The notes beneath the pieces were generated by a model. That model was not told where the DNA came from and made no database searches. It was given only the letters and a program-made list of their open reading frames with translations. A stretch of DNA of 18,277 bases from Methanobacteriota archaeon (GTDB lineage: Archaea; JAADCQ01; Methanopyri; Methanopyrales; Methanopyraceae). Below are positions 1 through 18,277 of this stretch, piece by piece. Position numbers and translations under genes: made by a program. The stretch is from contig JAMOPY010000035.1 in assembly GCA_027064305.1 (NCBI GenBank), positions 1 to 18,277 on the forward strand, read 5' to 3'. Within the stretch, counting starts at the first letter, position 1; every line of letters begins with the position of its first letter.

Positions 1-19
1 CGGAAGGAGGTGAGGGTGG

Positions 20-817
20 ATGCGTCGGGCTGGCGCGGCGTTGGCGGTCCTGCTGCTGGCCCTGATCCCGCCGTACGTGGTGTACGGGACCCGGCCGGAG
101 GGGCCCGGGTACCCGACGGAGCTCTACGGGTTCCGGGTTAAGCTCGGTGACCCGAGCCTGGCGGTCGTGGACATCGTGCCCCGAAAGACGTTGCTCTGGA
201 AGCACGAGCTGCGGGTCGATCGTCCGGGCTGGTCGGTTCACCTCGTACCGGACTGGCCACCCGTCGTCCTCGTGCGCGCGGTGAGGATGGACGAGGAAGA
301 ACTAGCGGTGAGGAACCTGTGGGCGGTCGTCCTGCAGGAGGGCGCCGGGCGCATCTTCATGCCGGACGAGTTCGTGCGCGGGGGCGTGCCCGGGCTCATC
401 ACCGGGATCGCGGGTCAGGCGTGGGCGTGGAGGCACCTGAGGTGGGCCCGCGAGTACGGGGTGATCCACGGGCTACGAGGGTACGCGAGGAAGGTGGGTC
501 CCGAGCGGGTGAGCCGGGAGATCCTGAGGGAGTACGGGAGGGAGCCTTGGCGGGCCCTGGTGGACTTCTGCGAGATGATGCGGTGCAGCGACGTGGGGCG
601 CTTCCTGCGGTCCCGGCACCTGTCATTTCGGGACTTCCTAACCAGTCGGGATCCGAGGTTGGTGGCCGAGGTGCTGACGGTGCTGGACCTGGGCCGCCCG
701 GACCCGCGGGTGGCGAGGGAGAGGGTCCGCTACGTGCTGGACGCCCGGGCGTACCCGATCCCGAAAAGGGAGGAGGGGGCGTTGAGGGAGGCGGCGCGCC
801 GGCTGCTTCACGGGTGA
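20..817 (+). CDS. Hypothetical secreted or membrane-anchored protein, 265 aa
   Basis: Strong SD (ggaggtgagg) before ATG20; basic-then-hydrophobic N-terminus MRRAGAALAVLLLALIPP; no family recognised; overlaps the tfb stop by 10 nt (convergent). Confidence 0.7.
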   Translation: MRRAGAALAVLLLALIPPYVVYGTRPEGPGYPTELYGFRVKLGDPSLAVVDIVPRKTLLWKHELRVDRPGWSVHLVPDWPPVVLVRAVRMDEEELAVRNLWAVVLQEGAGRIFMPDEFVRGGVPGLITGIAGQAWAWRHLRWAREYGVIHGLRGYARKVGPERVSREILREYGREPWRALVDFCEMMRCSDVGRFLRSRHLSFRDFLTSRDPRLVAEVLTVLDLGRPDPRVARERVRYVLDARAYPIPKREEGALREAARRLLHG

Positions 818-1731
818 AGGTCGATGCCCAGGGCCTCGCAGATCTCCTTGTACCGGTTGCGGATGGTGACCTCGGTTACCTTGGCCACCTCGGCGATCTC
901 CCGCTGCGTGCGGCGCTCGCCCTCGAGGATGCAGGCGATGTAGAGGGCCGCGGCGGCGATGCCGGCGGGACCCTTGCCCACGGTGATGCCTTTCTCCTTC
1001 GCCTTCTCGATGATCTCCTGGGCCTTGGCCTCCACCTCCTCGGAGACGTTCAGCTTGGACGCGAAGCGCGGTAGGTGGTCGGAGGGCTCGGTCGGGCGCT
1101 GGTGGAGGCCCAGCCGGCGCTGCAGGACCCGGTAGGCGCGGAGGATCTCGTTCTCGTCGGGCATGTTCAGCGCCTCGGCGATCTCCCGGGCCGTGCGCGG
1201 GTGCCGCGTGTCCTTGCAGGCGGCGAAGACGGCCGCGCCGAGCACGCTCTCGATCCCGCGCCCGCGCACGATCCCCTTCTCGTACGCCTTCCGGTAGATG
1301 GCGGCGGCCCGCTCCTTCGCGGGCTCGGGGAGCTGCAGCTTGGAGGCGAGCACCTCCAGCTCCTGGAACGCCTGCTGGAAGTTGCGCTCCCGGCTGCTGG
1401 CGGTCTTGATCCGGTTGTCCCACGTCCTCAGCCGCTGCATGTGGGGGTTCTTGCGACCCGAGGAGTCCCGAAGCTCCCGATCGATGATCGTGGATAGACC
1501 CTTGTCGGGAAGCCGCACCTTGGCAGGCTCTCCGGTCCTGGACCGACGCTGCCGCTGATCGGAGTTGAAGTGCCGCCACTCCGGGCCCGGGTCGATCACG
1601 GGCTCCTCGTGCACGAGCCCGCACTTCTCGCAGACGTACTCACCACGCTCCTCGTCGAAGACGATCTCCTGAGACCCGCAGGCCGGGCACACCATCTCCT
1701 CAACCTTCTCACCATCACCAGAATTAGGCAT
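808..1731 (-). CDS. tfb: Transcription initiation factor IIB (TFB)
   Basis: Zn ribbon CPACG...CEKCG, IDPGPEWR B-reader, two cyclin repeats, C-terminal HTH RTQREIAEVAKVTEVTIRNRYKE. Confidence 0.98.
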   Translation of the reverse strand: MPNSGDGEKVEEMVCPACGSQEIVFDEERGEYVCEKCGLVHEEPVIDPGPEWRHFNSDQRQRRSRTGEPAKVRLPDKGLSTIIDRELRDSSGRKNPHMQRLRTWDNRIKTASSRERNFQQAFQELEVLASKLQLPEPAKERAAAIYRKAYEKGIVRGRGIESVLGAAVFAACKDTRHPRTAREIAEALNMPDENEILRAYRVLQRRLGLHQRPTEPSDHLPRFASKLNVSEEVEAKAQEIIEKAKEKGITVGKGPAGIAAAALYIACILEGERRTQREIAEVAKVTEVTIRNRYKEICEALGIDLHP

Positions 1732-1746
1732 GGCCGGTACACCCCA

Positions 1747-2034
1747 TCACCTGCGCCGGGGTCTCGGTCGCCCGCGCCTCCTCCTTCTCGGGGGCCGGCG
1801 GCGGCGTCGGGGTGGGATGAACAGCTCCTGGCCCACGAACCGCTCCAACCGCTCCCGGGACTTGTCCCGGATCGCCACGTACGGGCGGTCGGCGGGCCCG
1901 AACACGTCCACGATGATGCCCACACGCTCCCGGCGGCGGGTCACCACGGGCGCGCCCAGCGGCGGCACCTCATCGGCCCGGGCGATCAGGTTGCCCCGCG
2001 GGGTCACGTGAAGGGCCTTCCCGAGCCTGCGCAT
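1747..2034 (-). CDS. gar1: Gar1/Naf1 family H/ACA RNP subunit, 95 aa
   Basis: MRRLGKALH...VGIIVDVFGPADRPYVAI signature with Arg-rich tail; ATG2034 preceded by SD ggaggcggtg; known gar1-tfb synteny. Real start is internal to the 1747..2292 ORF. Confidence 0.92.
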   Translation of the reverse strand: MRRLGKALHVTPRGNLIARADEVPPLGAPVVTRRRERVGIIVDVFGPADRPYVAIRDKSRERLERFVGQELFIPPRRRRRPPRRRRRGRPRPRRR

Positions 2035-2048
2035 GGTGACACCGCCTC

Positions 2049-2086
2049 CATACCGTATGTGGGCCGCTTCCCCTTTATCGTTTACG
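2049..2086 (-). promoter_or_regulatory. Putative gar1-tfb promoter region
   Basis: AT-rich GTAAACGATAAAG on the minus strand about 40 nt upstream of the gar1 ATG, plus a small inverted repeat CATAC-C-GTATG at 2049-2059. Confidence 0.4.
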
Positions 2087-2590
2087 TGTACACCCCCATC
2101 TAACGCGCTCCTGACGCGATCGCTTGCCGGCACACTCCGAACACACGTCGACTTTCTTGTTGCTCTTGAACCGCTTGCCACACAGTCTGCACCTGCACTC
2201 GTACAGCCGCGCCCGCTTCCCCTCCCGCCGCGCCATCCGCTCGATCCGGCTCGTTCGCTCCACCTCCCGCGCCAGGTAGAACCAACTGTCACCGAACACG
2301 TCCCGGCCGCGCATGATCACCTTCCGGGCCACGTCCAGGCCCTTCTCGTCCCCACGCATGGCCCTGACCATCGCGCTTAAGAACTGGCGTTCCCGGTACC
2401 GGTACAGGTCGATCGCGTCGTTCGGACACACGCGCACGCACTCGTCGCACGCGTCGCAGGCCTCCAGGTTCACGATCACCACCTCGTCACCCTTGACGTC
2501 CAACACCCCCCGCTCGCACGCCTCCACGCAGAGCGCGCAGGAGGCCCCCTCGCACCGCTCCCGGTCGATCTCGATTCTGCGGACCGCCAA
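2075..2590 (-). CDS. 2x[4Fe-4S] ferredoxin domain fused to a C-terminal Zn-ribbon-like domain
   Basis: CEGASCALCVEAC and CDACDECVRVCP cluster motifs; C-terminal CRLC...CSEC; TTG2590 with SD ggtgaggggg preferred over GTG2599. Confidence 0.85.
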   Translation of the reverse strand: MAVRRIEIDRERCEGASCALCVEACERGVLDVKGDEVVIVNLEACDACDECVRVCPNDAIDLYRYRERQFLSAMVRAMRGDEKGLDVARKVIMRGRDVFGDSWFYLAREVERTSRIERMARREGKRARLYECRCRLCGKRFKSNKKVDVCSECAGKRSRQERVRWGCTRKR

Positions 2591-2616
2591 CCCCCTCACC
2601 CCGGGGAGGAAAGCGC

Positions 2617-3012
2617 TTGAACGTGCACGTTCACGAGCGGGAGGGGGACGTCGTGCTGGAGTTCTGTGGGGAGAAGGGGTGCATACAGGTTTCCGCTCGG
2701 GCCTTCTACACGGCGGTGACGATGAGCGGCGAGGACGCGATCAAGAAGACCAAGGAGCTCCTGACCAAGCCCTTCGAGCTGCTCGGGGAGGAGCCCCCGA
2801 GGCTCCGGGTCCGCCCGTCGAAGAAGCCGGAGGGAACGCTGCTGAACCCCTGGGTCCTCTCCTCCCACGACAACGTCGAGTTCCTCACGTTCGAGCTGGA
2901 CACGGGGGACGAGACTTTAAAGCTCTCCTTGGCGACGCCCAACCTCTCCAGGGAGGGCCCCTCCAGGGTGAAAAGGGTCCTGAGCCTGCTGAAGGACCGA
3001 CTCTCCCGGTGA
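2617..3012 (+). CDS. Hypothetical protein, 131 aa
   Basis: SD ggggagga before TTG; typical codon usage; fills the gap before the PhoU gene. Confidence 0.7.
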   Translation: MNVHVHEREGDVVLEFCGEKGCIQVSARAFYTAVTMSGEDAIKKTKELLTKPFELLGEEPPRLRVRPSKKPEGTLLNPWVLSSHDNVEFLTFELDTGDETLKLSLATPNLSREGPSRVKRVLSLLKDRLSR

Positions 3013-3031
3013 ACCCGGAGGTGAGACCGTC

Positions 3032-3961
3032 TTGTACCCCCGCGGAAGGAGGGCGACCCTGGCCGCGATCCTGCGCACGATCCTGAAGGACCGCCCCTCC
3101 ACGCAGAAGGAGATCGCCGAGAAGGTGGGCGTCTCACGCCGCTACGTAACGGAGCTCCTCCAGCCCCTGATAGAGAAGGGGGCGGTCTTCCGCACGTACG
3201 CCGTGGACATGACCAAGCTTCGCCGCCACTTCCCCGAGCTGCTCGAGGAGCTGGGCCGGCACATCCACGAGGACCTGGAGGCCCACCTGAGGAACGTCCG
3301 CCCCTACTTCGAGCGGATGATCGACCTGACGGAGTCCCAGGTGGAGCTCGCGATCCAGGCCGTCGAGCGCGACCCCGATCTGGCCCGCAAGATCGTTAGA
3401 ATGGACGAGGAGGTCAACCGGCTGGACGAGGAGATCCGACTCTACGTCCGCACCCTACCCACGTTCCAGCCGTCCGAGGAGGCGGGCAAGACCGCCGCGC
3501 TCCTCCTGGAAATCTCGCACTGCATCGAGCGGGTCGGGGACTACTCGTGCAACATCGCCGAGGTCGCGGACCGGATCGGCACGCTCTCCGACTTAGAGTG
3601 CTGGGACGACCTCAAGCGGGCGGCCGAGCGCGCCCGGTCCATGATCTCCACCGCGTACGACGCGTTCCTCTCCCTGTCTAAGGACCGCGTGAAGGAGGCG
3701 GCCGACCGGGTGTACCGGCTGGAGGAGGACGTTCACGACCTGATCGTCAAGGTCTGCGACGAGGCGATCCGGGAGGCCGAGGAGTCACCCTCCCGCTCCC
3801 GACACCTGTTCGCCGTCTCCCGTGTGACGAAGGACATCGAGCGGATCGCGGACAAGGCCGTCGACATCGTGGACTACACGCGAGAGCTGATCGAGGGACG
3901 ACCGCGCGACCTGACCCCGGAGCAGGAGGTGCGGGAGACCGTCCCGGCCGACACCGCGTGA
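3032..3961 (+). CDS. phoU: PhoU-family phosphate regulator with N-terminal HTH
   Basis: HTH TQKEIAEKVGVSRRYVTELL; two PhoU repeats (DEEVNRLDEE...IERVGDY; EEDVHDL...DIERIADKA); SD ggaggtga. Confidence 0.88.
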   Translation: MYPRGRRATLAAILRTILKDRPSTQKEIAEKVGVSRRYVTELLQPLIEKGAVFRTYAVDMTKLRRHFPELLEELGRHIHEDLEAHLRNVRPYFERMIDLTESQVELAIQAVERDPDLARKIVRMDEEVNRLDEEIRLYVRTLPTFQPSEEAGKTAALLLEISHCIERVGDYSCNIAEVADRIGTLSDLECWDDLKRAAERARSMISTAYDAFLSLSKDRVKEAADRVYRLEEDVHDLIVKVCDEAIREAEESPSRSRHLFAVSRVTKDIERIADKAVDIVDYTRELIEGRPRDLTPEQEVRETVPADTA

Positions 3962-3971
3962 CCCCTGTCAC

Positions 3972-3982
3972 AGCTTTAAGCC
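3972..3982 (+). promoter_or_regulatory. Putative TATA box of the argJ operon
   Basis: CTTTAAG in a GC-rich intergenic gap about 35 nt upstream of ATG4013. Confidence 0.5.
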
Positions 3983-4012
3983 CCTGACCCCGGGACCGAC
4001 CCGGGGCGCCCC

Positions 4013-5179
4013 ATGGAGGTCCCCTCGGGCTTCCTCCTCGGCGGGGTGAAGGAGGACGACGTCGGGGTAGGCCTGCTCTTCTCGGAGAAACCGTGCTCGG
4101 TGGCCGGCACGTTCACGCGCAACACCCTGCGCGCGGCCCCCGTCGAGTACTCCGAGGAGGTGTGCGCCCGCGGGCGGGCCCGCGGGGTCATCGTTAACAG
4201 CGGTCACGCGAACGCGCTCACCGGCGAGGAGGGAATGCAGGACGTGCTCCGGATGGCCGACGGGGCCTCCCGGCTGTTCGGCGTGCCCGACGACGAGGTC
4301 CTGGTTTGCTCGACCGGGGTCATCGGCGAGCGCCCGCCCGTGGACCGCATCCTCCGCCTGGCGGAGAAGGTCTGGGAGTCCGGGATGGGGGCCGACCCGG
4401 AGCACGTCCGCGCCTTCAACCGGGCCATCATGACGACGGACACCCGGGAGAAGCTCTCCTCGTACTCGGGCGACGGATGGTCCCTCCTCGGGGTGGCCAA
4501 GGGAGCCGGGATGATCCACCCGAACATGTCCACCATGCTCGCCTTCCTGATCACGGACGTCCGGGCCTCGCCCCGCGGGTTGGCCGCCACGCTGCGGGAG
4601 TCCGTGGAGGACACGTTCAACATGATCAGCGTGGACGGGGACGAGAGCACCAACGACACCGTCCTCCTGATGGCCAACGGGGCCTCCGGGCTCGAGCTGG
4701 GCAAGGACGTGCCGGAGTCGGAGTTCGAGGACGCTGTCCTGAACGTGTGCGAGGACCTGGCCCGCGAGATCGCCCGGGACGGCGAGGGATCGACCAAGCT
4801 GCTGGAGGTGGAGGTGCGCGGGGCGCGATCCAAGAAGGAGGCCCGCAGGGCCGCCCGCGCCGTGGTCTCCTCTAACCTGGTCAAGGCCGCCCTCTTCGGG
4901 GAGGACCCGAACTGGGGGAGGGTGGGGGCGGCGATCGGCGCCGCCCGGGTCGACGTGGATCCGGACTCCCTTAGGATCTCCTTCGAAAGCTCCAAAGGCC
5001 GCGTGGTGACCTACGACGGCGGACCCGTCGAGTTCGACGAGAGGAGGGCCGCCCGGGTCCTGTCGGACCGGGAGGTGCGGATCGTGGTGGACCTGGGCGC
5101 GGGGAGCGCGTCCGCCCGCGCCTGGGGGTGCGACCTGACCTACGAATACGTCAAGATCAACGCCGAATACCGCACGTAA
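4013..5179 (+). CDS. argJ: Ornithine acetyltransferase / N-acetylglutamate synthase ArgJ
   Basis: [33 protein letters not shown] (autocleavage Thr), [38 protein letters not shown]. Confidence 0.97.
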
Positions 5180-5195
5180 CGGCGGGGCGGGCCGC

Positions 5196-6431
5196 GTGCC
5201 GGAGGAGGTCATCGAGCTCAAGGGCCACATCATTGACTCCCTGATCCTGTCCAAGGTGCTGGACACGATCATGGAGATGGGCGGGGACTTCGAGATCCTG
5301 GAGTTCGAGGTCGGGAAGCGCAAGACGGACCCCAGCTACGCCAGGATACTCGTGAAGGCGGACGACCCCGACCACCTCGGCGAGATCATCGCGGAGCTGA
5401 GGAAGTACGGGGCGGTGCCCGTCGAGTCGGACGAGGTGCGGGTGGAGCCGGCCCCCGATGACGGCGTCTGCCCGCGCGGCTTCTACACGACCACGAACCA
5501 CCGGACCTTCGTTAAGTTCGACGGTGAGTGGATCGAGGTGGAGAACATCGAGATGGACTGCGCGATCGTGATCTACCCGGAGGAGAGGCGGGCCGTGGCC
5601 AAGCCCATCCGGGAGGTGCGGAAGGGCGAGCTGGTCGTCGTCGGGGACCGGGGGATTAAGGTCAAGCCCCCGGAGCGTCCCCGGGGTCGAACCGGCATCT
5701 TCGGGTTCATGGGCAGCGACGTGTCCCCGGAGAAGCCCACCCCCACCCTGATCCGACGGATCGCCCGGGAGCTGGAGCGGCACCGGAGGGACGGTAAGAT
5801 CGTCGTGGTCGTGGGCCCGGCCGTCATCCACGCCGGGGCCCGGGATCACCTCGCCTGGATGATCAGGAACGGATACGTGGACGTTCTCTTCGCGGGCAAC
5901 GCCGTGGCCGTGCACGACGTGGAGGCGAGCCTGTTCGGGACCTCGCTGGGCGTGGACCTGGAGACGGGTGAGCCCGTGAAGGGTGGGCACAGCCACCACC
6001 TGTACGCCATCAACGAGATCCGCCGCGTGGGCGGGCTCAAGCGGGCCGTGGAGGAGGGAATCCTGAAGGACGGGATCATGTACGAGTGCATCGTGAACGA
6101 CGTGCCCTACGTCCTGGCCGGGTCCATCCGGGACGACGGGCCCATCCCGGACGTGATCACCGACGTGATGGAGGCGCAGAGGGAGATGCGGCGGCACCTG
6201 CGCGGGGCCACGCTCGTCCTCATGCTGGCCACGATGCTGCACTCGATCGCCACCGGAAACCTACTACCCTCCTGGGTGAAGACGATCTGCGTGGACGTCA
6301 ACCCGGCCGTGGTCACCAAGCTCATGGACCGGGGCACGGCGCAGGCGCTGGGCGTGGTCTCCGACGTCGGCGTGTTCCTGCCGGCGCTCGTGAAGGAGCT
6401 TAAGAGGATCCGGAGCGACGACGACGGGTAG
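5196..6431 (+). CDS. TIGR00300 family protein (AgrE/ArgZ C-terminal-type ornithine cyclodeaminase)
   Basis: [68 protein letters not shown] motifs. Confidence 0.9.
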
Positions 6432-6687
6432 GACGGCCCGGGCCGGAGAACTCCTCCACACGCCGCTCGAGCAGCTCCTCCATCACCTTTTTAGCCTCTT
6501 TTAGCGCCTCCCTGGTGCCCCTAAACGCCAGTACGGTGGTTTTCATCCCACCCCGCTCCAGCTCCCGCTGCACGACTTTCACGTCGCACCGCCGCTCAAC
6601 CTCAGCGATGATATCAGCCGGGACCCCTAACGGGATGATCATATCATACTTCCTCGCCTTCTCCTCACCTCCTCCTTGCTCTCCCAC
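6400..6687 (-). CDS. Small hypothetical protein (about 80-95 aa)
   Basis: [14 protein letters not shown]...[20 protein letters not shown] reads as a folded alpha/beta protein; start uncertain (GTG6687 or ATG6642); convergent overlap with the TIGR00300 gene. Confidence 0.65.
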
Positions 6688-6715
6688 GCGGGCCCCCGCA
6701 GGGGGTGCGAGCGGG

Positions 6716-7681
6716 TTGGCGGAAAAAGGTAGCGGTGGCGGCGAGAAGAAGGAGGAGCGGGAGCGCGAGGACCGGATCACGGTGAAATCACGGCACTACG
6801 AGATGCCCTTCTCGCGCGGGGTCCTCGCCCGCTCCCTCACCGCCATCGGCATCGAGCCGCACAAAGCCTACGAGATCGCCCTAGAGATCAAGCGGGAGCT
6901 GCAGCGGGAGGGCGTCCGGGAGATCAGCACGGACGAGCTGGCCGACATCATCCGCCAGAAGCTCGAGGAGATCGACGAGTCCCTCGCGGAGCGATACGAG
7001 CTCTGGCGCCGGATCAAGAAGCGGGAGGAGCCCATCATCGTCCTGATCGGCGGCGCGTCCGGCGTGGGCACGTCCACGATCGCCGCCGAGGTCGGCCACC
7101 GACTCGGCATCACGAACGTGATCGGCACGGACGCCATCCGAGAGGTCATGCGCCGAGTGCTGGCCGAGGAGCTGTACCCGACCCTCTACGAGTCCTCCTA
7201 CACCGCCTGGAAGCGCCTCCGCTACAAGCCCGCCGAGGACCCCGTGATCACCGGCTTCCTCGACCACTCCGAGCCCGTCGTGGTCGGCATCGAGGGCGTC
7301 GTCAACCGCTCGATCAACGAGGGCATCCACGTGATCATCGAGGGCGTGCACATCGTCCCGCGCCTCATCAAGAAGGAGATCCTCAACTACCCCAACGTGT
7401 TCGCCTTCATGCTCGCCGTGGAGGACGAGGAGGCGCACAAGTGGCGCTTCTACGCGCGCTCCCGGGACACCAAGCTATCACGCCCGGCCGAGCGGTACCT
7501 GAAGTACTTCGAGGAGATCCGCAAGATCCACGACTTCCTCGTCGAGGACGCCGAGGACCACGACATCCCGGTGATCAACAACGAGCACATCGACGAGACC
7601 GTGGAGGAGATCGTGAGCTACATATCGTCCAAGTTGCTGAAGGGAGAGAAGGAGCTGGCGAAAAGCTCGTCCTGGTGGTGA
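6716..7681 (+). CDS. pgk2: 2-phosphoglycerate kinase (cDPG pathway) with N-terminal ATP-cone
   Basis: MPFSRGVLARSL ATP-cone; P-loop IGGASGVGTST; TDAIREVMR, LYESSY, IEGVH; TTG6716 with SD gggggtg. Confidence 0.93.
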   Translation: MAEKGSGGGEKKEEREREDRITVKSRHYEMPFSRGVLARSLTAIGIEPHKAYEIALEIKRELQREGVREISTDELADIIRQKLEEIDESLAERYELWRRIKKREEPIIVLIGGASGVGTSTIAAEVGHRLGITNVIGTDAIREVMRRVLAEELYPTLYESSYTAWKRLRYKPAEDPVITGFLDHSEPVVVGIEGVVNRSINEGIHVIIEGVHIVPRLIKKEILNYPNVFAFMLAVEDEEAHKWRFYARSRDTKLSRPAERYLKYFEEIRKIHDFLVEDAEDHDIPVINNEHIDETVEEIVSYISSKLLKGEKELAKSSSWW

Positions 7682-7685
7682 AAGC

Positions 7686-8120
7686 ATGCGCCTGACCGAG
7701 AAGCTCCAACGGTGCAAGGCCGAGGATCTCATGACGGAGGACCCGATCACCGCGTCCCCCAACGACGGTGTCATCGAGGCGTTCGAGATCATGATCAAGA
7801 ACGACGTGGGCGCCCTCCCGGTCACCGACAAGGAGGACCGCCTCCTCGGCCTCGTAACCCGAACCGACCTCGGGAGAGCCCTGCTGGAGGACCGGTACGA
7901 GCCTGGAACCACCGTGGAGGAGGTCATGGAGACGGACGTGGTGGTCGCGCGCCCGGACGACGACCTGATCACGGTCATCAAGAAGATGTGCTCCGCGCCC
8001 GAGGGCATCTACAACCAGCTGCCCGTCGTGGACGACGAACGACGCCTATTGGGCATCATCACGGACGGGGACCTCATCCGGTGGCTCGCCGACCGCGTGA
8101 AGAGGTTACGATCAGGGTGA
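7686..8120 (+). CDS. Tandem CBS-domain protein
   Basis: AEDLMT...ALPVTD...LLGLVTRTDL and VEEVM...LPVVDD...LLGIITDGDL; 4 nt after pgk2. Confidence 0.93.
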   Translation: MRLTEKLQRCKAEDLMTEDPITASPNDGVIEAFEIMIKNDVGALPVTDKEDRLLGLVTRTDLGRALLEDRYEPGTTVEEVMETDVVVARPDDDLITVIKKMCSAPEGIYNQLPVVDDERRLLGIITDGDLIRWLADRVKRLRSG

Positions 8121-8329
8121 GTGAGGAACCCCCGGAGGAGCTCCTGCGGCTGCTTCTCGACCACGGCGTCCGGGTCACCCGAGACGGGGACTCCGTGCTG
8201 ATTCAAGGCACCCGGGAGGACCTGCTGGAGGCGCTCCTTCACGTCCCACCGAAGCTGTCCCTATCCAGCCCGGAGATCGTGAAAAAGCTGTGGAGGGAAC
8301 TGGGCGCGGACCGACCGCGCCTGCGCTAG
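8117..8329 (+). CDS. Small hypothetical protein, 70 aa
   Basis: GTGA start/stop overlap with the CBS gene; MSEEPPEELLRLLLDHGVRVTRDGDSVLIQGTREDLLEALL; 3' part of ORF 7712..8329. Confidence 0.6.
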   Translation: MSEEPPEELLRLLLDHGVRVTRDGDSVLIQGTREDLLEALLHVPPKLSLSSPEIVKKLWRELGADRPRLR

Positions 8330-9216
8330 AACACCGTGTAGTGGCCCTGCACGACCGACTGATCCACCAGGAAGACGCGCTGCCGACCCCCGGAGGCGGA
8401 CATCCAGAACCACAGGCTCACCTCTCCCTGCCTCGCGTGCTCCGGCAGCACCATCGCGGGCACCGTTCGCCCGGAGAAGTTCACCGTCCGCGTCCCCACC
8501 TTCTCCTCCCCGGGACCCAGGAGATCCACCCGAATCCGTCCCAACTGCACGGTGAGCTGCTCCAGCACCAGGCACCCACGGGCCCCCGTCTTCCTCAACG
8601 CCCGCTCGATCCGACGCTTCACCTCCACGTGCTTACCGTCACTCACGTTGCACAGAACCCTACCGACCACGGAGTTGTACCGTACCTTCACGCTCGGACC
8701 GTCCATGACCCGGTTACCCAGCTCCCGGCGGACCGCCTCCTCCACCTTCCGCTTGTCCGGCTTCCCGTCGTACGAGGCCTGGAACAGGAACACGGATCCC
8801 TTTACCACCACGCTCCGCTCCGCCATCGACTTGCCCTTGAGGACTTTCTCCACGTCCTTCCTGGCCTGGCTCGGGTCCACCGTGCTCGGTACCAGCGCGT
8901 CCACCACGTACACCTCGTACCCCTTGATCTTGGTCTTCTGCACGGAGACCCGCTCGACGCTCTCCACCCCCTCCACCGCCTTCCGCAGCTCCTTCCCGGA
9001 GACACCCCGCTTCGGCACGACCAGCGCCCGAACGATCGACACCTGGTAGTCGCGCACGATCTTCGCCTTCACGACGGCCCGCGCCGCCACCACCCTTCCG
9101 CCGGTCTGTCCCGAGAGCGTGAACGTGGGGATGGCCGAGAGCACCATCATTCCGGCCAGGAACAGGATGCCCGCCGTCACGATCGTGCGTCGGTGCCGCC
9201 GTATCCAATCGAACAC
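8326..9216 (-). CDS. Hypothetical membrane-anchored or exported protein, 296 aa
   Basis: Basic N-terminus plus hydrophobic helix TIVTAGILFLAGMMVLSAI; SD gggggagtga; K/R/V-rich remainder. Confidence 0.7.
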   Translation of the reverse strand: MFDWIRRHRRTIVTAGILFLAGMMVLSAIPTFTLSGQTGGRVVAARAVVKAKIVRDYQVSIVRALVVPKRGVSGKELRKAVEGVESVERVSVQKTKIKGYEVYVVDALVPSTVDPSQARKDVEKVLKGKSMAERSVVVKGSVFLFQASYDGKPDKRKVEEAVRRELGNRVMDGPSVKVRYNSVVGRVLCNVSDGKHVEVKRRIERALRKTGARGCLVLEQLTVQLGRIRVDLLGPGEEKVGTRTVNFSGRTVPAMVLPEHARQGEVSLWFWMSASGGRQRVFLVDQSVVQGHYTVF

Positions 9217-9219
9217 CGC

Positions 9220-9768
9220 TCACTCCCCCGCGCGCTCCATCAGGAGCTCCAGGTAGGACTCGCGCACCCGCTCTCCCCTCACGCCCAGCCTCTCGGCCAG
9301 CCGCAGGAGGCTCTCCTCCGCCCGCTCCACCTCGGAGCGATCGCCCACCGAGCACTCCAACTCCAGGAACGTCCCCAACCCGCTCACCTCGTCCAGCGCC
9401 ACCGTCACGTCCCGACCCTCAAACCTCACCCGGTACACCTCCCGACGCTTCTTAACCTTCACCCGCTCCAGCGGCCGGAACCCCAGGCGCCTCAGGATCC
9501 GATCCATCCGCTCCCCGTCCTCCACCTCAACCTCCACCTCCTCCCGGGACTTCTCCCGACCCACCCGGGGCCCCTTGTACGTCAACACGACCCTACCGTC
9601 CGTGCGGCGCAGCCTCAGCGCCTCGTCCGTCTCCCCGAAGTCCCGGCACGGGTGCTGGTAGTACACGTCCACCTGCTCCAGCGTCCCCTCACGCTCCCCA
9701 AGCTCCCGCAGCCGCTCCCTCACCTCCTCCGGGTTCTCAACGGCGATCTTCACCTCCACCTCGAACAC
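9220..9768 (-). CDS. cyaB: CYTH / class IV adenylate cyclase (CyaB-like triphosphate tunnel metalloenzyme)
   Basis: EVEVK, QVDVYY, ALRLR, LTYKGP, SREEVE, KKRREVY, LDEVSGLGTFLELE, SYLELL. Confidence 0.93.
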   Translation of the reverse strand: MFEVEVKIAVENPEEVRERLRELGEREGTLEQVDVYYQHPCRDFGETDEALRLRRTDGRVVLTYKGPRVGREKSREEVEVEVEDGERMDRILRRLGFRPLERVKVKKRREVYRVRFEGRDVTVALDEVSGLGTFLELECSVGDRSEVERAEESLLRLAERLGVRGERVRESYLELLMERAGE

Positions 9769-10939
9769 GCTCCCTCCCCCGCAGCAGCTCCCCGAGGAAT
9801 CCCGGGTTGACCGTCAGGTACCCCAGGACCGCCCCCAGCGCCGCCGGCACGGCGCAGTCCATGCCGAACAGCTCCATCACGAGCACCGCGGCCGAGACCG
9901 GGGCGTCGAACGCCACCGCCAGGAACGCGGACATGGAGGCGGCCACGGCGGCCGGCGCCGGCAACCCCACCAGCGCCCGCACGGCGGACCCGAAGAAGAT
10001 CGAGGCGCACACGACCGGCGAGACGAAGCCCGCGGGCACCCCGCTCCCCAGCGTGAGCGACGTTGCCGCCACCTTACCCAGGAACGCCAGCCCCGAGCAC
10101 CACGGGTCCATCCGACCCACCGCCGCCCGGGACGCCCAGTCCAGCCCCAGCCCGACCGCCTGCGGCACCCACGCTCCCAGGGCCGCGACCGCGACCCCGG
10201 CGAGCAGCGCCCGGACCTCCGCCCGCTGAACCCGGTGAAACCACCGGTACGCGACCTGCACCGAGCGCACCAGACCGTACGCCGCCACGGCCGCCGCCAG
10301 GCCCACCACCGTCAGCCCCGGCAGGTCCCACCAGGAGTACGCGTACCCGGCGTGGGCCGTCAGCAGGTAACGCTTCCCCAGGACCAGGTAGTACACCGTG
10401 TACCCGGAAACGCTGGCGATGATGGCCGGAGGCAGGCACGGATACCCCAACCTCCCACCGAGCGTCTCCAGCGTGAAGAGGGCCGCGGAAACCGGCGCGC
10501 ACAGGACCCCGGACACCCCACCGGACGCGGTCGCGACGATCACCCACGACCTGGGCAGTCCCTTCACGCCGAGCCGCTCGGCGCACCAACGGCCGATGGA
10601 CACGCATGACTGCACGCAGGGACCCACCTGGCCCCCGCTCCCGCCCGACCCGATCACGGTCCCCGCCACCAGGAGCTTGAGCACGCCGGCCACCGGATCC
10701 CTGGCGCGCCCCTGCCGGGCCTTGTCCAGCCCCGTCCCCGGAAGCTCCGGGTGCAGCGAGCTCACGGCCCCGGCCAGCGCCATCACCGCGGGCGTCACCC
10801 ACACGGACCCGCCGGAGAGTCGACCCACGGTCAGGATGGTCCAGGTGATGGTGGCGGCGCACAGCCCGCCGACGGCGCCCAGGGCCAGCGACAGCAGCGT
10901 CCACCGCACCGTCAACGTTAGATCGTCGCGCAGGACCAC
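9737..10939 (-). CDS. CLC-family anion transport protein (divergent)
   Basis: Multiple TM helices; GTGLD, GGSGGQVGP, APVSAALFTLE, LGSGVPAGFVSP, APVSAAVLVMEL match the CLC motif positions. Confidence 0.85.
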   Translation of the reverse strand: MVLRDDLTLTVRWTLLSLALGAVGGLCAATITWTILTVGRLSGGSVWVTPAVMALAGAVSSLHPELPGTGLDKARQGRARDPVAGVLKLLVAGTVIGSGGSGGQVGPCVQSCVSIGRWCAERLGVKGLPRSWVIVATASGGVSGVLCAPVSAALFTLETLGGRLGYPCLPPAIIASVSGYTVYYLVLGKRYLLTAHAGYAYSWWDLPGLTVVGLAAAVAAYGLVRSVQVAYRWFHRVQRAEVRALLAGVAVAALGAWVPQAVGLGLDWASRAAVGRMDPWCSGLAFLGKVAATSLTLGSGVPAGFVSPVVCASIFFGSAVRALVGLPAPAAVAASMSAFLAVAFDAPVSAAVLVMELFGMDCAVPAALGAVLGYLTVNPGFLGELLRGRERVRGGGEDRR

Positions 10940-10955
10940 CCGCCCCGGGGAGGTG

Positions 10956-11285
10956 ATGTTGGGCTGGGAGCTGCGGGTCGAGCGGGACCGCCGGGAGACC
11001 GTGTGCGGCCGGGTCCTGGAGCTGTACTCGGACGAGCGCCTCTCCCTGGCCGAGGTCGAGGTGGACGGGGAGGGCGAGGAGCACTACCACGAGCGGACCA
11101 CGGAAGTTTATTACGTGCTGGAGGGAACCGGCCGCGTCCACCTGAACGGGCGGCCCGTGGACGTCCGCCCCGGAGACGTGATCGTGGTGAGACCCGGGGT
11201 AAGGCACAAGGTGGAGGGCCGGATGAGGCTGCTCGTCGCGTGCTCACCCCCCTTCGACCCCGAGGACGTGCACGCGGAGGGATGA
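10956..11285 (+). CDS. Cupin domain protein, 109 aa
   Basis: HYHERTTEVYYVLEGTG and PGDVIVVRPGVRH metal-binding motifs; SD ggggaggtg; start ATG10956 or TTG10959. Confidence 0.9.
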   Translation: MLGWELRVERDRRETVCGRVLELYSDERLSLAEVEVDGEGEEHYHERTTEVYYVLEGTGRVHLNGRPVDVRPGDVIVVRPGVRHKVEGRMRLLVACSPPFDPEDVHAEG

Positions 11286-11352
11286 TGAGCTAAGCCTACT
11301 CCGACCCGAGCGGGAGTGATGGAACGGGTGAGCTGCCTGACCTCCCGCGTGC
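11270..11352 (+). ncRNA. Box C/D methylation-guide sRNA
   Basis: C ATGATGA 11282-88, 12-nt guide, D' CCGA 11301-04, hairpin linker, C' GTGATGG 11316-22, guide, D CTGA 11337-40; terminal stem gcacgcggagg/cctcccgcgtgc. Confidence 0.88.
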
Positions 11353-11618
11353 GCGCCACCCTCCGGCTGCGGGTGCCCGACCCGGTGCTCCTCGCCCTGA
11401 TTCCGGACGCGGACCCCTGGTGCCGCGTGCGAGACCGCCGCATCCACCTGCGAGGCGACGGCTTCGGGCCCCTGAAGCACGCCGTCGACGACGTGCTTCG
11501 GTGCGTGAAAGCGGGCCTGTCGACCCTGAGGGTGGCCGAGAATGCAGCCGCTGACGCGGAGGAACAAGGACGAGCACCCGGCCGTGACCGACCCGGACAC
11601 GACGATCATCCTCGGTGA
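11349..11618 (+). CDS. Pcc1-like protein (KEOPS complex subunit family)
   Basis: ATLRLRV...LLALIPD...IHLRGDGFGPLKHAVDDVLRCVKAG resembles the Pcc1 pattern; GTG11349, at the 3' end of the sRNA, preferred over 11316/11319. Confidence 0.55.
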   Translation: MRATLRLRVPDPVLLALIPDADPWCRVRDRRIHLRGDGFGPLKHAVDDVLRCVKAGLSTLRVAENAAADAEEQGRAPGRDRPGHDDHPR

Positions 11619-12249
11619 CGTGCGGGCGAGCGAGGACTGCGTGATCGGCGAGCGCGTCCGGCTGGGCCCCGACGCGAGGCTGCGCGGCGCCCTGATCTCG
11701 GGCGAGTCCGTGATCTACAACGCGGAGCTCGAGGGGTGCGCGGTGGGCTCTCGAACCACCGTCACGGGCCGGGTCTCGGAGGGCGCCACCGTCCACCACG
11801 GCTCCGTGCTGGGGCAGCTGAAGGTCAGCGGGGACCTCGAGCCCCCCACCGTCGGCCGGGGCGCCCTGGTCGGACCCGGCGTCTCCCTCCTACCCGGCGC
11901 CGAGGTGGGCGAGGAGGCGGTGCTGCTCCCGAACAGCGTGGTGACCGAGCGGGTGCCCCGGCGCGGGGTGGTGGGGGGCAACCCTGCGATGCCCCGCGGC
12001 GTGGTCGTGGACGCGGAGCGGGTGGAGGTCGAGTTCGACGGCTCGGAGTTTCAGGTCGAGGGACGCCGGGGGCGCGCCTTCAACCTCAGGCTCGCCGACG
12101 GCGGGCTGGAGATCGAGGAGGGACGCCCCGAGGAGTTCGGGGTGATCGCCGAGGAGCGGCCGCGGATCGTCCGACTGGGGCACGCGATCGAGCTCCCGCG
12201 CCGACCCTTCACCTTCCCCCTCCACGTGCTCCACCTGAGGATCAAGTAG
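11542..12249 (+). CDS. Hexapeptide-repeat (left-handed beta-helix) acyltransferase-like protein
   Basis: PTVGRGALVGPGVSLLPGAEVGEEAVLLPNSVVTERVPRRGVVGGNPA, a typical LbH acetyltransferase C-terminus. Confidence 0.8.
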   Translation: MQPLTRRNKDEHPAVTDPDTTIILGDVRASEDCVIGERVRLGPDARLRGALISGESVIYNAELEGCAVGSRTTVTGRVSEGATVHHGSVLGQLKVSGDLEPPTVGRGALVGPGVSLLPGAEVGEEAVLLPNSVVTERVPRRGVVGGNPAMPRGVVVDAERVEVEFDGSEFQVEGRRGRAFNLRLADGGLEIEEGRPEEFGVIAEERPRIVRLGHAIELPRRPFTFPLHVLHLRIK

Positions 12250-12260
12250 GGGGACCGCCG

Positions 12261-12863
12261 GTGCCCGTCCGGGACTCGGTCCTCATCGACACGAAGGTGG
12301 AGGAAGGGCTGGTGCTCGGGAGCGTGCTGGAGGGGTGCGAGGTCCGACGGGCGGCGGTGGTCGGCACCGTGGCCCGCGGGGAGCGGTTCCGGGAGACCGT
12401 GGTGGTGGGCGGCCGCGAGGTCGACGGTAGGGTGATCACCGTGCCCGTTCGGGCCGGGGAGTGGGGGGCCGCGTCCGGGGAGGAGGAGGCGCGCGTGCCT
12501 GGGGACGACGGTGACGTCCTCGCGATCGTGGCGGACGCGGGCGCGATGGGCCTGCTTCGGGACCTGCTGAGGCTGGAACCGCGCCGGGTCGGCCTCCACG
12601 CGCTGTTCACGTTCTCCGGCCCGCTGCCGGGCCGGCTCCGGCGGAGGATCGTGGGCAACCTGGACGTGTTCCGGGAGTGCTGCCCCTGCGCCTACCTGCG
12701 CCTCGGCGACACCGTGCTCGCCTTCCGGGGAGGGCGGCAGGTCTTCGGCGAGCCCGAGGAGGTGCGGTACAGGGACGTGCTGGTCGTGCGGGAGGGCCGA
12801 CCGGCGCTGTCCGCCTGGCGACCGGCGGCCCGCAGCGTGATCTCCGAGCTCGGGGCCGGGTGA
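12261..12863 (+). CDS. Hypothetical protein with a short beta-helix-like N-terminus, 200 aa
   Basis: SD aggggga before GTG12261; VRDSVLIDTKVEEGLVLGSVLEGCEVRRAAVVG repeat-like segment; CCPC motif. Confidence 0.6.
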   Translation: MPVRDSVLIDTKVEEGLVLGSVLEGCEVRRAAVVGTVARGERFRETVVVGGREVDGRVITVPVRAGEWGAASGEEEARVPGDDGDVLAIVADAGAMGLLRDLLRLEPRRVGLHALFTFSGPLPGRLRRRIVGNLDVFRECCPCAYLRLGDTVLAFRGGRQVFGEPEEVRYRDVLVVREGRPALSAWRPAARSVISELGAG

Positions 12864-12869
12864 CCCCGC

Positions 12870-13775
12870 GTGGCCGACCCGCGCGAGCTGCCGGAGCTCT
12901 TCTGCCGGGCCGTCGCGATCGAGGCGCTCTCGGGCCCGAAGCCCGGGCTCGTGGACCCCGTCTCCCCCAGCCCCCATCCGGACATGGGGCCCCGGGAGTT
13001 CTGCCTCTGCCTGCCCGCGCTGAGGAGGTGCCTGCGTGAGGCGCTGGAGCTCGGGCTGAGTCGGGAACCGGTGGAGGAGCTCGTGCGCCGCCTGCCCGCC
13101 TGGAACGTGGACGTGCTCACCGCCTCCGCCGGCCCGAACCCCGTGCGCGGGGTCCTGTTCCTGGGGGCCGTGCACTGTTACTCGGCCGGGTGGGAGCGGG
13201 ACCCCATGCCCGTCGATCGGATCCGGGAGGTGGGCCGGTTCTGCGCGGAGCGCCTGTGGGATCGGACGGAAACGAAGTGCGGTCGAAGGCGGGTTCGGGA
13301 GGGGCTGGCCGGGATCTTCGGGGAGGCGGCCTCCGGGCTCGCGACGGCCAGGACGGTGTCGCTCCCCACCCTGGTCTCGGTGCTGAGAAGGGGCGGCTCG
13401 CTCGAGGAGGCCGTGGTCCAGTCGGTCCTGGCCTGCATGGCCGTACTGGAGGACGCGGGGCTCCCACCGGGGGATCGAAGGTGGGTCCGGCGCCGGGCGC
13501 GCCGGGTGCTGCGGCTGGGCGGGGTGATGACCCCCAGGGGCCGGCGGGAGCTCTGGTCGTTCGTGCGGGAGTGCCTCGAACGCCGCGTCAGCCCGGGCGC
13601 GTCCGGCGACGTGACGGTGGTCGGGCTCGTGATGCTGTTCCTCCGGTGGGGCCGGGACCTTGCTTCCCCGTATCTTGATCCTCCGGGACGGTGGCGTGGG
13701 GGAGCAGTGGGGGCGGACGGTGCGGCTCCTGGTGCGCGGGGACGGGACGAGGGTGGTGGCCGCCCGGGGCGATAG
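12870..13775 (+). CDS. citG: CitG/MdcB-family triphosphoribosyl-dephospho-CoA synthase
   Basis: EALSGPKPGLVDP...HPDM, NPVRGVLFL, GIFGEAASG, SPGASGDV motifs. Confidence 0.85.
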   Translation: MADPRELPELFCRAVAIEALSGPKPGLVDPVSPSPHPDMGPREFCLCLPALRRCLREALELGLSREPVEELVRRLPAWNVDVLTASAGPNPVRGVLFLGAVHCYSAGWERDPMPVDRIREVGRFCAERLWDRTETKCGRRRVREGLAGIFGEAASGLATARTVSLPTLVSVLRRGGSLEEAVVQSVLACMAVLEDAGLPPGDRRWVRRRARRVLRLGGVMTPRGRRELWSFVRECLERRVSPGASGDVTVVGLVMLFLRWGRDLASPYLDPPGRWRGGAVGADGAAPGARGRDEGGGRPGR

Positions 13776-14247
13776 GAAGTTTTTTAGTCCGGGAGAGGTG
13801 AGAGTTGAAAGAAGGTTAACGCCCTGGGACGCCTACCGGGAGATCTGCCCGAGGCTCAGGCTCGACGCGCTGGAGCCGCCGGAGGACGCGGGTCACCCGG
13901 TCGACCCCGAGGTGGGGTACCGGGTGCTGGAGCTCCTGTCCGTGCTGTGGAGGTCCGGGATCCGCGACCTGGGCGTCGTCGGGACGGTGGGCTGCGCCGC
14001 CCCGCTTCACGACCTGACGGTGGGGAACCCGGTCGGGTGGACGAGCCTGCGGGTGGCGAACCCCGGGTCGGACCTCGACTTAATAATCCGGGAGAGGAAA
14101 ACCCTACGAGCCCTCCTGCGCCTGGGGTTCCGGGTCGTCAGACGCCGGGGCGATGGCGCGGTGCTGTCCCCGGACCGCGTCACGGGCTTTCGAACGCCCA
14201 GACTTGACGTGAGGTGGGGGTGCGACGTTGGCGGACGATCTGGATAG
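13660..14247 (+). CDS. Pol-beta-fold nucleotidyltransferase, MdcG-like (phosphoribosyl-dephospho-CoA transferase candidate)
   Basis: LGVVGTVG...SDLDLII...RLDV catalytic pattern; N-terminal VRG...R...LTP similar to MdcG; adjacent to citG. Start uncertain. Confidence 0.6.
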
Positions 14248-15691
14248 CCTGCTGCCCGACACCTCGGAGAGCGTCAGCCTGAGCGCGCTTAAGAACCTGA
14301 AGAACGAGCTGGAGGAGTTGTCGGACAAGTCCGACTCCAACCTGGAGGAGCTGACCGAGGTGCTGGACGACCTGATCACGCTGATGGAGCGGACCGGGGT
14401 GGAGAACCTCCGGGACCTCGTGGAGAAGTTCGAGGACCTGCGGCGGGAGAAGAAGCGGCTGGAGGAGCTCCTGCAGGAGTACTTCAAGCGGCTGGAGGAG
14501 CTGGAGCGGAAGCTGAAGGCCCAGGAGGAGAAGCTCCGCATCGAGGCGCGGCGCCGAAAGACGCTGGAGCGCGAGCTGGAGATGGAGCGGGACGAGAAGG
14601 CCGAGCTGCGGGAGGAGCTGCGCCGGAAGGAGGTCATGATCGAGAAGCTCCGCAACGACCTGCAACGGCTGAAGAAGCCGCCCCTGATCGTGGGCACGGT
14701 GGAGGAGGTGCTCGAGGACGGTCGCGTCATCGTCAAGAGCTCCACCGGCCCGAAGTTCGTCTCGAACGTGAGCCCCACCGTGGACCGGGACGAGATCCAG
14801 CCGGGCGTGAACGTGGCCCTGAACCAGCAGAGCATGGCCGTCGTCGACGTGCTACCCTCGGAGAAGGACCCGCGGGTCACGGCCATGGAGGTGGAGGAGG
14901 AGCCGGACGTCACGTACGATGACATCGGCGGGCTGGACGAGCAGATCCAGGAGATCCGAGAGGTCGTGGAGAAGCCGCTCAAGGAGCCCGAACTGTTCGA
15001 GAAGGTCGGCGTCGAGCCGCCGAAGGGCGTGCTCCTCTACGGCCCACCGGGCACGGGCAAGACCCTCCTCGCCCGCGCGGTCGCCCACCACGCGGACGCC
15101 ACGTTCATCCGGCTCGCCGCGCCCGAGCTCGTCCAGAAGTTCATCGGCGAGGGCGCCCGACTCGTCCGCGAGCTCTTCGAGCTGGCCCGGGAGAAGGCCC
15201 CGAGCATCATCTTCATCGACGAGATCGACGCCATCGGCGCCCGACGCATGCGGGACGCCACGAGCGGTGACCGCGAGGTCCAGCGCACGCTGACGCAGCT
15301 CCTGGCCGAGATGGACGGCTTCGACCCGCTCGACGACATCAAGGTCATCGCCGCGACCAACCGGAAGGACATCCTGGACCCAGCGCTCCTCCGACCCGGC
15401 CGGTTCGACCGACACATCAAGATCCCGCTGCCGGACGAGGAGGGCCGCTACGAGATCTTCAAGATCCACACGCGGGACATGAACATCTCCGACGACGTGG
15501 ACCTGAAGAAGCTGGCCAAGATGACGGAGGGCGCCTCGGGCGCCGACATCAAGGCCATCTGCACCGAGGCCGGAATGATGGCCATCCGCGAGGACCGAGA
15601 CGTCGTCACCATGCGCGACTTCATCAAGGCCGTCGAGCGCGTCCTGGGCACCAGGGAGGAGGAGGGAGAGTACAAGCGGGCGTACCACTAA
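14228..15691 (+). CDS. pan: Proteasome-activating nucleotidase (AAA+)
   Basis: Coiled coil, PPLIVG OB domain, [14 protein letters not shown] pore loop, [12 protein letters not shown]...LRPGRFDR, C-terminal HbYX (AYH). Confidence 0.98.
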
Positions 15692-15693
15692 AC

Positions 15694-15778
15694 CCCCGGC
15701 GCGGATGAAGAGGCGGTTGCTGGCGGACCGGCCAGGGATGATGAGTAGTGGGCGAGCGGACCTACCTACGGGTCGGGG
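15694..15778 (+). ncRNA. Box C/D methylation-guide sRNA (variant boxes)
   Basis: C ATGAAGA 15705-11, 12-nt guide, D' CGGA 15724-27, C' ATGATGA 15738-44, 12-nt guide, D CGGA 15757-60; flanks ccccggc/gtcgggg can pair. Confidence 0.75.
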
Positions 15779-16428
15779 ACCTCACCGTCCGGATCCTCCC
15801 ACCCGATCGGGCCGCACCCACCGTGCGACGGCTCGCCTCCGAGCTCGACGCCGACGCCCCGGGCGAGCTGAAGGAGACCGTCCCCGTTGACCTCCTCCAA
15901 TCCGACTTCTTCTCCCCCGACGCCCGCGTCCTGATCGCCCACCGACGGCGCCAACCCGTGGCCTGCGTCGGGGCCGATCCCGACACCACCCGCCACCCGC
16001 ACAACGTGTTCGGCCTGATCGTCTCCCCCCGAGTGCGACGCCGGTACCAGATCGGCCACCTGCTACTCGCCGCGGCGCTCAGGTTCCTCCGGGAGTCCGG
16101 CGCCGACGTCGCCCGCACCACCCCCATCCGACGCGCCCTCCCCTTCTTCACCGGCATCCGGGCGGACCCCACGCACGTCTGGAAAGAGCTGGACCTCCGG
16201 GTCCGGTGGTACCGGCGCACCCGGGACGAGTCCTTCCTGGACCTCTCCCGGCTCCCCACCGAGCTGCGCGAGGACCTCCGACTGATGAAGGTGGAAACCG
16301 CGGACGCCCACCGCGAGCCCACACCATTTCATATGCTGGACCCCGAGCGACCCGTCCACACCTTCCGGTCCGGCGTGAAGGGGTTCACCCTGATCGCGAG
16401 GCTCGGGGGCCCTCACCGGTGGAGGTGA
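15748..16428 (+). CDS. GNAT-family acetyltransferase-like protein
   Basis: PVACVG...VFGLIVSPRVRRRYQIGHLLLAAAL (motif A variant) and RALPFF; start uncertain because it overlaps the sRNA. Confidence 0.7.
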   Translation: MGERTYLRVGDLTVRILPPDRAAPTVRRLASELDADAPGELKETVPVDLLQSDFFSPDARVLIAHRRRQPVACVGADPDTTRHPHNVFGLIVSPRVRRRYQIGHLLLAAALRFLRESGADVARTTPIRRALPFFTGIRADPTHVWKELDLRVRWYRRTRDESFLDLSRLPTELREDLRLMKVETADAHREPTPFHMLDPERPVHTFRSGVKGFTLIARLGGPHRWR

Positions 16429-17138
16429 GCGTCATCCTGCCGACGTACAACGAACGGGACAACCTCCCGCACGTCATCCCCCGGATCGAGCGGGTGATCG
16501 ACCGGGAGGGCTGGGACGCGGAGGTGCTCGTCGTGGACGACGACTCGCCGGACGGCACCGCCGAGGTGGCCCGGGAGCTGGCGGAGGAGTACGGCAACAT
16601 CCGGGTCATCGTCCGCAAGGAGCGACCGGGGCTCGGCCTGGCCTACCGGCGCGGCTTCCGCGAGGCCGAGGGGGACGTCGTCGTTTGCATGGACGCCGAC
16701 GGTCAGCACCCACCCGAGTACCTCCCGAACCTCGTGAACCCGGTGCTCGACGGGGCGTGCGACTTCGGACTGGGCTCCCGGTACGTGGAGGGGGCCCAGG
16801 TGGAGAACTTCCCCTGGTACCGGCGCCTCAACTCCTGGGGCGCCCGGGTCGTCGCCAGGATCCTCCTGAAGCTCCCCTACCGGGACCCCACCAGCGGGTT
16901 CCGGGCCATCCGCCGCGAGATCCTGGAGGAGGGCCGACCGTTCGTCTCCGAGGGCTTCGAGATCCAGGTGGAGACGCTGGCCAAGGCTCACCACATGGGG
17001 TACCGGGTCCGGGAAATCCCGTTCACGTTCCAGCCCCGGGAGCACGGCTCCTCGAACGTGGGCCTGCGGCAGATCCTACGCTACCTGCGCGGCGTGATCC
17101 GAATCCGCAGGGACCTGCGCCGGCGCGGCCTCCTGTAA
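16419..17138 (+). CDS. GT2 polyprenol-phosphate glycosyltransferase (Dpm1-like)
   Basis: VSVILPTYNE, VVDDDSPDGT, GLGLAY, MDADGQH, GSRY, DPTSGFR, GFEIQVE. Confidence 0.93.
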   Translation: MEVSVILPTYNERDNLPHVIPRIERVIDREGWDAEVLVVDDDSPDGTAEVARELAEEYGNIRVIVRKERPGLGLAYRRGFREAEGDVVVCMDADGQHPPEYLPNLVNPVLDGACDFGLGSRYVEGAQVENFPWYRRLNSWGARVVARILLKLPYRDPTSGFRAIRREILEEGRPFVSEGFEIQVETLAKAHHMGYRVREIPFTFQPREHGSSNVGLRQILRYLRGVIRIRRDLRRRGLL

Positions 17139-17149
17139 ACGATTTATCA
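17135..17149 (+). promoter_or_regulatory. Putative BRE-TATA promoter of the flavoprotein gene
   Basis: GTAAACGATTTATCA about 35 nt upstream of ATG17181 in otherwise very GC-rich DNA. Confidence 0.55.
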
Positions 17150-17159
17150 GCGGGCCCGG

Positions 17160-17177
17160 TCGGCCCGGCCGGGCCGA
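17160..17177. repeat. Perfect 18-bp palindrome
   Basis: TCGGCCCGGCCGGGCCGA equals its own reverse complement. Confidence 0.85.
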
Positions 17178-17180
17178 GCG

Positions 17181-18277
17181 ATGCGCGTGGTGGTCGTTGG
17201 CGGAGGGGCCGCCGGCATCACCGCCGCCCGGACCGCCCGGGAGCGGGGCGCGGAGGTCACCCTGATTACCGAGGACGACCGCGTCGCCTACTCCCCCTGC
17301 GCCATCCCGTTCGTGCTCTCGGGCGAGATCGAGTGCGCGGAAGACATCGTCATGAGGTCGCCCGAGTACTACGAGCGCATGGGAATCGACCTGCGCCTGC
17401 GGACCCGGGTGGAGGAGGTGGACCCGGAGGAGCGGGTGGTGGAGACCGAGGACGGGACGATCGAGTTCGACGCGGCGGTGCTCGCCGTAGGAGGTGAGCC
17501 GCTGATTCCCCCCATCGAGGGCGCGGAGCTGGACGGAGTGCTCACCGTGCGCCGGTTCTCGGACATCGAGCGGCTGGAGCGGGCCGTTCGCTCCGCCGAG
17601 CGCGCGGTCGTGGTCGGGGCCGGTCCGATCGGGGTGGAGATGGCGCACGCGCTGCACCGGCGCGGCCTGAAGGTCACGCTGGTCGAGATGCTGAACCAGG
17701 TACTACCGCAGCTGCTGGACCGCGATCTCGCCGCCGAGCTCCAGGAGCGCATGGAGAAGGAGGGCGTCCGGGTCCTGCTGGGCGACCCCGTGGAGGAGAT
17801 CCGCGGGGACGGGTCGGTGGAGTCCGTGGTGGTGGGTGGCGAGGAGCTCGAGGCGGACCTCGTGATAATGGCGGCCGGGGTCCGGCCCCGGACCGAGCTC
17901 TTCGAGGCCATGAACGCCGCCGTCACCCCGTTCGGGGTCGAGGTGGACCCGGCCCTGCGGGTGAAGACCGAGGACGGCGGCGTGTTCGAGGGGATTTACG
18001 CGGCCGGGGACTGCGCGGCCGACTGGTGCCCGATCACGGGTGAGCCGGTCCCCAGCCAGCTCGGGACCGTGGCCGTGCGCCAGGGTCGCGTCGCCGGACT
18101 CAACGCGGCGGAGGGTCCTCGGGTGACCTGGCCGGGAACGCTCAACACCGCGGTGGTCTGCGCGTTCGATCTGGAGGCGGCCGGGTGCGGGCTCACCGAG
18201 GCCCGGGCCGGGGACGTCGGGATGGAGGTGGTCTCGGCGACCGTCAGCTCGACGACCCGGGCCCGGTACTACCCGGG
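17181..18277 (+). CDS. FAD-dependent NAD(P)H oxidase / CoA-disulfide reductase family, truncated by the window end
   Basis: Not in the ORF track (no stop in window). MRVVVVGGGAAG FAD motif, YSPCAIP redox Cys, VVGAGPIGVEMA, IYAAGDC. Confidence 0.92.
   Translation, partial: MRVVVVGGGAAGITAARTARERGAEVTLITEDDRVAYSPCAIPFVLSGEIECAEDIVMRSPEYYERMGIDLRLRTRVEEVDPEERVVETEDGTIEFDAAVLAVGGEPLIPPIEGAELDGVLTVRRFSDIERLERAVRSAERAVVVGAGPIGVEMAHALHRRGLKVTLVEMLNQVLPQLLDRDLAAELQERMEKEGVRVLLGDPVEEIRGDGSVESVVVGGEELEADLVIMAAGVRPRTELFEAMNAAVTPFGVEVDPALRVKTEDGGVFEGIYAAGDCAADWCPITGEPVPSQLGTVAVRQGRVAGLNAAEGPRVTWPGTLNTAVVCAFDLEAAGCGLTEARAGDVGMEVVSATVSSTTRARYYP

Follow-up and report, generated by a model that had tools for sequence, protein, structure and literature searches.

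The window analyzed here, a stretch of 18,277 nucleotides from an uncultured Methanopyrus-genus genome, carries a complete double-guide box C/D sRNA at 11267-11355 of the forward strand, between a cupin-domain gene and a conserved small open reading frame (ORF). The cupin gene occupies 10953..11285 (+) and starts at GTG 10953 or ATG 10956; the ORF as listed runs 10398..11285, and its last 111 amino acids match Pfam Cupin_2 at 1.3e-16. The start of a divergent CLC-channel gene lies only 13-16 nt from the start of the cupin gene. On the other side of the sRNA, the small ORF at 11349..11618 (+) would encode 89 aa, or 99 aa from an alternative ATG at 11319, and its protein frame is conserved in all six genomes of the genus. 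Neither Pfam, searched with either start version, nor NCBIfam returned a match for it, and Pfam likewise had no match for the three ORFs on the minus strand that lie across the sRNA.

The first-pass annotation had proposed a C-D'-C'-D architecture closed by a terminal stem, and every motif was found where it had been placed, with all boxes present in that order and a stem that folds. The 5' arm of the stem in the minimum free energy structure (11267-11280, +) is made of the last codons of the cupin gene. Box C, AUGAUGA (11282-11288, +), does double as the cupin stop, as had been claimed: TGA 11283-85 lies within it and ends ORF 10398..11285. It is followed by the 12-nt D' guide GCUAAGCCUACU (11289-11300, +), whose N+5 nucleotide is C11296, by box D', CCGA, a degenerate form of CUGA (11301-11304, +), and by an 11-nt D'-C' linker (11305-11315, +) whose sequence varies in the alignment. 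Box C', GUGAUGG (11316-11322, +), holds GTG 11316 and ATG 11319, both in the frame of the downstream ORF. The 14-nt D guide AACGGGUGAGCUGC (11323-11336, +), with G11332 as its N+5 nucleotide, leads into box D, CUGA (11337-11340, +), and the 3' arm of the stem in the fold (11341-11355, +) includes GTG 11349, at which the downstream ORF likely starts.

The fold of 11265-11357 reaches -43.8 kcal/mol (z = -3.9), and none of 200 shuffled sequences was as stable. The arrangement by which C/D sRNAs are recognized is present: close to the 5' end lies box C (RUGAUGA) and close to the 3' end box D (CUGA), the two joined by a terminal stem of 14 bp, and between them are D' and C' boxes set off by spacers of about 12 nt. 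Both internal boxes are degenerate, CCGA and GUGAUGG being off consensus, and the D spacer measures 14 nt rather than the usual 12, a length common to all six copies in the genus. The helix itself had been recognized correctly in the earlier reading, but its extent had not: the arm given as GCACGCGG begins only at 11270, whereas the folded 5' arm begins at 11267, and the helix runs three pairs farther outward on each side.

A 751-nt query recovered the locus from all six genomes of the genus, at identities of 97%, 83% and 67-68%, and a sequence model of the sRNA found one match per genome (76.6-86 bits). The gene context is alike throughout: the cupin gene precedes the sRNA and the conserved small ORF follows it. 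Over the stretch that runs from box C through box D, the alignment has 46 invariant columns of 60; the upstream flank has 31 of 83 and the downstream flank 20 of 77. Box C is invariant over the six copies at 6 of its 7 columns, the G004 copy reading AUGAGGA. The GA of box D' is present in every copy, as is the D-guide core ACGGGUGAGCUGCC; the D'-guide core CUAAGCCUAC is identical in five, and in G004 an A>G substitution makes a G.U pair out of an A-U pair, the target in that genome's own 23S being unchanged. Box D is CUGA in five copies and CCGA in G004. Directly after box D, a 2-nt indel occurs in G001 and G002, and the reading frame across the sRNA differs among genomes. Because this frame varies while the guides stay fixed, the constraint falls on the RNA and not on a protein. 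Across the genus, the guides aimed at the GTPase-associated centre have stayed fixed while the surrounding genes have drifted to about 55-65% identity. Such fixity supports a real, selected function, either of these two modifications or of the double-guide clamp, in organisms that live near 100 C.

The borders with the flanking genes can be followed in the same alignment. The cupin stop lies within box C in five of the six genomes and within box C' in G004. There (locus L017) box C, AUGAGGA, lacks a TGA, and the cupin frame passes through box C, the D' guide and box D' before it ends at the TGA of box C', so that the 5' half of the sRNA is nominally coding in that genome. Downstream, the GTG of the small ORF lies 8-10 nt past box D (17 nt in G004) in five of six genomes. 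In G003, the in-frame starts that keep the conserved N-terminal region are found only inside the sRNA, and the next one is a GTG at +104.

The window's own assembly (50 contigs, 89% complete) contains a 16S rRNA gene, and a 23S rRNA was not found in it; with the cognate molecule absent, pairing was computed on the 23S rRNA of the four same-genus relatives that have one (G001, G002, G004 and G005). In all four, the D' guide pairs with GGUAGGCUUAG through 10 Watson-Crick pairs and one G.U pair, and the D guide pairs with CAGCUCACCCGU through 12 Watson-Crick pairs. The D target lies 38 nt downstream of the D' target, at positions 1286 and 1248, respectively, in the 23S of the closest relative. 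Both complements that the first-pass annotation had quoted are thus present in every 23S available from the genus. The 100-nt target region is the same in the four genomes save for three positions, all of them outside the targets.

Aligned to E. coli 23S, the N+5 nucleotides are G1061 and C1099 when counted from the RefSeq-annotated 23S start of one E. coli strain, next to the predicted sites near G1062 and C1100. Conventional numbering gives G1062 and C1100 on our assumption that A1067 is the loop A of GGCUUAGAAG. We take the target region to be H43/H44, the uL11/thiostrepton site. The E. coli ruler printed over this same block (1060-1150) in the supplement of Dennis et al. fits the G1062/C1100 numbering. 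Both N+5 positions are Watson-Crick paired, and each duplex spans its N+5 position. Section 16 of PMC4644070 asks for at least 9 consecutive Watson-Crick pairs and for two targets no more than 100 nt apart; on the relatives' 23S, each guide of the present sRNA forms at least 9 such pairs with N+5 covered, and the two targets fall within 100 nt.

The public sequencing runs listed as containing this DNA are DNA runs without exception. Contigs assembled from four DNA runs over the target region of a relative's 23S give cover that is partial, fragmentary and from mixed organisms. A 559-nt contig of run X1, not assignable to the window's own genome, covers the D-guide target with two differences, both outside the target. 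In the mixed-organism contigs of the four runs, no variant at 10% or more is listed within the D' target; an A>G at locus place 3303, within the D target, is seen at minority depth in all four, again in contigs not assignable to the window's own genome.

How far such pairing exceeds coincidence differs between the two guides. Shuffled guides attained the observed Watson-Crick run in 35 of 5000 trials for D' and in 3 of 5000 for D, and k-mers drawn from the genome did so in 165 and 22 of 5000, respectively. Taken by itself, the D' match would be weak, since 165 of 5000 12-mers drawn from the genome match over 10 nt. A pair of matches on one rRNA strand, at a distance of 38 nt, is not weak, and the argument rests on the combination together with its conservation. 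Elsewhere in the window's own genome, no other guide complement of at least 9 nt was found for the D' target; the D-guide complement has numerous chance matches across this GC-rich genome.

Based on guides, context and targets, the sRNA is very probably, for this uncultured genome of the genus Methanopyrus, the orthologue of C/D box sRNA 63 (MKAsR63) as published from M. kandleri. Compared by eye, the G002 copy is letter for letter the 72-nt "C/D box sRNA 63" of Table S1 in Su et al. 2013 (PMC3695527), and that entry records 16,400 RNA-seq reads, a "+" for permuted (circular) reads and a PLEXY target at 23S-1288. The same sequence appears as MKAsR63 in Dennis et al. 2015 (PMC4644070), where it is assigned the targets 23S U1343 and G1304; in the alignment there, K63 stands at two places in the block GUAGGCUUAGAAGCAGCC...AACAGCUCACCCGUC, which faces E. 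coli 1060-1110. In the seven-species table of that paper, 1304 and 1343 occur once each, 1342 is absent, and no other species is predicted at these sites. Shared guides, shared flanking genes and a single copy per genome, the features by which we delimited the sR63 orthologue group, were found in all six genomes.

The published predictions for the D-guide site differ from each other by one nucleotide, as given in Table S1 of PMC3695527 and in Additional file 1 of PMC4644070. With sR15 as a ruler, for which PLEXY 1263/1285 corresponds to C1317/C1339 of the published alignment, PLEXY 1288 falls on the N+5 C. The site is thus a C by N+5 counting from CUGA and by the 2013 PLEXY entry, and the 2015 curated table gives the next nucleotide, a U. 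In both papers, as tabulated, methylation at the sR63 sites is a prediction (PMC3695527, PMC4644070). The first-pass annotation had presented the element as a hidden RNA of a class known in Methanopyrus. The class is indeed represented there, by MKAsR63 itself, and the guide RNA is real; "hidden" does not hold, the orthologue having already been published with RNA-seq reads and the same two 23S targets.

The cupin stop within box C bears on how the RNA may be made. As summarized in the review PMC7994747 from Tripp et al. 2017, only about 20% of archaeal C/D genes have a TATA-like motif of their own, 25% contain the stop codon belonging to the upstream gene, almost half of those inside box C, and 7% overlap a downstream start. 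The same review describes a stop codon in box C and maturation from longer transcripts as common, with maturation set by the box motifs and not by the flanks. The first-pass annotation had remarked that this RNA would have to be cut from a longer transcript, and by analogy such cutting fits archaeal C/D biogenesis as described there. The plus strand lacks any T5 run from 6488 to 13780, which, with the gap of 13-16 nt between the divergent starts, is consistent with co-transcription of the cupin gene and the sRNA; nor was an AT-rich stretch seen by eye upstream of the sRNA. The overlap with the cupin stop and the probable processing from a polycistronic transcript are typical of the class.

The proteins needed for a C/D RNP are encoded in the same genome (G000), with matches to fibrillarin (4.4e-104), Nop (Nop5; 1.8e-75) and L7Ae (8.8e-30). 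The fibrillarin and Nop5 genes are adjacent (G000:C40:5685-7254, minus strand), about 4 kb upstream of the 16S gene (C40:11209-12725). We propose that the sRNA is probably transcribed within a cupin-sRNA-small ORF transcript. From the known mechanism of the family, L7Ae would then bind the C/D k-turn as well as the C'/D' motif, with assembly of Nop5 and fibrillarin on them. Trimming of the exposed flanks would leave an RNA of roughly 70 nt, by analogy about 11277-11348, a fraction of which is perhaps circularized. For archaeal double-guide C/D sRNAs, discrete transcripts of about 55-97 nt are expected. Its guides pair, as computed on the relatives' 23S, with two segments that flank the hairpins of the GTPase-associated centre (E. 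coli about 1058-1068 and 1098-1109). Fibrillarin would be expected to 2'-O-methylate whichever nucleotide faces the guide's fifth position upstream of a D-type box: a G at one site (E. coli G1062) and, at the other, a C (C1100; the alternative in print is U1101). A simultaneous hold on both flanks may also aid the folding of this region of the nascent 23S.

It is also possible, if unlikely, that this last effect is the main one, and that the RNA is real but acts chiefly as a folding chaperone for the GTPase-associated region, with one guide or neither yielding methylation. The 38-nt distance between the targets would suit such a role, which has been proposed for double guides; in PMC4644070, 16 of 262 double-guide sRNAs have non-productive guides. 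The 14-nt D spacer and the one-nucleotide offset between the published D-site predictions also lean this way. Against this, N+5 is Watson-Crick paired in both guides, and both guides are invariant along their whole length. A chaperone role is, moreover, not exclusive of a methylation role.

The terminal stem raises a separate question about this guide RNA. In G000 and G005, the duplex of the 16-nt flanks of the boxes has an energy of -27.8 kcal/mol at 37 C and, by extrapolation, of -8.7 at 85 C and -4.1 at 100 C; the corresponding values for the four remaining genomes of the genus are -4.8 to -13.3 at 37 C and, on the same extrapolation to high temperature, roughly -0.4 to -2.4 at 100 C. G000 and G005 have a terminal helix of 14 bp, the other four one of 3-6 bp, and in the window (11267-11280/11341-11355) the helix overlaps the final cupin codons and the GTG at 11349 that probably starts the next ORF. 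Su et al. describe terminal complementarity in M. kandleri sRNAs as absent or too short, and propose circularization as the stabilizer (PMC3695527). An unlikely model would be that G000 and G005 have gained their GC-rich 14-bp helix, built from the cupin end and the leader and GTG 11349 of the next ORF, in place of circularization to keep the k-turn closed, and that the helix would make sRNP assembly and downstream translation mutually exclusive. If so, one transcript would give rise to either a guide RNA or a protein. Lineage-specific growth of a terminal stem is a small point, and may interest specialists.

The same helix could instead be read as primarily an mRNA element that sits between the cupin gene and the following ORF and affects stability, pausing or translational coupling, with the box motifs incidental. 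It does cover the final cupin codons and the GTG at which the following ORF likely starts, and it is predicted to hold at 100 C (-4.1 kcal/mol). The long helix is found, however, in just two of the six genus genomes (G000 and G005), whereas the boxes and guides are found in all six, and the M. kandleri orthologue, which lacks the long helix, is an abundant small RNA by its Table S1 read count. We consider this reading highly improbable.

Extremely improbable, in our judgment, is that the segment is simply coding sequence and gives no separate RNA, either as an extension at the N terminus of the downstream ORF, starting from ATG 11319, or as a C-terminal extension of the cupin such as that in G004. 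In its favor, ATG 11319 and GTG 11316 share the frame of the downstream ORF, the starts that keep the conserved N-terminal region of this ORF in G003 sit inside the sRNA, and the cupin frame of G004 extends to the TGA in box C'. The frame across the sRNA is not constant, however, given the 2-nt indel in G001 and G002; the D-guide nucleotides are invariant in all six genomes, would-be synonymous positions included; and the ORF is without a Pfam match in either version. An sRNA is also compatible with overlap of an ORF end, as the review's summary indicates (PMC7994747).

A genome-wide scan addresses coincidence directly. A crude four-box scanner returned 41 candidates in the 1.21-Mb genome, an undercount given that it takes a narrow set of box C variants only, and none in the same genome reversed; the genus is reported to have about 126 C/D sRNAs. 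Matches to rRNA through at least 9 nt of Watson-Crick pairing over N+5 are made by one or more guides in 32 of the 41 and by both in 11. The scanner's sole candidate within the window is the sRNA at 11267-11355. That the element is a random grouping of short motifs in a genome of 70% G+C has a practically negligible probability: GC-rich k-mers do frequently match rRNA over 10 nt (the 165 of 5000 draws above), but the reversed genome gives no candidate with the box architecture, the two guides match adjacent 23S sites, and the element is kept in six of six genomes and has an orthologue sequenced as RNA. The RNA reads of the orthologue, the alignment, the reversed-genome scan and the conservation across the genus effectively refute it. 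What lies at the locus is a real double-guide box C/D sRNA, and the first reading of it was essentially right.

The comparison with known systems begins with Rfam, which at gathering thresholds has no match anywhere in the window. With E-value thresholds, sub-threshold matches to C/D families only were obtained, the best being RF01309, sR60, at 27.3 bits against a gathering threshold of 50 (E = 1.2e-4 on 331 nt). We rejected membership in sR60, since the score lies below 50 bits and the window's linker and C' box are aligned against the sR60 D guide. This Pyrococcus/Thermococcus C/D sRNA has in common with the window sRNA its box C and the hexamer AGCCUA of the D' guide, but true copies score 79.9-86.5 bits and carry other guides; the window's sub-threshold match is due to the shared box sequence.

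Outside the genus, relatives were sought in a collection in which the GTDB phylum is represented by these six genomes only. The sequence model gave weak matches alone, at most 20.1 bits, in 5 of 115 non-genus archaeal genomes. Four of these five loci were viewed, and three proved to be sR60 (79.9-86.5 bits, unrelated guides) and one a different sRNA, at locus L032. The 15-nt pattern GGGTGAGCTGNCTGA, searched in 401 genomes, matched in 16 genomes, against 2 matches for the reversed control. Eleven of its matches lie outside the genus, of which 8 were viewed (all but those in G199, G339 and G282); those in G125, G185, G128, G073, G209, G289 and G109 were set aside as chance, with no C/D architecture. 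The pattern occurs in 3 of 5 genomes of genus g29, and its match in one of them, G056, is a C/D sRNA. Locus L032 (G056:C1:1280494-1280614) carries this sRNA at 1280524-1280584 (+), in a Thermococcales-type genus (g29, family f7).

The L032 sRNA is likewise a double-guide RNA. Its D guide GUGGGUGAGCUGG holds the window's 10-nt core GGGUGAGCUG, followed by N-CUGA, and its N+5 falls on the same C of G056's own 23S (1242 in AACAGCUCACCCGUC); the GCCUAC of its D' guide is also common to the window sRNA. It differs in that the D' guide GGCCUACCUCG is shifted by 3-4 nt relative to the window's, with 9-nt matches at two sites in its own 23S, one at 986 and one in the GTPase centre, the latter 3 nt upstream of the Methanopyrus D' site. 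Its C'/D' linker is 3 nt long, both of its D boxes are canonical CUGA, its genomic context is another, and it scores 20.1 bits with the Methanopyrus model. Its score stays under the threshold of every Rfam family, with 41.5 bits for snoPyro_CD, whose threshold is 45 bits. To judge from these sequences, the L032 sRNA could be a deep homologue of the window sRNA or a product of convergence. An sRNA on the same C, whether by rare deep conservation or by convergence, may interest specialists.

Within M. kandleri, three other sRNAs address the same 23S stretch in the published alignment: sR15 at C1317/C1339, sR34 at U1332/C1291 and sR89 at C1344 (alignment positions). The D' guide of sR15 overlaps the target of the sR63 D guide. 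As listed, all three differ from sR63 in being separate genes with other guides and other methylated nucleotides.

The closest comparison is with MKAsR63 itself. It has the same D-guide core ACGGGUGAGCUGCC, the same D'-guide core CUAAGCCUAC and, as published, the same two 23S targets; the cupin stop likewise lies in its box C, with the conserved small ORF next, and box order and spacer lengths match. Core identity with the window sRNA is 50 of 59 positions. The two differ in box C' (GUGAGGA in MKAsR63, GUGAUGG in the window) and in linker sequence, and the flanks are merely 56-65% identical. The stem of MKAsR63 is about 3-4 bp (-8.7 kcal/mol at 37 C), against the window's 14 bp (-27.8 kcal/mol at 37 C), and MKAsR63 has been sequenced as RNA, whereas the window sRNA is known from DNA alone. 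The main lesson is that a reading of raw sequence recovered a correct, fully specified guide RNA together with its rRNA targets; the biological gain is one more species copy of a published sRNA. As such a copy, the window sRNA is not new, and it is ordinary for its class. What is new here is the unusually long 14-bp terminal stem of this lineage and, beyond the genus, a Thermococcales-type sRNA aimed at the same C.

Follow-up and report, generated by a model that had tools for sequence, protein, structure and literature searches.

An orphan CitG gene cassette restricted to the genus Methanopyrus

Results

Organization and conservation of the cassette

In a genome of the genus Methanopyrus four genes, coding for the proteins LbH, CCPC, CitG2, and NT, are clustered on the forward strand upstream of pan (positions 11542–14247 of the window, that is, of the whole stretch of 18,277 nucleotides that was analysed). 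The cluster is a genuine lineage-restricted orphan CitG cassette with operon-like packing: its genes overlap or are separated by gaps of at most 6 nt. The features are the following.

11542..12249, + strand: LbH, left-handed beta-helix (hexapeptide) acyltransferase-like protein of 235 aa; PF00132
12261..12863 (alternative start 12246), + strand: CCPC, CCPC-motif ORFan of 200 aa; no family match
12870..13775, + strand: CitG2, divergent member of the CitG/MdcB family (triphosphoribosyl-dephospho-CoA synthase family), 301 aa; PF01874
13720..14247 (longer ORF from 13660), + strand: NT, ORFan of 175 aa with a Pol-beta-NTase-like G-T...S-D-L-D-L strand
13771..13787, + strand: AT-rich box GATAGGAAGTTTTTTAG, candidate internal archaeal promoter within the 5' end of NT; conserved in 4/4 genomes
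14068..14082, + strand: S-D-L-D-L codons of NT, candidate metal-binding DxD strand; residues invariant in 7/7 sequences
14228..15691, + strand: pan, proteasome-activating nucleotidase (PAN); counted here as a neighbour of the cassette

All four are conserved coding genes. The substitutions follow the codon-position pattern 3>1>2 in each of them, which shows that they are under coding constraint, and their reading frames are uninterrupted in the Methanopyrus genomes that were inspected. Relatives of all four were found in Methanopyrus only. Synteny, envisaged initially as a comparison with other archaea, is informative only inside this single genus, where the gene order is kept and the entire region is collinear among the genomes compared. 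Gene order that is kept only inside one wholly collinear genus does not demonstrate a functional link. A reading of the cassette as a defence system was dropped, as PADLOC returned no defence-system match for five proteins.

CitG2 is distinct from the ordinary archaeal CitG

The initial annotation had called the gene at 12870–13775 a clear CitG, and this was confirmed by the match to PF01874 (E 5.6e-33, 115.2 bits with a cut-off of 27), which extends over profile positions 2–282 of 284. The best NCBIfam model was MdcB (TIGR03132) with 95.5 bits, below the equivalog cut-off of 282.35; the CitG model TIGR03125 gave 76.7 bits, likewise below its equivalog cut-off of 272.3. A phmmer search with CitG2 found no relative of solved structure.

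Of the 61 archaeal genomes searched, 30 carry a CitG gene: the six Methanopyrus genomes have two CitG matches each, the 24 others one each. The second Methanopyrus protein, CitG1, represents the type usual in archaea, and its partner is DUF447; a DUF447-like ORF adjoins the CitG1-type gene in 15 of 30 loci. This type, which corresponds to the 'orf7' type of the methanopterin islands of methylotrophs, has PF01874 in common with CitG2 and is also an orphan as regards cit and mdc genes. Unlike CitG2, the CitG1-type proteins form a separate clade (support 100/100), contain an insert of about 30 aa, and often have DUF447 next downstream.

In the tree CitG2 falls outside this archaeal clade of 27 rows, and by path length the bacterial CitG/MdcB proteins are nearest to it. 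The MdcB model TIGR03132 separates the two Methanopyrus proteins as well (95.5 bits for CitG2 versus 47.9 bits for CitG1). A clade of CitG2 plus Methanopyrus CitG1 was rejected by the AU test (p 0.0037), which counts against CitG2 being a recent duplicate of CitG1. CitG2 is a member of the CitG family distinct from the ordinary CitG1/DUF447-linked copy, and two kinds of archaeal CitG can now be separated: the widespread CitG1/DUF447 pair with its own uncharacterised function, and CitG2. Judged from its sequence, CitG2 is bacterial-looking and adjacent to bacterial CitG/MdcB, yet very divergent.

The divergence is evident from the long stem branch (1.74 changes per column) and from the alignment with five bacterial CitG/MdcB proteins. 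Only 20 of the 51 columns invariant in these are retained by all four CitG2 sequences aligned, whereas 31 are lost, including the R-G-G loop, where CitG2 has a deletion of five residues. The N-terminal motif PKPGLVD...H.DM of the bacterial enzymes is retained. From the column losses it appears that the substrate may differ or that the protein may be inactive. Together with scores far under the equivalog cut-offs and the long stem branch, the losses and the deletion could indicate that the cassette is the decaying relic of an old bacterial acquisition, in which CitG2 would be a pseudo-enzyme and the ORFans would be leftovers taken over for some other function, structural or regulatory. We regard such decay as quite improbable, because 87 columns are invariant among six CitG2 sequences which are 53–80% identical to the window protein (close relatives were found in Methanopyrus only), because all four genes display a codon-position pattern typical of purifying selection, and because their frames are intact.

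As CitG-family genes of methylotrophs lie in islands linked to tetrahydromethanopterin, CitG2 could instead be a second ribosyl-triphosphate transferase of cofactor biosynthesis, which would complement CitG1 by making a ribosylated coenzyme variant, of methanopterin type or other, that is specific to Methanopyrus. An mch-orf5-orf7 island of this kind appears in the gene list of PMC3615186, and the gene table of PMC11533326 has the order mch, glutamate ligase, 'triphosphoribosyl-dephospho-CoA synthase'; the CitG-like nature of orf7 is pieced together from these two lists. The wide occurrence of CitG among the archaeal genomes, together with the negative searches for cit and mdc genes in five Methanopyrus genomes, would also agree with a cofactor role. 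We nevertheless consider this role improbable for CitG2, which is not archaeal or orf7-like by tree or insert, has no DUF447 neighbour, and lies in a cassette with no known cofactor gene. The literature search, too, yielded no paper linking CitG with methanopterin or Methanopyrus with CitG. Among the papers returned for triphosphoribosyl-dephospho-CoA and archaea, one merely lists the enzyme and, by title, none deals with archaeal CitG.

Comparison with malonate decarboxylase and citrate lyase systems

To our knowledge the 2'-(5''-phosphoribosyl)-3'-dephospho-CoA group is known only from bacterial citrate/citramalate lyases and malonate decarboxylase. The arrangement of CitG2 and NT resembles that of MdcB and MdcG of the bacterial malonate decarboxylase, where a CitG-family synthase is also encoded beside a small protein (about 175–230 aa) with a G-[ST]...S-D-L-D-L pattern. 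A few bases are shared by mdcG and mdcB in the plasmid examples examined, and CitG2 and NT overlap too. However, the order is opposite, the synthase gene being first in the cassette; NT is without the N-terminal domain of MdcG; and genes for MdcA, C, D, E, and H were not found in the Methanopyrus searches. The CitG/CitX pair of the bacterial citrate lyase follows the same synthase-plus-transferase logic with adjacent or overlapping genes.

The search for components of both systems covered five Methanopyrus genomes, two of them single-contig. The families PF06857 (the acyl carrier protein, ACP; CitD/MdcC), PF04223 (CitF), PF16957 (MdcA), and PF03328 (CitE) were above cut-off in none of them, and six-frame scans of the five genomes, the NT locus included, gave no CitX match (PF03802) at E≤0.1. 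Consequently, no canonical cit or mdc set accounts for the CitG2/NT pair, and the orphan status assigned to CitG at the outset stands. The statement that the window has no ACP, lyase, or decarboxylase gene was likewise correct for the window ORFs scanned. A carrier of the MdcC type inside the cassette was rejected as well, since LbH, CCPC, and NT have no resemblance to MdcC by hhalign (P 0.29–0.45).

The NT gene and its transcription

From the GTG start at 13720, which is common to four of the seven aligned homologues, the first 56 nt of NT are shared with the end of CitG2, and the NT stop overlaps the listed start of pan by 20 nt. In all four genomes compared NT overlaps CitG2 or is situated not more than 38 nt away. 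A word-based search for homologues returned six clusters and a HMMER profile search over 1.84 billion representatives returned three, all from Methanopyrus; the gene occurs in 6 of 41 genomes, all of this one genus.

As 99 ORFs of 60 aa or longer occur in the 18 kb of the window, NT could be an untranslated chance ORF of a GC-rich genome, its region serving as a long 5' leader of pan, and RNA contigs do pass from inside NT into pan. We judge this very improbable. Substitutions relative to G002, a genome similar to that of M. kandleri, number 59/45/107 at the three codon positions of NT, and two other genomes give the same ranking of the positions; 56 protein columns are invariant across sequences down to 51% identity; and the frame is open in all five other Methanopyrus genomes.

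The AT-rich box at 13771–13787, which includes the stop codon of CitG2, is conserved in the four Methanopyrus genomes aligned. RNA-library contigs of G002 begin about 25–45 nt downstream of the box in 4/4 runs of one study; in the same four runs they cross NT into the first ~500 nt of pan and thereby bridge the NT/pan junction. Contigs cannot give true starts and are a weak hint of a promoter at the box. A sigma-70 promoter scan found nothing, the sigma-70 consensus being irrelevant for an archaeon. Gaps in contig cover, in mid-CitG2 and in the CLC/cupin region, were not counted as evidence.

These contigs raise the question whether CitG2 and NT are mere neighbours without a common pathway, NT being a lineage-specific protein that is expressed together with pan or acts on or with PAN, while CitG2, with or without LbH and CCPC, would modify a small molecule. 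The contigs joining NT to pan, the conserved box just upstream of their beginnings, the overlap between the NT stop and the listed pan start, and the lack of a significant family match for NT all fit this explanation. Against it, the conserved start of NT lies inside CitG2, and five of seven sequences conserve at the protein level the first 30 residues of NT, whose codons precede the candidate promoter. This conservation implies that NT is translated from an mRNA on which CitG2 is also encoded; furthermore, transcript starts are not demonstrable from contigs. On balance we rate a mere neighbourhood as only a little less probable than the shared pathway discussed below.

Is NT an MdcG-type nucleotidyltransferase?

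NT had been described as an MdcG-type nucleotidyltransferase overlapping CitG. The overlapping ORF and the conserved motifs are there: G108-T109 and S137-D-L-D-L141 (numbering from 13660) are invariant or nearly so in the seven sequences, with S137, D138, D140, and L141 invariant in all of them. The MdcG label itself was not confirmed, and from the sequence comparisons an MdcG-like identity is not established. No family model was significant for NT. The MdcG family PF10620 is the sole nucleotidyltransferase family that Pfam reported at E≤10, with E 0.25 and 11.7 bits (cut-off 26.5) over 22 residues in two of the seven members, and in a six-frame genome scan NT was outscored by an unrelated site (14 bits). 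MdcG_N had no match in NT, and PF01909 (NTP_transf_2) was not reported at E≤10.

Profile comparison by hhalign with 11 MdcG sequences gave a probability of 16.8% and a score of 28.7 over 17 columns around SDLDL, which exceeds all 60 column-shuffled MdcG profiles (maximum 19.8). For generic NTP_transf_2 proteins from Methanopyrus the score was 25.1 over 11 columns, whereas true MdcG aligned with them over 80 columns. As the generic family is nearly equal to MdcG in score, SDLDL is a motif of the superfamily and not a signature of MdcG, and NT may also be a generic nucleotidyltransferase unrelated to MdcG. SDLDL is the only stretch of NT that was aligned to either, and P-G-S-D-L-D also occurs in Methanopyrus proteins that are ordinary NTP_transf_2 members. 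In addition, the D-G-E following the DxD strand, invariant in the 11 MdcG sequences aligned, is absent from NT. D165 of NT, invariant within G-D-[GR]-[AV], is a candidate third carboxylate and lies in a region outside the hhalign alignment with MdcG.

The minimal Pol-beta nucleotidyltransferases (NTP_transf_2/MNT type) have a P-G-S-D-L-D-[VL] strand after G-[ST], as NT does, but the spacing from G-T to S-D is 28 residues in NT versus about 11–16 in the NTP_transf_2 and MdcG sequences seen. The AF2 model of NT is poor (mean pLDDT 54.5); its predicted order of helix, strand, loop, strand with DLD, helix, and two strands would fit a minimal nucleotidyltransferase core. Look-alikes in the ESM Atlas were weak (TM 0.43–0.47), and neither there nor in a PDB profile search was a usable relative of NT found. 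Concatenated RecA chains, which were all that the PDB search returned, were discarded as an artefact, since they consisted of six weak repeats, each with an i-Evalue of about 260.

The LbH and CCPC proteins

The acyltransferase-like gene noted upstream of CitG2 was recovered with PF00132 (E 2.4e-12, 46.4 bits, cut-off 27); no equivalog cut-off was reached. In the PDB, the sequences that match LbH best belong to O-acetyltransferases for maltose, serine, and streptogramin (E 4e-6 to 1e-4, residues 100–150), the same residues aligning to residues 133–183 of the maltose O-acetyltransferase 3hjj with E 3.7e-6. The similarity thus includes the acyl-CoA-binding C-terminal coils of hexapeptide acyltransferases. 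The C-terminal extension of about 85 aa matches no known family, and full-length orthologues were found only in the six Methanopyrus among the 61 archaeal genomes searched. The acylation step that had been proposed for the system is not supported; its sole basis would be the likeness of LbH to acetyl-CoA-dependent O-acetyltransferases.

The CCPC protein, also recognized in the initial annotation, is a conserved member of the cassette. It consists of a short LbH-like N-terminal part, weakly resembling the LbH coils (hhalign P 0.011), and a C-terminal domain bearing the motif NLDVFRECCPCA, which is invariant in the seven aligned sequences. Its homologues fall into four clusters, all from Methanopyri or archaeal MAGs, and no match was found in Pfam, NCBIfam, PADLOC, PDB, or the ESM Atlas.

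Genes surrounding the cassette

The run of genes had been thought to continue into pan, a GNAT gene, and a CoA-disulfide-reductase-like gene. These genes are present: pan matches PAN (TIGR01242) with 617 bits, the GNAT matches PF00583 weakly with 23 bits (cut-off 20.7), and the CoA-disulfide-reductase/NADH-oxidase-like gene matches TIGR03385 with 236 bits, below the cut-off of 579. For a link of the GNAT or the CoA-disulfide-reductase-like gene with the cassette no support was obtained, synteny being informative within one collinear genus only. A GT2 glycosyltransferase gene, not mentioned at the outset, is also located downstream. Two small RNAs flank the locus; a published set of C/D box sRNAs (PMC3695527) has 126 members. 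For a small ORF at 11316–11555 a Pcc1-like identity had been guessed by eye and was abandoned, there being no support from Pfam or NCBIfam.

Discussion

A bacterial-type CitG is under selection in a hyperthermophilic methanogen in which the known lyases and decarboxylase were not found, and it is encoded beside three genus-specific proteins. A selected CitG without its known partner enzymes suggests that either the chemistry has a new acceptor or the CitG fold acts on a new substrate.

We consider it plausible, although with confidence well short of even, that the cassette encodes a lineage-specific Methanopyrus pathway built around CitG-type chemistry, in which CitG2 is the synthase and NT the transferase. 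CitG2 would move the ribose-5-triphosphate part of ATP, with release of adenine, to a hydroxyl of dephospho-CoA or of a similar nucleotide-like acceptor. NT would be a minimal Pol-beta-type nucleotidyltransferase for which the triphosphoribosyl product takes the place of the 'NTP'. In the manner of MdcG and CitX, it would split off pyrophosphate and couple the phosphoribosyl compound to a hydroxyl group of an acceptor. This acceptor would not be of the CitD/MdcC type; it might be another protein, CCPC or LbH being the nearest candidates, or a small molecule. LbH could then add an acyl group from an acyl-CoA.

The narrower version, in which NT would place a compound of the triphosphoribosyl-dephospho-CoA type made by CitG2 on a protein other than the carrier of an acyl lyase or decarboxylase (CCPC, LbH, or a substrate of the PAN unfoldase), seems to us a long shot. 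If it were true, archaea would possess a CoA-derived protein prosthetic group or tag that belongs to a new class, and the transferase family attaching it would be one without detectable relatives. The system is of practical value in that it comprises four small proteins of a cultivable organism, with the release of adenine and pyrophosphate and a mass gain of about +882 Da (calculated by hand) as clear readouts in vitro.

Gene layout and coding status

The source assembly of contig C35 comprises 1.21 Mb in 50 contigs and is 89% complete. The nearest relatives of the window proteins belong to Methanopyrus, and five further genomes of this genus formed the comparison set. Long ORFs are frequent in all frames at the G+C content of about 70% (99 ORFs of at least 60 amino acids); therefore, each gene call was tested by family models or by conservation across species.

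Genes of the window around the cassette (LbH, CCPC, CitG2 and NT)
upstream: housekeeping genes (TFB, Gar1, PhoU-HTH regulator, ArgJ, LOR/SDH-ArgZ-like protein, ATP-cone, CBS, CYTH, CLC)
end of ORF 10398-11285, plus strand: small cupin (Cupin_2, E 7e-16)
11542-12249, plus strand: LbH, left-handed beta-helix acyltransferase-like (PF00132, E 2.4e-12)
12261-12863, plus strand: CCPC-motif protein, no family
12870-13775, plus strand: CitG2, divergent CitG/MdcB-family protein (PF01874, 115 bits)
13720-14247, plus strand: NT, no family
14228-15691, plus strand: PAN (TIGR01242, 617 bits)
past PAN, plus strand: weak GNAT, GT2 glycosyltransferase, CoA-disulfide-reductase/NADH-oxidase-like gene

The longest CCPC reading overlaps LbH by 4 nt, and 6 nt separate CCPC from CitG2. 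The conserved GTG start of NT at 13720, common to four of seven aligned homologues, falls 56 nt inside CitG2, and the stop end of NT overlaps the listed pan ORF by 20 nt.

When the window was compared with three other Methanopyrus genomes, substitutions in all four cassette genes were most numerous at codon position 3 and least numerous at position 2, for example 59/45/107 over 174 codons for NT (against the M. kandleri-like genome G002) and 80/59/124 for CCPC. The frames are open in the other Methanopyrus genomes. NT has 56 invariant columns in an alignment of seven sequences with 51-99% identity to the window protein, and CCPC has 59, including NLDVFRECCPCA. On this pattern of conservation we take all four ORFs to be real protein genes; that NT is not translated is barely credible.

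The 295-aa cupin-bearing ORF (10398-11285, plus strand) overlaps the CLC channel gene (9737-10939, minus strand), and the real cupin gene is likely only its last 100 or so residues, from about 10980. The N-terminus of Methanopyrus PAN is extended by a long acidic coiled coil (14228-14540, plus strand); the TIGR01242 match begins at residue 119 of 487, and the extension is kept from residue 1 in other Methanopyrus genomes.

NT forms six protein clusters in a collection of 5.8 billion proteins. For CCPC, four clusters were found; CitG2 has six close clusters, after which identity falls to 27-29%. A profile search with NT against 1.84 billion representatives returned three sequences, all of the same family, and NT matches occurred in 6 of 41 genomes, all of one genus. 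Full-length LbH matches were confined to the 6 Methanopyrus genomes among 61 searched, the remaining matches being restricted to the repeat region. The gene order from CYTH to the CoA-disulfide-reductase-like gene is identical in the three genomes compared (one locus stops within pan); as the entire region is collinear in this single genus, synteny is uninformative on function.

CitG2 and the archaeal CitG type

The same genome encodes another CitG, CitG1 (contig C42), which matches the family far better, at 248 bits. Two CitG matches were found in all six Methanopyrus genomes and one in each of the 24 other CitG-positive archaea (61 searched). In an unrooted maximum-likelihood tree built from 37 sequences, a 100/100 branch separates the 27 sequences of the archaeal CitG1 type from five CitG2 together with five bacterial CitG/MdcB. 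As three groups meet at one node and the tree has no root, what stands firm from these sequences is only that CitG2 does not fall within the archaeal type. Measured by path length, CitG2 is closer to the bacterial enzymes, the nearest of which is 3.7 changes per column away. The AU test rejected a grouping of CitG2 with Methanopyrus CitG1 (p 0.0037), with the caveats that this group was chosen once the tree was known and that the program flagged long branches. Independently of the tree, the MdcB model scored 95.5 bits on CitG2 versus 47.9 on CitG1. The PKPGLVD...H.DM motif of the bacterial enzymes is present in CitG2, and the archaeal-type insert of about 30 residues is absent. Even so, the protein is very divergent: of 51 columns that do not vary among five bacterial sequences it retains only 20, and its R-G-G loop is deleted. 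That the cassette is a relic, a reading to be weighed against the codon-position pattern of its genes, appears improbable.

A DUF447 protein directly follows CitG1, and the two genes overlap (locus L001 of contig C42, 800-2400, minus strand). Of 30 CitG1-type loci, covered for 1.5 kb on each side, 15 have a DUF447-like ORF next to the CitG gene (Methanopyrus 6/6, others 9/24). PAP2, HD-domain and porphobilinogen-synthase-like genes also occur around CitG1. Since CitG2 is set apart from the archaeal type and CitG1 is paired with DUF447, CitG1 probably covers the common archaeal role, CitG2 doing something else. In methylotrophs, excerpts of PMC3615186 and the gene table of PMC11533326 place a CitG-annotated gene within methanopterin-linked islands; in the literature searched, we found no treatment of CitG in Methanopyrus and no CitG-methanopterin link. 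A cofactor role of CitG2 is regarded as distinctly unlikely.

Partners of CitG2 and the nature of NT

In five Methanopyrus genomes, of which two are single-contig and 99% complete, six-frame scans gave no match above the family cut-off to the CitD/MdcC carrier (best E 0.097, at an unrelated place), CitX, CitF, MdcA or CitE/HpcH, and no cassette protein resembles MdcC. The proposal that CitG2 is an orphan of the cit/mdc systems is thus borne out in these genomes.

The initial annotation had also described NT as a nucleotidyltransferase with an MdcG-type pattern. Aligned by hhalign with 11 plasmid-encoded proteins annotated as MdcG, the NT family matched over 17 columns (score 28.7, P 0.0015, probability 16.8%; MdcG side T-G-L-x-Y-V-x-P-x-S-D-L-D-L-L). 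All 60 column-shuffled MdcG profiles stayed below this value (maximum 19.8), as did the reversed profile (12.9) and unrelated alignments (11.5-17.6). The motif P-G-S-D-L-D-V also occurs in NTP_transf_2 proteins of Methanopyrus genomes. NTP_transf_2 scored 25.1 against NT over 11 columns, and real MdcG aligned with Methanopyrus NTP_transf_2 over 80 columns. The Pfam MdcG model gave E 0.25 on NT, and another place outscored NT in the genome-wide scan. Judged by its sequence, NT carries the Pol-beta superfamily's DxD strand motif; given the near-equal generic score, the Pfam value and the better place elsewhere, nothing ties it to MdcG in particular. The S-D-L-D-L match stands; the MdcG assignment is not established. 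The AF2 model of NT is poor (mean pLDDT 54.5); its helices and strands round G-T and D-L-D follow an order compatible with a minimal NTase. Structural look-alikes in the Atlas were NTase-type clusters at TM 0.43-0.47, below a meaningful level.

The best-supported reading, held tentatively, is a genus-specific pathway with CitG-type chemistry at its core, in which NT would be the candidate transferase, acting on an acceptor other than an ACP. That the system extends to the GNAT and CoA-disulfide-reductase-like genes, as the initial annotation suggested, is supported by their adjacency only.

RNA contigs and small RNAs

RNA data came from four library runs of one study (at most two samples, size-fractionated and kept as contigs) and were matched to L013, the orthologous locus of G002. 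In all four runs contigs covered the LbH start region (3747-4337) as well as a second stretch (6256-7197) that spans NT, the NT/pan junction and the first 500 nt or so of pan. An AT-rich box, GATAGGAAGTTTTTTAG (window 13771-13787), precedes the start of the NT/pan contigs by 25-45 nt; it is conserved in four of four genomes and also coding (D-R-K-F-F). The box may be an internal promoter; contigs cannot show starts. By these data NT is tied no less closely to pan than to CitG2. The main rival to the CitG-centred pathway, that NT goes with pan or stands alone, draws on this bridging and, set beside the NT start inside CitG2, is nearly as likely as that pathway.

A C/D-box sRNA-like element (window about 11277-11348, plus strand; L013 3704-3775) begins at the cupin stop codon and contains, in order, ATGATGA, GTGATGG and CTGA. 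Its G002 counterpart had a contig depth of 2200-4000 in three of four runs, and at L013 3775 a loose end carries the 5' start of the element again, a circular-RNA signature. Circular C/D box sRNAs of M. kandleri have already been published (PMC3695527). Rfam reported nothing in the window at the gathering threshold. Between this element and LbH lies a small ORF of about 75-80 aa (11316 to about 11555, plus strand). Its protein sequence is retained in three other Methanopyrus genomes at 43-80% identity, with AVDDVLRCVK as the core, and one of these copies stops near the LbH start. The ORF has no Pfam or NCBIfam family, and a Pcc1 identity suggested by eye was unsupported by these models.

A second abundant small RNA, GGATGAAGA ... 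GATGATGA, lies between pan and GNAT (window about 15697-15765, plus strand; L013 8184-8251), with a depth of 4000-6500 in the G002 orthologue in three of four runs. Because this RNA extends across the listed GTG start of the GNAT ORF (15748), the true start is probably further downstream.
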